From a virus (Duplodnaviria; Caudoviricetes), in IMG/VR virus record IMGVR_UViG_3300037067_001795, positions 9,772 through 73,771 of that record: a stretch of DNA of 64,000 bases, one strand, 5' to 3'. The position numbers and the translations under genes are program-made. Below, one piece after another: positions 1 to 64,000 of the stretch. Below the pieces are notes generated by a model. The model searched no databases. It worked only from the letters and a program-made list of their open reading frames with translations, and was not told the origin of the DNA. Within the stretch, counting starts at the first letter, position 1; every line of letters begins with the position of its first letter.

Positions 1-7649: not shown

Positions 7650-8047
7650 CAGTGTGCTCCTCGCTGGATTATGTCCCGCCACATATCCCAGTCAACCTTC
7701 TTGACTCTGGCGGCAGGATGCGGTATGTAAAGCCTACGGCACGGAGGCTGATGAGCGCAACGGATCAACGTCTGCTTGGCCACCGTACCACAGACCAAGA
7801 GTAGATCACAGGTCACTCGCTGTAGGTTGCCACTCAGCCACTCAGGGTTCGGTGCTCCGTGGCCCCTAGCATTGCCTACAGCCTCCTTGCAGGCGTTGGT
7901 GCACCATAGATCCTCGTGCCCTAGTAGCCAGTACAGGCGTCTGCCTGAGTGGTTGTCAGGATTGATACGAAACATTCCTGGAGCCTTGCCTTCGTAGCCC
8001 CAGAATGTGTCTAGCACAGCGACGCATCGTGCGTGACTGTAGCTCAT
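7649..8047 (-). CDS. Divergent UDG-superfamily-like protein
   Basis: NHSGRRL, WCTNAC, LLLVCG, IPHPAAR resemble the UDG-fold elements of the neighbouring gene. Confidence 0.5.
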   Translation of the reverse strand: MSYSHARCVAVLDTFWGYEGKAPGMFRINPDNHSGRRLYWLLGHEDLWCTNACKEAVGNARGHGAPNPEWLSGNLQRVTCDLLLVCGTVAKQTLIRCAHQPPCRRLYIPHPAARVKKVDWDMWRDIIQRGAH

Positions 8048-8286
8048 AGCTCTGGTCCTATTGTGACTGTGAATCGCTGACCGTCAAAGCCAACAATACA
8101 CGGTGCAGTGATTATTGTCAGTACACCGTTCGCATAAGTCTGTGATGTAGGGATAGCCATAAGATAGGCTACTGCAAATTGCTCATCCTCGGTCAGTTTT
8201 GTGAGCTGACCCTGTGATCTATCTACGACGCCTTGCACCGTTGCATAGCATCGTCTAAGAAGCTGCTCGTGGAGGTCTTCTATCAT
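8044..8286 (-). CDS. Hypothetical protein
   Basis: 80-aa ORF with ATGA overlaps. Confidence 0.55.
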   Translation of the reverse strand: MIEDLHEQLLRRCYATVQGVVDRSQGQLTKLTEDEQFAVAYLMAIPTSQTYANGVLTIITAPCIVGFDGQRFTVTIGPEL

Positions 8287-8450
8287 GGACCAGCCTCCCA
8301 GGCATCGTTAGCATGGGCCACGGTGTGAAAGAATACCTCACGTGCCGCTAGCATACCAACGACGGTGATGGCGATCGTTAGTACCATCACGCCGATACGG
8401 TACAGGATGGGGTGTATGTCTACTTGGTAGTGTCGTCTCAATCTGCCCAT
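8283..8450 (-). CDS. Small membrane protein
   Basis: MGRLRRHY... with a hydrophobic segment IGVMVLTIAITVVGMLAA. Confidence 0.45.
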   Translation of the reverse strand: MGRLRRHYQVDIHPILYRIGVMVLTIAITVVGMLAAREVFFHTVAHANDAWEAGP

Positions 8451-8689
8451 GGTCTGCACTCCTGGCATGTGCAACCGTGTTGATGCCGAGCTGGTGGCGT
8501 AAGCTGTTTTACAATCGCCTTCGCTTCGTCCAGGGTCATGCACCCACGAATTCTGTTGACGCATTTACGACACACGTCACCACCCCGTGAAAGCATGTCT
8601 ACCCAGCCTACTGGATACTTTTCGTCTGGGAGGCTGGTATGATCTCCACATATATCACACGTGTAGGTTGTTGTTGACGCTCTGCCCAT
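8438..8689 (-). CDS. Zn-finger hypothetical protein
   Basis: CDIC, CRKC, CTCQEC. Confidence 0.55.
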   Translation of the reverse strand: MGRASTTTYTCDICGDHTSLPDEKYPVGWVDMLSRGGDVCRKCVNRIRGCMTLDEAKAIVKQLTPPARHQHGCTCQECRPWAD

Positions 8690-8692
8690 AGC

Positions 8693-8947
8693 CTATCCCT
8701 CACTGATGTGAACGTGTAGTGCGTCCTCAGACTGGAGTACGCTGGCACGTAGGCCGCGCTTGATGGCAGCAGCACGTAGCTGGATCATCATGCAGTGGGT
8801 CATGCACTGGTAGTGCTTGCCCTTCCTGAGGGAAAAACTGTTGCGGCGGAACCACGTGTCCCAGGGATGCCGCGTGAGCTTGCGTTTCTTCTTGGCTGCC
8901 ACGGTATGTACTCCTACGTGAGCATTCGTTTGATCGTAATCCGCCAA
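8693..8947 (-). CDS. Small basic hypothetical protein
   Basis: 84 aa, first gene of the leftward operon. Confidence 0.55.
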   Translation of the reverse strand: MADYDQTNAHVGVHTVAAKKKRKLTRHPWDTWFRRNSFSLRKGKHYQCMTHCMMIQLRAAAIKRGLRASVLQSEDALHVHISEG

Positions 8948-9003
8948 CGCAACCTATTATAAATAGGCGTTTTGTGGGCCGCTACAAAATTTTTTGCTGG
9001 GGC

Positions 9004-9032
9004 TTTACAAGCCGTGCCTTGCACGCTATACT
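9004..9032 (+). promoter_or_regulatory. Sigma70-like promoter
   Basis: TTTACA-N17-TATACT. Confidence 0.55.
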
Positions 9033-9059
9033 GATGGTGGCGAAATATACTTACGTAAT

Positions 9060-9090
9060 ATACTATACTATGGTATACTACTAAGTTAGG
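9060..9090. repeat. AT-rich quasi-palindromic repeat, copy 1
   Basis: ATACTATACTATGGTATACTACTAAGTTAGG; 26/31 identical to 60417-60447. Confidence 0.75.
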
Positions 9091-9101
9091 GCAAGGCGCT
9101 A

Positions 9102-9130
9102 TTTACTTTTGGCTGTGCAACCCTTATAAA
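9102..9130 (+). promoter_or_regulatory. Sigma70-like promoter of the ParB-like gene
   Basis: TTTACT-N17-TATAAA; shares GCTATTTACTTT(T)GGC with 10848-10862. Confidence 0.6.
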
Positions 9131-9190
9131 TAGCGGCGTGGGTGACTGGTACGTCGCCTGAGAACTGGCTAAACCTAGAGGAGTACGATC

Positions 9191-10711
9191 ATGACTGTTG
9201 AGACTCGCAAGGTGCTCTACAAGGAACCGTCTGGGGAGATCAAGGAGATCACGGTAGCGTTTGCTAAGAAGCTGTTGGGTTGGCTGCCTGAGGGAGAGGG
9301 TGCTTCCAAGTTCGGTGTCAACTACTTGGTGCGTGACACGAAGGGCGTCAAGGTACGTTGCACCAACAACGTGAACAATCGTCCGCTCTACGGTAGTGTG
9401 GTGGCTACGCTGGAGCAAGAGATCCTTCGCAAGCGTTGGCGGTTCAACGGTGAGCCCATCATCGTGGGCAAGACCGGTACGTTGCTGAATGGACAGCATC
9501 AGCTTGTAGCCTTGGTACTGGCTGGTGAGGAGTGGGATGCCGACAAGGACAAGTGGGCTGAGTACTGGGCCACGGAGCCTACCATCTTCAAGTCCATCAC
9601 GTACGGTGTGGAAGAGGACGACGAAACGGTCAACACGATGGATACGTGCAAGCCGCGCACCTTGGTGGATGTCCTCTACCGTAGCGAGTACCTAGCAGGA
9701 GCACCAGCACGCAAGCGGCGGATCATAGCCCGTATGGCTGACCATGCTATCCGGCTCCTGTGGGAACGCACTGGTGCCGTGCTGGATGCCTTTGCTCCTC
9801 GGCGTACACACGCAGAAGCTACGGCGTTCCTTGGTGCTCACGCGAAGCTGCTGCACTGCCTCAACTTCGTATACGAGGAGGATGACGACAAGGGTCAGAT
9901 CCAGAAGTACACGACTCTGGGATACACGAGCGCTCTAATGTACCTGTTTGCTACATCGGCAACTGACCCCGTCTCGTATCAAGAAGCAGCCGTTCCGGGT
10001 GATGCCCAGTGTGACTTCAGCATGATGGGGATGGCCGAGAACTTCATCGTCTGGCTGGCTGATGGTTCCGAGGATGGAACGAAGCAATTGGTCAAGGCGT
10101 TCGCCAAACTCCACGAAGAGGGCGGCAACCGCACGGAGGAGGCATCGTTGCTCGTCAAGGCATGGGGCTGCTACTCCACGGACGAGGGGGTGACGGCAGC
10201 CTCGCTCAAGCTGAACTACACCGTGAACGACGATGGCTTCCGCAAGCTGGCCGATCTGCCCATCGTAGGGGGCATTGACATCGGTGATCCGAAAGCACCT
10301 GCTGACTCCATAGAGGCTCGTGTGGACAAGCCTTCCCTCAGGAACGGTACCGAGAAGCGTGCCGCTGAGGTAACCGCCAAGCGCAACGGCGACAAGCCTA
10401 CCACTCCCAAGGTGAAAGCACCGGCTCCTCCAGCAGAGCCAAAGTCTGCGATGGGCAAGGCACTCGCTGCAGCCACCACACCCAAGAAGACCACACCCCC
10501 TAAGCCAAAGAAGAAGGAAGCTGCTCTCGTGGGCAAGCTGATGTGGGTCAAGCCCGTTCGCCCCAACGAGGAGCCGTGGCGTGGTAAGGTCAAGGACGTC
10601 CAAGGCGGCACAGCCTACCTGATCATCAGCCAAGGGTTCCGCGGCGCAGGCAATACCGCCGCAGCCCCGGTCACAGCCCTGTCGCCTACGCAGCCCACGG
10701 TTGCCGTGTAG
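9191..10711 (+). CDS. ParB/Srx-like (DGQHR-type) domain protein with Lys/Pro-rich linker
   Basis: NNRPL...RWRFNGEPIIVGKTGTLLNGQHQLVAL; DTMDTCKPRTLVD. Confidence 0.7.
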   Translation: MTVETRKVLYKEPSGEIKEITVAFAKKLLGWLPEGEGASKFGVNYLVRDTKGVKVRCTNNVNNRPLYGSVVATLEQEILRKRWRFNGEPIIVGKTGTLLNGQHQLVALVLAGEEWDADKDKWAEYWATEPTIFKSITYGVEEDDETVNTMDTCKPRTLVDVLYRSEYLAGAPARKRRIIARMADHAIRLLWERTGAVLDAFAPRRTHAEATAFLGAHAKLLHCLNFVYEEDDDKGQIQKYTTLGYTSALMYLFATSATDPVSYQEAAVPGDAQCDFSMMGMAENFIVWLADGSEDGTKQLVKAFAKLHEEGGNRTEEASLLVKAWGCYSTDEGVTAASLKLNYTVNDDGFRKLADLPIVGGIDIGDPKAPADSIEARVDKPSLRNGTEKRAAEVTAKRNGDKPTTPKVKAPAPPAEPKSAMGKALAAATTPKKTTPPKPKKKEAALVGKLMWVKPVRPNEEPWRGKVKDVQGGTAYLIISQGFRGAGNTAAAPVTALSPTQPTVAV

Positions 10712-10748
10712 CCCCCTTTGCCAAGCTGGCCAGCCCGTAAAACCCTGC

Positions 10749-10774
10749 AACCCTCCCTAACAGGAGGGTTTTTT
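10749..10774 (+). terminator. Rho-independent terminator
   Basis: AACCCTCC-ctaaca-GGAGGGTT followed by TTTT. Confidence 0.75.
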
Positions 10775-10851
10775 CGTAGGCGCAACCCTTATAAATACCA
10801 AGGACTTACGACTACTTTCCAAAATCCGTGGCAAATAGCCGTCCCCGGCTA

Positions 10852-10879
10852 TTTACTTTGGCCGATAACCTACTATACT
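10852..10879 (+). promoter_or_regulatory. Sigma70-like promoter
   Basis: TTTACT-N16-TATACT, about 330 nt upstream of the first clear ORF. Confidence 0.55.
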
Positions 10880-11207
10880 GAGGGTGTAGTGAGTTTGGTC
10901 CTTGACAACTTGAACGGCGAACCTTCCGGGTGCCCCGGTGATGAATTGTGGCCCGCTCGGATCGGTTCCCCCCGCCTACGCAAGTAGAGGGAATCCAACC
11001 AAGAGCGACCGGTAAGGTAACAGCAGCCAACCGCGAGGACCTATGACCCACCTAGTCTGGTAGGCCTCGCCAGTGGAGCCCGTTGCAATCGCCTATGACC
11101 CGTCTAGTACGGCAGGCTTGTGCAAGCCAGTCGCTCACCCTTATGGGTCGCTAGGCTTGGCAGCCTAGCTTTGAAGAGGTGCCACGAAACCCTACTGGAG
11201 CAATACG

Positions 11208-11504
11208 ATGGCTGACATGACCAAGATCCTGCGCAAACTTCAAGACGGTCTTACTGTTGCAGACTTGATTGACGAGCTGCGAAACTACGATGAGAACGCC
11301 TTGGTTCTGTTCGCCTGTGACTACGGCGACCACTGCCACACACAACAGGCCCTTCCCATCAGAACCGTTGACGAGTACCACCTCGGCGTTCTTGAAGAAT
11401 CCGCCTATTCTCACTCTGGCGTGTCGTTCCGCGAACCTGATGAACGCGACGAGGATTGCCCCGACATGGACCGTTCCGTGATCATCCTTGAAGCCAGCCG
11501 GTAG
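11208..11504 (+). CDS. Hypothetical protein
   Basis: RBS GGAG; 98 aa acidic. Confidence 0.7.
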   Translation: MADMTKILRKLQDGLTVADLIDELRNYDENALVLFACDYGDHCHTQQALPIRTVDEYHLGVLEESAYSHSGVSFREPDERDEDCPDMDRSVIILEASR

Positions 11505-11514
11505 GAGCAACACC

Positions 11515-11760
11515 GTGACAACGCTCAGACGCCAGTGGGTCATCAACAAGATGGTCCCGTGCAACTGCGGATGCCATGGCCAAGACCCGTGGCACAAGAG
11601 CAACTACCGTCGCTTAGTCAACCAGACCAGCGACACCGAGGGGTGGGTCAAGATGCCCTACTCCACCAAGCCCGTGCGTGTTACTCGACGGGCCTACGAC
11701 GCAACCCACTTTGGTCCGTGGATCGTGGACCGTGACAGCATCACCTGGGACAAGGGGTAA
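11515..11760 (+). CDS. Hypothetical protein
   Basis: GTG start after AGGAG; CNCGCH motif. Confidence 0.6.
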   Translation: MTTLRRQWVINKMVPCNCGCHGQDPWHKSNYRRLVNQTSDTEGWVKMPYSTKPVRVTRRAYDATHFGPWIVDRDSITWDKG

Positions 11761-11764
11761 TACC

Positions 11765-12172
11765 ATGGCACGAACGAAAGTTGGCAACGGTTACGTGTCC
11801 AAGAACCACGAAGGCTACACGGTCTTCACGTCCAAGACTGGCAGCCCAGTCGGCAGCATCGCCAAGGGACTTGCGAACGCATACGCCTTTCGCTTGTTCG
11901 GCTGCTACGGCTGGCATCAGTCCACCACACGAGCCGAGGCCGTCAATGCCTTGTTGGACCACGTTCGCTCGCTCAAGCGTGCCAAGGCGTACCGCAAGGC
12001 TCACGCCAAGTGCCTGTGTCGCGAACCCAAGCGGCACCGCGACTGCATGTATTGCGGAAGCGGGTACTGGGGCGAGGTGGTCTGCGGCGTCTGCAAGGAG
12101 CAGGGCATCGACGGCAAGGTGATCCGGGGCACCGAGCGGAGGGTGTGTTCCAAGCATAAGGCCAGCCAATGA
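11765..12172 (+). CDS. Cys/His-rich hypothetical protein
   Basis: MARTKVGNG...; CMYC, CGVC. Confidence 0.6.
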   Translation: MARTKVGNGYVSKNHEGYTVFTSKTGSPVGSIAKGLANAYAFRLFGCYGWHQSTTRAEAVNALLDHVRSLKRAKAYRKAHAKCLCREPKRHRDCMYCGSGYWGEVVCGVCKEQGIDGKVIRGTERRVCSKHKASQ

Positions 12173-12384
12173 AATCCAAGCACATCACAACCAAGGAAGC
12201 CGCAGCGATCATAGGGTGCAACGCTCGCCACGTACGCTCTATGATCGCTGACGGTACACTGCCTGCCACTCGCCATGATATGCCGGGTGGCTATTACTAC
12301 ACCGTCGTAGAGGACCACGCTGTAGCCCTCCGCAACACCAAACAATCCAAGGGATGGCCGCGTGGCGTATCCCGCAACCAGTGA
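12169..12384 (+). CDS. Helix-turn-helix (HTH_17/excisionase-like) protein
   Basis: ITTKEAAAIIGCNARHVRSMIADGTLPA. Confidence 0.8.
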   Translation: MKSKHITTKEAAAIIGCNARHVRSMIADGTLPATRHDMPGGYYYTVVEDHAVALRNTKQSKGWPRGVSRNQ

Positions 12385-12413
12385 TCACACCACACACTAC
12401 CAGGAGCAAACCG

Positions 12414-14318
12414 ATGAAGAAGAACGAAATCAAAGTCAAGGGCCTCTACCGTGCCAAGGTCAGCGGCAATCTGGTCACCGTTCGCGTGGACGCCATCCGC
12501 GAGCGTTACAACTCGCTGACCAAGAAGGAAACCACGGTCTACGACGTGACGAACCTCACCACCAAACGCAAGACCACATTCCTGTCTGCCATGCGTTTCC
12601 GTGGGCCTGCTGCCATCAACGACCCTGCTCGCAAGCCCGTGGGCAAGCCGTTGGTTGAGGTGCTGGCGGAAGAGAAGCCTGTCAAGACTGCCCGCAAGCC
12701 CAAGATGGTGGTCGTGGAAGAGGTTGTTGCAGAGCCTGTGACGAAGACCTGTGGTGACAAGCAAGCTACGCTGGCCGACAAGCTGCGGCAACGCAAAGAC
12801 ACGGGTGTGGACAAGGCCCCCCACGTGATCGTGGAAGCCCGTGCCGGTACGGGCAAGACCACCACGCTCGTTGAGGGCCTGAAGCTACTCCGTGGCTTCG
12901 ACACTGTGCTGAAGCCATCGCCCCAGCAGCAAGCCGTGTGGGATGCGATCGGTCTCAGCAAGGATAAGGCGAACAGCGTGTGCTTCGTAGCGTTCAACAA
13001 GGACATTGCCGCTGAGCTGAAGCGACGCGTGCCGCAAGGCTGCGACGCCATGACGATGCACGGTATGGGCTTCCGCGCCGTAGCCCGTCGCTTTGAACAG
13101 GGTGGTCGCCGCCTGGAAGTCAACGACCGTCGCGTGGACGCCATCATTGCGGAGCTGATGGATATGCCTCTCAAGGATCTGCGGTGGAAGGAGCCCCTTC
13201 TGCTGAAGGCCACGGTCCAACTGGTCAGCCTGTGCAAGATCAACTTGGTTTGCCCCGCTGATGCCAGCCTGGACGAGTTGGCAGCCTACTATGACGTAGA
13301 CTGCAACGGTGACCGCCTCCGCGTCTACGACATGGTAGCCCGCGTGCTGGAGCAGTGCAAGCGGGTGGACCTGGACAACACGATCGACTACGACGACATG
13401 ATCTGGTTGCCGGTTGCGTTGGGTCTAAACACCTACATCTACGATTTGCTTCTAGTCGACGAAGCGCAAGATCTATCTCGTTGCCAGCAAGCCCTAGCCA
13501 AGAAGTGTGGTCGCCGCCTGATCCTGTGTGGAGACCCCAAGCAAGCCATCTACGGCTTCGCTGGTGCCGACGCCGAGAGCATGCCACGCATGGAACGCGA
13601 GCTGGCTGCTACGGAGCGTGGGTGCATCCACCTGCCCCTCACGGTTACCCGTCGCTGCGGCAAGGCCATCGTTGCTGCGGCTCAGCGGTACGTGCCTGAC
13701 TTTGAGGCCCACGAGTCCAACAGTGTGGGCATCGTGAGCAACAACACGCTCGTGGGCTACCGTACCAAGGTGGCCGACGGCGATATGGTATTGTGCCGCA
13801 CCAACGGTCCGCTCGTGTCCGAGTGCTTCAAGTTCCTTGCACAGGACCGCAAGGCCACCATCCAGGGACGCAACATCGGTAAGGGCCTGATCACCACAGT
13901 GGAACGGCTGAAGGCCACCACCATCATCGAGTTGATCGACAAGCTGGCTGCGTGGGAAGAGGTGGAGCGTGCCAAGGAAGAAGCCAAGAAGAATCCCAGC
14001 GAGGTGAAGCTGCAGAACATTACCGACAAGGTGGACTGCCTGCACGCCTTCATCAACAGCGGTGACATCAAGTCCGTAAACGACCTGATCACCAAGATCA
14101 ACAGCATCTTCACGGACAACGCTGACGTACAAGGTATTCGCCTCAGCAGCATCCACAAGGCCAAGGGCCTGGAGGCCGAGCGAGTCTTCTTCATCAACAA
14201 CAAAGATGCACCGTGCCCCCATCCCATGGCCAAGACTGCATGGGCCAGAGAACAAGAATCTAACCTCCTATATGTGGGAATTACACGTGCCAGAGCCGAG
14301 CTGGTTTTCGTTGCGTGA
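12414..14318 (+). CDS. UvrD/Rep-family SF1 helicase with extra N-terminal domain
   Basis: ARAGTGKTT, LVDEAQD, GDPKQAIYGFAGA, TRRC, SIHKAKGLE, YVGITRAR; RBS AGGAG before MKKNEIK. Confidence 0.92.
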   Translation: MKKNEIKVKGLYRAKVSGNLVTVRVDAIRERYNSLTKKETTVYDVTNLTTKRKTTFLSAMRFRGPAAINDPARKPVGKPLVEVLAEEKPVKTARKPKMVVVEEVVAEPVTKTCGDKQATLADKLRQRKDTGVDKAPHVIVEARAGTGKTTTLVEGLKLLRGFDTVLKPSPQQQAVWDAIGLSKDKANSVCFVAFNKDIAAELKRRVPQGCDAMTMHGMGFRAVARRFEQGGRRLEVNDRRVDAIIAELMDMPLKDLRWKEPLLLKATVQLVSLCKINLVCPADASLDELAAYYDVDCNGDRLRVYDMVARVLEQCKRVDLDNTIDYDDMIWLPVALGLNTYIYDLLLVDEAQDLSRCQQALAKKCGRRLILCGDPKQAIYGFAGADAESMPRMERELAATERGCIHLPLTVTRRCGKAIVAAAQRYVPDFEAHESNSVGIVSNNTLVGYRTKVADGDMVLCRTNGPLVSECFKFLAQDRKATIQGRNIGKGLITTVERLKATTIIELIDKLAAWEEVERAKEEAKKNPSEVKLQNITDKVDCLHAFINSGDIKSVNDLITKINSIFTDNADVQGIRLSSIHKAKGLEAERVFFINNKDAPCPHPMAKTAWAREQESNLLYVGITRARAELVFVA

Positions 14319-14385
14319 TTAGTAACTACTACGAACCGAGGGGCGGACCACCACGCCCCCCACCACACTACCAAGGACAACTACA

Positions 14386-14469
14386 ATGGAACGATGGATC
14401 ATCGAGGGCCTGAAGGTTATGGCTGCGTTCTGTGCAGGAGCCGCCTTCAGTGCTTGGCTGTACGGTTAG
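14386..14469 (+). CDS. Small hydrophobic peptide (27 aa)
   Basis: MERWIIEGLKVMAAFCAGAAFSAWLYG, RBS AAGGA. Confidence 0.4.
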   Translation: MERWIIEGLKVMAAFCAGAAFSAWLYG

Positions 14470-14482
14470 GAGCCACCCTATA

Positions 14483-14788
14483 ATGAGCGAACCACTCAGC
14501 GTCCAGTGCCCCACGTGCCTACGGTGGCACGTAGATCAAGGTAGGCGGCAGACGTGCCGGTACTGCGGTCTACAACCACTGCCCAGTTTCAGTTACAGCT
14601 ACGGCAGTGTTTTCTACCCTGTGATAGGAAAGGATCCAGCAGATGACGAAGCTAAGAGACTCAGACATAAGATCCGTGATCGTCTGGCTCCGGAACCTAC
14701 GCAAGCAGTACGGGTGGCGGCAATCACTGCGAAGCTTGAAGAAAGCCGCCGGAGAGCAGGATCGCGTGGCCGTCGTCCTGCTCAATGA
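14483..14788 (+). CDS. Zn-finger hypothetical protein
   Basis: CPTC...CRYC; overlaps the next ORF by about 146 nt, so its 3' end is uncertain. Confidence 0.4.
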   Translation: MSEPLSVQCPTCLRWHVDQGRRQTCRYCGLQPLPSFSYSYGSVFYPVIGKDPADDEAKRLRHKIRDRLAPEPTQAVRVAAITAKLEESRRRAGSRGRRPAQ

Positions 14789-14879
14789 CTACACCCACCT
14801 CGTAGACAACGGCCTTTCACCCTACCAAGCGATTCACACCGTGTTGGCATCGTGCTGCACGGACAAGCGACCCTCGTAA
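14643..14879 (+). CDS. Hypothetical protein
   Basis: RBS AAAGGA; 78 aa. Confidence 0.5.
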   Translation: MTKLRDSDIRSVIVWLRNLRKQYGWRQSLRSLKKAAGEQDRVAVVLLNDYTHLVDNGLSPYQAIHTVLASCCTDKRPS

Positions 14880-14894
14880 CCTAGGAGCTACGTC

Positions 14895-15092
14895 ATGAGT
14901 TTGAAAAGCTGCGTCGTCGACAAGAAGGCCAAGACCATCACCATCGTCATGGACTTGGAAGACCCGAAGCCCTCATCCAGTGGCAAGACCCTCGTGGTAG
15001 CTAGTACCCACGGGAACACCCCCACGGCTGCCGTCGTGGATGGCAAGCCCCTCGTGGTCGGCCTCAACGCCTACATCAAGGCTGCTGGCTAG
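14895..15092 (+). CDS. Small beta-rich hypothetical protein
   Basis: PSSSGKTLVVASTHGN...VGLNAY; RBS AGGAG. Confidence 0.7.
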   Translation: MSLKSCVVDKKAKTITIVMDLEDPKPSSSGKTLVVASTHGNTPTAAVVDGKPLVVGLNAYIKAAG

Positions 15093-15124
15093 CCTACGGC
15101 TGCCGTGTCTGCCACAGCTCCCAC

Positions 15125-15159
15125 GCCCTACTCGGCTCACGCTGGGTAGGGCATTTTTT
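15125..15159 (+). terminator. Rho-independent terminator ending the plus-strand island
   Basis: GCCCTAC...GTAGGGC followed by ATTTTTT. Confidence 0.7.
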
Positions 15160-15377
15160 GTTGGTATTAAGATAGTTAAGATGGGTAAGCTGGGGCGTAC
15201 CGTTTTTAAGGCCCCTGGGGGCTCTGTTTACGCGGGGGTAGGCCCTAGGCGTAGTTTGGGGCCAACCTAGGCCCTGTAAGCGGCAAATGGCCGACCCTGC
15301 CACGCCACAGGCCCCTCCCGCCCCTCGGCTACCGGGAGCAAGCGGTAGCCAAGGGTGCTAGGTGCTGCCTGGGGCAC

Positions 15378-16346
15378 CTAGGAGGGGGGTAACAAGGTAA
15401 GCAGGGCACGGCAGGCGTTGTCCACATCATCCTCCGTCATGGTCTCGGTCACGGGTAAGTAGAACACACTACGGCTGAGGCGGAAGGCCATAGTGTTCTG
15501 CCGGTTGAAGTATTCGGGTTGCTCGGTCATGGGCCTGAAGCCGCACCGTGCCTGGATGCCAGCCTCGTTCAGCTCGCGGACGATGTGATGCTGCATGGAC
15601 AAGGTCATACCTGGTACATTCACATCATAGACCCACACAGACTCTCGCTGGGGCATGTGCCAGGGTCTAGGGATGCGAGCGTCGTACCAGCCCTCCACGA
15701 ACTTGCGGTGTCGCAGATTGGCTTCCATGTGCAACAGGCTGTCTATGATCGGTGTGGCCAACAAGTCGGCGAGCCGGTAGTTGTGCCCACGTGGTCTATG
15801 GACAAAGTCGTGGTCTGGTGTGAAACCTAGACACCGTAGCTGACGGGCGAATACTGCCTTGGCTGCGTCACGGAAGTAGACTGCGCCACCCTCTTCGCCG
15901 TGGACCACCTTGTTACGGTAGAAGCTCCAACAGGCTGCGTCGGTGTGTGGATGTGGCTTGGTACCGTGCAGCTCTGCCATATCCTCTACGATATACATAC
16001 CGTGTGCATCTAGGGCAGAGAGAGCGTCCATGTTGCAACGGCGACCGTAGATGTGCACAGCCATGAGAGCCTGCGCGTGTGTGGCCAAGCGATGGGCTCG
16101 TAGTGGTGCTATGAGTAGATCACGGTCACAGTCCACGAAGACGGGCGTGTGGCCTGCCAGGGTTACGGCTCTAGCACATGCAACCATCGTGTAGTCGGGT
16201 ACCAACACGTTGGAGCCACGCTGTAGGCCACTGGCTTCTAGGGCAAGATGGAGGGCTGCGGTACCGCTACTGCAAGCTACCACGTTATCGGGTGAGCAGC
16301 CTAACCAGTCGGCCAACTTGTGTTCTAAGACTTGGTGGGCTTGCAT
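15378..16346 (-). CDS. DegT/DnrJ/EryC1/StrS PLP-dependent sugar aminotransferase
   Basis: SSGTAALHLAL, VEDMAE, SFYRNKVVHGEEGG, GHNYRL. Confidence 0.92.
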   Translation of the reverse strand: MQAHQVLEHKLADWLGCSPDNVVACSSGTAALHLALEASGLQRGSNVLVPDYTMVACARAVTLAGHTPVFVDCDRDLLIAPLRAHRLATHAQALMAVHIYGRRCNMDALSALDAHGMYIVEDMAELHGTKPHPHTDAACWSFYRNKVVHGEEGGAVYFRDAAKAVFARQLRCLGFTPDHDFVHRPRGHNYRLADLLATPIIDSLLHMEANLRHRKFVEGWYDARIPRPWHMPQRESVWVYDVNVPGMTLSMQHHIVRELNEAGIQARCGFRPMTEQPEYFNRQNTMAFRLSRSVFYLPVTETMTEDDVDNACRALLTLLPPS

Positions 16347-16347
16347 A

Positions 16348-17469
16348 CTAGTGATCCTGTTCACGGAGGAAGGCATCGTTGATCATACGTTCGCAGCTAG
16401 CGGCACAACGCGGACAACCGTCTGCCGTATGGGGCCACGCATTAACGTAGCGACGCCACGCTGACGAGAAGGACTCGGTTTGTAGGTCACCGTAAGCGAG
16501 GTGGTCATACTGACGGAAGCTGATGCCTTGACAGGGGAACAGCTTGCCCGTGGCTGCTACTGCGGCGAATAGGAGGCCGTTGTAGCAGAGCGAACCGTTG
16601 TAGGAACTGGCCTCTACGTCACGGAAGCTGATGCGTGATGGGTCGAACCGTGCTGCCTTGGTTGCTGCCTTGATACTACGTTCAGCAGTGATGGCGTCTA
16701 CATACACGTTAGTAAGAAACCATCTGCGGTAGGCTTCCGGAGCACTGGAGGGCATGTAGTCTGTCGTGAAGCGTATGCTCACGGTGTCAGGCAGGCACTG
16801 CATCCACTGAAGCAGATGGGTCAACTGTGCAGAGGTGCCGTTGATACGAGTGACGCGGCAGTTGAGGCGGATGGTCAGGGGGGCATTGCACTCGGATGCC
16901 AGTTCACATAATGAGATGATGTTGCCTTCTTCAGCCTTGATGCCCGGATTCAGGCCCCACACGGGACGACACAGATCTACGTACGTGAGCAGATCGTGCG
17001 TACACTTGGAGATGGTCACGTAGGAGCCGCTTGTAGGTGAGGCGAGGGCTGCTGCCACGATAGCTTGGCGTACGGCTGGCGTTAGGCCAAGACCGTAGGT
17101 GTGCAGCTTGACGCCCCAGTGTGGCCCGCCTTCCTGAAGAAAATGGCAGAGCAGGTCAGCGTTCGTAGACGGGTCGCTGTAAGTACCCGACAGCACTACG
17201 GAAGGAACCTGCATCTCTATGAGGTCGTCTATGAGGCTGTCGTAGTGCTGTCGGGTGAGGGATCCGTATTCACGGTGGAATTGGCCATGGCAGTCCACAC
17301 AACGCTGTAAACACACGGGCGAGCCTAGTAGAGCAGGATGCACTTCCACTTGGTAGGGCCTACACGGTGGCGGGCCATTGCCGCGCACGTAGGCAGACAC
17401 GGCGTCCCAGTAGCCTCGGCTCCGTTGCTTGAACTCGCTGGCGTAGTCGTTGTGTTGATAGGCTGTCAT
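16348..17469 (-). CDS. Radical SAM enzyme with SPASM/twitch domain
   Basis: CLQRCVDC (CxxxCxxC); C-terminal CYNG...GKLFPC...CPRC. Confidence 0.85.
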   Translation of the reverse strand: MTAYQHNDYASEFKQRSRGYWDAVSAYVRGNGPPPCRPYQVEVHPALLGSPVCLQRCVDCHGQFHREYGSLTRQHYDSLIDDLIEMQVPSVVLSGTYSDPSTNADLLCHFLQEGGPHWGVKLHTYGLGLTPAVRQAIVAAALASPTSGSYVTISKCTHDLLTYVDLCRPVWGLNPGIKAEEGNIISLCELASECNAPLTIRLNCRVTRINGTSAQLTHLLQWMQCLPDTVSIRFTTDYMPSSAPEAYRRWFLTNVYVDAITAERSIKAATKAARFDPSRISFRDVEASSYNGSLCYNGLLFAAVAATGKLFPCQGISFRQYDHLAYGDLQTESFSSAWRRYVNAWPHTADGCPRCAASCERMINDAFLREQDH

Positions 17470-17483
17470 GGCTGCTCCTTCAG

Positions 17484-18101
17484 TCAAGTCTGTTTTCTTC
17501 TAAAGATTACATCGCGGCGGTATCTGTCTTTCTTTGGGCTTAGAAACTCACAATTCCACTCCTTGACTACTTCAAAGCCCAGAGGATCTAAGTAATCCTT
17601 GAATCTGTTGAGCTCAGCCTCCATCCCAAGTTCAGCCGTTTCGATGATCTCGATGTTCATGAGCCGAATACTTCCCCCTTGCAACAAATCTCTTCCGCCG
17701 ACTAGGGCTGGCATCTCACTCCCTTCGATATCCATCCACAAAATCGCATCCTGAAACGGTCCGAAGTAACAGTTCAGCCATTCTAGAGTCACAACTGGAA
17801 CTAGATAAGCTGACCCAGGCATGTCAACCAGTTTTCCCTGACCGATTACGGACAGCCGCATTCCAGACATTTCTACGGCTTGTCCGATGGCCATAGGCAA
17901 CAGCATTCCAGGGAATTGTTCCTGGACCTGATATTGGAATCCCCCTTGATGGGGCTCCAATCCTATGATAGGAACTGATGGGTAGACTTCATGAAAGATT
18001 TGCCCTTCATTGCCATTAGCCGGTCCTGCCAAAATGAAATGGCTCGGTTGAAAGTTGATGTGAGGAAACAGATTCCTAACCTGTCCAGGTTCATAGATCA
18101 T
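17484..18101 (-). CDS. FkbM-family methyltransferase
   Basis: IIGLEP, LPMAIG, VVTLE, ILWMDIEGSEMPALVG. Confidence 0.8.
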   Translation of the reverse strand: MIYEPGQVRNLFPHINFQPSHFILAGPANGNEGQIFHEVYPSVPIIGLEPHQGGFQYQVQEQFPGMLLPMAIGQAVEMSGMRLSVIGQGKLVDMPGSAYLVPVVTLEWLNCYFGPFQDAILWMDIEGSEMPALVGGRDLLQGGSIRLMNIEIIETAELGMEAELNRFKDYLDPLGFEVVKEWNCEFLSPKKDRYRRDVIFRRKQT

Positions 18102-18122
18102 TTGACATTTACTTTCTAATTG

Positions 18123-18926
18123 CTAGACGTAGCCCATCAAGTTTCTCTTCTTCCAGTAGCCGAGATCTTCTGGGTTTGCATACAAACGAGCCCTCCATTC
18201 TCTCTGCCCCCCAATCCCGACAAAAGCATCCCAGATACTGCCACAATCAAGAAAAGTACAATCAGGCATTTCTTTCCAGAGTTCGGATATGATTAGAGCT
18301 GCGCTGAGGCCAGCACAAACGACAAAGACCGTGCAAGGGGCGTAGTTCTGCTTGGATTCCTGCACTACTCGGCTAATCCCTGCAGAATCTAAGTGAAAGT
18401 TAGGACCGTGGATCTCAATAAATCCTGCATAGTTAAGGAAGTCTAACCCGCGCAGTGCCGAGTTCCCAATAATGATCGTTCTTTGATTCTGTAGGCAACT
18501 GATCAAAGGATACAATCCCCCGCGCTCCGCCAGATGATCAGTCACAATATCTCTCTCGTAGAAAGGGAGCCTGTAATCTATTTCGCTTACGAACTCCTCA
18601 ATTCTTCTGGGGATCCCTGCATTATAGAAGTCTGCTAAATCCCACATGCAAGAAGGAACAGCGACAAGAAAATCAGGATCCTTCCGATAGTCCTCAAGAA
18701 CCCTTCGCAGCTTCTGCCCTGTTTCTGCAGTCATTAGTTGTCCAAGCCCGGTCTTCTTGCCTAGATCGTGCGACAGAATGCAAAACCACTCTGCGTCAGA
18801 GAATCCCGGGAATGCAAATGAAATTCCATTGTTGATCCTCTCAATATAGTAATCGATAGTTCGAATTTCAAATTGCATTGAATGCCTCCGGTATAGGGCC
18901 TCTGTATTCTTGTACTCTTGCCCCAC
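18123..18926 (-). CDS. GT-D-fold (DUF1792-like) glycosyltransferase
   Basis: RFSD-like GFSDAE, IIIGN, VCAGLSAALIISEL...FLDCGSIWD. Confidence 0.6.
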   Translation of the reverse strand: MGQEYKNTEALYRRHSMQFEIRTIDYYIERINNGISFAFPGFSDAEWFCILSHDLGKKTGLGQLMTAETGQKLRRVLEDYRKDPDFLVAVPSCMWDLADFYNAGIPRRIEEFVSEIDYRLPFYERDIVTDHLAERGGLYPLISCLQNQRTIIIGNSALRGLDFLNYAGFIEIHGPNFHLDSAGISRVVQESKQNYAPCTVFVVCAGLSAALIISELWKEMPDCTFLDCGSIWDAFVGIGGQREWRARLYANPEDLGYWKKRNLMGYV

Positions 18927-19707
18927 GAGGTAGATTCATACCGGGACTCCAGGTACGAAACATGTCACGAGAGTCGACGTACCATTGGCGACCGTCAACG
19001 ACTCCCTCCCCACGGTTGATGTAGTAGGTATGCTTAGCTTCTCGCATCGCAGGATTGGAAGCGAACGCCATATGAATACAATGTGGCTTATTGAAGGTAG
19101 CCATAGCACCACGTTCATTGCCGACTTCAGGTCGCTGATGATTTGTACTGTAGCGTAGGTCCTTGTTCCAGCGGATACCCTTTGTGTGTCTCATATCCCA
19201 GAAACCCCCAGTGACCTCATATTGGAATAGGGGAGCATAGTCAATGCTCTGCGGATGCCAGATATGTGTAAACTGAAAGCAGAAGTGACGATATTTGCCG
19301 CCACTAACCCGCAATCGTTGGTTGATTGCAGATTGGTCAGATCGCATGTAGAACTCATCAGCGTCAAGGATCATCAGAAACTCAGGTGCAACGTCCAGGA
19401 GTGCGTCAAGGTACTGCTGTCGAGCCTCTATCTTGCCCAGTGCTGGGTTACTGTTGGAACAGAAGCCATAGGGTATGTAGATAATCCTAGGGTCACAGAA
19501 GGCTAGGTCTTGTAGGAATTGTGAGGTACCGTCCACACTGAGGCCCTCGGTAGTTACCATGTGTGGTGATGTGGCAGCATAGACACGGTCTGCAGATTCC
19601 ACGAAGATCCACTTGGTCAGATTGGGCCAATCCTTGTGCTGCTCGTACAGTTTGGGCAGCCACTCCATCTCGTTGAGTACGAGGGTGCATAGAGCTATGC
19701 TAGGCAT
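18868..19707 (-). CDS. Glycosyltransferase family 2-like
   Basis: VLNEMEWL, MILDADEF (DxD), HMAF. Confidence 0.8.
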   Translation of the reverse strand: MPSIALCTLVLNEMEWLPKLYEQHKDWPNLTKWIFVESADRVYAATSPHMVTTEGLSVDGTSQFLQDLAFCDPRIIYIPYGFCSNSNPALGKIEARQQYLDALLDVAPEFLMILDADEFYMRSDQSAINQRLRVSGGKYRHFCFQFTHIWHPQSIDYAPLFQYEVTGGFWDMRHTKGIRWNKDLRYSTNHQRPEVGNERGAMATFNKPHCIHMAFASNPAMREAKHTYYINRGEGVVDGRQWYVDSRDMFRTWSPGMNLPRGARVQEYRGPIPEAFNAI

Positions 19708-20690
19708 TCAAGCGTTTCCTGGTAGATGGGCTTGAGGGCTTCCCACGAGTGAGCCTGAGCCCACTGGCGTCCCTGTAGTGAGAAGGAGGTTATGTCACGA
19801 CCGTACCATGCGTCTATAGATTCTGCTATGGCACGTGGGTCTACGATAGCACGGTCAAACTCCACGGCCTGTGAGTCACAGACGTAGTGGTTCACGGGCA
19901 GCAACGGCTCGCACGGTAGCCACGTGTTAGTGGGGTAGCGGTCAGTGGTCATGACGAGCATGCCGCTCGCGTAGGCCTCCTGAAGCGGAAGGCTCATACC
20001 GTTGTATTGCTCTGCATTGATGAACACATCACACTCAGCAGGGTAGAGGTGGTCGTCGTCAAACTCACCGAACTGGAACTCTACGCGAGGGTTGCCCTTC
20101 TCGGCGTCAAACAACTCGCGGATACGCTTCTCACCCGGTTGGCCACGCACGATCAGCTTGATGGGTGATTGAACATATTGCATGGCTTCTACGAGCTGAG
20201 GTGTTCCCTTAGCAAAGCCTCGTTGACCGTGGCCTGCATTATGGATGAATGTGTGGGCCTTCTCGCGCAGTCGCCACGGAAAGCGATCTACCTCCACGGG
20301 CATCGTCAAGAACTTGGTGTTGTAGAGGCTCTTGTAGTAATCCACATCCAGCAATGAGCCGCATAACACGAGGTCGGGCTTGACGGGTATGGGGAACGGT
20401 GTGTACTCGTAGTTTGGTATCATGACGACCTTGGTGCCCTGTACACGCGATCGCTTGGGTATGTCCCACACGAAGGCGTTCTCAAAGAGTATGAGTACGT
20501 CTAGGCCCTGTAGGAACGCCTTGTACTTCTCACGTGGGAACCTGCGGTCAGCAGGATACCAACTGCTGTAGTTCTGGTAGTGAGGGTGTCGGATGATGAG
20601 GACACGGTTGACCAAGCCAGCCTGATAGAAGGATCGCATAAGGTGCCCTAGACCGCTGTGTACCTCGTAGCCGATCGCACCAACGTTCAT
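19695..20690 (-). CDS. Glycosyltransferase family 4 (GT-B)
   Basis: SGLG, FIHNAG...KGT, EQYNGMSLPLQEAYASGMLVMTT. Confidence 0.85.
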   Translation of the reverse strand: MNVGAIGYEVHSGLGHLMRSFYQAGLVNRVLIIRHPHYQNYSSWYPADRRFPREKYKAFLQGLDVLILFENAFVWDIPKRSRVQGTKVVMIPNYEYTPFPIPVKPDLVLCGSLLDVDYYKSLYNTKFLTMPVEVDRFPWRLREKAHTFIHNAGHGQRGFAKGTPQLVEAMQYVQSPIKLIVRGQPGEKRIRELFDAEKGNPRVEFQFGEFDDDHLYPAECDVFINAEQYNGMSLPLQEAYASGMLVMTTDRYPTNTWLPCEPLLPVNHYVCDSQAVEFDRAIVDPRAIAESIDAWYGRDITSFSLQGRQWAQAHSWEALKPIYQETLECLA

Positions 20691-20691
20691 G

Positions 20692-21603
20692 TTAGAGCCC
20701 TCTGTGCTTGTTAATGACCAGCTCTACGAGGAGCGCCGTGTCAATCCTACTTACTTTACGGAGTGTGTCTGTGAGTTGGCCAATGTCCCCGACCAACGGC
20801 GCAGGCTGCGCACCGACCCCAGTCGTATTGATGGGCAGGTCTGTCTTGAGTATGTCCGCTGCCATCTGCACTAGCTTGCGAGGCGTCATGGGCTTGCCAG
20901 TACAGACTTGCACGTCACACGGTGGAGCCTCTTCCAGTAGGTTGACGGCGTCTACCATGTAGTCGTAGGCGTAGCCTAGGTCTAGGAAGGCTCCTGGATA
21001 ACGGAGTGAGATGTGCTGCTGCTTGCCGCTTGCTACGGCTAGGGCCTGCTCGCACACTTCCTGGAGGAGATAGCCAGAGCTGCGTCGCGGTGAGTCGTGG
21101 TTAAACATGATGCCACACGTGATCCGCAGTCCGTGGACTGCGCGGTAGTGCGTGCAAATCAAGTAGGCCGCATACTTGGCGATCGCGTAGGGGCTCTTAG
21201 GTGCGATCGCGTAGCTGCTGTTCTCATACATGCTGCTGGAACATGGCTGGAACACCTTGATCCTGTCATCTACGTGCCGCACAGCCTCCAGCAAGTTGAT
21301 CACGCCCTTGGTCGTAACGTCAAAGGCGTAGGACGGTAATGTGTAGCTCCATCGTATGTCGTCCTGGTCTGCTTCGTTGAAGATGAGTGACGGTTGCACA
21401 TCGTCGATAATCCGCAGCAGCGAGTTAGGCTCCGTCAGGTCGCCTTGGTGGGGGTGTACACTGCCAAGGCAGTGCTCGATCCGCTGGAGGTTGTTCACAC
21501 TGCTGCGACGGTAGAGGCCGTGCACCTCGTAGCCCTTGGCTAGCAGTATGTCTGCTAAGTAGCTGCCGTCCTGCCCACCGATACCTAAGATGAGTGCCCT
21601 CAC
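20692..21603 (-). CDS. gmd: GDP-mannose 4,6-dehydratase-like SDR
   Basis: ALILGIGGQDGSYLADILLAKGYEVHGLYRRSS, YAIAK, FNHDSPRR. Confidence 0.8.
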   Translation of the reverse strand: MRALILGIGGQDGSYLADILLAKGYEVHGLYRRSSVNNLQRIEHCLGSVHPHQGDLTEPNSLLRIIDDVQPSLIFNEADQDDIRWSYTLPSYAFDVTTKGVINLLEAVRHVDDRIKVFQPCSSSMYENSSYAIAPKSPYAIAKYAAYLICTHYRAVHGLRITCGIMFNHDSPRRSSGYLLQEVCEQALAVASGKQQHISLRYPGAFLDLGYAYDYMVDAVNLLEEAPPCDVQVCTGKPMTPRKLVQMAADILKTDLPINTTGVGAQPAPLVGDIGQLTDTLRKVSRIDTALLVELVINKHRGL

Positions 21604-22877
21604 AGAATGTACTCCTTTCTGAGAAGTGGATGCAATCCACCTTCATAGCCGATTACGTAAGGTCGTGGTAGAGGGACAATGAACTTGCCACCATGTTGGA
21701 TCTGCCATGCCTTCTCGCGTTCTAAGAACTCGCTGATAAAGGCATAGGGCAAGACTAGGAAGTAGTCAGGCTTCTGCTTGCGAGCCTCCTCTTCGCTGTA
21801 GATGGGAATACCCGTGCCTACCGTGACGCGACCCCACTTCTCTGGTGACCGTTCTGCTGCACCTTCAATCATAGATGAGTTGAGGTGGTAATACTGTAGG
21901 ATTACGTTGCCCTTGGTGGAAGCGCCATACACCCAGACGCGTTTACCCTGGGTCAATGCACGGCGCACAAATCTAACAACACGATCCTTATTCAGCTCTA
22001 GTCTAAGGTGAAAGTCACGATAGAACTCTGGATTGTTCAAGGATGACTCCGCCTTGAGGGCTTGCTCTACGCGCAGGTGTGCACCTCGCTTTGGCGCAAC
22101 AGACAAGACGCCACGGTGGCGACAGTAGAGCCGGTAGCTCTGGCCGTTGACGGTGTTGGTTTCTACGTCGATGATTTCCAGTCCGTGCTTCCTGAAAAGA
22201 AATTGCAGGCTCCTGAGAGAATAGAACTCCAAGTGCTCATGGGCGAAGTTGCCCACATCGCCGAGCTCCACCATGTTTTGCAGGCACATGAGCTGAGCCA
22301 CAAACAAGCCGTCGTCGGCAAGGTTCTCAGCGATAGCGGCGATGAATGGGTTCGGGTCCTCCAGGTCATAGAACATGCCGATGGCCGTGATCGCCTTGGC
22401 TGGCTTGCACTTGTAGACGGCAGAGGGCCAGAAGTCGCTGATGAAGGTGTGCACGCCCTTTGCACCCTCTTCAGCCAGATTGGTAGCAGGCTCGACACCC
22501 ACAGTGTGAAGACCTGGGACGGAGTAGGATCGTAAGAGCGTTCCGTCGTTGCTGCCGATGTCCAGCACTACGTCACCAGCACGTAGGTCTACGAGGCCTT
22601 CGATGGTCGCTGTGATGTCCCGTAGGGCTACTCTCATGGTGTCAGTGACGCCGCTACGGTACCAGTAGTGCCGCGTGTAGAGCAGGTCTTGTGGTGCTGT
22701 GTGCCGTAGCTGAACCATCGTGCAGTCGTTGCACAGGTCTAGGGTGATCGGTACTCGCGGGGCCTTGTACACATCAGCAGGCAACGGAAAGTCGTTGACG
22801 TACTGGCTGCCCAGCGAGAACAGAGGGGTCAGATTGTTAGAGTAGCAGGCACGACAGGTAGAACGCTCCGAGATCAT
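21600..22877 (-). CDS. NDP-hexose C-methyltransferase (Methyltransf_13/14)
   Basis: CRAC Zn site, LDIGSNDGTLL, HEHLEFYS, YGASTKGN, VLPYAF. Confidence 0.92.
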   Translation of the reverse strand: MISERSTCRACYSNNLTPLFSLGSQYVNDFPLPADVYKAPRVPITLDLCNDCTMVQLRHTAPQDLLYTRHYWYRSGVTDTMRVALRDITATIEGLVDLRAGDVVLDIGSNDGTLLRSYSVPGLHTVGVEPATNLAEEGAKGVHTFISDFWPSAVYKCKPAKAITAIGMFYDLEDPNPFIAAIAENLADDGLFVAQLMCLQNMVELGDVGNFAHEHLEFYSLRSLQFLFRKHGLEIIDVETNTVNGQSYRLYCRHRGVLSVAPKRGAHLRVEQALKAESSLNNPEFYRDFHLRLELNKDRVVRFVRRALTQGKRVWVYGASTKGNVILQYYHLNSSMIEGAAERSPEKWGRVTVGTGIPIYSEEEARKQKPDYFLVLPYAFISEFLEREKAWQIQHGGKFIVPLPRPYVIGYEGGLHPLLRKEYIL

Positions 22878-23578
22878 TTCAGTAGCTCCAAGGCGTCAAA
22901 GTTTACTCCAGGAAAGTGTTCAGTAGGATTTTGCCAGACGTGACTATTGTTGTCCAGGGTGCTTTGCATGGTACCGATATGCTGCACCAAGGATGGATTG
23001 TGAACGTACTCGTGGATGCCAAACGCCTTCAAGCCAGACACGATGCCGCCGTCTAGGGCCTTCCAGGACCGCTTATTGTTTGCTGATGCAGGCTTGCGGA
23101 TCATGTGCCCGCTCTCCATCAACTTCTGAGCTACGTCACGGTTGAATACTAGGCCCAGTGCGCCTAGCCCACGCTGATTGGAACGGTTCCATCCCGCCTT
23201 GCCCTTCGTGAATGCAAAGTTCTCATGGAAGGTATACAGATTGAGGTAACCGTCCCTTGGGTAGGGTGATTGGCTCAGGTACTCACGCAGGTTGCTGACA
23301 CAGACTACATCGTCCTGAAACATAGCATAGCGGTCAGCCAGTGGGTTGCGCACGTACAGCTCCGCTAAGCCCAGCATGAAATTACCAACGATGCGTAGGG
23401 GCGGTGTGGGGCGACACGTGACCGGTCGTTGGAAGGCGTCGTAGTCGCTAGGGTTATCACATCCGTCGACGAACAGGCGTGGCTCACCGAACCCAGCATC
23501 GCAGAGCGAGTGCAGCGTCTTGGGTAGTGTGGTGTCCTTGCGGGAAGGCACCGTGGTCACACCATAGGCCCACTTCAT
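22874..23578 (-). CDS. Glycosyltransferase family 2/25-like
   Basis: YAMFQDDVV, PSLVQHIG. Confidence 0.7.
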   Translation of the reverse strand: MKWAYGVTTVPSRKDTTLPKTLHSLCDAGFGEPRLFVDGCDNPSDYDAFQRPVTCRPTPPLRIVGNFMLGLAELYVRNPLADRYAMFQDDVVCVSNLREYLSQSPYPRDGYLNLYTFHENFAFTKGKAGWNRSNQRGLGALGLVFNRDVAQKLMESGHMIRKPASANNKRSWKALDGGIVSGLKAFGIHEYVHNPSLVQHIGTMQSTLDNNSHVWQNPTEHFPGVNFDALELLK

Positions 23579-24264
23579 GACTTGAAAATCTCCTCTACCT
23601 TGGCGGCAGCCTCTTCCGGCGGAGTCTCTCCTATGGAGCGTGCCCAGCTAAACAGGCGGTTGAGACGCTCCTTACGTTCAGCACAGCCACACGGGCGACC
23701 CAGCCACGCGTCTACACGGTCATGGGTGATGCCTACCTTGGATAGGGCTGCCTCCAGTACGTCGCCTAGGCCCCTTGACTTTGCTGCCTTGGCCTGCGTT
23801 ATTATGGGGGGTAGCTTTGTCATCTGTTCTCTGTGGGAGGGTCGGCGCATTGCATGGTCTTTCATGGAAACACGTGGATTCCAGTGCGGACAAGTCCACT
23901 CCGCATCGTTCAGCCGCTCCGCCCATTTCCCGACCCAGGTGCACTTTCCGCCGCCCACCCCCGTGCACCGAATTGATTCCTCGACCGGCAGCATCATCCC
24001 GCACTTTGCGTCGCGGCATCGCTGGAGACGGTCAATGCCTGCGGTAGTGAGGCGTCCAAGCACCGGGGAGAATGGACACGCCTGAGTAGGCGTCAGTAAT
24101 CGCACACCGTTATTGCATGAGCAATAAATCGGGAGAATTTTAGGGCGTATTATGAATCCCAGATTTACACACCGATACTCGTTGGGGCCGATTTGTTCTA
24201 TGCATGGTGAATTCACGCAACAACCCCCGTAACTTCTACGCTCTCTGGGGCGTAATCGCGACAT
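23575..24264 (-). CDS. Cys-rich hypothetical protein
   Basis: C-terminal GLGDVLE...GI...CGCAERKERLN motif. Confidence 0.6.
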   Translation of the reverse strand: MSRLRPRERRSYGGCCVNSPCIEQIGPNEYRCVNLGFIIRPKILPIYCSCNNGVRLLTPTQACPFSPVLGRLTTAGIDRLQRCRDAKCGMMLPVEESIRCTGVGGGKCTWVGKWAERLNDAEWTCPHWNPRVSMKDHAMRRPSHREQMTKLPPIITQAKAAKSRGLGDVLEAALSKVGITHDRVDAWLGRPCGCAERKERLNRLFSWARSIGETPPEEAAAKVEEIFKS

Positions 24265-24809
24265 TCGATATCACTGTTGGCATATTTCCACAATGCCAGC
24301 GAGACCTCAAAGCCGCCACAAGCGATATAGTCACCGTTTGCGCCGAGTGGTATAGTGGTTTTATACCATACGTGCGAATAGTTAGATGTAGGTTTTACGA
24401 TAAGCTCCACGTCGCCGCGAACATACGAGTCTCCTCCAACAGTGGTGTTTGTGCACCAGACCCGCAACGTAAAAGCTACATTATTGCCGTTGTAACTCCC
24501 GTTGTATCCTCCCTGGCAGTACGTATCTGGTGATTCGCCGATTATGTACGCCGAACTCGGCTGATCGCGCAAGAGATATGTTCCTGCCGCCGGCCCGCAA
24601 AACGCGTCACTGAACCCAGGCCATGCCAGCGATACCCAAATATCGACATCGCAACAATAACATTCCGTACCGCCCGTAGCTTCGTTGCAGCAGCACGGCA
24701 CCTGTCCCCACTTCTGAATATACCGTCTCGTCGGCAGCACTGGCCGCCTCGGCACAATCACCCCACCAGGCGTGCGTTCCCACAACTCATCTCGTCGAGG
24801 CCGTCTCAT
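24213..24809 (-). CDS. Hypothetical (probable tail-distal) protein
   Basis: Basic N-terminus, CCC cluster, beta-rich C-terminus; follows tail genes. Confidence 0.55.
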   Translation of the reverse strand: MRRPRRDELWERTPGGVIVPRRPVLPTRRYIQKWGQVPCCCNEATGGTECYCCDVDIWVSLAWPGFSDAFCGPAAGTYLLRDQPSSAYIIGESPDTYCQGGYNGSYNGNNVAFTLRVWCTNTTVGGDSYVRGDVELIVKPTSNYSHVWYKTTIPLGANGDYIACGGFEVSLALWKYANSDIECRDYAPESVEVTGVVA

Positions 24810-25468
24810 TAAGTAGCCGTTCCTGTTTGGTTTGTTTCACACGCAAACGGCAGTAGAAACACATATTCATCCGCCGCGAGGGACACGTCTGGGTCTTTGA
24901 TGATGCGGCACGTGACTCCGTTCGCGATCATCTTGCCGGTCGTTATTGACGTTGGAATATCAAATACAGTGATGATTTCGCCGTTTTCGTTTTTGGCAGG
25001 TCCGATCAACAGAATCGCCGAAGCCGAATCGCCCGGCAAAAGATTCTCTGTCAATTCGCACGTGAAGATCTGGAGGCCACTAAGAGCCAACCAATGACCA
25101 AACTTATCCCTTAGGACGGGAAAGAACTGTTCTAGGCACTGATTGCTCACGTTGTAGACATGCTTGAAGCACTCGTCCTGGTTGTCTCCGCCGCACAGGG
25201 GGCGTAGCTCTGGCTCATTTACAACGTCCTCAACGATGCGGTAGATATTGCACTTGGCCTTTCCTGGACGATAGTACAAATCACCGTCAGCCTTGGTAAT
25301 CCCGGGTAGAACACCGACCTGGGGATGAGCAACGTAAACTTCAGGGGCTTGATGTTCATCAATCTCCTGCCTCCGCATAGGCTGCTTAGCTGTGCTGCGG
25401 TAGTCACGAAGCACACGGCTGAGGACTTCAACATCGTTCTCTGTGAGGTAGAATGCTTTGTTGGCCAT
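24809..25468 (-). CDS. Hypothetical tail protein
   Basis: Position in the tail operon. Confidence 0.55.
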   Translation of the reverse strand: MANKAFYLTENDVEVLSRVLRDYRSTAKQPMRRQEIDEHQAPEVYVAHPQVGVLPGITKADGDLYYRPGKAKCNIYRIVEDVVNEPELRPLCGGDNQDECFKHVYNVSNQCLEQFFPVLRDKFGHWLALSGLQIFTCELTENLLPGDSASAILLIGPAKNENGEIITVFDIPTSITTGKMIANGVTCRIIKDPDVSLAADEYVFLLPFACETNQTGTAT

Positions 25469-25471
25469 GGA

Positions 25472-25855
25472 TCACCTAGGAATGGCAGTGAGAGTGTATT
25501 GACCAATGCCTTCCTGGCGACGAATTCGGAGCCGTGTAGCATCGGGCACGGTAAGGCGTTGAGTTTCACTGGGAAGAACGAGCAGTCGATCCATAACAGC
25601 TCCACCAAGGAACATGATCTCAATGGTGCCTTCCTTGGCGTCATTGCAAATAAAGATCATGCTGGGGTCTTTGACCCAGCCCGTGTCGAGAGGCTCCCAT
25701 TCAGTGCTGAGACCCTTGGGAGACTTGCGGGTGTAGACTTGCTCTGTCTCAGTGACTTCTCTGGTGAAGACTGAGTCAATAGCAGTAGGATCGTGGCCCG
25801 CTACCTGATGGTAGACATGCTCAACGACCGTGATACGATTGGTTGTGTTTGGCAT
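25472..25855 (-). CDS. Hypothetical tail protein
   Basis: Position in the tail operon, RBS AAGGAG. Confidence 0.6.
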   Translation of the reverse strand: MPNTTNRITVVEHVYHQVAGHDPTAIDSVFTREVTETEQVYTRKSPKGLSTEWEPLDTGWVKDPSMIFICNDAKEGTIEIMFLGGAVMDRLLVLPSETQRLTVPDATRLRIRRQEGIGQYTLTAIPR

Positions 25856-25884
25856 AGATTGCTCCTTCTATTGCCAGGACAGTG

Positions 25885-26976
25885 TTAGTCGAGTGTCGCC
25901 GTTCCAAAGTCAATGTCGGTTGGGATGCCTAACTGGAAGAGATTGGCTTCCGGATAGTATTCTACCTTCCACACGGCCATGTCCCCCGTCAGTGCCGTAC
26001 CGTAGCCAGCCGAGCCAGCCGAGGGATACCAGTCGACAACCTCACTAGTATATGCAGGCTTTCCTGATCCGTTGAGAATGACGCGAGTGTTTTCGCCGTT
26101 GAGATCCTTATAGCGGATGAAGTGCTGTGGATTGGAGGGGTCCGGTGCAGCACCACACACATCCACACTCTTCCACAAATCCACTTGATCACATCCAGGT
26201 TCTGTGCTTGTAGACGTCTTGTCATCTGCCCTGATCCAGCGACCGTTTAGAACCTTAGTACCCTCGTCCACAATGTCTGGGTCAAATGGATCTTGGTCAT
26301 TGTTGCGGATGTCAAAGTCAAAGACACGCTTGTAGTAGGATGTACAGGTACCGTACCACAACTCTTCCCACGTGAAGTTACTGAGCTTGACATGGCGAGC
26401 AGCGAGGCCCCACATGGTGTCGTCGTTGACATGGTCCATCAGCGAGGAGCATAGGTCTAGCTGTAGTGTAGATACATTCTGCTCAACGCGCACCGTAGGC
26501 CTCGACGAGTCAAACTCCAGCTTGGGTCCACGGAGCGGTTCGTGCGCAGAGTTCTTGATGAGCACACCATTGCGGTCCTTGGCTGCCTCGATGCTGTGCT
26601 TGACAAAGGTGCCGCTGATCTTCTGAGGTTCAGCGAGGGGGTCACCCCACTCCATCGTCATACACCGCTTCATTGGGCGAGTGCTGAACAACACCTCTAC
26701 GGTGTACGTCTTGATGGGATCACCGCTGAGCTGGCCTTGAGGCTTGATAGAACGGTTCGGGTGGCACATGGCCCAAGGGTCGCTGTCATTGCCAAAGCTG
26801 TAGGGTGTGCCTATAGTAGGCAACGCAGCGGCAGTACCGACTGTACGGGGGCCATCGCCCACACCATTCTGGTAGGGAGTGTTGGTTTGGACTAGGTAGG
26901 TGACCCAATAATTGCGGTGACCGTACTCGTCCTGCTCAGCCCGTACTGTATAGGGAGCACACTTGGTGATCGACAT
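25885..26976 (-). CDS. Probable distal tail/hub protein
   Basis: Immediately after the tape measure gene; beta-rich. Confidence 0.55.
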   Translation of the reverse strand: MSITKCAPYTVRAEQDEYGHRNYWVTYLVQTNTPYQNGVGDGPRTVGTAAALPTIGTPYSFGNDSDPWAMCHPNRSIKPQGQLSGDPIKTYTVEVLFSTRPMKRCMTMEWGDPLAEPQKISGTFVKHSIEAAKDRNGVLIKNSAHEPLRGPKLEFDSSRPTVRVEQNVSTLQLDLCSSLMDHVNDDTMWGLAARHVKLSNFTWEELWYGTCTSYYKRVFDFDIRNNDQDPFDPDIVDEGTKVLNGRWIRADDKTSTSTEPGCDQVDLWKSVDVCGAAPDPSNPQHFIRYKDLNGENTRVILNGSGKPAYTSEVVDWYPSAGSAGYGTALTGDMAVWKVEYYPEANLFQLGIPTDIDFGTATLD

Positions 26977-28991
26977 TAGGCTGACTCCGCTAGTGCTGCG
27001 GGTGACAGACCGCCACCCATGTCTCGTATCTGCTCCAGTATGCCCACCACCTCCTCTACGCCCTTGGCTGTACGCTCAGCCGCAGAGCCCTCGCTTAGTG
27101 AGCGGTAGGCCGACACCCGTGCCATGGCCTCGGCAGAGCCCACCGTAGTGGCCTGTACACCCTCGCTGGCGTAGTATTTGCCCTCCTTAAAGGCTGTAGC
27201 TGCTGGGCCTGTACCGCCCACGCTTCCACCAGCAGCATCCGCAGCAGCCTCAGCGGCTGCTTCAGCCCCCTTGCGCAAGGCTTCGTCGGTAAGGCTATTG
27301 AGCTTTAACTGGGTGGTGAAGGTCTCTATACCCAGCTTGACGGTTGTCTTGGAGGCTAGGTCACGGACGATCAAGGCTAGTCCTGGATTGACCAGTGTGA
27401 AAAGCTTCATGAACCCCAGCAAGTGCATCGTCATATCCGTGATGACCTGCAAGAACGTTAGTTTGATCTGGGTCATGACAATTTCCCAAGCCAGTTCGAT
27501 CTCACCGGACCGTAGGGCTGCCGTCATACCTGCGATGGTGTCACTGAAGTATTTCTTGAGGTCGTTGAACACTTCAATGATGGGGCCACGCATGTGGTAG
27601 AGAGCCACACCAAGAGCAGCGATGGCTACGACGATTCCCATAATCATTGGCGCAAGGGGGAGTAGGAAAGTGATTGCAGATGAGAGGGCAACAAACCCAC
27701 TTATGACGGATGAGATCATGACAGCCATGGTCCCGAAGCCAACGAGGAGGGGGCCTATGGCTGCGACTACAGCTAGCACAACCACGGCAACCTTCTGCAT
27801 CTCTGGTGTGAGCATGTTCCAGACTTCCATGGCACTGAGGCCCCACTGAGTGAGCTTCTGTACGATGGGGGCTAACATATCACCGAGCTTGATCATCATG
27901 GCCTGCGTGCCTGCCATGGCCTTAGCCATCTTGGCTCCCATGGTTTCTTCCCACTCTTTGTAGCGGGAATTAATGCCTCCTACGGATTGGCTGACGTCAT
28001 CAACGATGCTTGCAAATTGCTTTGAGTCCCTGAGGACGTTGAATGCGTTTTCAGCTTCCTTGTCTGAGAAGAATTGGAGTTGTGTGATACCTGTCTTGGC
28101 AAACATAGCATCTAGGTATTTAATACCTTCGACGATACCCTGATCTGCAAAGACTTTTTGCAACTCCTTCATGGAGTATCCAGAAGCTTCCATCTGTTTG
28201 ATGATCTTCGGGGAGACTCCAGCTCCACGGATCTTACTGATCATGCTACTGAGGGCAGTAGCAGCCGTAGCAGTTTCTCCATAGGCCAGTGTCAGGGCGC
28301 TGAGAGTACCAGCAGTCTCTCCGAACTCTAGCTTAGCAGCTTTAGCGGCGGGCAGGATCTTTCCGAACACTGAGGCGAATCCACTCGCTTCAGCAAGCCC
28401 TCTGTCTGCTGCCTTCCAGACCATTTCTATGGCTTCGGATGCCTTAAGGCTTTCTTCACCGTAGGTTGCAAGAGCTAGTGAGGCTGCCCTACCGATAGTC
28501 TGCATATCACCCATCCCAATGGATGATGCTTTTGCAGAAGCTTCCAATGCGTCGAGAGCAGCAGCCCCTTTTATTCCTCCAGAAGAGATTGACTCAAACG
28601 TATTTACTATGTCGATGGGGCTTTGACCGAGGTTAGCAGCCATCTTGAGAGCTGTTTCTCGAAAGGAGTCGATGTCCTCCCGTGACATGCTAACCAATGA
28701 TCGCAACCGCTGTAAAGCTTGTTCGAAGCTCATAGAGGCGTGGGAGGCGGCACCGCTGATGGCCAAGAGTGGCGTGGTGATAGCAAGGGACATAGCTGCC
28801 CCAGCACCACGAACACCTTGGCCAAACGTGCGGAGACTGGCGGCGAACCGTTCGATACGTTTACCCTCACGCTCAACTGTATCGGCAGTTCTGCGAGCAC
28901 CTGTTTGAGCATCGTTGAGCATCTTCTGATAAGAAGTAGCGTCACCCACGAGGCGTACAAGAAGGCGGTCAATCTCAGTCTCGGTTGACAT
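26976..28991 (-). CDS. Tail tape measure protein (TP901-like)
   Basis: LLVRLVGDATSY N-terminus; Ala/helix-rich body; hydrophobic LLVGFG...IVVAIAALG segment. Confidence 0.92.
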   Translation of the reverse strand: MSTETEIDRLLVRLVGDATSYQKMLNDAQTGARRTADTVEREGKRIERFAASLRTFGQGVRGAGAAMSLAITTPLLAISGAASHASMSFEQALQRLRSLVSMSREDIDSFRETALKMAANLGQSPIDIVNTFESISSGGIKGAAALDALEASAKASSIGMGDMQTIGRAASLALATYGEESLKASEAIEMVWKAADRGLAEASGFASVFGKILPAAKAAKLEFGETAGTLSALTLAYGETATAATALSSMISKIRGAGVSPKIIKQMEASGYSMKELQKVFADQGIVEGIKYLDAMFAKTGITQLQFFSDKEAENAFNVLRDSKQFASIVDDVSQSVGGINSRYKEWEETMGAKMAKAMAGTQAMMIKLGDMLAPIVQKLTQWGLSAMEVWNMLTPEMQKVAVVVLAVVAAIGPLLVGFGTMAVMISSVISGFVALSSAITFLLPLAPMIMGIVVAIAALGVALYHMRGPIIEVFNDLKKYFSDTIAGMTAALRSGEIELAWEIVMTQIKLTFLQVITDMTMHLLGFMKLFTLVNPGLALIVRDLASKTTVKLGIETFTTQLKLNSLTDEALRKGAEAAAEAAADAAGGSVGGTGPAATAFKEGKYYASEGVQATTVGSAEAMARVSAYRSLSEGSAAERTAKGVEEVVGILEQIRDMGGGLSPAALAESA

Positions 28992-29319
28992 GTTGGTTCC
29001 TTAGTGGAGCTAACCTTGCTTGCCAAACAGCCTTGGCGACTTCAGCACTGGTCGGAGCCAGTTGGGGACTATTGAACTTGAGGAAGAAGTGTTTGAGCTG
29101 GATGGCTTCGCGATTCTTGGCGAGCACTCGACGGACCTCACAAGCAATCTGCATGAGATAGAAGTCTGATAGCTTCGGCTCATTCCATTGCTCATCCAGA
29201 TATTCCATCCATGCAAGGAACTGACGGTGTGTGTGAGTGCGAAGACACTCATCCAGGCTCATGTGCAGGTGCGAGGCTAGTCGGAACCATCCGCCGTAGA
29301 CTCGCTTCCTACGTTTTTT
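28975..29319 (-). CDS. Tail assembly chaperone gpGT (-1 frameshift extension)
   Basis: The -1 frame from the slippery site reads KKRRKRVYGGWFRLASHLHMSLDEC... Confidence 0.75.
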   Translation of the reverse strand, partial: KKRRKRVYGGWFRLASHLHMSLDECLRTHTHRQFLAWMEYLDEQWNEPKLSDFYLMQIACEVRRVLAKNREAIQLKHFFLKFNSPQLAPTSAEVAKAVWQARLAPLRNQHVNRD

Positions 29320-29699
29320 GATTCACGCATCTCCTCAAGACGTTTCTGGAGAGCAGTAATCTGGACCACGATAGCAGCTTCAGTCTCCAGGTCGTCTAAG
29401 TGGCTCATCTCCTTGGCACGATCATAGAGCACCTTCTGCACGCGAGCAGGCCAGCTACGTACGGTGGCTTCTGGCACGTTCTTGCCAGACTCGTCGAACA
29501 AGCATAGTGACACCAGCAGGGGCTCTACGTCGGCGATGCCACGTACGGTCTGTGGTTTGCCGTCAGGCCCTAGCTTGATACAGCTGAGGCGAGCGTTGGC
29601 AAACTTGGTAGCCGCATCGCCCGAGGCTTCCCTGAGGGAATAGTCCTTTCCGCTCAGCTTGACAGGTTCGGTCTGCGGCGTAAGATCGTCAGTAATCAT
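29277..29699 (-). CDS. Tail assembly chaperone gpG
   Basis: Between tail tube and tape measure; A-AAA-AAC near the 3' end. Confidence 0.8.
   Translation of the reverse strand: MITDDLTPQTEPVKLSGKDYSLREASGDAATKFANARLSCIKLGPDGKPQTVRGIADVEPLLVSLCLFDESGKNVPEATVRSWPARVQKVLYDRAKEMSHLDDLETEAAIVVQITALQKRLEEMRESKNVGSESTADGSD
29313..29319 (-). other. Programmed -1 ribosomal frameshift heptamer A AAA AAC
   Basis: In-phase TCA AAA AAC; the -1 frame is the 28975 ORF. Confidence 0.8.
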
Positions 29700-29794
29700 C
29701 TTGGTTTGCTCCTAGGTTACAGAGTAGCGAAGGCAGGCCCCCAGCCCCTTAGTGCTTACAGCTAGGGGCCTGCTGCACGGAGATCGTAGACAAA

Positions 29795-30268
29795 CTATGT
29801 GCCAGTTACGGAGGTGACGGTGGGACCTTGCTCGGCACCAGTCGAGTCCACGTTGGTGGGCACGATGACGATAGCGGCCATCGGCATCGTTCCCTCTTCC
29901 ATGGCCTCTGGCGTGAAGGACTTCAGGAAGCCGTAGAAGGCAATCGTGGTGCCGTCAGCGAACTCCACAGTGATCGTGGTTTCGTCGCCAATGATGGCTA
30001 CGATGGACGTGTACACAGCCGGATCGTAGGCAGCGTTGATCGTGATCTGTGTGAGGGTGATCAGCTTACGAGCCGTGAACGTACGATACGTCGTGTTGTG
30101 CATCGTAGTGGTTTCGATCGCTTCACCGGCGTCCATGCCCGGAGGCTGTACGGTCTTCTCGAAAAACTCGATGTCAGAGTCAGCGGCCAGCGTGAGCTTG
30201 GATGAGAAGCCGTCTTTCAGCTTCAATCCACCAGGGGTGGAACGTTCAGTTGCGGTAGGGGCAGCCAT
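29795..30268 (-). CDS. Major tail tube protein
   Basis: PPGMDAGEAIETTTM, ITINAAYDP, FYGFLKSFTP. Confidence 0.75.
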   Translation of the reverse strand: MAAPTATERSTPGGLKLKDGFSSKLTLAADSDIEFFEKTVQPPGMDAGEAIETTTMHNTTYRTFTARKLITLTQITINAAYDPAVYTSIVAIIGDETTITVEFADGTTIAFYGFLKSFTPEAMEEGTMPMAAIVIVPTNVDSTGAEQGPTVTSVTGT

Positions 30269-30279
30269 GAGTGAACCTC

Positions 30280-30702
30280 CTAGGTCAGGGCGACAACAGC
30301 GTTAACAGTAAACAAGTAGCGTTTGCTGGTAGGCGTCTCAGTCCCTGCCTTCAGCACTCCGCTCTTACGGGTAATTGCGTGAACAACGTACGATGTGGTG
30401 TCAACCGTCACAGACACGTTCTGGACTGTGTCCATGGCCACAGCGATCGCATCAGCCTTGGTGTAGCCTGTGACCCCAGAGCTGCGGACCATGATCTCTA
30501 TACCGTAGTGCTCCTCCATAACAGAGTCGGCACCACTACGACCGTCTAGCAGACCAGCCGTGTCGTAGACAACGACAGCGTTGTCTGGTGTGTCGGGTAG
30601 GTTATGGGCGTATATCGGCCACGAACCGTTGGCTGAGGGCAAGGTGCCCTGAGCTAGGTCTATGAGCATGTGGCGGATTACGTCTGCGACGGTGTGGTTC
30701 AT
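30280..30702 (-). CDS. Tail terminator / minor capsid-like protein
   Basis: PDTPDNAVVVYDTAG, IEIMVRS. Confidence 0.75.
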   Translation of the reverse strand: MNHTVADVIRHMLIDLAQGTLPSANGSWPIYAHNLPDTPDNAVVVYDTAGLLDGRSGADSVMEEHYGIEIMVRSSGVTGYTKADAIAVAMDTVQNVSVTVDTTSYVVHAITRKSGVLKAGTETPTSKRYLFTVNAVVALT

Positions 30703-31118
30703 TCCTTCTCCGTGAAGGCACTAGCCTTGAGGTTTCCAGTGTCTACGGGACACAGTCGTTGAGCCTCTCGCTGCAAGCGTAGGCCAGCCACTAGTAGAGC
30801 CTTAACCAAGGTGGCTCCATTTCTGACAGCCGTGGCTATGATGGTCGATAGCTCCTTGCGCATGGTGTGGGCAGGCTGTTCTAGAAACTTGGACTGGCCT
30901 CGCCCTGATGGGTCCCAATAGTCGCCCTTCTTACGTGTGCCGTCGGTGTGCTTGCCCTTGCGCGGCAGACCTCGCCACTTCATCTCCACATTCTCGTGCA
31001 CGTAGAGGGCGTACGATGCGTTGAAGCCAACGATGACATTGCCGTTGTTCTCTCGCTTGGACTCACGTTCCAGCTTTTCAAGGGCTCGCAGAACTTTGTC
31101 TAGTCCGCGTATTTCCAC
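30699..31118 (-). CDS. HK97 gp10-like neck protein
   Basis: YALYVHE, GQSKFLEQP, PVDTGNLKAS (permuted order). Confidence 0.75.
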   Translation of the reverse strand: MEIRGLDKVLRALEKLERESKRENNGNVIVGFNASYALYVHENVEMKWRGLPRKGKHTDGTRKKGDYWDPSGRGQSKFLEQPAHTMRKELSTIIATAVRNGATLVKALLVAGLRLQREAQRLCPVDTGNLKASAFTEKE

Positions 31119-31120
31119 TG

Positions 31121-31462
31121 TCAGTCCTCCACATCAAATCGCACGTAGCGAACCAACGTTCGCGCAGGTGTGCTGGTGGTTGTGACCGTGATCTTGAGCT
31201 TGTATACACCAGTCTCCTTGAGCATACCAGAGACCTTGAACTGAACAGCTTCTCCAATAGGCACATCTACCTCATTGATCTCGAGGACGGCTGTGCTGAC
31301 TGTCTTGTTGGACAGAGTCAGATCCGTCGTATTAACTTCGACAACCAACGGCGTGCCTGTGAGGGTTTCACCTGCGTCAAGCTGATTGGAGAATGACACA
31401 GATCCAAGGTCCGTATCACCCTCAGCGCATACAGGTCGCTCAGGCGCAACTATCTTGCTCAT
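31121..31462 (-). CDS. Hypothetical virion protein (Ig-like)
   Basis: Beta-rich, LDAGETLT...YKLKITVTT. Confidence 0.55.
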   Translation of the reverse strand: MSKIVAPERPVCAEGDTDLGSVSFSNQLDAGETLTGTPLVVEVNTTDLTLSNKTVSTAVLEINEVDVPIGEAVQFKVSGMLKETGVYKLKITVTTTSTPARTLVRYVRFDVED

Positions 31463-31656
31463 TGGTCATCCTCTGGTAATGTCCAGTGCATTCGCGACTT
31501 AGGCATAGTCCACTGTGTTATGCGATCCTTCATGGTCCAGTGCAGCCTGTTCTTCTTCAGGGTCCATTCCATTCCGGGCACATCTGGTGGAGGTACGACA
31601 CCCCCAGTGATCCTGCTGAATGGTAGGAATATCTGTATCAGGCTACTCAGTTTCAT
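31459..31656 (-). CDS. Hypothetical protein
   Basis: Repeated WT(L/M)xxxR units. Confidence 0.5.
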   Translation of the reverse strand: MKLSSLIQIFLPFSRITGGVVPPPDVPGMEWTLKKNRLHWTMKDRITQWTMPKSRMHWTLPEDDQ

Positions 31657-32327
31657 GCTGGTGGGCCCATTGTCTCAGTACCGGCTCCGTCGTCAGTAAT
31701 CGCCTGCGTCGTAAGTGTTGCCCCTGCACTATCCTTCGTAATCAGCTCCGTCGGTGTCTTGGCTGAGTAAAAGAACCGCTGCACGAACCACATGATCCTC
31801 TGCGGCCACGTCGTCGGGTTAGCCACGGGCGTTGCGGAGATCTGATCCAGCCCGTCCGACGCCAGCGAGAATCCCGTCTTATCCGACACAACCATCGCCG
31901 AACCAACAGCAGCCGGTGAGGCGGGAATCAGGTCAGTCTTGGCCTTGATGTCGCCTATTTCTTCCGACAGCGTGATTGCCAATCCGCAAGCATTCGTTAC
32001 GTCAACAGAGGTTATTCCACCTGGATCATAATCCGCCCCGTAAGCCTCCCGATCGTTTACCGCGTAGCTCGTCAGGTACAGCCCGATATGGCAGGGTACA
32101 GTGATCCCAACCGGCGTCGTGAATCCGTAGTGTGAATGCGTCCCTGTCCCGCTGACGACAGCGGTAGTCGTCACCAATCCAACGGCGGTTGCCTGCTGAG
32201 CATCAGTCAGTGTATTCTCAGCAACGAATGCGGAAACACCGTCCCACATATAGCCGTCGCTGTCCCGCGTGATTTTCGCCACGTAGGTTCGGCCGGCTGT
32301 ATTGTCATCGAGCTTGATTATTGCCAT
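31653..32327 (-). CDS. Hypothetical virion protein
   Basis: IKAKTDLIPASPAAVGSAM motif. Confidence 0.6.
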   Translation of the reverse strand: MAIIKLDDNTAGRTYVAKITRDSDGYMWDGVSAFVAENTLTDAQQATAVGLVTTTAVVSGTGTHSHYGFTTPVGITVPCHIGLYLTSYAVNDREAYGADYDPGGITSVDVTNACGLAITLSEEIGDIKAKTDLIPASPAAVGSAMVVSDKTGFSLASDGLDQISATPVANPTTWPQRIMWFVQRFFYSAKTPTELITKDSAGATLTTQAITDDGAGTETMGPPA

Positions 32328-32338
32328 AAATCACCTAG

Positions 32339-34240
32339 CTAGGCTATGGATGTCTTGCCGGCATCGCTGAGAAACACATACGTCCCATTGAATCGCCACG
32401 ATATGCCGTGAAACTCACTTGCCTCGCTGGCATCCGTCCACGTTGGCTCTGTCCCGAGCCACACCACTGATTCCGCTGGCAACCACGTAATGTCTCGCGG
32501 CGTGGCTCCCTGTTCAATGAAGATCGTTCCGCCGCACGGTCCTGGCGGCATGGTGATCGTGGCATTGATCGGGTTATTGGCGTCATTTGCCGGAATAGTC
32601 CAATGGTTCCCTGCTTGGAGATCGACGGTGCATGTGTTCGGGTTCGTCCCGGTCGCGATCGTCGCTTCATTCTCTGCCGTTCCGAAATGGATCGTATGTC
32701 CATTGGCGTCCAGATCTCCGCCAATCTGCAACGCCTTATTGATCGCCACTCTCGTGCCGTTGCTGCTAATTGTAGTCGTGCCAGCGGAGTCAAGTTTGAT
32801 GCCGACCACATCAGAAATTACCGTCAGCTCTCCGGTCTTTTCGACTCTCGCAACGTCTGTCCCAAGTTGCCGAAAAATCAAAGGTCCGGCGTATGTAGAG
32901 CACTGGCAATCAATCGCAAATGCGTATCCGTTCTCGGCAGTAAATGCTAATGCCTCAAAATTCCAAACACGATCTGGCCTACGTGAGCCAATAGTAAATC
33001 GAGTTAAACCACCATTTCCCCAAATGCGACCATTGACCGCACCTGCGTAGTACACCTCGAATTTGTCTGTGGTGGTCGCTACGCCAACAGCAAGCCGACC
33101 TAAAATAGTCGCGTCTTGCGATACGTCGATGTACGCCGCATCCAATTCGTTGACCGGCAGATACCCGTATCCGTAATTGTCGTGCGTAACCCAGTCCCCA
33201 GGCAGTGCTCGACAAATTGCCAATCCCATTTGGCGTGTTGATCCACTCTGCCCATCGTGATACAGCCACAATTCATCGCCAGTCACCGTATACGTGTTGC
33301 GATATATGTCATCCGTCAGAATGTATGGCGTGTCGAGATCGTCACTATCGAATCCCGATTGGCTGGTGTGCTTGATAATTCCACACCACTCCCACGTTTC
33401 AAAGTCGTTCGGTGTGGTACACTTCCACAGTTCAAGCACAGCATGATTCGCACCAGCAGCCTCGTATCCATAGTGTGGAACGATTGCCCACCAGATGCCG
33501 CGAAAATAGAATACATCGGGACAAAATCTGCCGCCGGTAAAAATCGGATTTGATGCACTTTTTGTCCATGTCGTCGGATCAGACGCCGATGCAGTCGCTA
33601 ACCCGATAGCGCGAGCTGTTGACACGTTGCCCACCTTGGCTTCGTAAAATGTATACAGCGTGTCTCCTACCCGCCACACGGCCCAGCACTCGGCTCCATA
33701 CTCATCCCACGCACCTGCGGTCCCATGTGTCAAAACGGGCGTATTTGCAGCCGACTCAGCCCAAGTGCCAGTCGGAGCAGATGCTGACGCATACCCAGTA
33801 TCGTCATCTACGCCTGCTGTCGCACTGTTGCCACGAAACAGCATGTGCCATACGCCATCCTCCGTCCACACTCTCGCTACGCCACGGGACGTGCTTCCAA
33901 ATCCCGATCCAGATGGAGTAAAAATAGGATTCGACGCATATTCCTCGAATGTAACGCCGTCCGTGCTTGTGGCTAACCCGATGGAATAAACGCCGCCGGA
34001 ATAGTTGGAATAGTATGAGTAAAACGCGTAGTACACACCATCATCGTACACGATGGAAGCAAATGTTTTGTGAAGCTCATCGCCTGTCACCGTAAGCAGC
34101 GGGTTAGACGGGTGCGAGACGAATGGCCCAAGGAAGGTATCCAGCCCGAGAGCCGTTCTCATCGCGGCATAATCGTCCGCCTCGACAAGCGAAACGCCGT
34201 CGTCGCTGTAGTGGACTGTTTTTTTGAATGCTTCGCCCAT
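32339..34240 (-). CDS. Tail fibre/spike with GH32/43/130-like five-bladed beta-propeller
   Basis: Repeated SNPLL/SNPIF/TPVL blades, IGLATS, DDLDTPYI. Confidence 0.7.
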   Translation of the reverse strand: MGEAFKKTVHYSDDGVSLVEADDYAAMRTALGLDTFLGPFVSHPSNPLLTVTGDELHKTFASIVYDDGVYYAFYSYYSNYSGGVYSIGLATSTDGVTFEEYASNPIFTPSGSGFGSTSRGVARVWTEDGVWHMLFRGNSATAGVDDDTGYASASAPTGTWAESAANTPVLTHGTAGAWDEYGAECWAVWRVGDTLYTFYEAKVGNVSTARAIGLATASASDPTTWTKSASNPIFTGGRFCPDVFYFRGIWWAIVPHYGYEAAGANHAVLELWKCTTPNDFETWEWCGIIKHTSQSGFDSDDLDTPYILTDDIYRNTYTVTGDELWLYHDGQSGSTRQMGLAICRALPGDWVTHDNYGYGYLPVNELDAAYIDVSQDATILGRLAVGVATTTDKFEVYYAGAVNGRIWGNGGLTRFTIGSRRPDRVWNFEALAFTAENGYAFAIDCQCSTYAGPLIFRQLGTDVARVEKTGELTVISDVVGIKLDSAGTTTISSNGTRVAINKALQIGGDLDANGHTIHFGTAENEATIATGTNPNTCTVDLQAGNHWTIPANDANNPINATITMPPGPCGGTIFIEQGATPRDITWLPAESVVWLGTEPTWTDASEASEFHGISWRFNGTYVFLSDAGKTSIA

Positions 34241-34241
34241 A

Positions 34242-34622
34242 TCACGCCTCGGCGGAATCGTAGGTGAACGATGTCAACGAAACGGTCTGGCCGGAGTTGA
34301 TCGACGTGTTATCCACGGTCATATCGGCACCGCTGGTTCCAACTGTGCCGCTGAATATCAACGTGTCGTCGGAATCGTAGACCTTGAAATTGTCGGCTGT
34401 CCCATTTCCAGATGCGGTCGCACTTATCGCTGGATCAACGTCCAGCGTTGCCGTGCCATTCGCGTCCGCTGCACCGAAAGCTGGATCATTGCACGTCAAC
34501 GTCGCCAGCACATCGGTGCCGTCGCAGATTGTGATATAGCCAGCTCCAGAGCCAGCATCAACGAGATCGACCACAGCGTTCGTGGCGGCTTGTTTCGCGG
34601 CTTGTGAATGAGATATTGCCAT
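34242..34622 (-). CDS. Hypothetical virion protein
   Basis: GTVGTSGADMTVDNTSINSGQTVSLTSFT. Confidence 0.6.
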   Translation of the reverse strand: MAISHSQAAKQAATNAVVDLVDAGSGAGYITICDGTDVLATLTCNDPAFGAADANGTATLDVDPAISATASGNGTADNFKVYDSDDTLIFSGTVGTSGADMTVDNTSINSGQTVSLTSFTYDSAEA

Positions 34623-34632
34623 CGTGTTATCC

Positions 34633-37536
34633 TCAACAGACCATGAACATGATTGGTTTATACGTTGCCGCCGACTCACCGAGCCGAGCAACTACAGTAG
34701 CATTTGTGCCTACGCATACCGCCGATGCCACTATGGCTACCGTTGCAGCCGAAGCAGTAACTGCATTTCCGCCGACTGAAGCACTCGTAGCGGCGACTCT
34801 CACGGTAGCAGCAACGACTACCGTAGCATTCGTGCCTGAGCATATCGCTGTCGCGTGTATCCCTGGCGAAACTACTGTTGCTGCTGCCGCTACTGTTGCA
34901 TTCGTTCCTACGCATACCGCCGCAGCACTCACCGCTACTTTCGCGGCTGCAACTGCGGTGCCATTTGTCCCTGCCGCTACTCCAGCCGCGGCCACGCGAA
35001 CTGTTGCGGCTGCTGCTACTGTGGCGTTTGTTCCAGTACAGACGGCACTGGCGGAAATACCGTTCTTCCGGACGAACGGCTCCAGCGGGAGTGACACGGT
35101 TGACGTATCTGGCAGCGTGTAGAGCTTCGTCGGGACCGTCGCACCTACAGACGTAGACTCGCTGGCGAATACAACGGTTACTGCGCCAGCCAAGTCGGCT
35201 CCAGACACAGTTACGGTGATTTCCCGCGTTGCTGTGCGAGTTACGCTCGTGATCGTGCGTGTCCCACTGCCGTCCGTAAGCGACCAAGCCCCGGCAGTGT
35301 AGCCACTCTTGGCGGCTTCCAAGTCCTCATTCACGGCAATCACCGCTGTGGCACCGCTCGTAGTCACGCTGGTAGCCCGCGGCCCTCGGCCGCCTGATCC
35401 ACCGTACAGTTGAGTAATCAGCGCAGCAGCCCACCGATTACCAACCACCAGCAGGTGTGTATCGGTCGTCGGATGTACGTTATCAATGTAGTCCTGCTCG
35501 ATCAGATTTGGCCCGTAGCCGATGCTCGCATTGTCCGCCCAGGCCTCCATGATCGCGTATCGCAACGTGTCGCGCACGCCTGAAACGGTTGTCACCTCAC
35601 CGAAAATACCCAAATACAGATTGATATCGGCCTGAACGTCCGCCTGAACGTCCGAGATCCATTCATCGAGTGCCGCGTTGTAGGTGGCTTGTGACAGGGA
35701 GGATGAGACTGCGTTTGGTCCCCAGTGAGCAAGGATCGCCCTAAAACTCGTCCCACATGCCGCCGCCTGAGCCTGCATTTCGACATAGGCGGAATTTCCT
35801 TGGACCCATTGTGTATTCCCGGCAACGTCGGTCGACCCGGTGCCTGTCGTTACGAACGCGACAGGCAATTCGATCTCGTCCATGAGATGTTTAGCGAGTA
35901 TCGGCCAGTGAGAACCAAGAGATGTATTGCTATCACATGGGTCATTCGCCTCAGTCCAAGTGTCGTTCTGGTTGAAGACGCTTGGCTTGAGTGTTGCGTG
36001 GTCATGGGTCTGGAGTTGACCGCGCCCCTCCGCGATGGAGTCTCCAACCACAAGGAATATGTCGCCGATGCCAATATAATCAGACGTGTCGGTCACGTCC
36101 GTATCATCCGTAAACCTCACGACGAGGGCACCTTGACCCGCCGCTTGATCCGCGAGCGAGCCAGAGAATGTTCCATCTGCTGGGGCTGCATCAATCGTGG
36201 CATATGCTCCCCCATCCCACGACGCCTCAATCGCTTCGGGAGTACCAGTATAAGTACCACTGATCGAGATGGCGGCCTGATCGCTACCATCGCGTTGTAT
36301 GCACTGATAGGCTACCGGGGAGGTAAGCGTAATCGTCGCATCGGGGGCTGTCGCTATGTTGCCATAAATCGAGAAAATCTTATCTGCATAAGTTGTAGGA
36401 CTTGCAATTGTGGACGGTAATGCACCAGACGAATACGCGGACGATTTATATTTCCCGTCAAACGCAGCGTTGGTATCCATTCTCATGGCCAACGAGCTTG
36501 TGCTGTGGTTCTGCGCCAGCCAATAGGCTGTAGTATTCGTCACAGCCGCCCCGGAATCACACGTCCAGTAACTCCATGTCGCAGGATCGGTCCCACCACC
36601 TGTACCGCTCGGAACCGCCCCATCAGTATCGTCAATCAGGCTTCCTACCGACCCACTACTGTCCGCATAAATGCCGCATGTCACTTCCTCGGCATCAGCG
36701 GTACACATATAGATTTTGTCAACTGTGCCGTCGCCTCCAGCCGCGTACGGACCATAACACCAGACATAATTAGGGCTTGGGTCGGAACCGCTCGCACCCT
36801 TGGTATCGTACCCCACAATGGGATCTAACATCCACGGCCCAGGATGTTTTCTACACCACGCAATCGGCATCTCGATCAGGAGTTCATGGCCCTCCAGTCG
36901 CATCTCACACCACGTCCGCTGTCCATTCGCTGCAATCATCTCTGGGCGGTAAATATGCCCAAATTTACCTGTGGCCCAATCTACCAATAACTTTCCGGTT
37001 CTCCGGTCTGTAACCGTACCACGCTGCGGCACGTAGATTGCATAACTGCCGACCACATTTTCGGGTCGGAAGTCGCGGCAAATGATGCTGCCGACGTCAT
37101 CGCGAGTAACCGTCCACCCATTTTCATCGAGATCCCCAACTAGCGGCGGTTGATAGTGCCACTCCAAATCGCTGGGCATGTCCACAATAAACCGCTCAAA
37201 AGCTGGGATATCGTCGATGGAACAGTAAGATACGTCCCACTCGATAGCATTGCCAGTGAGATCCAGTTGCAATGGTTGATGAAAAGTATGTCGGCATTTC
37301 CCGACCGTTATCTCCACGGCATCGGCACTGACTATCGGGTCGGATCGACCGCTGGCCAGTTTCTGCCTCGCAGACGTTTCCGCGTGCCGTAACGACATGC
37401 AGACGCCAGCGATGAATTTACGTGAGGATACATCCGGCAGGAAGAGAGCGTCATCACTTCCCAGAAGCACAGAGGACGCACTGCGAACACGGGCTCGAAA
37501 CTGCGTGGCGTTGGTTGTGCGGCGAAAGGGCATCAT
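34633..37536 (-). CDS. Large tail protein with SGNH/SASA carbohydrate esterase domain and Ala/Val/Thr repeats
   Basis: GDSIAEG, HWGPN, DNVHP (Ser...Asp-x-x-His); C-terminal GTNATVAAAATV repeats; start chosen at the ATGA overlap. Confidence 0.7.
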   Translation of the reverse strand: MMPFRRTTNATQFRARVRSASSVLLGSDDALFLPDVSSRKFIAGVCMSLRHAETSARQKLASGRSDPIVSADAVEITVGKCRHTFHQPLQLDLTGNAIEWDVSYCSIDDIPAFERFIVDMPSDLEWHYQPPLVGDLDENGWTVTRDDVGSIICRDFRPENVVGSYAIYVPQRGTVTDRRTGKLLVDWATGKFGHIYRPEMIAANGQRTWCEMRLEGHELLIEMPIAWCRKHPGPWMLDPIVGYDTKGASGSDPSPNYVWCYGPYAAGGDGTVDKIYMCTADAEEVTCGIYADSSGSVGSLIDDTDGAVPSGTGGGTDPATWSYWTCDSGAAVTNTTAYWLAQNHSTSSLAMRMDTNAAFDGKYKSSAYSSGALPSTIASPTTYADKIFSIYGNIATAPDATITLTSPVAYQCIQRDGSDQAAISISGTYTGTPEAIEASWDGGAYATIDAAPADGTFSGSLADQAAGQGALVVRFTDDTDVTDTSDYIGIGDIFLVVGDSIAEGRGQLQTHDHATLKPSVFNQNDTWTEANDPCDSNTSLGSHWPILAKHLMDEIELPVAFVTTGTGSTDVAGNTQWVQGNSAYVEMQAQAAACGTSFRAILAHWGPNAVSSSLSQATYNAALDEWISDVQADVQADINLYLGIFGEVTTVSGVRDTLRYAIMEAWADNASIGYGPNLIEQDYIDNVHPTTDTHLLVVGNRWAAALITQLYGGSGGRGPRATSVTTSGATAVIAVNEDLEAAKSGYTAGAWSLTDGSGTRTITSVTRTATREITVTVSGADLAGAVTVVFASESTSVGATVPTKLYTLPDTSTVSLPLEPFVRKNGISASAVCTGTNATVAAAATVRVAAAGVAAGTNGTAVAAAKVAVSAAAVCVGTNATVAAAATVVSPGIHATAICSGTNATVVVAATVRVAATSASVGGNAVTASAATVAIVASAVCVGTNATVVARLGESAATYKPIMFMVC

Positions 37537-38096
37537 GTAACGTATTTCAACAACCTCGAATAGCTTCCTGTTCCACCCACCATCAACACTGACGGGGCGT
37601 TGGTCAGGCCCGGTGTCTCGTCTCGTTTCGCGTAAATCTCGAATCCAATTCGCTTGCGATAATACAGGGAGTGCCTCGGGTGGCACTCCATTAGCACGGT
37701 TGGCTCTCCATGATCCATCAACATCTTTGCGGTCGCTGCCATTAACGCCGCCGAAACCGCGTGGGACGAATGGCACTCAATATCCGTCGCCATCCTCCAA
37801 CACGTCGCCAGCTTGTGCCACATCCTCAACTCACCAGTCTCGTCTGGATACTCACTATCTGTCGGCAGTCCTCGTGGCCCGTCGAATGTTGTCGTCATCG
37901 TGCCTACCAGCCGCTCGCCATCCACCGCGACAAGCGGAACGGTGTCGGAAATGCAATCGAGGTGCTGATAGTGGGAAAACATGCCATCCATTTCGGGCGT
38001 TATCAATCCTCTGCGTAGGTATTCAGCGTGAACCAGCCGCCAGATCCAAGGTAGTTCAGCTTCGGTCGCACGCCGTACGGTGACGGCGGTGGACAT
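37533..38096 (-). CDS. N-acyl amino acid synthase (FeeM-like) GNAT acyltransferase
   Basis: LVHAEYLRRG, VGTMTTTFDGPRGLPTDSEY, HPRHSLYYRKRIGF, APSVLM. Confidence 0.7.
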   Translation of the reverse strand: MSTAVTVRRATEAELPWIWRLVHAEYLRRGLITPEMDGMFSHYQHLDCISDTVPLVAVDGERLVGTMTTTFDGPRGLPTDSEYPDETGELRMWHKLATCWRMATDIECHSSHAVSAALMAATAKMLMDHGEPTVLMECHPRHSLYYRKRIGFEIYAKRDETPGLTNAPSVLMVGGTGSYSRLLKYVT

Positions 38097-38107
38097 GTAT
38101 TTCCTTT

Positions 38108-38326
38108 CTACACCATGCTAGCAAGGAATTTGATTGCGATCACCCCAACGACAACAGCCAATACGATCCAGAAAATGGTCACGATGAACGCTGGAATGAC
38201 GATGCCGGCCTGCTTAGAAACAACCATGGCAATTCCAACGACGCCCGCTACAACAATCGCGATGATTATCCACTGGATGAATCCAATTGCAGCAAAGTTC
38301 ACAGATAACGGTAACATTTGAATCAC
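38108..38326 (-). CDS. Two-TM membrane protein (holin-like)
   Basis: Two long hydrophobic helices. Confidence 0.55.
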   Translation of the reverse strand: MIQMLPLSVNFAAIGFIQWIIIAIVVAGVVGIAMVVSKQAGIVIPAFIVTIFWIVLAVVVGVIAIKFLASMV

Positions 38327-38607
38327 TCCTTTAGGCGGTCTAGGATGTCATCAAGACGTAGCATCATGTTTCTCTGACCAGCCACTATCTCCTTCTCCAT
38401 CTCGTCCTGACGTGTTTCCACACGACCAACTCTCTCAGCAGTATTGCTCGACATGTTCATGGCTGTACCGACACCACCAAGCATCAGCAAGAAGAAACCA
38501 CCGAGGAATATCAGGGTCCAGAGTGTGCTCCCATGCCGCTCACGGCATCTGGCATGCGTCACATACTCATCATCTCCGTTGGTGCTTGCTTTTGCTCGGG
38601 TACTCAT
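38323..38607 (-). CDS. Single-TM plus coiled-coil protein (holin-like)
   Basis: LWTLIFLGGFFLLMLGGVG followed by RVGRVETRQDEME. Confidence 0.55.
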   Translation of the reverse strand: MSTRAKASTNGDDEYVTHARCRERHGSTLWTLIFLGGFFLLMLGGVGTAMNMSSNTAERVGRVETRQDEMEKEIVAGQRNMMLRLDDILDRLKE

Positions 38608-38619
38608 CCAGCCATCCCT

Positions 38620-39042
38620 TCAGTCTGCCACTATAATCGTTCCGTACCAGATGCCCCCCTTGGTCACACCAATCCAGTCTCCGTATCGCTTGTGCGGCTT
38701 GCTCACGACCCCCCAATGCCCGCTCGACTGCCTCCATGCATCATAAAGATTTCGCACTATAACTTCTTCTGGAGCATCTGCTAAGTTAGCATCAGCCTGA
38801 GCAGTTACCTCCACGGCCTTCATCTGCAGCTTGCTACGTATCTCACGGTACCGTGCATCCCACTGAGGATGACCATCCCTTCGGTAGCCCCTAGGCCCCT
38901 TCCTGGTAAGAAGCTTCGTGCAATCCTCGGCCAGCTTGACCAACAAGTCATCCCGAACGCCTTCCTGGAACTGCACGCCCGGATAGAGCCTCGCACCGAG
39001 GACCAGCGGAGACTCATCCGTGGGCGGCAGGACCTTACTCAT
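38620..39042 (-). CDS. CAP/SCP-like domain protein
   Basis: LYDAWRQSSGHW...IG...GIWYGT resembles the CAP motif WxxSxGH. Confidence 0.5.
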   Translation of the reverse strand: MSKVLPPTDESPLVLGARLYPGVQFQEGVRDDLLVKLAEDCTKLLTRKGPRGYRRDGHPQWDARYREIRSKLQMKAVEVTAQADANLADAPEEVIVRNLYDAWRQSSGHWGVVSKPHKRYGDWIGVTKGGIWYGTIIVAD

Positions 39043-39794
39043 GAACTAAATCCCAAGTCTACGGCAGTCTGCAGTGCGATCGCACCGTAGCCGAAGTTGA
39101 TGTCCGAAATGTGCTTCTCGTGGAAGCCGCTTCCGTTGTAGTAGTCCGATCCGTAGGAACCACAGACCTTCACAATCCCTCCCGGCTTCAGACCGACCAA
39201 CAGCTCTGAGTGACCGTTCCAACCAATCACCACAGGACGCGTCTTGAGAATGGCTGTGCCTACCTCGTCCACGTTCTCGCAGTCGAGTCCCTCAAGGGGC
39301 TTGTACTTCTCTGCGGCAGCGTAGGCCTCCGCAGACGGCTTCTTGTTCGGCCCCATGCTTCTACCCCAGATGTCTTCGGGGCAGCAGCCAATCTTCTGCA
39401 GCAGTGTGAAGTTCTCGTCAATACTGGTGCCTACGCGCGGTCCGCCACGCCAGTTGACGGCGATGCCGTAGGCGAACCACGGATTGAACTTGGGTACGAT
39501 CACATCAGCCCCATGGATCAACCGGAGCATAGTTTCTACGGCCTTATGCCAAGACTCCATGGCGCACGACCCGTAACCATCCTGGTCATAGAACTCGCCG
39601 ATCCGGTCGCTGAAGTCAACACACCCCCCCGGAAGATCGGCGAGGATGCTGTCCCACTCTGCACGTGGGATCACTTCCAGCTTGTCTTTGGCTAACGAAC
39701 AGACCGTACCCGGCTTGTTCTTGCGCGGGAGACAGCCTGTAGCCCTCGGCTGTTGAGGAGTCCATACAGAGCCGTCTTCGTATCTGTCGCTCAT
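39039..39794 (-). CDS. Papain-like (C1) cysteine peptidase
   Basis: DQDGYGSCA (Gln and catalytic Cys), GHSELLVG (His), GSYG. Confidence 0.8.
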   Translation of the reverse strand: MSDRYEDGSVWTPQQPRATGCLPRKNKPGTVCSLAKDKLEVIPRAEWDSILADLPGGCVDFSDRIGEFYDQDGYGSCAMESWHKAVETMLRLIHGADVIVPKFNPWFAYGIAVNWRGGPRVGTSIDENFTLLQKIGCCPEDIWGRSMGPNKKPSAEAYAAAEKYKPLEGLDCENVDEVGTAILKTRPVVIGWNGHSELLVGLKPGGIVKVCGSYGSDYYNGSGFHEKHISDINFGYGAIALQTAVDLGFSS

Positions 39795-40600
39795 TGCAAG
39801 GCCTCCTTCAGCTTGGTCAGGGCTTCAGCAGCCGTGGCAGGCAGCTCACCAGCGTGAACGAAATAGGGGGCGTCCAACTGGTTGGCTTGGTCTGGTAGGA
39901 CACTGACCAGTATCGCAGGGAGACTTAGGCCCAGCTCCTGCACCTTTTCCTTGTACGGGGCTCCCCAGTCCCCCAGCGTCGGTGTATCCGGGTCCAGGTA
40001 GCGGTAACGGTGGGAGGGGGTGGTCCGCAGGTAGCTGTCCAGCGACCGTATCACTGCCGCTTGCGACGCCGTCAGGTCCTGTGCCTCTGCCAGTACCAGG
40101 GCTAGCCGCGTCCCCTTGGGTATCGGGCCTGGCTGCGGCTCGGGATCGGGGAAAGGGTCCGGAGAGTCGCCCTCCACGACGACCGTATGCTCTACTAGCT
40201 GATTCTGCCCGTAGTTCCAATCCACTAACAGCCTATACTCCCCAGGTTCAGCTACTCCAAACGTAAGCTGAGGCCGCATGGTGGCCCCCCGAGGAGAAAA
40301 GACTATTGTGCCCTCCACGTCCAGCGGAGTCATAGCGTGACCCGGCATGGCCACGTAGGCGAACATCCTGTCTTCGCCAGTCAACCACTCAAGTTGATCC
40401 ACTAGAGGCTGCGATAGGTCAATAGCCGGCGTGCCAACCAAGCGGAACACGACCACCTCACCAGCATCGGCCTTATCCGGCCCGCTGATACTAATCGGCT
40501 CGGCCACGGCAGCCTGTGCCGGACCGAACCCTTCCACCTTCAGGTCTTGGCCCAGAGCCGGAGTGGCCAGAGCCAAGACCATGATAAGCCTGCTGATCAT
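39791..40600 (-). CDS. Secreted hypothetical protein
   Basis: Signal peptide MISRLIMVLALATPALG; PDP linker. Confidence 0.65.
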   Translation of the reverse strand: MISRLIMVLALATPALGQDLKVEGFGPAQAAVAEPISISGPDKADAGEVVVFRLVGTPAIDLSQPLVDQLEWLTGEDRMFAYVAMPGHAMTPLDVEGTIVFSPRGATMRPQLTFGVAEPGEYRLLVDWNYGQNQLVEHTVVVEGDSPDPFPDPEPQPGPIPKGTRLALVLAEAQDLTASQAAVIRSLDSYLRTTPSHRYRYLDPDTPTLGDWGAPYKEKVQELGLSLPAILVSVLPDQANQLDAPYFVHAGELPATAAEALTKLKEALQ

Positions 40601-40643
40601 TTCACGTCTCCTTGTATGATTGCCCCTGACCCGTGCGGAAATC

Positions 40644-40946
40644 CTAGCCCATGAACATCATGATAAGGGGCAGGATCTTCTCAATGAATGCAATGAGGGC
40701 CTCGAAGAATGAAGCCCAATCTCGCTTGTCCTCGGTAGCACACAGTTCCATCTCGTCGGCATTCTTCGCTGCAATCTCCACGGCGATCGCTGTCGCAATC
40801 TCCTTGGATGTCATGTCCTTGTTGATGATGCCCCGTCGCCGAAGGCTGCGGGCAATCTTGAGGCAATTCCATCGATTGGCCCCGAGCCGTCTTGCATGCT
40901 TGTCGCTAATAGGACGAATGGCTTCCACGGTTGTTCCAACACTCAT
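40644..40946 (-). CDS. Hypothetical protein with hydrophobic C-terminus
   Basis: DWASFFEALIAFIEKILPLIMMFMG. Confidence 0.6.
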   Translation of the reverse strand: MSVGTTVEAIRPISDKHARRLGANRWNCLKIARSLRRRGIINKDMTSKEIATAIAVEIAAKNADEMELCATEDKRDWASFFEALIAFIEKILPLIMMFMG

Positions 40947-41197
40947 GACTCGCTCCTTGTTGAAATGTTTGCCCCTACTGGAATTTCAGTCTCTCCGACC
41001 TTGGGATTCACATCAATCCCGTTCTTCGCAATCGATTGCATCAATGCATTGATCTGCTCAAGGATGCTCTTGGCCACGACCAGCAGCTCCTTGAGTGTGT
41101 CAAGTTGCTGATCAGCCTTGCTCAGCGTCTTCTGGCTTTGAGCGATAGCTTGTCGACCCTGTGCCATCGTTGCTCTTGCTTCTCCCCTAAGTCCCAT
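40943..41197 (-). CDS. Coiled-coil hypothetical protein
   Basis: Heptad pattern; overlapping operon. Confidence 0.55.
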   Translation of the reverse strand: MGLRGEARATMAQGRQAIAQSQKTLSKADQQLDTLKELLVVAKSILEQINALMQSIAKNGIDVNPKVGETEIPVGANISTRSES

Positions 41198-41663
41198 GAA
41201 TCACCTCTGCTTTGAATCGTGGGCCAGCCAGCCGAACCCACATCCAGATATTGTGTGCCTTGGTGTGTGACGCACCGTTGGCTATGCAGGCGTTTCGTAG
41301 ATCACAATGAGCTACAGTTGAATCGCACGGATACGGCGGAGTACACTCCCAATCATGTACCACGAACGCGGGCAGGCAGTCAGACTGATCCGGCGGATAC
41401 AACCACCAGAACAAGAACGGCACTGAACCACCATCGAACACGAATCCATGCTCTACAAGAATCTTGCGACGGTTAGCTGTTATGAATAGTACATCTTCCA
41501 GCAGCCGATACTGTGGCTTCTTGACCCAGAAGAAGATCCATCCCAGCAATCCCCCCAGTCGCTTACCAGCAAGATGTCGCAGTGACACCTCCTGAAAGGC
41601 AACCGGAGCCTCAGTGGCCGGATCAGCAAAGTATCCGTGGGGGTATTGGTTCATCGTACTCAC
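41187..41663 (-). CDS. DUF1353-family protein
   Basis: GFVFDGGSVP...AFVVHDW...VRLAG. Confidence 0.8.
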   Translation of the reverse strand: MSTMNQYPHGYFADPATEAPVAFQEVSLRHLAGKRLGGLLGWIFFWVKKPQYRLLEDVLFITANRRKILVEHGFVFDGGSVPFLFWWLYPPDQSDCLPAFVVHDWECTPPYPCDSTVAHCDLRNACIANGASHTKAHNIWMWVRLAGPRFKAEVIHGT

Positions 41664-42022
41664 ACGATCGTGGGTAGGGCGTCCTTGTACCGTCGCAACG
41701 ACACGACTCGTCGATAGTTCCGAGCCTTCAAGTCCGGCGTCTTCCGCATGCTCACTACTTCGTACAGGTCAGTCGGCGGAGTAGGCAACGCAGACAATCG
41801 CCCCAGACGCATGATGCTGTCCAGGGCTATGTCACGGTCCACTACAACCGTTGCGTCTGCTGCGATAGGCGTGCCACGTGCCGTAGCAGACTGGCTCTCA
41901 GCATCGGTCCATCGCACCTTCAGCTCCACGCCAGCAGACACAGTAGCTTCGCCGTTGTTGTCGTAGCTGCTAAGAGCCCACAACACAGCGTATTCATTCA
42001 GCTCTGTAGTTTCTACTGGCAT
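41660..42022 (-). CDS. Head closure / head-tail adaptor
   Basis: VRW, TVVVDRDIALDS; position. Confidence 0.65.
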   Translation of the reverse strand: MPVETTELNEYAVLWALSSYDNNGEATVSAGVELKVRWTDAESQSATARGTPIAADATVVVDRDIALDSIMRLGRLSALPTPPTDLYEVVSMRKTPDLKARNYRRVVSLRRYKDALPTIV

Positions 42023-42026
42023 GGAC

Positions 42027-42437
42027 CTAGCCTCTGTCTACATAGTCAGTCTGCTCGCTCTGCTTCAGCCCCAGCCACAGCATGGAGGCCTTCGGCTTGC
42101 CCTTGTTGATGGCAGCCAACGTTCCAGTGAAGTCCATGGTCATGGCATTCTGCCCGTAAGCCGTTCGCTCCAGGTGCATTCCATACTGTCCCTGGAAACT
42201 ACCGCTAGCACCATCCGTACTCTTGCTCTGGTAACCCTGATCCAGCGACTGGTAGAAGTGGGCAGCCAGATGCCGCTCAATCTCTTTGAGCAACGCGTCT
42301 GACAGGATCCCGTCAGTGTCCAACGTGTCCACACGATCCGTGAGGGCGTTGGCAGCCGTAATGAACGGCGTCATGTCTGTCGTACCGTCGTTGTCTACGA
42401 TGTCACGGACTTCTGCTTGGGTTACGCGAGCAGCCAT
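42027..42437 (-). CDS. Head-tail connector protein
   Basis: IERHLAAHF, TAYGQ. Confidence 0.75.
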   Translation of the reverse strand: MAARVTQAEVRDIVDNDGTTDMTPFITAANALTDRVDTLDTDGILSDALLKEIERHLAAHFYQSLDQGYQSKSTDGASGSFQGQYGMHLERTAYGQNAMTMDFTGTLAAINKGKPKASMLWLGLKQSEQTDYVDRG

Positions 42438-42441
42438 GGTC

Positions 42442-42771
42442 CTACTCCATTGCCTCACGGATCTTGGCGACAAGCTGCTTGGCCTTCTCTTTGCCCGTCA
42501 GCTTGATGCCGTTGCTGTCGGCAAACTCCCGCAGCTCGTCCTCGCTCATGGCTTCCAGCCCGTCGTCTGGCATTGTTGCGACAGGCTCCGCCGTTGCCAC
42601 AGCAGCCTCGTCCACAGGGTCTTGAAAAGCCTCCTCGTCGGTGACCCGCGCATACTTGCGTCCACCGCGATTGTGCTTGAGCAGGTTGCTCTTGCTGTCC
42701 ACAATGTCACCCTGGCGATACGTAATACCACCTTCACGGTGACTACCAGCCAACACGCGAAACTTCGTCAT
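42442..42771 (-). CDS. Small head protein with HeH/Rho-N-like tail
   Basis: YRQGDIV; LEAMSEDELREFADSNGI. Confidence 0.65.
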   Translation of the reverse strand: MTKFRVLAGSHREGGITYRQGDIVDSKSNLLKHNRGGRKYARVTDEEAFQDPVDEAAVATAEPVATMPDDGLEAMSEDELREFADSNGIKLTGKEKAKQLVAKIREAME

Positions 42772-42812
42772 TAGAGTTGCTCCTTGAAGTATTCGTTGTC
42801 ATAGAATAAGGG

Positions 42813-42851
42813 GCCCTCCCATCGCATAATCGGCACTACGATGGGAGGGCA
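42813..42851 (-). terminator. Hairpin after the major capsid gene
   Basis: GCCCTCCC(C)ATCG...CGATGGGAGGGC inverted repeat; weak U tract. Confidence 0.45.
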
Positions 42852-42869
42852 GGGGCAGGTGGATTACAC

Positions 42870-44042
42870 CTACGAGGTCGTGGCGTGCACGATGCCCGCA
42901 CGACCGCTGTAGTCAGCACGCAACTGAGGCACCATGATCGCCATGACCTTGAAGTTCAGTTGCATTCCGCCACGGGTTTCCCACTGGACCGTGGTGATGT
43001 CCATGCCATTGACGGCACGGGCAACGTCCGAGGTCATCTGGACCAGCAGCAGCGTGAAGTCGTCAGTGAGGAAGTCCAAGCGGCGGACGTCCTGGATACC
43101 CTCGATCTTGCGCAACCGTTCGCGCAGCGTCTGGGTTGGCGCAGCCATGCCCGTCGTGGCCAACGCGAAGTAGTCGTTGTCCAGATAGGTGTCCCAGTCG
43201 TCGGAGTGGTAGAGCATGTATGGACCATAGAAGTGGTCGTCGTACAGCAACTGACGCATCTCCAGAACGTCCTGCACAGTGCTCGACGGATTGCTGCCCG
43301 TCGGCGTGGTCAAGTCCGTCTTCTCGTTGCGCTGCGGGAAGTTGGTGTACCCGTACACCGTGGGAATCTCATAGTCAGCGTAGTTGGCAGCCTTACCGAA
43401 GCTGATGCCAGTCTCAGCTCCGATGAGGGTCTTCTCAACCATCTCAGCGACACGGCGACCGGCAGCCTCAGCCATGGTCAGGTCCAGGGGCGTGCCGCTA
43501 TTGCGAGACACCGCAAGATTGCGCTGGCTAAACCAGAACGAGCTGTGCGTGATCGGCAGAGGCAGACCACGGTTCTTAAACAGTGGACTGTCGGTGCGTC
43601 CCTCGGTGAGACCGTCCATGTCCACGATGGCCTCGCCAGGATCACTCATGGCTTCACTTTCCAGCACGGTCTTGGCCATGCCGTTGAAGCCACCGAAGCT
43701 CGACGCAGCCGCAAGATCAGTCCACGCACGCAGACGCTGACGGGCTTCCTTCAGAATCTGGCGATCCATCTGGATCCACTCGTCCTTGCGCAGGCTGGTG
43801 GCATTCCACACGGGCGTGCCCATACCGTTGGACGCCAACTGGCTGATTAGTGCCTTCTTGTACTCAGGCACGTACACACCAGTCTTGTCCTTGACCTTGC
43901 GTCCCGTATTCACGGTAACGCAACGCTGACCACGCTCGTCGAAGTAGGGGCGCATCATGCCGGGATCGAACCGGCAACCAGCGAGGGCACCAGCCACGTC
44001 TCCGTAGCCCTGCCCGTTTTGCACGAAGTCTTGCACGAACAT
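42870..44042 (-). CDS. Major capsid protein (HK97 fold, Linocin/encapsulin-like)
   Basis: ATSLRKDEW..MD, LPLPITHSSF, YGYTNFP, DDHFYGPY, MVPQLRAD. Confidence 0.88.
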   Translation of the reverse strand: MFVQDFVQNGQGYGDVAGALAGCRFDPGMMRPYFDERGQRCVTVNTGRKVKDKTGVYVPEYKKALISQLASNGMGTPVWNATSLRKDEWIQMDRQILKEARQRLRAWTDLAAASSFGGFNGMAKTVLESEAMSDPGEAIVDMDGLTEGRTDSPLFKNRGLPLPITHSSFWFSQRNLAVSRNSGTPLDLTMAEAAGRRVAEMVEKTLIGAETGISFGKAANYADYEIPTVYGYTNFPQRNEKTDLTTPTGSNPSSTVQDVLEMRQLLYDDHFYGPYMLYHSDDWDTYLDNDYFALATTGMAAPTQTLRERLRKIEGIQDVRRLDFLTDDFTLLLVQMTSDVARAVNGMDITTVQWETRGGMQLNFKVMAIMVPQLRADYSGRAGIVHATTS

Positions 44043-44118
44043 CAGGTTATCTCCTTAAACGGGTTTTCTTATCAGTCGCGGTAGCTTGCTCTAAGCAGAC
44101 CACCCACAGGGCTACAGA

Positions 44119-44601
44119 CTAGTGACCGGTGTACATGCACCACACAAGGGTTCCAGTCAGCACGACGTCGCTGACCGTTTCCAGGCTCTGGAACGGTTCC
44201 GACTCAGGCGAGCTAGTTGTGTCAGTGAGCAGACCAGTTCCGTCGTCCACAATGCCAAAGTCGCCGATGGCCACAGAGTCGCTCGTGGCGGTACCAGTGG
44301 CGAACCACCGTACGTTCAGTTCTTCACCAGCAATGGGGAAGTAGAGGAAGCAACGGTCTGCGTCCGCGTAGGCGTCGTCCTTGGTCTTGCCTTGCAGCCG
44401 GTCTTCCAGCAGCACAGCCACCACGCGCTGATCGCCGTCTGCGTCGTAGTTGGGCACCTCCCACGTGTGACGGCCTCCGATGGGCTCGGTCGCGGCCTTC
44501 AGTTGCATGATCGTGCCGGGAAGGGGGGTTCCGTCGATGATACCCTCCTTGAACACGCCTTTCGGCTCGGCACTCACGATAATGTTATTACCCTTCGCCA
44601 T
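44119..44601 (-). CDS. Capsid decoration/cement protein
   Basis: Between protease and MCP; PGTIMQL, LLEDRLQG. Confidence 0.7.
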   Translation of the reverse strand: MAKGNNIIVSAEPKGVFKEGIIDGTPLPGTIMQLKAATEPIGGRHTWEVPNYDADGDQRVVAVLLEDRLQGKTKDDAYADADRCFLYFPIAGEELNVRWFATGTATSDSVAIGDFGIVDDGTGLLTDTTSSPESEPFQSLETVSDVVLTGTLVWCMYTGH

Positions 44602-44662
44602 GTCTCATATCTCCTTGATCGTGATCGTTGTTTTGGAGTCGCTACACCTTGGCAGCCGCAGC

Positions 44663-45262
44663 CTACGCTTCGGGCTTGGCCCAGTTCACCGTCGGCAACG
44701 GCAGATAGTCGTTGTCATCGTCCTTCGTGCCCACGTTGGCCGTAGGCGGTACCGACGCCCCAAAGTAGCTCGGCACGTTCTGGCTCTCGTTCACAAGCGG
44801 CTTGGCCAACGCAGCCAAGTTCTGGAGCGTGTCCAACGGCATGGCGTTGAGCTGTTCCTTCGTGAACTTGTTTTGGGCGTTGCCAGTGATCACACCGATG
44901 GCCACGTCCTTGCGCTCCTGCTTGATGCTGCGCGCAAGGGCGATGTCTTCCATCTGCTCTCGGGTCAGGACGTTGCCCGTGGGTTTCTCTTCGTCCACAA
45001 CTTCTTCCTCCTCTTCGTCCGCTGCCGCCATCTTCTTCTTGATGAATTCCGGCATAGCGTTCACGGTGATCTTGGAATCCATGCCGAACCCTTCACGGGC
45101 GGCATTTACGACAGCGTCGGCTTGGAGCTGCTTCTCCAATGCGGTATCCAGCTTGTTGAGCTGGTTGTCCGTCAGGTCCATCAACTCATCGCGATCAGCC
45201 TCATCCCAGCAGCAGCTATTCTCGATGAGGTTATCCACGATATCTTCGCGGCTTTTGGTCAT
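44663..45262 (-). CDS. Nested in-frame scaffold protein (internal start)
   Basis: AAGGAGGT Shine-Dalgarno just upstream of ATG 45262 (MTKSREDIV...). Confidence 0.6.
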   Translation of the reverse strand: MTKSREDIVDNLIENSCCWDEADRDELMDLTDNQLNKLDTALEKQLQADAVVNAAREGFGMDSKITVNAMPEFIKKKMAAADEEEEEVVDEEKPTGNVLTREQMEDIALARSIKQERKDVAIGVITGNAQNKFTKEQLNAMPLDTLQNLAALAKPLVNESQNVPSYFGASVPPTANVGTKDDDNDYLPLPTVNWAKPEA

Positions 45263-46927
45263 ATCTGACCTCCTTCTACGTTGGTTACGAGTTTGGCCAG
45301 ACTGGCCTGGATTACCCTTTGACACACGGATGGTTGTTTCACCATAGCCGAAGTCTACAAGCGTAGCTGTAAGGTCGCCCTTAGACATCGCTTCCTGCAC
45401 GTTCTTGCCACCGGAGATGCTGGGTATGTTCTGACTGTGAGTGTGTTTCCACCCGTCATTGATCATCTTGGTTCGTACCTTGCCGATATCTTCCGAGGCT
45501 AGAACAGACTCCTTCCCATGTCCGGCACGCACATTAGCATCAGCCACGACCATCTTCTTACTGCCTTGATAGGGATTCTGTGTCGTAGCAATCCCAGCAC
45601 TGCTTAGCACCTCTGCAGTTTTCTTACTGGGTAGATCCTTGCGTGCTTTGTGCATCGCAATAGAGATAGGCACTTCGTCAGTACCAGACACGCGTTGAAC
45701 GGCATCACCCTTGAGTGTTGTAGACTTTGCTTTCTTAGGGGCAACTGCTTTCGCAGCATCAGCGGCCTCACGACCCTTCCTACTGGCTGCCCCAGACTCT
45801 TTCCACAGCTTGCTAGCCTCTTCTTTCTCACCCTTGTCAGACATCTTGCGAGCCTTGGCTGCCAGCTTGGATGCCTCTGCCTGATACTTCTTGGCATCAG
45901 CTCTGAGCGATTCATAGTCAGAGCCACCACCCGCTTCGCCCTTGTACGACGCCTTCTCGGTCTCAGCGGCAGCACGATCTTCGCTAGCCTTAGACTTAGC
46001 GTCTAGTTCAAGTGCCTTCCGCTTGGCGATTGTTTCACGCAGTGGGCCTTCCTCAATAGCGGCAGCTTTGCCGTACTCTTCCTGCTCTTCAAGATCTGCC
46101 ATTTCCTTGGTGAGACTGGCCTCTTTCTTCTTCAGTGAGTCAATCTCACCAGCACCGCTCTTGGCAGCACCATGGGCCTTGGACGCACCCTTGCCGCCAG
46201 TAGCTCCACCACCTCCACCTCCGCCCGCACCGAACTGGCCTTTCGCATCACGGGGTTGATTGGGGTTGTAGGCGTTCTCAACACCTAGCAGCACAGCGAG
46301 GCTCTGGAGCACAGACAATTTCTCTTCAAGCGGCACGGTAGTATCTCCTGTGTGGTTGACCAGCACACCACAGCCGTCCCTGAGGGAACAAGCACCGATC
46401 TGATCAGGCAGGATTGCCAAGTGATCCGGTCTGTAGTTGCGTGCCACGTGCGTATAGAGCTTGCCGTCCGGCGCAGTAGAGCCGTTCTCTGCTGGCTCGT
46501 TGTCCGTGTACAGCCCCGTGCTCAGCTCCTGCGGCTCGTTCCGCAGCAATGCGTCGTACACTCGCTGGTCTACGGTACGTGTGCGCTCTGCGTCAAACCA
46601 GCCCTCGGCGGTCAGCTTGCCGTTATAGGCAGGCCGGCGCACGTAGCCGATCCCTTGCTTGTCCAGCACTCCGGGCGACTGGGCAGACACGTGCGATCCG
46701 TCTACCGATTGCGGATGGTAGACCACGATCGGCATCTCGTTCCATGCCATGAAGTCCCGCTCAATCTCGTCAGCGGGATAGTACAGAGGCCCCTGTGATC
46801 CATTCAGGACACCGGGAACGATCAGCGTCAGAGGGGCAACAAGATACTCGCGTCCGCCACGGAACTGGCGTCGCGTCTTACCTGTCACGTTCGCTGTAAT
46901 AGAATGGAGCATGCTTTTCCTCGGCAA
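44663..46927 (-). CDS. DUF2213 prohead protease/scaffold with inserted payload
   Basis: ELSTG, ARNYRPDHLAILPDQIGACS...GCG; C-terminal scaffold. Confidence 0.88.
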   Translation of the reverse strand: MPRKSMLHSITANVTGKTRRQFRGGREYLVAPLTLIVPGVLNGSQGPLYYPADEIERDFMAWNEMPIVVYHPQSVDGSHVSAQSPGVLDKQGIGYVRRPAYNGKLTAEGWFDAERTRTVDQRVYDALLRNEPQELSTGLYTDNEPAENGSTAPDGKLYTHVARNYRPDHLAILPDQIGACSLRDGCGVLVNHTGDTTVPLEEKLSVLQSLAVLLGVENAYNPNQPRDAKGQFGAGGGGGGGATGGKGASKAHGAAKSGAGEIDSLKKKEASLTKEMADLEEQEEYGKAAAIEEGPLRETIAKRKALELDAKSKASEDRAAAETEKASYKGEAGGGSDYESLRADAKKYQAEASKLAAKARKMSDKGEKEEASKLWKESGAASRKGREAADAAKAVAPKKAKSTTLKGDAVQRVSGTDEVPISIAMHKARKDLPSKKTAEVLSSAGIATTQNPYQGSKKMVVADANVRAGHGKESVLASEDIGKVRTKMINDGWKHTHSQNIPSISGGKNVQEAMSKGDLTATLVDFGYGETTIRVSKGNPGQSGQTRNQRRRRSDMTKSREDIVDNLIENSCCWDEADRDELMDLTDNQLNKLDTALEKQLQADAVVNAAREGFGMDSKITVNAMPEFIKKKMAAADEEEEEVVDEEKPTGNVLTREQMEDIALARSIKQERKDVAIGVITGNAQNKFTKEQLNAMPLDTLQNLAALAKPLVNESQNVPSYFGASVPPTANVGTKDDDNDYLPLPTVNWAKPEA

Positions 46928-47040
46928 TGATCAGTTACCGACGAAAAGCATAGCCCCCGCTCGTGGGTCTTAGTAGCCCACTTCTACAAGAAGTTTACGT
47001 ACACATAAACGGGCCAGACGCCCCCTTACCCCATGGTACC

Positions 47041-47316
47041 CTACCCGTCCCCCTCGTGCCCCAGCAAGCGCACCCAGCGATACAACCTAGCACGGTCGCG
47101 GTACTCGCACAGCACGTCTTGCCCGCGTGGTCGCAACGCCTTGCGTATCTCGCCTAAGTGCCGACTGATGTTCTTTAGTGGCCCCATCTCATCAGGCAGG
47201 CACGCATGCAACTCCGCCTTGCTGTGCGGCAGTCCATCACTCAGCACCTTCAGCATTGCCGTTTGCGTAGGTGTGAATCCTTCCCTCATCATCTGCTCCT
47301 TCTTCAACACCAGCAC
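47041..47316 (-). CDS. Winged-helix DNA-binding protein
   Basis: MLKVLSDG..HSKAEL...ISRHLGEIRKAL. Confidence 0.7.
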   Translation of the reverse strand: MLVLKKEQMMREGFTPTQTAMLKVLSDGLPHSKAELHACLPDEMGPLKNISRHLGEIRKALRPRGQDVLCEYRDRARLYRWVRLLGHEGDG

Positions 47317-47394
47317 TGGTCAGTTCTTCGGGGGTGGGCCACGGTGTTCTATTAGGAATGTACGGTGTGTCTGGTAACTGCGAGAATGGTTGTG

Positions 47395-50300
47395 TCATAG
47401 GAGCCACTCCTTAGACTTAGATGAGACTTGGTCTACCCACGGCGGAAAGATACCCTGCTTGTACCGTGGATCTGTGGTCAAGGCAAAGATCTCACAGAAT
47501 GCTTCCTCAGCATTCTTGCCAGCGTAGCTAGTAACATCTGTCCCAACGGTGCTTGGAACCATGCTTCTCCACTCACGCTGTTGTTCGTTTGACAGCTTAC
47601 CAAATAGCTTGTGACCGTACTCATGTCGTAGGATAGCAGCATAGCCACCAACACCACCAGCCGTAGGTTGACCTGGGACTAGATCAGACCCGCTCTCGCC
47701 ACGCCAGAACGGACTGTCGTAGACGTGAGTTGCAGCCCGTTCCTCTGCCGCACATGAACGACCCTTCTCTTGCCTCCTGAAGATAATAGGAACGTCACCA
47801 TGCTTCTCAGCAAACTCCTGATATGCAGGGTTCGCCCTATTGGCATTCGCAGCATTCTGTATCTCCAAGTGCAGCTCTGGGTCAAGGTCCTTGAAGGCAG
47901 GCTTGTCGCCCTCGTTCCCCTTCTTAGACCGTAGCACCTTCTTCCAGTTATCCACGATCTCTTCATGGGACGGCCTGTTACTTGCGTCCAACCGTCCTTG
48001 CTTGATCATGTGGTCAGCAAATCCCTCAGCCTCACCAGCAATCAGCTCAGCAGCCTCGTTCACATTAGTCACAACGACTTGACCACCGTGCGTCTTCGCC
48101 CACTGCTCGGCTTCCTTCAGTGTGCTAAACTTCGGCGGAGCGTCTGGTATACTCTCGTGACCCACACCACCTCCCCCACTGCTCCATTGGCCTTTGTAGT
48201 CACGTGGTTGATTGGGGTTATAGTTAACCACGCTGACCGGTCGCTTCTTGGCGATACGCTTGTCAGGGCCTACCCACTTGGTTCGCTTACGTTGCTCCGC
48301 CAGCGTACGCTTCTTAGGCTTCTCAGCCTTCAAGCTCTCGGTGATAGCAGCTTGGATCTCCTCCTTGCGGCGCACCTGTTCCTTCTGCGGCTCGCCCACG
48401 TTAGCGGGTAGGTGTGCGCATCTACAGTTGCTGACTACTAGTCCACCACTATAATACAGGCTAGTTGCTGTTGTGGCATCAAAAGCAAGTCCTTCATACT
48501 CGGTAAAGGAAACACTATGAATCCGCTCCCACTTGAAGAGGTTAGGCAACGCTACTTGGCTGGAGAAAGTCTGTGTTCTATGCAGCAACGATTCGGGGTC
48601 AATCGTAGTGCAATTAAACTCCGTCTCGAGAGAATGGGGATCGTCCTCAGAAGATACACCCCTGCTGAGAAGGCCAAATTTGCTTACGAAGCTAGAAGGG
48701 GCCAGACTGACACTATGGCCACTAAGCTGGCTAGAGCCACTACTAGATCGAAGCTCGGTCTTGGGGTAGGTTCCTGCGAAGTTGCCCTCTCGCAATTTCT
48801 CGACGCCGAAGGAATCCCATACTCCCAGCAAACCACGTGCGGGCCATATTGCCTCGACTTTACCCTGACAGAACACCCTATCGCCGTGGAGATCCGAGGA
48901 CGTGGCTACAATCCCAGAGTTGCCCGTAACTCTAAGAAGAGACTCAAATATGTTCTCGACCGTTGGAACTTGATTTACATTCAAGCCTGTGGAAGACCCA
49001 TTCTTCCGGTGGTCGTAGAGTACATAGTCGCCTTCTCTAAGCTGTGCCGCAGGAACCATTCCTCTAGGGGTGAGTATTGGGTGATTAGGTCCGATGGTCG
49101 TCCGAGCCAACCCGCTCCGCAGGGTAAGTACAATAGCTGGGCCGCAATACCAAGCCCGGACCAGCTCCTCGCATTCGCCATAAGAAGCAAACGATGATCC
49201 AGCAAACACAGCATTAGGATGCCTCGGAATCATGCCCCTCGCTTCTTTTATTGTGAGCACTACACCGTCCATGGCTTGACATAGTCTACACACCCTACCG
49301 TCGCCAGCCGTATCCCACTCCACCATGACGCCTACTTCGGTCACGCCTAGTCGCTCCATAGCGTCTAGCTGACCTTCTGCATGGCTGCGAATTACTTCTG
49401 TCCTCGCAATAGTCGCAGCCCTATTGGAGCCGAAGCCTAGCTCGTCCTTGAGCCGTCGTGCTAGAACGTGTGGATTGTCGCCACGTGCGAAGCCTTCAGT
49501 CAACTCGCGACTGACTACTACGGCCATCGCTTCAGTCACGCCCTTCAGATCAGTGAACACGCGACCCGCCATGAGTTGAACCTTCTCAATGCTCATGGGC
49601 CTGCCGAAACTGCTCCGTAGGAACTCCTCCTTCGTGCCGTTGTACCATCGCATATCCTTCTGCACAGCCGGTACTCTCACGTCGTCAAAGGCACGACCCT
49701 GTCCCTTCTGGTAGGCCTCCTCCACAAACTTGCGCCAGTACGCCTCACCCAGTCCGTCGTCCTTGCCAGCCAGCACCTCGTCCTTCAGCACCCCCTGCAA
49801 CCACTTCAAGAACGCCGCTATCTGCTGCGGCCTACTCTGAAAGACCCACCGTGCGTTCGTCGCTAGTTGGTTGTGAGTAGCCTTCCACTTCTTACGCTTC
49901 GCTTCCCAGATCTTTCTAGCGTCTGGATTGGCTGGTGCCTTACCACTCAGCCATGTAGGATAATCCACAGACTTTGTAGGTGTGGCCTTCTTGACAACTG
50001 GGGGCTTGCTAATCCCAGGGAGGATAGATTTGCTGGGTTCTACGGTCGACGCGGTCCCAAACTTACGATCCATAAGATCTTTGACTACGGCTGACGACCT
50101 TGGTAGTTTGTCTGTGAGTGATTCTGCATGTAGGTCTGCCCCTAGATGGTACGCTGTCAGATGGGCAAACGATTCATTTCGACCTTGGCTTCTACCAGTC
50201 AAGAAATAGTTATGCTGCCCATACTTCTCTGCGGCACTGATAGATCGCATATCCAGCTTGTACGCTTCAGCAAACGTATCAGAGCTAGACCAATCATTTT

Positions 50301-51771
50301 CAACATCTAGTACGTGCCCTACTTCGTGGGCTACAGCGTAGAAGTTCCTTTCCTCATCGGTGCTTGTGGGGTCTAGCTTCTTAGCCATGTCACCCGCATG
50401 AACCTTCTCAGAGAAGTTCAGTTCCTTCTTGTCATAGTTGACAAAGGCGTTTGCCCCCTGTTTACGCATCTCTTCGTCTGAGATTGACTTAACAACCCAT
50501 CCCTTAGATTCTACAAACGCCTTGATGGATGATGGTAACTTGTCATAAGCTTCTAAGGTAGTATCAGCAGCTCCACCACCAGAGCCCCATCTACCACGAG
50601 CATCCCGTGGTTGATTAGGATTGTATGCGTTCGCAGTCACGCCCTTGTAATCGCCCACTCTCCACTCTGTCTCGCCCGGATTGTAATAGAGGTCCTTTAC
50701 GTCGGCGGTCCTGATGAAGATAGTGCTGGCGGGCTTCGCGTCCTTCAGATGGTCTGGCCAGCCCGTACCCATGAACAGCGGAAACTGCTTGCCTTCCAGC
50801 GACACAGCCTGAAGCACAGCGAAGTCGTTGTCGCCGTGTTGCAGCATCAGGTCGTTCACACGTGCCTCAGACACACCGTGCGTCACGCCAGCACTAACCA
50901 GCTCGTCTCTAGTAAGTTCGCCTCTAGCTGCCTTCCGTGCAATGTTGAGGCCGTCGCGGTACTTCTCAGCGTTGTCTTTCGTGGTAAACGAGATCAGGTT
51001 GGAAGCACTGCCGCCCAGCGTCTGCTGACCCAGCTCGTCGCTGCTCTTCAGGCCCTCTGTCTTGATCTTGTCTGCTGCGAACGTGGCATGATAGAGCTGG
51101 TCTGGTGGCTCTACGTAGCCTGGATGCCCCGGTCGCAAGCCGCTCGGCGTAGCCAGTCCTTCAATCCGTTGCAGCTCCGTAGACTGTCGCTCACGGTCCT
51201 TCCAGTACTCCTCTCGCTTGCGTTCCGCCTCTGCCTTGGTTGCCTCGCTGGACTGCCGCAGCCGTACGTCCTTGATATCCAGTCCCATCTCCTCATGCTC
51301 TTTGAGGGCCAGCCTAGCATCCTCAACGGACATGGTCGCTACGATGTCGTCGTTGTCGTCCAGGAACTCCACATCGCCGGTCATGTCACTCGGCAGCTTG
51401 TCGGCTGTGAACACACCACCAGCTCCACCACCGCCACTACTCCACTTGCCCTCTGCATCACGTGGTTGCGAAGGGTTGTAGGCGTTCAACGTACTCTCAC
51501 GCACCAGACCAAACGCGTCCTCTACCAGCAACAGGTCTTGGATCTGCTTAGCCACTCGTGCAAACCGCCTACGTAACTCCACCTCAAACAAACGCCGCAA
51601 CGTAGCAGTCCTACTTGGATCACTACGTAGTGGGTTCTTGGCCTTGCGTGGATTGCCTGCATTAGAAGTGAGAGGGCTGCCAGGGTGTGACCCTGTGCGT
51701 TCCTCGGGTAAGGTACGACCCCTGCTCCCCGAGGAGACAACAACCCTCTTGCGTGGCTTAGCGATCACCAT
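47395..51771 (-). CDS. Polyvalent MuF (SPP1 gp7) head morphogenesis protein with intein, ART-like and two HEXXH domains
   Basis: DPSRTATL; ATIARTE...W.TAGDGRVC..C; HPN|intein|CRC; LYHAT; HEVGH; HEYGH. Confidence 0.9.
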   Translation of the reverse strand: MVIAKPRKRVVVSSGSRGRTLPEERTGSHPGSPLTSNAGNPRKAKNPLRSDPSRTATLRRLFEVELRRRFARVAKQIQDLLLVEDAFGLVRESTLNAYNPSQPRDAEGKWSSGGGGAGGVFTADKLPSDMTGDVEFLDDNDDIVATMSVEDARLALKEHEEMGLDIKDVRLRQSSEATKAEAERKREEYWKDRERQSTELQRIEGLATPSGLRPGHPGYVEPPDQLYHATFAADKIKTEGLKSSDELGQQTLGGSASNLISFTTKDNAEKYRDGLNIARKAARGELTRDELVSAGVTHGVSEARVNDLMLQHGDNDFAVLQAVSLEGKQFPLFMGTGWPDHLKDAKPASTIFIRTADVKDLYYNPGETEWRVGDYKGVTANAYNPNQPRDARGRWGSGGGAADTTLEAYDKLPSSIKAFVESKGWVVKSISDEEMRKQGANAFVNYDKKELNFSEKVHAGDMAKKLDPTSTDEERNFYAVAHEVGHVLDVENDWSSSDTFAEAYKLDMRSISAAEKYGQHNYFLTGRSQGRNESFAHLTAYHLGADLHAESLTDKLPRSSAVVKDLMDRKFGTASTVEPSKSILPGISKPPVVKKATPTKSVDYPTWLSGKAPANPDARKIWEAKRKKWKATHNQLATNARWVFQSRPQQIAAFLKWLQGVLKDEVLAGKDDGLGEAYWRKFVEEAYQKGQGRAFDDVRVPAVQKDMRWYNGTKEEFLRSSFGRPMSIEKVQLMAGRVFTDLKGVTEAMAVVVSRELTEGFARGDNPHVLARRLKDELGFGSNRAATIARTEVIRSHAEGQLDAMERLGVTEVGVMVEWDTAGDGRVCRLCQAMDGVVLTIKEARGMIPRHPNAVFAGSSFASYGECEELVRAWYCGPAIVLTLRSGLARTTIGPNHPILTPRGMVPAAQLREGDYVLYDHRKNGSSTGLNVNQVPTVENIFESLLRVTGNSGIVATSSDLHGDRVFCQGKVEAIWPARGLLGVWDSFGVEKLREGNFAGTYPKTELRSSSGSSQLSGHSVSLAPSSFVSKFGLLSRGVSSEDDPHSLETEFNCTTIDPESLLHRTQTFSSQVALPNLFKWERIHSVSFTEYEGLAFDATTATSLYYSGGLVVSNCRCAHLPANVGEPQKEQVRRKEEIQAAITESLKAEKPKKRTLAEQRKRTKWVGPDKRIAKKRPVSVVNYNPNQPRDYKGQWSSGGGGVGHESIPDAPPKFSTLKEAEQWAKTHGGQVVVTNVNEAAELIAGEAEGFADHMIKQGRLDASNRPSHEEIVDNWKKVLRSKKGNEGDKPAFKDLDPELHLEIQNAANANRANPAYQEFAEKHGDVPIIFRRQEKGRSCAAEERAATHVYDSPFWRGESGSDLVPGQPTAGGVGGYAAILRHEYGHKLFGKLSNEQQREWRSMVPSTVGTDVTSYAGKNAEEAFCEIFALTTDPRYKQGIFPPWVDQVSSKSKEWLL
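48427..49212 (-). mobile_element. Intein (262 aa, Ala1, ends Ser-Asn, +1 Cys)
   Basis: Interrupts the MuF motif HPN/CRC; WYCG, GPNHPILT (block B), AFD (block F), VVSN. Confidence 0.85.
48517..49197 (+). CDS. Antisense HTH plus DUF559/Vsr-like endonuclease nested in the intein
   Basis: RYLAGESLCSMQQRFGVNRSAIKLRL (HTH); CEVALSQFL...QQTTCGPYCLDF...IAVEIRG (PD-(D/E)xK-like). Confidence 0.75.
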   Translation: MNPLPLEEVRQRYLAGESLCSMQQRFGVNRSAIKLRLERMGIVLRRYTPAEKAKFAYEARRGQTDTMATKLARATTRSKLGLGVGSCEVALSQFLDAEGIPYSQQTTCGPYCLDFTLTEHPIAVEIRGRGYNPRVARNSKKRLKYVLDRWNLIYIQACGRPILPVVVEYIVAFSKLCRRNHSSRGEYWVIRSDGRPSQPAPQGKYNSWAAIPSPDQLLAFAIRSKR

Positions 51772-52058
51772 CAGTCATAGACCTCGTAGTCAAAGTCATC
51801 TTCCGGTGGGCAGTAGGCTGGTATCATGGCCTCGTTGGCACGGCGGATCGCGGCCTTACCTTCCTCAATCTCGTCGTGTGTAGGCTCGTAGCAAGTCTCG
51901 TTGCGGCGCATGTTAGCACCTTGCAAACGTAGGATCCTACACATCCTCGCATGTGAACACCCGTACGCGACCGCCAGCTTGTAGGCAGGCTCGCCGTTGT
52001 TGTATCGCCGCAGCATCGTGGCGATCTCTTGCTTCGTGAACGTTCTGCTCTTGCCCAT
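51771..52058 (-). CDS. HTH domain protein
   Basis: RRYNNGEPAYKLAVAYGCSHARMCRIL. Confidence 0.7.
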   Translation of the reverse strand: MGKSRTFTKQEIATMLRRYNNGEPAYKLAVAYGCSHARMCRILRLQGANMRRNETCYEPTHDEIEEGKAAIRRANEAMIPAYCPPEDDFDYEVYD

Positions 52059-52077
52059 GGCTCAGTCTAATGTCACT

Positions 52078-54246
52078 TCAGTTTTTCTGATTGGGGTTCC
52101 AGTTGTCGGTGGGTTTCAGTTTGTCTGTCACGTCCACTATCTTTAGGCCACCACCATCCATAAGCTGATAACCCCAGGCCCTAGAAGCACTGGACAGCGG
52201 AACAGATCCATGAGATTCAGCGTACAGATCCTTTGACCCCCAATAGAACTTTGGATCCACTAAGGCTGACTCGTGCACTTCTACGAGCAACCCTGCAGAA
52301 CCCTTAGCTGCTCCTCCATAGATCGGGATGGGCTCCTTAGAGAAGTTTGTAGTACCACCGTGATCAGCCGAACGACCAGGACCTAGCTCACCTGTTGTTA
52401 GAGCCTTATCAAAGTCTTCCTTTGTAACAAACCGATAGACATAGTCTTCTCGCGGTACGACGGTATCGCTGAATCGCTTTGTTACAGGAGCATTGTCGAC
52501 TTGCTGCTGGATTTCTGCTTTCACGCTTGCTCCTCCGCCACCGCCCCCACTCCCAAACTTACCATCGGCGTCACGTGGTTGGTTTGGATTGTAGTTCTCA
52601 ACCTTCTTCTTGCTTGGGAACGCAGCCACCTCGTCACCCTCAGTCGTGACAACCTTCTCGCCCTCACGCATCTTGATAGTGCCGGGTGCTTCCTCGGGCA
52701 CTGGAGGCGCAGGCACGTGACCGGGTACGATCTCGTCCTCGGTGTCTGGGTTGGTCTTCTCGAGCTGGTCCATGGCACCTTCCAGCACTTCGTCAACCTC
52801 GTTCTGCGGCATCTCCATGATCCGTGTGAGGAAGTCGTTGGGAGCAATGAGGGCTTCCACATTGCCGCCGATGTACTTGGCCATGGCGTCCACGCGCTGG
52901 ACTGCCACCTGTGCCTTCTCCAGCTCACTCAGTGCTTCCAGGTCTGGCCATACTGCGGAGTAACCCTGAGGCTCAGGCAGCACACCTACCATGATGCAAC
53001 GGTCCACGAACGGTATGATCATGCGAGGCGTGAGGTACTTACCCTGCCTAGCACGCATGCGATCGTTCCACGAGTCGCTATCCTGAGAAGAAGCCAGCTC
53101 GCCGCGCTCGGATCCTTCGAAGATACGGCGTGGAACAGCCAGTTCGATGCAGATAGCACCGATCTGAACGTCGATCTGCGGCGTAGGATCCACAACCTGC
53201 GGAGCTAGGCTCTTCGCACTCATGCCCATCAGAGCCATGTATCGCTGCAACCCGTTCATGTACTGCTCCATCTGCTCGCGCAGCGCAGCAGCATCCACGT
53301 TCACGTCGCCGCCTAGCTGCGGATGGGTCTCCAGCGACCAGCCGGGAAACGCTCCACGGAAGTACATTTCGGCACTACCACCATAGAGCTTGCGCAGGTC
53401 TAGGATCCTGTGCAATACCGGCTTCATGCGCGGCGTGCCGAAGATCTCAGAGCTGCCGCAGTTGTCGGCGATGTGAATGACTCTGGTCCAGTGCACCATC
53501 TTGGTAGCAAAGGGTAAGCCAATACCACCCTTGGTCCACTCGTTGGGGTCGTTGAACGTGATGCTGTACATGACCGGCTGACCATATCGCGGCGATGTAG
53601 GATTGGTCTCGTACTGAGCAATCTGCACCAACGACTCATCAAACGCCCTCATGAACAACAGACGACGACCCTTGGTCTTGTCCTTGTCCACGTTCAGTGT
53701 GTACACGTTACCCGTAGGCTTGGCTGGTGCCTTCACTTCCGCGGGCTGCTCTTGGCCCTTGACTGGAATGTCTACAGGCTCGGACCACTTCTCCTCGACG
53801 CCGCGGACTGGCTTGCTCAGCTCTTGGCCGTCATCCAGACCTAGCAGCAGCACACCGAAGCAGCCTATTCCACTCAGCACGTCAGCACGGCGCAGGTACT
53901 CCCAGATCGGTGAGCCTTCCTCGCCTTGGCCACGGTACCAGCTACGTCCACGTAGGCTGTTGCTGAGGTTTTCCCATGCTGTCTCAAACTCCGTGGTCGC
54001 CTCGCTGTCCTCGTCCTCGTACACCTCCGGCTCGTTCTTCCAGGACTCGTTAGGTATCACGTTGACCACGCGATTGCCGATAGGATCCTCGTCGTACAGT
54101 TCACGGTAGCCGTTTGGCTCCATGCCGCCGTCAGGGTAACCGCACTCCACCTTGAGGTCACGCCGTGGATCCAGCAGCTTCTGCAGTAGCTCAGATCGCT
54201 GCATCATTGCGTTGAACAGAATTTCGTTGTTGATCGCTTCGCTCAT
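52078..54246 (-). CDS. Portal protein (DUF1073/anti-CBASS Acb1-like portal family) with C-terminal payload
   Basis: IGNRVVNVIPNESW, HWTRVIH, GSAEMYF, GELASSQD, WPDL. Confidence 0.88.
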   Translation of the reverse strand: MSEAINNEILFNAMMQRSELLQKLLDPRRDLKVECGYPDGGMEPNGYRELYDEDPIGNRVVNVIPNESWKNEPEVYEDEDSEATTEFETAWENLSNSLRGRSWYRGQGEEGSPIWEYLRRADVLSGIGCFGVLLLGLDDGQELSKPVRGVEEKWSEPVDIPVKGQEQPAEVKAPAKPTGNVYTLNVDKDKTKGRRLLFMRAFDESLVQIAQYETNPTSPRYGQPVMYSITFNDPNEWTKGGIGLPFATKMVHWTRVIHIADNCGSSEIFGTPRMKPVLHRILDLRKLYGGSAEMYFRGAFPGWSLETHPQLGGDVNVDAAALREQMEQYMNGLQRYMALMGMSAKSLAPQVVDPTPQIDVQIGAICIELAVPRRIFEGSERGELASSQDSDSWNDRMRARQGKYLTPRMIIPFVDRCIMVGVLPEPQGYSAVWPDLEALSELEKAQVAVQRVDAMAKYIGGNVEALIAPNDFLTRIMEMPQNEVDEVLEGAMDQLEKTNPDTEDEIVPGHVPAPPVPEEAPGTIKMREGEKVVTTEGDEVAAFPSKKKVENYNPNQPRDADGKFGSGGGGGGASVKAEIQQQVDNAPVTKRFSDTVVPREDYVYRFVTKEDFDKALTTGELGPGRSADHGGTTNFSKEPIPIYGGAAKGSAGLLVEVHESALVDPKFYWGSKDLYAESHGSVPLSSASRAWGYQLMDGGGLKIVDVTDKLKPTDNWNPNQKN

Positions 54247-54257
54247 GATAGTGCCTT

Positions 54258-54446
54258 TCAGGTGGTATACGTGCTAGATCCACCACGTGATTTCAAGTGT
54301 GGGATCCGTTGTGGAGTTTTCACTCTGGCGTTGTAGTCCCGGCACTTCTTGCACAGAAAGAAGAACCGTTGCTCCGGCTCGAACGCCTTCCTACACTTCA
54401 GGCAACTACGTGTCTCGATCAGCTTCGTCCCTTCAACAACACTCAT
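54258..54446 (-). CDS. Small Zn-finger protein
   Basis: RSCLKCRKAF...LCKKC. Confidence 0.6.
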   Translation of the reverse strand: MSVVEGTKLIETRSCLKCRKAFEPEQRFFFLCKKCRDYNARVKTPQRIPHLKSRGGSSTYTT

Positions 54447-54673
54447 AGATCCTCCAGGTGTGATGCTACTACGGGGTAAATCTGCTTGAGTGTGTGCCAG
54501 TTCTCAACTGCCTTAGGCTCTGTAGGACTGTCACCTCTCACTTGTATCCTACGCAAGACTCTGGTGGAGTATGATCTACGTGGGCTGACGAATAACCAGT
54601 GCTTTGGACGCGGCTTGCGATGGCTGAGGTACAGGAATGTGGACTGAATGAACGGCTTCATATGGGCGAGCAA
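54443..54673 (-). CDS. Hypothetical protein
   Basis: 76 aa, overlapping operon. Confidence 0.4.
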   Translation of the reverse strand: MLAHMKPFIQSTFLYLSHRKPRPKHWLFVSPRRSYSTRVLRRIQVRGDSPTEPKAVENWHTLKQIYPVVASHLEDL

Positions 54674-54771
54674 TTTCGGTTGGTTTCAGCTAACGCTCCA
54701 GGACGATCATCGCTTCAAACCGCTGCGGCTCCCTCGCATCTCCGCAGTTCATCCGGGAGCTACCCGGCCAC

Positions 54772-55725
54772 TCACACTATGGCTCCTGCAGTGCTGCGAG
54801 AGGTGCGTCCTGACAAGCCGAACACAGCAAGACACACAGCCTCCAGTTCGTCAGGGCTGCAACCTATCAGGTCTACGAGGTTGATCTTGGAGTCAGTCTT
54901 GTTCACGGCGTCAGGCTTCTTGTGCTTGGGTGGTAGATACATTCTACCCTCCTCGTCAAACCACAACGGTATGGGGGCCATCTGCCCGCGTAGGCTGGGG
55001 CCACCGTCCAGCCTAGGCTTGTTGGCTATCTCACTTGGTATGGCAAACGGTGTGGTCAACGCCTTCGGGTCCAGTCGCTCGCGTACGGTGCCGTAGATCT
55101 CAGCTCTGCGGTTCTTGTAGGCCATGCGCACCTCATCATCACGGTTGCGCTGCTCTAGGGGCTTCAGGCCCCTACGCTTCTCAGCCGTAGCAGGCGAGCC
55201 AAACAGGATAGCACGCACCTTGTGACCCGTCGTACGTAAACGGTCCACGTGTACTTTGCCTCCGCCTCCGTAGTCAAACAACACGTTCTCAGCACGTACG
55301 CCAAACCGGCTCATTATACCTAGCGTCAGACTGGGTATTACGGAAGTGTCCGGCGTCTTGCGGCTCTCCAGATACATGACACCGCTGTCGCTGGCTACGG
55401 CCCATGAGGTATTGTCCCCACCCAGAGCACTGTCCACCCCCATGGTACGGGCTGGTCCCACTGCCCTCCGTAGCTCCGCAGCGTTGAGCCACAACGGTGG
55501 AAACAGCAACGCATCCTCGCCCTCGTAGAACTCAGCGTCTATGCTGATGCACTTGCGTATGGGATCCCACAACTCCGTACGCTTGCAGTATTCGCCATAG
55601 CTCAAGACACCCGGTATGATGATCTCGTCAGTAGGCTCTATGCCTGCCGCAAGCTGCGCCTTGCCGAACCTTACGTTAGGACTATCGTGCCCCGTGATCT
55701 TGATGATCTTGCGGTAGTATCGCAT
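54772..55725 (-). CDS. Terminase large subunit, C-terminal (nuclease) part
   Basis: DSPNV, MGVDSALGGDNT, DYGGGG, YKNRRAE, SPDELEA. Confidence 0.85.
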   Translation of the reverse strand: MRYYRKIIKITGHDSPNVRFGKAQLAAGIEPTDEIIIPGVLSYGEYCKRTELWDPIRKCISIDAEFYEGEDALLFPPLWLNAAELRRAVGPARTMGVDSALGGDNTSWAVASDSGVMYLESRKTPDTSVIPSLTLGIMSRFGVRAENVLFDYGGGGKVHVDRLRTTGHKVRAILFGSPATAEKRRGLKPLEQRNRDDEVRMAYKNRRAEIYGTVRERLDPKALTTPFAIPSEIANKPRLDGGPSLRGQMAPIPLWFDEEGRMYLPPKHKKPDAVNKTDSKINLVDLIGCSPDELEAVCLAVFGLSGRTSRSTAGAIV

Positions 55726-55728
55726 CAG

Positions 55729-55842
55729 CTACCCAATGTAGATGTGAAAGCACCTAGCTATAAATTCGGTGAAGCACAGGCGCAGTTTTTCGTACCTGTA
55801 CCTGATTGGATGTTCTGATTTTTGCTCGTCAATAAACGTCAT
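55729..55842 (-). CDS. 37-aa micro-ORF between the terminase halves
   Basis: MTFIDEQKSEHPIRYRYEKLRLCFTEFIARCFHIYIG; ATGA overlap with the upstream stop. Confidence 0.5.
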   Translation of the reverse strand: MTFIDEQKSEHPIRYRYEKLRLCFTEFIARCFHIYIG

Positions 55843-56474
55843 ACTACCAACGTCTTGGGCTTGACAACCAAGTCACCACCCTTGACGCCTTTCTTGAAGA
55901 AGTTGGTGCAGGGGTAAGGGTTGCCGATGATTAGTTTACGCTCTGCCCACGTGTCCGCACGGTTGTAGCTCTCGTCGTCTACGCCACTAGCCTCGTCAGC
56001 CAGGAACAGGGTGCGCGGTATACCATCACCGGTCTTGGCTATGTGGTGCCCCAGCATACCCTCGCCCTTGGCTGCCACACGTCCTAGCATGTAGCTGAGA
56101 CCGTCTACCTGCCCGTCTGGCATAACCTTGCGGAGGTGCATATGGTTGACCAGCAGAGGGCCACCCTTGGTGCTGTCCAGCGGTACCGCACTCTCTTGAA
56201 TGAACCTACGTATCTCACCCCATAACACGCCCTCCAGTTGTGTAGCATCCACGCTCGTTGTCACGATGCGACAGGGGTGACGCGACATGAAGAACCACAG
56301 TGCTATGAACGCACTAACGAAGTCCTTGCCCAGCATGTTACCAGCAGGCACGAAGGTCTCGTCGTTGTCGCGTACGCTGTAGATGATCTCACGCTGCTCT
56401 CTATAGAAGGTCACGTGAGGCCACAGTACAGAGGCCATCCGCATAGGATCGGTAGCAGTTGCAATTGGCTTCAC
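55839..56474 (-). CDS. Terminase large subunit, N-terminal ATPase part
   Basis: YREQREI (Q motif), AGNMLGKDF (Walker A), FLADEASG (Walker B), IIGNP. Confidence 0.85.
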   Translation of the reverse strand: MKPIATATDPMRMASVLWPHVTFYREQREIIYSVRDNDETFVPAGNMLGKDFVSAFIALWFFMSRHPCRIVTTSVDATQLEGVLWGEIRRFIQESAVPLDSTKGGPLLVNHMHLRKVMPDGQVDGLSYMLGRVAAKGEGMLGHHIAKTGDGIPRTLFLADEASGVDDESYNRADTWAERKLIIGNPYPCTNFFKKGVKGGDLVVKPKTLVV

Positions 56475-56740
56475 TGACCCAGCTCCATAATCCGCCTCTC
56501 CAGAAGAATCTGCTTGCGTCGTATGGATTCGTACTCAGCCTCTGCCTTCTCAACATGCTTCTGCAACTCGTCAATGCTGGCTAACAGTCTATTGGTTTCA
56601 AGGCGGGCCATGAGCCAGTAGCCATACATGCACAGTAGCACGAACACAACATGCAAGAGTGTAGTCATGATCCAGGTCCAATCATTCGCTTCACTGACCT
56701 GCCTCACGCAGCCATGGAAACTCCCTGACCCACTCATCAC
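56471..56740 (-). CDS. TM plus coiled-coil hypothetical protein
   Basis: Hydrophobic helix followed by heptads. Confidence 0.5.
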   Translation of the reverse strand: MMSGSGSFHGCVRQVSEANDWTWIMTTLLHVVFVLLCMYGYWLMARLETNRLLASIDELQKHVEKAEAEYESIRRKQILLERRIMELGQ

Positions 56741-56909
56741 CGTGTTTCAAGGCGAGGAATTCATAGAGTCTTTTCGCCACAAGACGGGCTTCTATGAGGT
56801 CTGCCTGCAATGTCGTATGCTGACGGTATAGATCTATTAGTGAGTACTGATGACCGTTGGCATCGACCACCGTCTCTGGCAATCCGTCCCAGGACTTAGG
56901 GGTATTCAT
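56691..56909 (-). CDS. Hypothetical protein
   Basis: 72 aa. Confidence 0.5.
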   Translation of the reverse strand: MNTPKSWDGLPETVVDANGHQYSLIDLYRQHTTLQADLIEARLVAKRLYEFLALKHGDEWVREFPWLREAGQ

Positions 56910-57079
56910 ATTCTAGGCCTCCAAGCCACTATGGCCAGCGTGAGGGGCCAGCACAGTGAAAGCACTAGGTACACACCAATGGCTGTCAGATCCAGATCGT
57001 TCTTACGATTGTGCCATACTGCAAACCCGAACAGTAGACAGACCGGCAGACAGTATCCTATGAGCAACCACCAGATCAT
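56906..57079 (-). CDS. Small two-TM protein (57 aa)
   Basis: Manual translation MIWWLLIGYCLPVCLLFGFAVW...LCWPLTLAIVAWRPRI. Confidence 0.55.
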   Translation of the reverse strand: MIWWLLIGYCLPVCLLFGFAVWHNRKNDLDLTAIGVYLVLSLCWPLTLAIVAWRPRI

Positions 57080-57081
57080 TC

Positions 57082-57387
57082 TCAAGGCTCCTCGTTGAAT
57101 AGTTTACGGTAGAGTTCTGTTAGAATACGGCGACTACGACCACACGTACGGCACGGACCTTGATCTTTGATCTTGTCCTTCAGGTGTGCTCGCACACTCT
57201 CCTCAAAGGTCTTGTCTGGTAGTGGGGCAACACGGTACTCAAATCCATCCCAGTTCCATGTGGGGTTCTCGGCCGTGTCCCAGTATCTTGTCTCTCCATA
57301 TCTGCGGCACTGAATCGGTTGACCGTCTAAGAAAGCCTGCATGACCTCAAGGGCCTTGGTCGTATGTAACTTAGTTTCAGGTTCCAT
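57082..57387 (-). CDS. Hypothetical phage protein
   Basis: AFLDGQPIQ...PTWNWDGFEYRV. Confidence 0.65.
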   Translation of the reverse strand: MEPETKLHTTKALEVMQAFLDGQPIQCRRYGETRYWDTAENPTWNWDGFEYRVAPLPDKTFEESVRAHLKDKIKDQGPCRTCGRSRRILTELYRKLFNEEP

Positions 57388-57661
57388 CGCTTTGCTCCTT
57401 TGTTGTGTGGTGAATACACCCGAAGTCCTTGCCCACTAGTATACGCACTGCACAGCCTAAGGCGTCAGTGGCTCCTAGGCCCTCAGAAGGGACTTTGTTC
57501 CATGAACTGACCAGCATCTCAGCAGCGTCGTCCTCATCCAACACTCGTAGTAGTTTACCACTACGACACTCACCAAGGTAATCAACCTGATCGTTGGGCC
57601 ACGAAACATAGACCCCCGTGTATAGGATCCAGTGCTTACAGGTTTCGCACGTGTTACTCAC
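57377..57661 (-). CDS. Cys-rich hypothetical protein
   Basis: CETCKHW...DFGCIHH. Confidence 0.6.
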   Translation of the reverse strand: MSNTCETCKHWILYTGVYVSWPNDQVDYLGECRSGKLLRVLDEDDAAEMLVSSWNKVPSEGLGATDALGCAVRILVGKDFGCIHHTTKEQSDGT

Positions 57662-58319
57662 TAGTCTGCTCCTTGTGATGTGAAAGGGCTTGTATCTTCT
57701 GCTCGATAGGGTCTACATCTAGCGTGAGCGGCACGTGCATTTCCTGAAGGAAACGCCTCAAGATCTGGTCGTCCACGCTCACGGTGGTCTCGACCTTCTC
57801 TGCTGCGAACAGACCCTTATGGCGCAGTGCCATGTCCAACGCCTGCGCCTTGCTGACCAGCTTCACCTCCGTGTCTACTTCCTCTACCTCGGTGCCGTCG
57901 TCACGTGTGTAGCGTTTCACCTTCTGCTTGAAACCGTCTATGGCCGCAGCAGCAGCGTCGCTTAGATCTGACACTGGCGTCAGCCGATTCTTCTCGTCTA
58001 CGTAGTCCTTTCCACTCCGTGTGGCACAGGCTGCGAGATGCCAAAGGATCTCCCATCGCTGGATCTCAAAGGCCTCACGATCCTTCTTCGCTATGGCTTC
58101 TATAGCTGCTTTCACATGCGGTCTTTGGAGGATGTTGCTCCCAGTCACAGTGCTTCTTCCAGAAGAATATCCGATCGCTCTAGCAGCTCTCGCAGCGTTC
58201 CCATCCAACATATACTCCAAGACGAACTTCTGTTCCTTCACGCTCAGACGATCTACTAGATCCTTCTGATCATGATCATTCTTCGTTTTGACTTTCGCCT
58301 TCTTGACTACGCGTGCCAT
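57654..58319 (-). CDS. Terminase small subunit
   Basis: LSVKEQKFVLEYMLDGNAARAARAIGYS; KAQALDMALRHKGLF. Confidence 0.9.
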   Translation of the reverse strand: MARVVKKAKVKTKNDHDQKDLVDRLSVKEQKFVLEYMLDGNAARAARAIGYSSGRSTVTGSNILQRPHVKAAIEAIAKKDREAFEIQRWEILWHLAACATRSGKDYVDEKNRLTPVSDLSDAAAAAIDGFKQKVKRYTRDDGTEVEEVDTEVKLVSKAQALDMALRHKGLFAAEKVETTVSVDDQILRRFLQEMHVPLTLDVDPIEQKIQALSHHKEQTSE

Positions 58320-58322
58320 ACC

Positions 58323-58796
58323 TTATACTCCCGCCGATCGACTTATGCTGCGTTTGAAGCCGTCGACCTCTTGTTGCAAGCACCTGATCTGCAGGTTCCG
58401 TATCTGCTCTGTCTTCTCCTTCTCCATGATCCTACGCCTCAGCGACTTCAGCTTTGCACGTAGATGATGGATCTGTGAGATAGCACTCTCGTACTGGGTC
58501 CCCAGCCAAAACACCTTATCGTGTAGGCATGGACCACTCTGTGGATGGTATGTGTCAACTACATCAGTCGTCGCATCCACAGCCCTACGAAGCCGATAGT
58601 TTTCAGACTTCAGCTCATCAAGGCTGGTCGGCATAGTCAGTGGGTGATTTGTGCACTCTGGGTACCAGTTGTACATGACCTCGCCGACAAGACCATCATT
58701 CAGTCTCTGACATGCTAACTCAGCGTTGCCGCATGGAGCATGATCGCCGTTCTCACGCACCACACAGCAGTCCACTACTTTGTACCTGTTACCCAT
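58323..58796 (-). CDS. Hypothetical protein
   Basis: Coiled-coil C-terminus. Confidence 0.55.
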   Translation of the reverse strand: MGNRYKVVDCCVVRENGDHAPCGNAELACQRLNDGLVGEVMYNWYPECTNHPLTMPTSLDELKSENYRLRRAVDATTDVVDTYHPQSGPCLHDKVFWLGTQYESAISQIHHLRAKLKSLRRRIMEKEKTEQIRNLQIRCLQQEVDGFKRSISRSAGV

Positions 58797-59031
58797 TGAT
58801 GTACTCCTCGGTTACTACCGTGTTAGTGCTCCCACACAACGCGCAACCGTTCCGCCACTTGCCGTGACCTTGCTTGCTCCAAGCTATGGGCAACCACTCG
58901 TGATGACACTTGAGTTGCTTAGTACGACTCTTACGTACAACACAGGTCACTACCTCTTCGTCTGTTGTGTGGTTGTAGCCATCGTGTAGAAAGATCATAC
59001 CGTTGTGGATGGTCTTGTCCTCGGTACTCAT
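58789..59031 (-). CDS. Hypothetical protein
   Basis: CHHEW...CALCG. Confidence 0.5.
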   Translation of the reverse strand: MSTEDKTIHNGMIFLHDGYNHTTDEEVVTCVVRKSRTKQLKCHHEWLPIAWSKQGHGKWRNGCALCGSTNTVVTEEYING

Positions 59032-59468
59032 AGACCCTCTCCCACGGCCTGTTTGAGCCTGTCATATTGCTGCTGGAGGCGTGCATACTCACTTCTTAGA
59101 CGCTCGATGGTCTCTGGTCTTATGGCTAGCTGCTGCTCTAAGGCTATGATGGTTACTGTCCTTGAGGCTGCCTCTTTACACAGTTGAGCAATCTTAACTT
59201 GTAGGCCGTCAACTTTCTGAAGGGCGGCATCAAGCTGGTGTTGTAGCTCATTCACCAGAGCTCGTAGTGTGTTTATTGGCGGTACATCCCCACTGGCTAG
59301 AGGCATCTTCTGTTCGTTATCGCAGGGGTCGCCGTTAGTGTCCTGTCCACAGCGAAAGCACTCGTGCCAATGGCACTCCCATATCTGCTGACTACCCTCG
59401 AAGACACACTCGCACCTGTGGCTGAGTGCCTTCTCAAGCTGACGGATCTTCTTGTCCTTAGTTCCCAT
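59028..59468 (-). CDS. Cys-rich coiled-coil hypothetical protein
   Basis: Start MGTKDKK. Confidence 0.55.
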   Translation of the reverse strand: MGTKDKKIRQLEKALSHRCECVFEGSQQIWECHWHECFRCGQDTNGDPCDNEQKMPLASGDVPPINTLRALVNELQHQLDAALQKVDGLQVKIAQLCKEAASRTVTIIALEQQLAIRPETIERLRSEYARLQQQYDRLKQAVGEGL

Positions 59469-59655
59469 CTGAGTCTGGTCCTGTCTGGGGTCCTGAACGT
59501 GTGGCAAACCCATTCACATACTCCAGTGTGATGGCGAAAGACTGCTCTTGATTGAATCCTGATTCCAGGCATCCTTGATGCAGGTTCCATAGGATCCTAC
59601 CAACTAACCTGATCGCTAAAGAAGCCTTCTCCATCTCGTGGTTATCCAAGCCCAT
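59458..59655 (-). CDS. Hypothetical protein
   Basis: GFNQEQSFAIT. Confidence 0.5.
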   Translation of the reverse strand: MGLDNHEMEKASLAIRLVGRILWNLHQGCLESGFNQEQSFAITLEYVNGFATRSGPQTGPDSDGN

Positions 59656-59845
59656 ATCTCAAGCTCTCCCTTCTTAGATTACGTACAGCCTGACTGACTA
59701 CAGCAGCGTCGTACCACGTGAACGATAGATCCGTGTTGCTGGCGTACCGTGCAAGCCTCCTCAGCATCTCCACAGCATGCTCGTCATCGTAGATGAAGTA
59801 GTATCGCTCCTCGTCCTTGGCCAGCACTATGGAGTAAGTGACCAT
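59642..59845 (-). CDS. Hypothetical protein
   Basis: KDEERYYFIYDD...LARYASNTDLSFTWYDAAV. Confidence 0.6.
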   Translation of the reverse strand: MVTYSIVLAKDEERYYFIYDDEHAVEMLRRLARYASNTDLSFTWYDAAVVSQAVRNLRRESLRYGLG

Positions 59846-59846
59846 C

Positions 59847-60149
59847 TCAGTAGTACATCTTTCCTGTGCCACCACACTTCTCACAATCAAGCAGATGCCG
59901 GTATCCAGATTCCTGCCTTACATAATGCCCCAGTCCTTCACATGACGGGCAGGGTGACGGCAACGGAGACGGCAATGGTTTGCGAGTCACATCATACATG
60001 ACCAGCAGGCCACGGACGCACGCCTGCATGTCAGAGTGTGATTCTGGGTACTGCAAGTCCGGTCGCCATTCCTTGAGGCCTGCTAACAGCGTCTCAATGA
60101 TCTGACTTTCGTGTAGTTCAAGTTTTGGTGGCAACGCTGGTTTTGACAT
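59847..60149 (-). CDS. DnaJ-type Zn-finger hypothetical protein
   Basis: CPSCEGLG...CEKCGGTG. Confidence 0.65.
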   Translation of the reverse strand: MSKPALPPKLELHESQIIETLLAGLKEWRPDLQYPESHSDMQACVRGLLVMYDVTRKPLPSPLPSPCPSCEGLGHYVRQESGYRHLLDCEKCGGTGKMYY

Positions 60150-60162
60150 GACAGCCTCTCCC

Positions 60163-60312
60163 CTAGTTAAACACCCAAGCCACTACGAGCATGATGAGCA
60201 TAGTCATCACGCACCCTGCCAGTATGACACCACTATCAAACAGGTCAGAGGCCTCTCTAGCCCTTACACAGGGATGGGCTGGTACCCACACATATCTATC
60301 CGTGCTTTGCAT
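60163..60312 (-). CDS. Small membrane protein
   Basis: RBS GAAAGGA; C-terminal TM. Confidence 0.5.
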   Translation of the reverse strand: MQSTDRYVWVPAHPCVRAREASDLFDSGVILAGCVMTMLIMLVVAWVFN

Positions 60313-60360
60313 CGTTGATCCTTTCTCGTTATAGTATACGCTAACTTTTGCGTTGTGGGC

Positions 60361-60388
60361 TTTACGCGACAAAACTGCGCGTTATAAT
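60361..60388 (+). promoter_or_regulatory. Sigma70-like promoter pointing antisense to the helicase
   Basis: TTTACG-N16-TATAAT. Confidence 0.5.
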
Positions 60389-60416
60389 AGCCAACGGCGG
60401 GGTATGCTACGCTATA

Positions 60417-60447
60417 ATACTATACTATAGTATAGTATATAGTTAGG
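60417..60447. repeat. AT-rich palindromic repeat, copy 2
   Basis: Perfect 22-bp palindrome ATACTATACTATAGTATAGTAT (60417-60438); 26/31 match to 9060-9090. Confidence 0.8.
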
Positions 60448-61846
60448 TAGTGGATTGAGGAAACACCTCATCAAAGAGCTTGCGTAGCTTAGACGTGAGC
60501 CTGTACCGTGGTCTACCCTTGACACCCTTAGAGACCTTGGGCTGGTACACCTCAGTGACGTGTATAGCCTTCAAGAACCTCAGTAGCGTACGCACTCTAC
60601 TGTCTTCCTTGGTGAGCAAGTGTGCAAGGCTAGTAGGTTCCAAGCCTATGTCTCCTGTACCGTGTAGGTGGGCTGCTATGGCTAGGGTCTGGCCTCTACT
60701 AGTGTCTAGGGCTACCTGCCTCACTCTCCTCATTACCTCAGCGTCTACCTCGTTCTTATTCAACACGAAGGCTAGGCACTTGGCTAATCGTACGTGTTGG
60801 CTCACCAGCCTAGCTGCTAGCTCACGCTCTGCTACCTCCTCCTGATGGTAAGAAGGCCTCGCCCTCATGAATGCCACAAACTTACCCAGTCTGGTGCACT
60901 GGTGCTTACCAGTGTCTGGCAGCGTGATGCCTGCCAGGGCCTTGGAAGCATTCTCTCTCAAGAACGTGACGTAGCCTCCAGTCAACTGCATGGCCTCTGC
61001 TAGGGCTGGCTCGTGCTGGCTAGCTGCGTCAGTACCGCTCTCTAGCGCTAAGTTACGGTCAGCACGGTTGGCTACTCGCCAGAGTATCTCGTCCTCTAGG
61101 TCGTCGTCTATACCATCCATGATGACACAGTCTAAGAACCGTTCGCCTAACTCGCTGCTGTCTATACTTCTCAACGAACTAGTACCACACAACAACCAAG
61201 TCATGCGTACGCCGCTATAGTCCTTGCTCATGGCGTTGCGATAATGTGTGCGGCTCGTACTGTCATACAGGTCTCGTGCCTCAGCAAGGATCTGTGACAG
61301 ATTAGGACTTTGTAGGAGGGTATCACCGTCCTTGGTGACCAGAGTCTTGCCACGTATCTGTGGTATCAGACTATGATCCTGCTCACCACCTCCACCACCT
61401 TCCTCAGGGCTGTCTAGCTTGTAGCCACTGTGAAAGCCTCGGATCGTACTCTTGGCTAACACGTACTCGTGGTTGACGCTGATGGCTTCACATAGCGTAC
61501 TCTTGCCACAGGCTGCTGGACCTATGACCTTGATCCAGAGTTGGTCGCCAACAGCCTTAGTGCTGGCGACTGAAGCAAGCATCACGGCTAATGCATGATC
61601 CAGTCCGTCAGTCCAGCGCATGGCTTTACGCCAAGACATGATCAACTCACGGTAACTGTTGCAGGGTAGGCACTCCATGGTGCCGTCGTCTGTACCATCG
61701 CCGTCGTTGTTTTTGGACGAGGCTTTTGCTGCCGTTTTAAGCCACGCGTCGGGCACAGGTAGTAAACCACGTACTAGGGCCTGCAAAGCCGCTATTCGGG
61801 CTGCCAGGGGCCTTGCTGGGCGTTTTTTAAGGGGGGCTACGGGCAT
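60443..61846 (-). CDS. AAA+ (MCM/SF3-like) replicative helicase
   Basis: GPAACGKST, LVTKDG, RDLYD, LGERF. Confidence 0.75.
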   Translation of the reverse strand: MPVAPLKKRPARPLAARIAALQALVRGLLPVPDAWLKTAAKASSKNNDGDGTDDGTMECLPCNSYRELIMSWRKAMRWTDGLDHALAVMLASVASTKAVGDQLWIKVIGPAACGKSTLCEAISVNHEYVLAKSTIRGFHSGYKLDSPEEGGGGGEQDHSLIPQIRGKTLVTKDGDTLLQSPNLSQILAEARDLYDSTSRTHYRNAMSKDYSGVRMTWLLCGTSSLRSIDSSELGERFLDCVIMDGIDDDLEDEILWRVANRADRNLALESGTDAASQHEPALAEAMQLTGGYVTFLRENASKALAGITLPDTGKHQCTRLGKFVAFMRARPSYHQEEVAERELAARLVSQHVRLAKCLAFVLNKNEVDAEVMRRVRQVALDTSRGQTLAIAAHLHGTGDIGLEPTSLAHLLTKEDSRVRTLLRFLKAIHVTEVYQPKVSKGVKGRPRYRLTSKLRKLFDEVFPQSTT

Positions 61847-61859
61847 AGGGGGTGTCTCC

Positions 61860-62765
61860 TTACGGTGTGGTCAGTAAATCGCGTATGTCGTAGCCACTTG
61901 GCCTCTGCAAATCAAACTGCTCTGCCTCGCCCCACCGCAGGTAACTAATGGACTCCGGCGGCTCCTTGGCATGGGCCAGTATGGACGCCGCGCGTTGCAA
62001 CCCCCTCAGTGCAGCAGGAGGCTCCATACGCTCAGTCTTGGGGTTCATGCGTGGATGGTCGTTGTCGTAGCAAAGGTACACGGTCTTGCCACGAAACAGC
62101 TTGAGCCACGAGTCAAAAAACGTCATGCACCCTGGAACAGCCAGTACATTCGCCGTAGCAGCCCAACAATGGTCCTGACTGGCTGTCTCATGCAACGTGC
62201 CTTGACTGTCCATCTTCACACGGCACAGCACTTCCCAGAGAGCCATGGCATCCCAGGGGCCTTCACACAGGAACACCTCGTCCTTCTGCTTGGAGTACAG
62301 GTTGACCCCGTGCAAGTGGTGACCCATTGTAGGCGTCGGCAGTAGCTTGTGCTTACCCTTCACAGTTACCCACCGATACAACTGACGCAACGTACCGTCA
62401 GCAGCGTATCCAGGCACCATCCATACACCATCCACGGTAGACTTGCACACGCCCCACGCCATCAGCGTATCTGGGTAGAGCAACCGACGCTCCGTAGCCA
62501 GATCTGTGTAAGTCGCAGTCATCTCATCACTGCGTGTCCACAGTTGCTGCAAGAACGACTGTGCATTGCAACCGCCCTTCTCCTTGCCGCAGTCGCAGAC
62601 CCAACATCTACACTTGCTCGTAGCCACGTTCACACTGAACTTGCCTTCTGCACCACAGAACGGACACGTGCCGACGGCCTCCTTCTCGCCAGCACGGTAC
62701 TGCACCTCCACCCCATGAAACAAGTACGGCTTGATCGTATCCGGTATCTCACTCTTGCTCGGCAT
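61860..62765 (-). CDS. DNA primase (Zn finger plus TOPRIM)
   Basis: CPFC...CWVC; FLCEGPWDAMAL; YDND; GYDIRD. Confidence 0.88.
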   Translation of the reverse strand: MPSKSEIPDTIKPYLFHGVEVQYRAGEKEAVGTCPFCGAEGKFSVNVATSKCRCWVCDCGKEKGGCNAQSFLQQLWTRSDEMTATYTDLATERRLLYPDTLMAWGVCKSTVDGVWMVPGYAADGTLRQLYRWVTVKGKHKLLPTPTMGHHLHGVNLYSKQKDEVFLCEGPWDAMALWEVLCRVKMDSQGTLHETASQDHCWAATANVLAVPGCMTFFDSWLKLFRGKTVYLCYDNDHPRMNPKTERMEPPAALRGLQRAASILAHAKEPPESISYLRWGEAEQFDLQRPSGYDIRDLLTTP

Positions 62766-63597
62766 AGTGGTCGATCTCCTTGATCATCTTAAACGCCTCT
62801 GCCCTGGTCATCCCTTGTTTCAGGTAGACGGTTGTGTAGGCACTACCAGTCTCACCCTGCCTGAATACTTTGCACTGTGGACTTATGTCCTCCCACAGAT
62901 GGCAACCATGACCATCTGTAACGATCATTCTGCCAATACCTTTGCTCATGTCAAAGTCGAATTGGCGGATGGTAGCCTGATTGAGTGAGTATTCGTTTGT
63001 GGAGCCGTTTGTCGTGGTGCGGATTATGAATGTCATATTCCACCCGTTGATGCATCGTACATCATCACACACAACTACGTGATCACCCTCTGCCAGAGAT
63101 TCCTGCAGGACTTCATCCTTGAAAGCACGATTAGCTGCAAGCCTATCTGGAAACTTTTCCACCTCACCCCCATTCTCAAGCACCTCACGCTCGGCTGCAC
63201 GGTCGCGGTTCTCCTCGGCTGCTAGCTCGTCCGTGTACTTCTCTGGGTATCGCTTGCGTAGCTTGGCGATGTTGGCCTCCATAATGTCGCCCATATCCAA
63301 CTGCAGAGCGTTGCACATCTCAGCCGCGTACCAGAACAGGTCACCCAGCTCCTCCCTGACGTTGATCACATCAAGCGGCTTGCCGTAGTAGATCCACCGT
63401 TCGATCGCTGCTGCCAACTCACCTGCCTCGCCTGCGATACCAATCGCAGCGTGATTGGCTCGCACTGGAATGAGCTTGCTTTCCAGTTGCCTCGGATGCA
63501 CATCCTCGTAGGGCCTATAGCTGACCATACGGTCCAGCGCAGCCCATTGATCACACTCAGTCCTTGCCGCCAGTTTCTGATACTCTTTCGGATCCAT
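62749..63597 (-). CDS. MazG-like nucleotide pyrophosphohydrolase with C-terminal extension
   Basis: GIAGEAGE, EELGDLFWY, NIAKLRKRYP. Confidence 0.9.
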   Translation of the reverse strand: MDPKEYQKLAARTECDQWAALDRMVSYRPYEDVHPRQLESKLIPVRANHAAIGIAGEAGELAAAIERWIYYGKPLDVINVREELGDLFWYAAEMCNALQLDMGDIMEANIAKLRKRYPEKYTDELAAEENRDRAAEREVLENGGEVEKFPDRLAANRAFKDEVLQESLAEGDHVVVCDDVRCINGWNMTFIIRTTTNGSTNEYSLNQATIRQFDFDMSKGIGRMIVTDGHGCHLWEDISPQCKVFRQGETGSAYTTVYLKQGMTRAEAFKMIKEIDHYAEQE

Positions 63598-64000
63598 CAG
63601 TACTTCCTTATCTCCCAGAAGACAGTGTTATGACCGGGGACGGTTCCCCAACAAGTCGAGAACGCTGAGAACTCAACGACATGGCCTGGATAGGCCTCCA
63701 ACAAATACTCTAGCCACTGGTAGCTTAGGTCGTTCATCGACCGTCGTACTAGCATCTTGGCCTCCAGCCCCCGCCTCGACATAGGCCGCATCCGTAAGGC
63801 TTCACGCATCGGCCTACCTAGGCAGCCGCGAGCCCCGTAGAATTCCCAGCCCCAGATGCCCTCCATAACTTCACCTTGAAGTACGTTGAGATAGTGGGGA
63901 GCCATGGCACTGATATAGACCTTCTCGCCACTATTGATAGCCAGCGACCACTTGAACGGCACTTTCTTGAAGCAAACATCGTACCACGTAGGCCCCCCAG
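63597..64000 (-). CDS. Hypothetical protein (5'-partial)
   Basis: Frame stays open to the window end (...GGPTWYDVCFKKVPFKW). Confidence 0.6.
   Translation of the reverse strand, partial: GGPTWYDVCFKKVPFKWSLAINSGEKVYISAMAPHYLNVLQGEVMEGIWGWEFYGARGCLGRPMREALRMRPMSRRGLEAKMLVRRSMNDLSYQWLEYLLEAYPGHVVEFSAFSTCWGTVPGHNTVFWEIRKY

What the first reader, a model, noticed from the sequence alone, without database searches (positions are those of the whole stretch)
48427..49212. Intein whose homing endonuclease appears to be encoded on the opposite strand
Seen: the 262-codon intein frame is open on the minus strand, but its middle has no LAGLIDADG/HNH motif and is Ser-rich, like shadow translation. The plus strand carries a fully nested 226-aa ORF (48517-49197) with an N-terminal HTH and a DUF559/Vsr-type nuclease pattern (E..L..FL....I....Q...GPY.LDF.....IAVEI). 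About 680 nt are thus open on both strands. Known: inteins normally carry their endonuclease in-frame. Inference: an antisense, separately translated endonuclease drives homing.
Basis: partly seen in the sequence, partly recalled or inferred. Interest (0 to 1): 0.85.

Follow-up and report, generated by a model that had tools for sequence, protein, structure and literature searches.

The report
Intein with antisense-encoded homing endonuclease
A self-splicing protein insert (intein) in a prophage head-assembly gene carries, on the opposite DNA strand and in the same codons, a conserved gene for a Vsr-type DNA-cutting enzyme that probably spreads the insert; this layout was first described in a 2025 preprint, and this is a further example with clear two-strand coding.

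Summary
Window 48427-49212 (-) is a 262-codon intein. It sits exactly at the HPN|CRC motif of a 1458-aa MuF-like head morphogenesis gene, and an intein-free homologue reads HPNCRC. The nested plus-strand ORF 48517-49197 (226 aa) uses the same triplets read backwards.

Openness on both strands is not unusual in this window. The evidence is comparative. The antisense protein is conserved at 25-43% identity, always antisense inside inteins, in more than 100 phage and prophage loci whose third-codon-position GC runs from 0.40 to 0.80. It folds with confidence (pLDDT 88.5) into an HTH plus a Vsr/DUF559/I-Bth0305I-like nuclease (Z about 11). The sense frame folds as a Hint domain (Z 12.8).

Codon tests show three zones. 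HEN residues 1-108 are selected only in the antisense frame. Residues 109-146 and 170-206 are constrained in both frames; the codons RTC GCC GTG GAR are identical in 20 of 21 independently found loci. The last residues are selected only in the sense frame. The HEN start codon and Shine-Dalgarno lie opposite intein block F, and its stop lies opposite block A.

The architecture, an antisense Vsr-like HEN in minor-capsid inteins including the nearest relative REQ3, was reported by Gosselin et al. (bioRxiv 2025). This is therefore a new member of a known kind. Expression, cleavage and splicing remain untested.

The parts
47395..51771 (-). Host gene: MuF-like head morphogenesis / minor capsid protein, 1458 aa, with extra cargo-like domains
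   Evidence: Pfam PF04233 Phage_Mu_F at residues 753-845, E 3.2e-10. PHROG head morphogenesis families. Lies between the portal gene (52078-54246) and an HK97-like capsid gene (42870-44042).
48427..49212 (-). Intein, 262 aa. Ala1 ... Ser261-Asn262, followed by Cys+1 (codon 48424-48426). Inserted at HPN|CRC of MuF.
   Evidence: An empty-site allele reads HPNCRC. The AF2 model has a Hint fold: Mtu RecA intein 2in0, Z 12.8, rmsd 1.7, 107 residues aligned; all 60 chains scoring Z>=8 in that look-up, of which the 49 shown in its table are all inteins or Hint domains. The profile hits the sequences of solved inteins at 1.8e-10 to 4e-10.
48991..49212 (-). N-terminal splicing part of the intein (residues 1-74: block A, R.WY.G, block B GPNHPIL, GDYVLY)
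   Evidence: pLDDT 90-98. The sense frame is strongly selected here, z 12-26. Codon-position entropy follows the sense frame.
48823..48975 (-). Sense-frame conserved extra segment of the intein (residues 80-130: VENIFESLL ... DLHGD ... KVEAI). It is dual-coded with the HEN nuclease core.
   Evidence: Sense conservation exceeds the shadow expected from the HEN frame, z 8.8-15.5. pLDDT 79-92. The FHGD/LHGD codons are fixed.
48547..48822 (-). Intein residues 131-222: open but unselected 'shadow' of the HEN N-terminal half; 21% Ser
   Evidence: Sense z about 0-2. pLDDT 39-59. Ser content.
48427..48546 (-). C-terminal splicing part of the intein (residues 223-262; blocks F/G, ending LVVSN)
   Evidence: pLDDT 83-98. 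Aligns with blocks F/G of relatives.
48517..49197 (+). Antisense ORF: 226-aa putative homing endonuclease (HTH + helical linker + Vsr-like nuclease). The stop codon TGA at 49195-49197 lies opposite intein Ser6.
   Evidence: 1287 clusters of relatives at E<=1e-3. Relatives lie antisense inside inteins in every locus examined. AF2 pLDDT 88.5, pTM 0.75.
48506..48510 (+). Shine-Dalgarno-like AAGGA, 6 nt before ATG 48517, inside the intein C-terminal region
   Evidence: Sequence read. In relatives an SD precedes the start in 43-49 of 69 loci, against a 14% background.
48517..48648 (+). HEN N-terminal helix-turn-helix (residues 1-44)
   Evidence: VIA-align matches residues 1-44 to a phage repressor and to transposase HTHs, Z 5-6.7. 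37 of 76 relatives hit HTH_58 and 24 of 76 hit HTH_7.
48760..49107 (+). HEN nuclease domain (residues 82-197). Conserved E88, Y111, D114 (48856-48858), A123-V124-E125, R142.
   Evidence: 3hrl Z 11.3 (residues 83-179), Vsr 1cw0 Z 11.3 (82-197), I-Bth0305I 3r3p Z 10.5. Profile against PDB sequences: 3hrl 3e-8, 3r3p 3e-4. Invariant columns.
48880..48891 (+). ATC GCC GTG GAG, read as I-A-V-E in the HEN and as L-H-G-D in the intein. This is the most tightly dual-coded spot.
   Evidence: RTC GCC GTG GAR in 18 of 18 loci found by protein similarity, plus L194 and L196. The one exception is L195.

Best explanation
The region is a mobile intein whose homing endonuclease is a separate gene on the antisense strand, read from the same codon triplets.

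Sense (minus) strand. The MuF-like head protein is made with a 262-aa Hint-domain intein at its conserved HPN|CRC motif. Protein splicing is expected to remove the intein. Residue 1 is Ala, so splicing would most likely start with a direct attack by Cys+1, as in KlbA-type class 2 inteins, followed by cyclisation of Asn262.

Plus strand. An ORF lying wholly inside the intein, with its own Shine-Dalgarno and ATG, encodes a 226-aa protein: an N-terminal HTH, a helical linker and a Vsr/DUF559-type nuclease. This protein is expected to cut intein-free MuF alleles of related phages near the HPN-CRC coding sequence. Recombinational repair from the intein-bearing copy would then copy the intein and its endonuclease gene together (homing).

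The ORF runs from opposite intein block F to opposite block A, so the whole expression unit travels with the intein.

Shown here: both frames are open and conserved, both have the expected folds, each shows frame-specific purifying selection, and several blocks are under dual-frame constraint.

Inferred: antisense transcription and translation, nuclease activity and target, homing, and the splicing route.
For: Intein identity:
- Exact insertion into HPN|CRC, with an empty-site homologue.
- Hint fold, Z 12.8. The profile hits solved inteins, including the Ala1 intein KlbA, at 2e-10.

Antisense gene:
- tblastn finds the 226-aa protein antisense inside MuF genes of Pseudomonas, Gordonia, Rhodococcus, Aggregatibacter, Vibrio and Cronobacter phages (27-42% identity, 81-96% coverage for all but REQ3, which covers 62%). 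Edwardsiella, Klebsiella and Idiomarinaceae phages followed from the sense-frame searches and were shown to carry the antisense HEN.
- The frame is always codon-aligned and open for 209-372 codons, even where third-position GC is 0.40-0.45.
- 1287 representative clusters at E<=1e-3. The two checked with DNA lie antisense in inteins.
- 79 of 80 IMG/VR loci found by a nucleotide pattern carry the HEN antisense to an open host frame.
- In 400 genomes of the same phylum, 5 have the full HEN, and all 5 are antisense in inteins.

Selection:
- Synonymous-resampling tests and codon-position entropy.

Fold and family:
- pLDDT 88.5. Vsr, DUF559 and I-Bth0305I at Z 10.5-11.3. Sequence profile 3e-8 and 3e-4.
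- 50 of 76 relatives hit PF18741 and 26 of 76 hit DUF559.

Translation signals:
- The ATG lies opposite the block-F His, 20 residues from the intein end, with GGAGG opposite [N/D]-L-[Q/E]. This holds in about 40 of 58 pattern-found loci and 10-11 of 14 unbiased loci.
- The stop lies opposite intein residues 2-16 in the 14 unbiased loci; in the 58 pattern-found loci the median is 6.5 and the range -3 to 32.

Mobility signs:
- Sporadic distribution.
- Different insertion sites and hosts: MuF HPN|CRC, MuF CAF|C in L136, and a terminase-like gene in L137.
- Decayed HEN frames in L015, L056 and L089 while the intein frame stays open.

Prior description of the same architecture.
Against: - There are no expression data. 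The only promoter-like match on the plus strand is weak and about 290 nt upstream.
- The window's HEN and its nearest relatives lack the His general base of Vsr/EDxHD enzymes. They read G.GN (GRGYN here) where other subfamilies have GGxWH, so catalysis may differ or be lost.
- The window protein alone does not reach Pfam thresholds: PF18741 E 0.19, 12.2 bits against a cut-off of 38.2.
- The intein has Ala1, Gly in place of the block B Thr, and Ser rather than His before Asn262. Splicing competence is therefore unproven. The cultured phage REQ3 does carry the same Ala1 type.
- In this window the open antisense frame by itself is not statistically unusual.
Confidence: 0.82

Rival explanations
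1. The antisense ORF is a non-coding shadow. A codon-aligned antisense frame stays open by chance in a gene poor in TTA/CTA/TCA codons, and its apparent motifs merely mirror the intein.
For: Neighbouring genes in this window have equally long antisense open runs of 201-339 codons. Other shadow ORFs exist, for example 50611-51576. A conserved sense protein does cast some conservation onto the codon-aligned antisense frame.
Against: - Over HEN residues 1-108 the sense frame is unconserved (z about 0-2), while the antisense frame is conserved well beyond any shadow (z 9-19).
- Third-position variability follows the antisense frame there.
- The frame stays open in AT-rich phages, where chance openness is about 1e-5 per locus.
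- Confident Vsr-like fold with conserved E/D/E/R residues.
Confidence: 0.03
2. The antisense protein is real but is no longer a homing endonuclease. It could be a domesticated DNA-binding or regulatory protein, or a nickase with another role, kept inside a fixed, vertically inherited intein.
For: - The window subgroup lacks the catalytic His of Vsr/EDxHD.
- The preprint notes that several Vsr-like-HEN inteins look vertically inherited.
- The HTH domain is the best-conserved part.
Against: - E88, D114, E125 and R142 are invariant or nearly so.
- The G.GN variant is itself conserved among the nearest relatives, which points to a working variant site.
- The element occurs at several insertion sites and host genes, and sporadically: 5 of 400 genomes.
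- Decayed copies exist, as expected in a homing cycle.
Confidence: 0.1
3. The intein is splicing-dead, because of Ala1 and the non-canonical blocks. The insert then stays in MuF as a tolerated domain or only cleaves at its C-terminus, and the prophage may be defective.
For: - Ala1, Gly for the block B Thr, and Ser261.
- No block-F Cys that would allow the class 3 route.
- The genome is a fragmented MAG, so prophage viability is unknown.
Against: - The same Ala1 type is present in the cultured phage REQ3 and in L012, L013 and L056, with Asn and Cys+1 always kept.
- The Hint fold is predicted with pLDDT above 90.
- The sense frame of the splicing blocks is under strong selection.
- KlbA-type inteins splice with Ala1 (established knowledge; profile hit to KlbA).
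Confidence: 0.12

Closest known systems
Inteins with an 'anti-sense VSR-like HEN' in actinobacteriophage minor capsid proteins (Gosselin, Arsenault & Gogarten, bioRxiv 10.1101/2025.01.02.630785), including Rhodococcus phage REQ3
   Same: - Same host protein family (MuF / minor capsid).
- Same Vsr-like endonuclease family on the antisense strand of a contiguous intein.
- REQ3 is the window's best GenBank relative (HEN 41.7% identity, intein 47-48%) and shares Ala1 and the HPN| junction.
- Their model also matched Vsr 1CW0 (Z 10.6) and 3R3P.
   Different: - The window is a prophage or phage contig in a bacterial MAG, not an actinophage isolate, and its MuF is a 1458-aa multi-domain form.
- The preprint calls REQ3 class 3. 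I find no Trp/Cys/Thr signature in the window intein.
[quoted passage not shown] Here the ORF overlaps blocks A, B and F, with measurable dual-frame selection.
- I also find the family in phages of Gammaproteobacteria.
Antisense LAGLIDADG endonuclease ORFs in inteins (Synechocystis DnaX intein; Gorbalenya 1998, as cited in the preprint)
   Same: A contiguous intein whose endonuclease is a separate ORF on the complementary strand.
   Different: The nuclease family is different (LAGLIDADG rather than Vsr-like) and so is the host gene. I did not examine those sequences.
Fractured genes: split inteins with a free-standing Vsr-like HEN between the halves (Dassa et al. 2009, PMC2677866)
   Same: A Vsr-like homing endonuclease associated with an intein as a separately translated gene.
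   Different: In those loci the intein and host gene are physically split and the HEN does not overlap coding sequence. Here the intein frame runs uninterrupted through the HEN gene on the other strand. That paper does not mention opposite-strand cases.
I-Bth0305I, prototype of the EDxHD homing endonuclease family (Taylor et al. 2011, PMC3239194; PDB 3r3p)
   Same: Two-part architecture: an N-terminal DNA-binding region and a C-terminal Vsr-fold nuclease. Structural Z 10.5 and profile E 3e-4. The Asp equivalent to D196 is conserved (D114).
   Different: - I-Bth0305I is intron-encoded and uses NUMOD motifs rather than an HTH.
- The window protein lacks the His equivalent to H213.
Methanocaldococcus jannaschii KlbA intein (class 2, Ala1; PDB 2jmz)
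   Same: Ala at position 1 with Cys+1 and a terminal Asn. Shares the R..Y.G...I.T...T..HP region (profile E 2e-10).
   Different: KlbA is a mini-intein with no endonuclease. The shared splicing mechanism is inferred only.

Membership tests
Intein (Hint-domain protein-splicing element) | In-frame insertion at a conserved host-protein site, with intein-free homologues contiguous across that site | tested here: met
   Hardycor1 MuF reads IPVHPNCRCTFLP. The window reads IPRHPN|262 aa|CRCAHLP. The same site is used in most of about 60 related loci.
Intein (Hint-domain protein-splicing element) | Hint fold | tested here: met
   AF2 model against PDB: Mtu RecA intein Z 12.8, rmsd 1.7, 107 residues aligned. 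60 chains score Z>=8, and all 49 of those shown are inteins or Hint domains.
Intein (Hint-domain protein-splicing element) | C-terminal Asn followed by a Cys/Ser/Thr +1 nucleophile; block B His | tested here: met
   ...VVSN262|C; H44 in GPNHPIL.
Intein (Hint-domain protein-splicing element) | N-terminal Cys/Ser nucleophile (class 1) | tested here: not met
   Residue 1 is Ala. Most relatives have Cys1, but REQ3, L012, L013 and L056 share Ala1.
Intein (Hint-domain protein-splicing element) | Protein splicing activity | not testable with these tools
   Needs an expression and splicing assay.
Class 3 inteins (Trp-Cys-Thr signature) | Trp two residues after the block B His, Cys in block F, Thr before the terminal (H/S)N. 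Positions recalled from the literature. | tested here: not met
   The window has Ile46 after H44-P45, no Cys in block F (LAFDATTATSLYYSGG), and Val-Ser-Asn at the end. The preprint nevertheless lists REQ3 as class 3.
Class 2 (KlbA-type) inteins | Ala1 with Cys+1 attacking the N-terminal junction directly | tested here: inconclusive
   Ala1 and Cys+1 are present, and the profile hits KlbA at 2e-10, but no better than class 1 inteins. The mechanism cannot be tested here.
Vsr-like / EDxHD homing endonucleases (Vsr, DUF559, I-Bth0305I superfamily) | Vsr-type nuclease fold | tested here: met
   3hrl Z 11.3 (rmsd 2.2, 89 aligned), 1cw0 Z 11.3 (rmsd 2.4, 108 aligned), 3r3p Z 10.5. These are also the top three Foldseek hits.
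Vsr-like / EDxHD homing endonucleases (Vsr, DUF559, I-Bth0305I superfamily) | Conserved acidic catalytic residues: Asp in Y-x-L-D-F and Glu in A-V-E | tested here: met
   D114 and E125 are invariant, and E88 nearly so, in 11 and in 76 sequences. D114 aligns with I-Bth0305I D196.
Vsr-like / EDxHD homing endonucleases (Vsr, DUF559, I-Bth0305I superfamily) | His general base (GGxWH; H213 of I-Bth0305I) | tested here: not met
   The window reads AVEIRGRGYN. The nearest relatives share G.GN. 29 of 76 family members have a His within 3-10 residues after the (I/V/L)A(V/I/L)E motif, and those printed read GGxWH.
Vsr-like / EDxHD homing endonucleases (Vsr, DUF559, I-Bth0305I superfamily) | Pfam gathering thresholds for PF18741 and PF04480 | tested here: not met
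   Window protein: PF18741 E 0.19, 12.2 bits against 38.2. By contrast, 50 of 76 relatives match PF18741 and 26 of 76 match DUF559 at E<=0.01.
Vsr-like / EDxHD homing endonucleases (Vsr, DUF559, I-Bth0305I superfamily) | Site-specific cleavage of the element-free allele | not testable with these tools
   Needs a biochemical assay.
Antisense-HEN inteins (Gosselin et al. 2025) | A contiguous intein frame with a complete HEN ORF on the complementary strand inside the intein | tested here: met
   The HEN start lies opposite intein residue 232 and the stop opposite residue 6.

The most novel reading that the evidence does not exclude
The overlap may be an evolved entanglement rather than a passenger gene sitting in an intein loop.

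- The HEN catalytic A-V-E codons are also the intein's H-G-D codons.
- The HEN C-terminal helix and strand are also Hint block B and its neighbours.
- The HEN start codon and Shine-Dalgarno are also the block-F His and [N/D]-L-[Q/E] codons.

Many mutations that would inactivate the endonuclease would then also damage an intein embedded in an essential head gene. This would slow the usual decay of homing endonucleases. The sense-coded extra segment (intein residues 80-125) would be a functional partner, in splicing or in DNA targeting.
Probability: 0.25. Interest if true: 0.75.

Novelty: new member of a known kind. Interest (0 to 1): 0.5.

Why it matters
Antisense, fully nested protein-coding genes with evidence of selection in both frames are rare in bacteria and phages, and routine annotation misses them. 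None of the GenBank records I examined annotates this ORF.

This locus and its relatives provide a large natural data set: more than 100 loci across host GC contents. In it, two folded proteins, a Hint domain and a Vsr-type nuclease, share the same codons. That makes it useful for several purposes:
- studying the limits of dual coding;
- understanding how free-standing endonucleases merge with inteins;
- testing whether overlap protects selfish genes from decay;
- correcting phage annotation.

The Ala1 subgroup also offers new candidates for non-canonical splicing chemistry.

Tried and rejected
- Single-sequence searches of either frame gave nothing decisive. Pfam: only E 0.15-0.19 for the ORF and nothing for the intein. 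PDB sequences: kinase and phage-knob noise, PI-MtuI at E 1.
- The search for related loci failed with alignment A1, which has no conserved 7-10 column stretch. With the single protein it found nothing in viral contigs.
- The word-indexed protein search gave one hit. The exhaustive HMMER search was needed.
- I first took the open frame as improbable, about 0.01 under a geometric model. I rejected that after seeing equally long antisense runs in neighbouring genes.
- Class 3 intein assignment was rejected (see Membership tests).
- I looked for relatives that keep the sense FHGD segment but have no HEN, to separate the two constraints. In 400 phylum genomes the full-length intein profile matched only the genomes that also have the HEN. 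The extra phage hits (Klebsiella, Vibrio, Idiomarinaceae) all turned out to carry the HEN. The test could therefore not be made.
- Entropy values for HEN residues 111-125 in the 91-sequence set are biased, because 80 of those loci were fetched with a nucleotide pattern covering those codons. Claims about those codons rest on the unbiased set only.
- The promoter and terminator scan was uninformative.
I therefore could not see how intein residues 80-125 pack against the Hint core.
Full report
1. WHAT IS THERE

The minus strand carries a 1458-aa ORF (47395-51771). Its residues 753-845 match Pfam Phage_Mu_F, and it matches several PHROG head-morphogenesis families. It lies between a portal gene (52078-54246) and an HK97-like capsid gene (42870-44042), so this is the head module of a tailed phage or prophage. 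The window is part of contig C6 of a 4.85-Mb, 295-contig genome.

Inside the MuF domain the sequence reads ...IPRHPN | AVFAGSS ... LVVSN | CRCAHLP.... The nearest intein-free GenBank homologue, the MuF of Halorubrum phage Hardycor1, reads ...IPVHPNCRCTFLP.... The 262 residues encoded by 49212-48427 are therefore an exact in-frame insertion at a conserved motif.

2. THE SENSE FRAME IS AN INTEIN

A profile of 62 homologous inserts hits the sequences of solved inteins: Pho RadA 1.8e-10, Mja KlbA 2e-10, Mtu RecA 4e-10.

The AlphaFold2 model (mean pLDDT 75) is confident over residues 1-70, 80-130 and 221-262. It is poor over residues 131-220. Compared with PDB chains it aligns to the Mtu RecA mini-intein at Z 12.8 (rmsd 1.7, 107 residues). 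There are 60 chains at Z>=8, and every one of those shown is an intein or Hint domain.

The intein ends in Asn with Cys+1 and has the block B His. However, it starts with Ala, has Gly where block B usually has Thr, and has Ser before the terminal Asn. Most relatives start with Cys. A subgroup shares Ala1: the window, the cultured phage REQ3, L012, L013 and L056. I see no class 3 Trp/Cys/Thr signature, so a KlbA-like (class 2) route is the most likely. This is inference.

3. THE ANTISENSE ORF

ORF 48517-49197 (226 aa) reads the same triplets as the intein in reverse complement. In that register, a stop codon on one strand corresponds to TTA, CTA or TCA on the other.

In this window such antisense frames are often long. 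Open runs reach 268 codons in the portal gene, 326 in the capsid gene and 339 in the MuF N-extein. Openness alone therefore proves nothing here.

The comparative evidence is decisive:

- tblastn with the 226-aa protein finds matches of 27-42% identity over 81-96% of its length (62% for REQ3). All lie on the antisense strand of MuF or minor-head genes, in phages of Pseudomonas, Gordonia, Rhodococcus, Aggregatibacter, Vibrio and Cronobacter. Edwardsiella, Klebsiella and Idiomarinaceae phages followed from sense-frame searches and carry the HEN too.
- In ten such loci the frame is open for 209-372 codons, and it is always the codon-aligned frame. This includes phages with third-position GC of 0.40-0.45, where 3-4% of codons would be antisense stops.
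- An exhaustive HMMER search finds 1287 clusters at E<=1e-3. Gene callers do call these ORFs. The two looked up with DNA (L012, L013) lie antisense inside Ala1 inteins at HPN|.
- A nucleotide pattern drawn from the shared motif retrieved at least 119 IMG/VR loci. In 79 of the 80 fetched, the antisense frame matches the HEN profile and the sense frame is an open host gene with an intein.
- Among 400 genomes of the same phylum, five carry the full protein. In all five it lies antisense in an intein. The full-length intein profile is found in exactly those genomes.

4. WHAT THE ANTISENSE PROTEIN IS

With 76 relatives as the alignment, AlphaFold2 gives pLDDT 88.5 and pTM 0.75. Residues 1-44 form an HTH, with Z 5-6.7 to a phage repressor and to transposase HTHs.

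Residues 82-197 form a Vsr-type nuclease:
- NGO0050/DUF559 (3hrl): Z 11.3
- Vsr (1cw0): Z 11.3
- I-Bth0305I (3r3p): Z 10.5

A sequence profile reaches 3hrl at 3e-8 and 3r3p at 3e-4. 50 of 76 relatives hit PF18741 and 26 of 76 hit DUF559. Y111, D114, E125 and R142 are invariant, and E88 nearly so.

One caveat applies. The window protein and its closest relatives read G.GN where other subfamilies have GGxWH. They therefore lack the His that acts as general base in Vsr and I-Bth0305I.

5. WHICH FRAME IS SELECTED WHERE

Because the frames are codon-aligned, one codon alignment serves both. I resampled synonymous codons in one frame, using each locus's own codon usage and forbidding stops in the other frame. 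I then asked whether the other frame is more conserved than that null predicts. I did this with 11 sequences and again with 18. All were found by protein similarity, not by the nucleotide pattern.

Results by HEN residue:
- 1-108: antisense frame z 9-19, sense frame z about 0-2. Antisense coding only; the sense translation is pure shadow. This is the Ser-rich, low-pLDDT part of the intein.
- 109-146: both frames exceed the null (antisense z 10-17, sense z 9-15).
- 147-169: mostly antisense.
- 170-206: both frames (sense z 12-26, antisense z 4-9).
- 207-215: sense only.

Nucleotide entropy by codon position tells the same story. The antisense third position is most variable up to about residue 111. 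The sense third position is most variable from about residue 172.

The sharpest case is the HEN motif (I/V)-A-V-E. It is encoded by RTC GCC GTG GAR in 20 of 21 independently found loci. The same bases read (F/L)-H-G-D in the intein. Every position that is synonymous in one frame but would change the other frame is fixed.

The one exception is Idiomarinaceae phage 1N2-2. It keeps A-I-E in the HEN but reads L-Y-G-R in the intein. The sense H-G-D is therefore not indispensable, and the antisense constraint looks primary.

The HEN C-terminal helix (165-179), which belongs to the Vsr fold, and the strand 187-191 lie opposite intein residues 42-68. That stretch includes block B.

6. TRANSLATION SIGNALS ARE PART OF THE OVERLAP

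In most relatives the HEN start codon is the reverse complement of the His codon in block F (G-H-V-Y-[N/D]-L-[Q/E]-T), exactly 20 residues from the intein C-terminus. The Shine-Dalgarno GGAGG is the reverse complement of the [N/D]-L-[Q/E] codons. This holds in about 40 of 58 pattern-found loci and in 10-11 of 14 unbiased loci. An SD is present in 43-49 of 69 loci, against a background of 14%.

The HEN stop lies opposite intein residues 2-16 in the 14 unbiased loci. In the 58 pattern-found loci the median is 6.5 and the range is -3 to 32.

In the window, AAGGA (48506-48510) precedes ATG 48517, which lies opposite His232, 30 residues from the intein end. The TGA stop lies opposite Ser6.

The endonuclease gene with its ribosome-binding site is therefore contained within the intein. 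A mobile unit needs exactly this.

7. MECHANISM

The best-supported reading is a homing intein with a separately translated antisense Vsr-like endonuclease, as set out under Best explanation.

Signs of mobility are:
- a patchy distribution;
- use of other sites and host genes, namely MuF CAF|C in L136 and a terminase-like gene in L137;
- copies in which the HEN frame has decayed while the intein frame stays open: L015, L056, L089.

Expression, cleavage, homing and splicing were not and could not be tested here.

8. COMPARISON WITH WHAT IS KNOWN

Gosselin, Arsenault and Gogarten (bioRxiv 10.1101/2025.01.02.630785) surveyed actinobacteriophage inteins. They report 'anti-sense VSR-like HENs' in contiguous inteins. 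They note that the inteins of minor capsid proteins all have non-canonical HENs, and they name the REQ3 minor-capsid intein. Antisense LAGLIDADG ORFs in inteins have been known since 1998, as cited there. Vsr-like HENs with split inteins and in introns were described by Dassa et al. 2009 and Taylor et al. 2011.

The finding is therefore a new member of a recently described kind, not a new kind.

What this analysis adds:
- The family extends well beyond actinophages.
- The antisense ORF overlaps the splicing blocks rather than lying between them.
- There is frame-resolved evidence of genuine dual coding.
- The start, Shine-Dalgarno and stop are placed in blocks F and A.
- The window subgroup lacks both the class 1 nucleophile and the Vsr His.

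The preprint does not discuss start codons, ribosome-binding sites or dual-frame selection.

Earlier notes of this scan on the same genome had flagged the same stretch, the Ala1 intein and the MuF cargo domains.

9. VERDICT

Novelty: new member of a known kind. Interest is moderate (0.5). The dual-coding detail is striking and testable, but the architecture is already in the literature.

Noticed in passing
L163 (own genome, contig C166) 4147-4551: A second, partial copy of the same arrangement in the same genome, cut by the contig end. The minus strand ends ...GHVFDLQTETTLYIANSILSSN|CGCALIP. A plus-strand ORF starting at 4237 encodes an HEN N-terminal HTH (E 1.1e-18 to the HEN profile). It sits in a different head-gene context, so a second phage in this MAG probably carries the element.
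   Followed up: partly
window 47395-51771 and 44663-46927 (minus strand): The MuF protein carries three copies of a NAYNP(N/S)QPRD..G.W.SGGGG cassette, and the next gene carries one more. MuF also has two HExxH motifs (HEVGH, HEYGH; weak Reprolysin_4 hit, E 0.022). This looks like a polyvalent MuF with cargo domains. Earlier scan notes flag the same.
   Followed up: no
L137 (G109:C290) and L136/L167 (G219:C62): The same intein + antisense HEN unit sits in a terminase-large-subunit-like gene (...AQFN|CLPGTT...THN|CLFQ) and at a different MuF site (between the Cys residues of the CxxC motif, CAF|C...HN|CWSMHG). These are apparent target-site and host-gene switches.
   Followed up: partly
L015, L056, L089 (IMG/VR loci): Here the antisense HEN frame is truncated (125-199 codons, partial profile match) while the intein frame stays open. 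These are candidate decaying endonucleases. L056 is an Ala1 mini form (221 aa), like REQ3.
   Followed up: partly
L195 (Idiomarinaceae phage 1N2-2) host CDS 1042-2778: The only relative seen without the fixed GCC GTG codons. Its HEN reads T-A-I-E and its intein reads L-Y-G-R instead of F-H-G-D. It is a natural test case for whether the sense H-G-D matters.
   Followed up: partly
window 50611-51576 (+) and 42885-43850 (+): Two 321-aa plus-strand ORFs lie antisense to the MuF N-extein and to the capsid gene. Both fall within the long codon-aligned antisense open runs of those genes and have low-complexity translations. They are probably non-coding shadows.
   Followed up: no
L012 5202-6744 (minus strand): In the metagenomic relative, the portal protein is recorded with NUDIX and ADP-ribosyltransferase Pfam hits. 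This is a portal with enzymatic extensions, next to a MuF with the same Ala1 intein.
   Followed up: no
own genome, contig C36 15561-15776: Another generic Hint-domain match (E 1e-9, profile positions 12-82) inside an 898-codon open frame. It is probably an unrelated intein in another gene.
   Followed up: no
L001-L010, L194-L196 (GenBank phage records): None of the 13 GenBank records examined annotates the antisense ORF. One (Vibrio phage 1.197.A) notes an intein C-terminal splicing region. Several label the intein-bearing MuF gene 'hypothetical protein'.
   Followed up: yes
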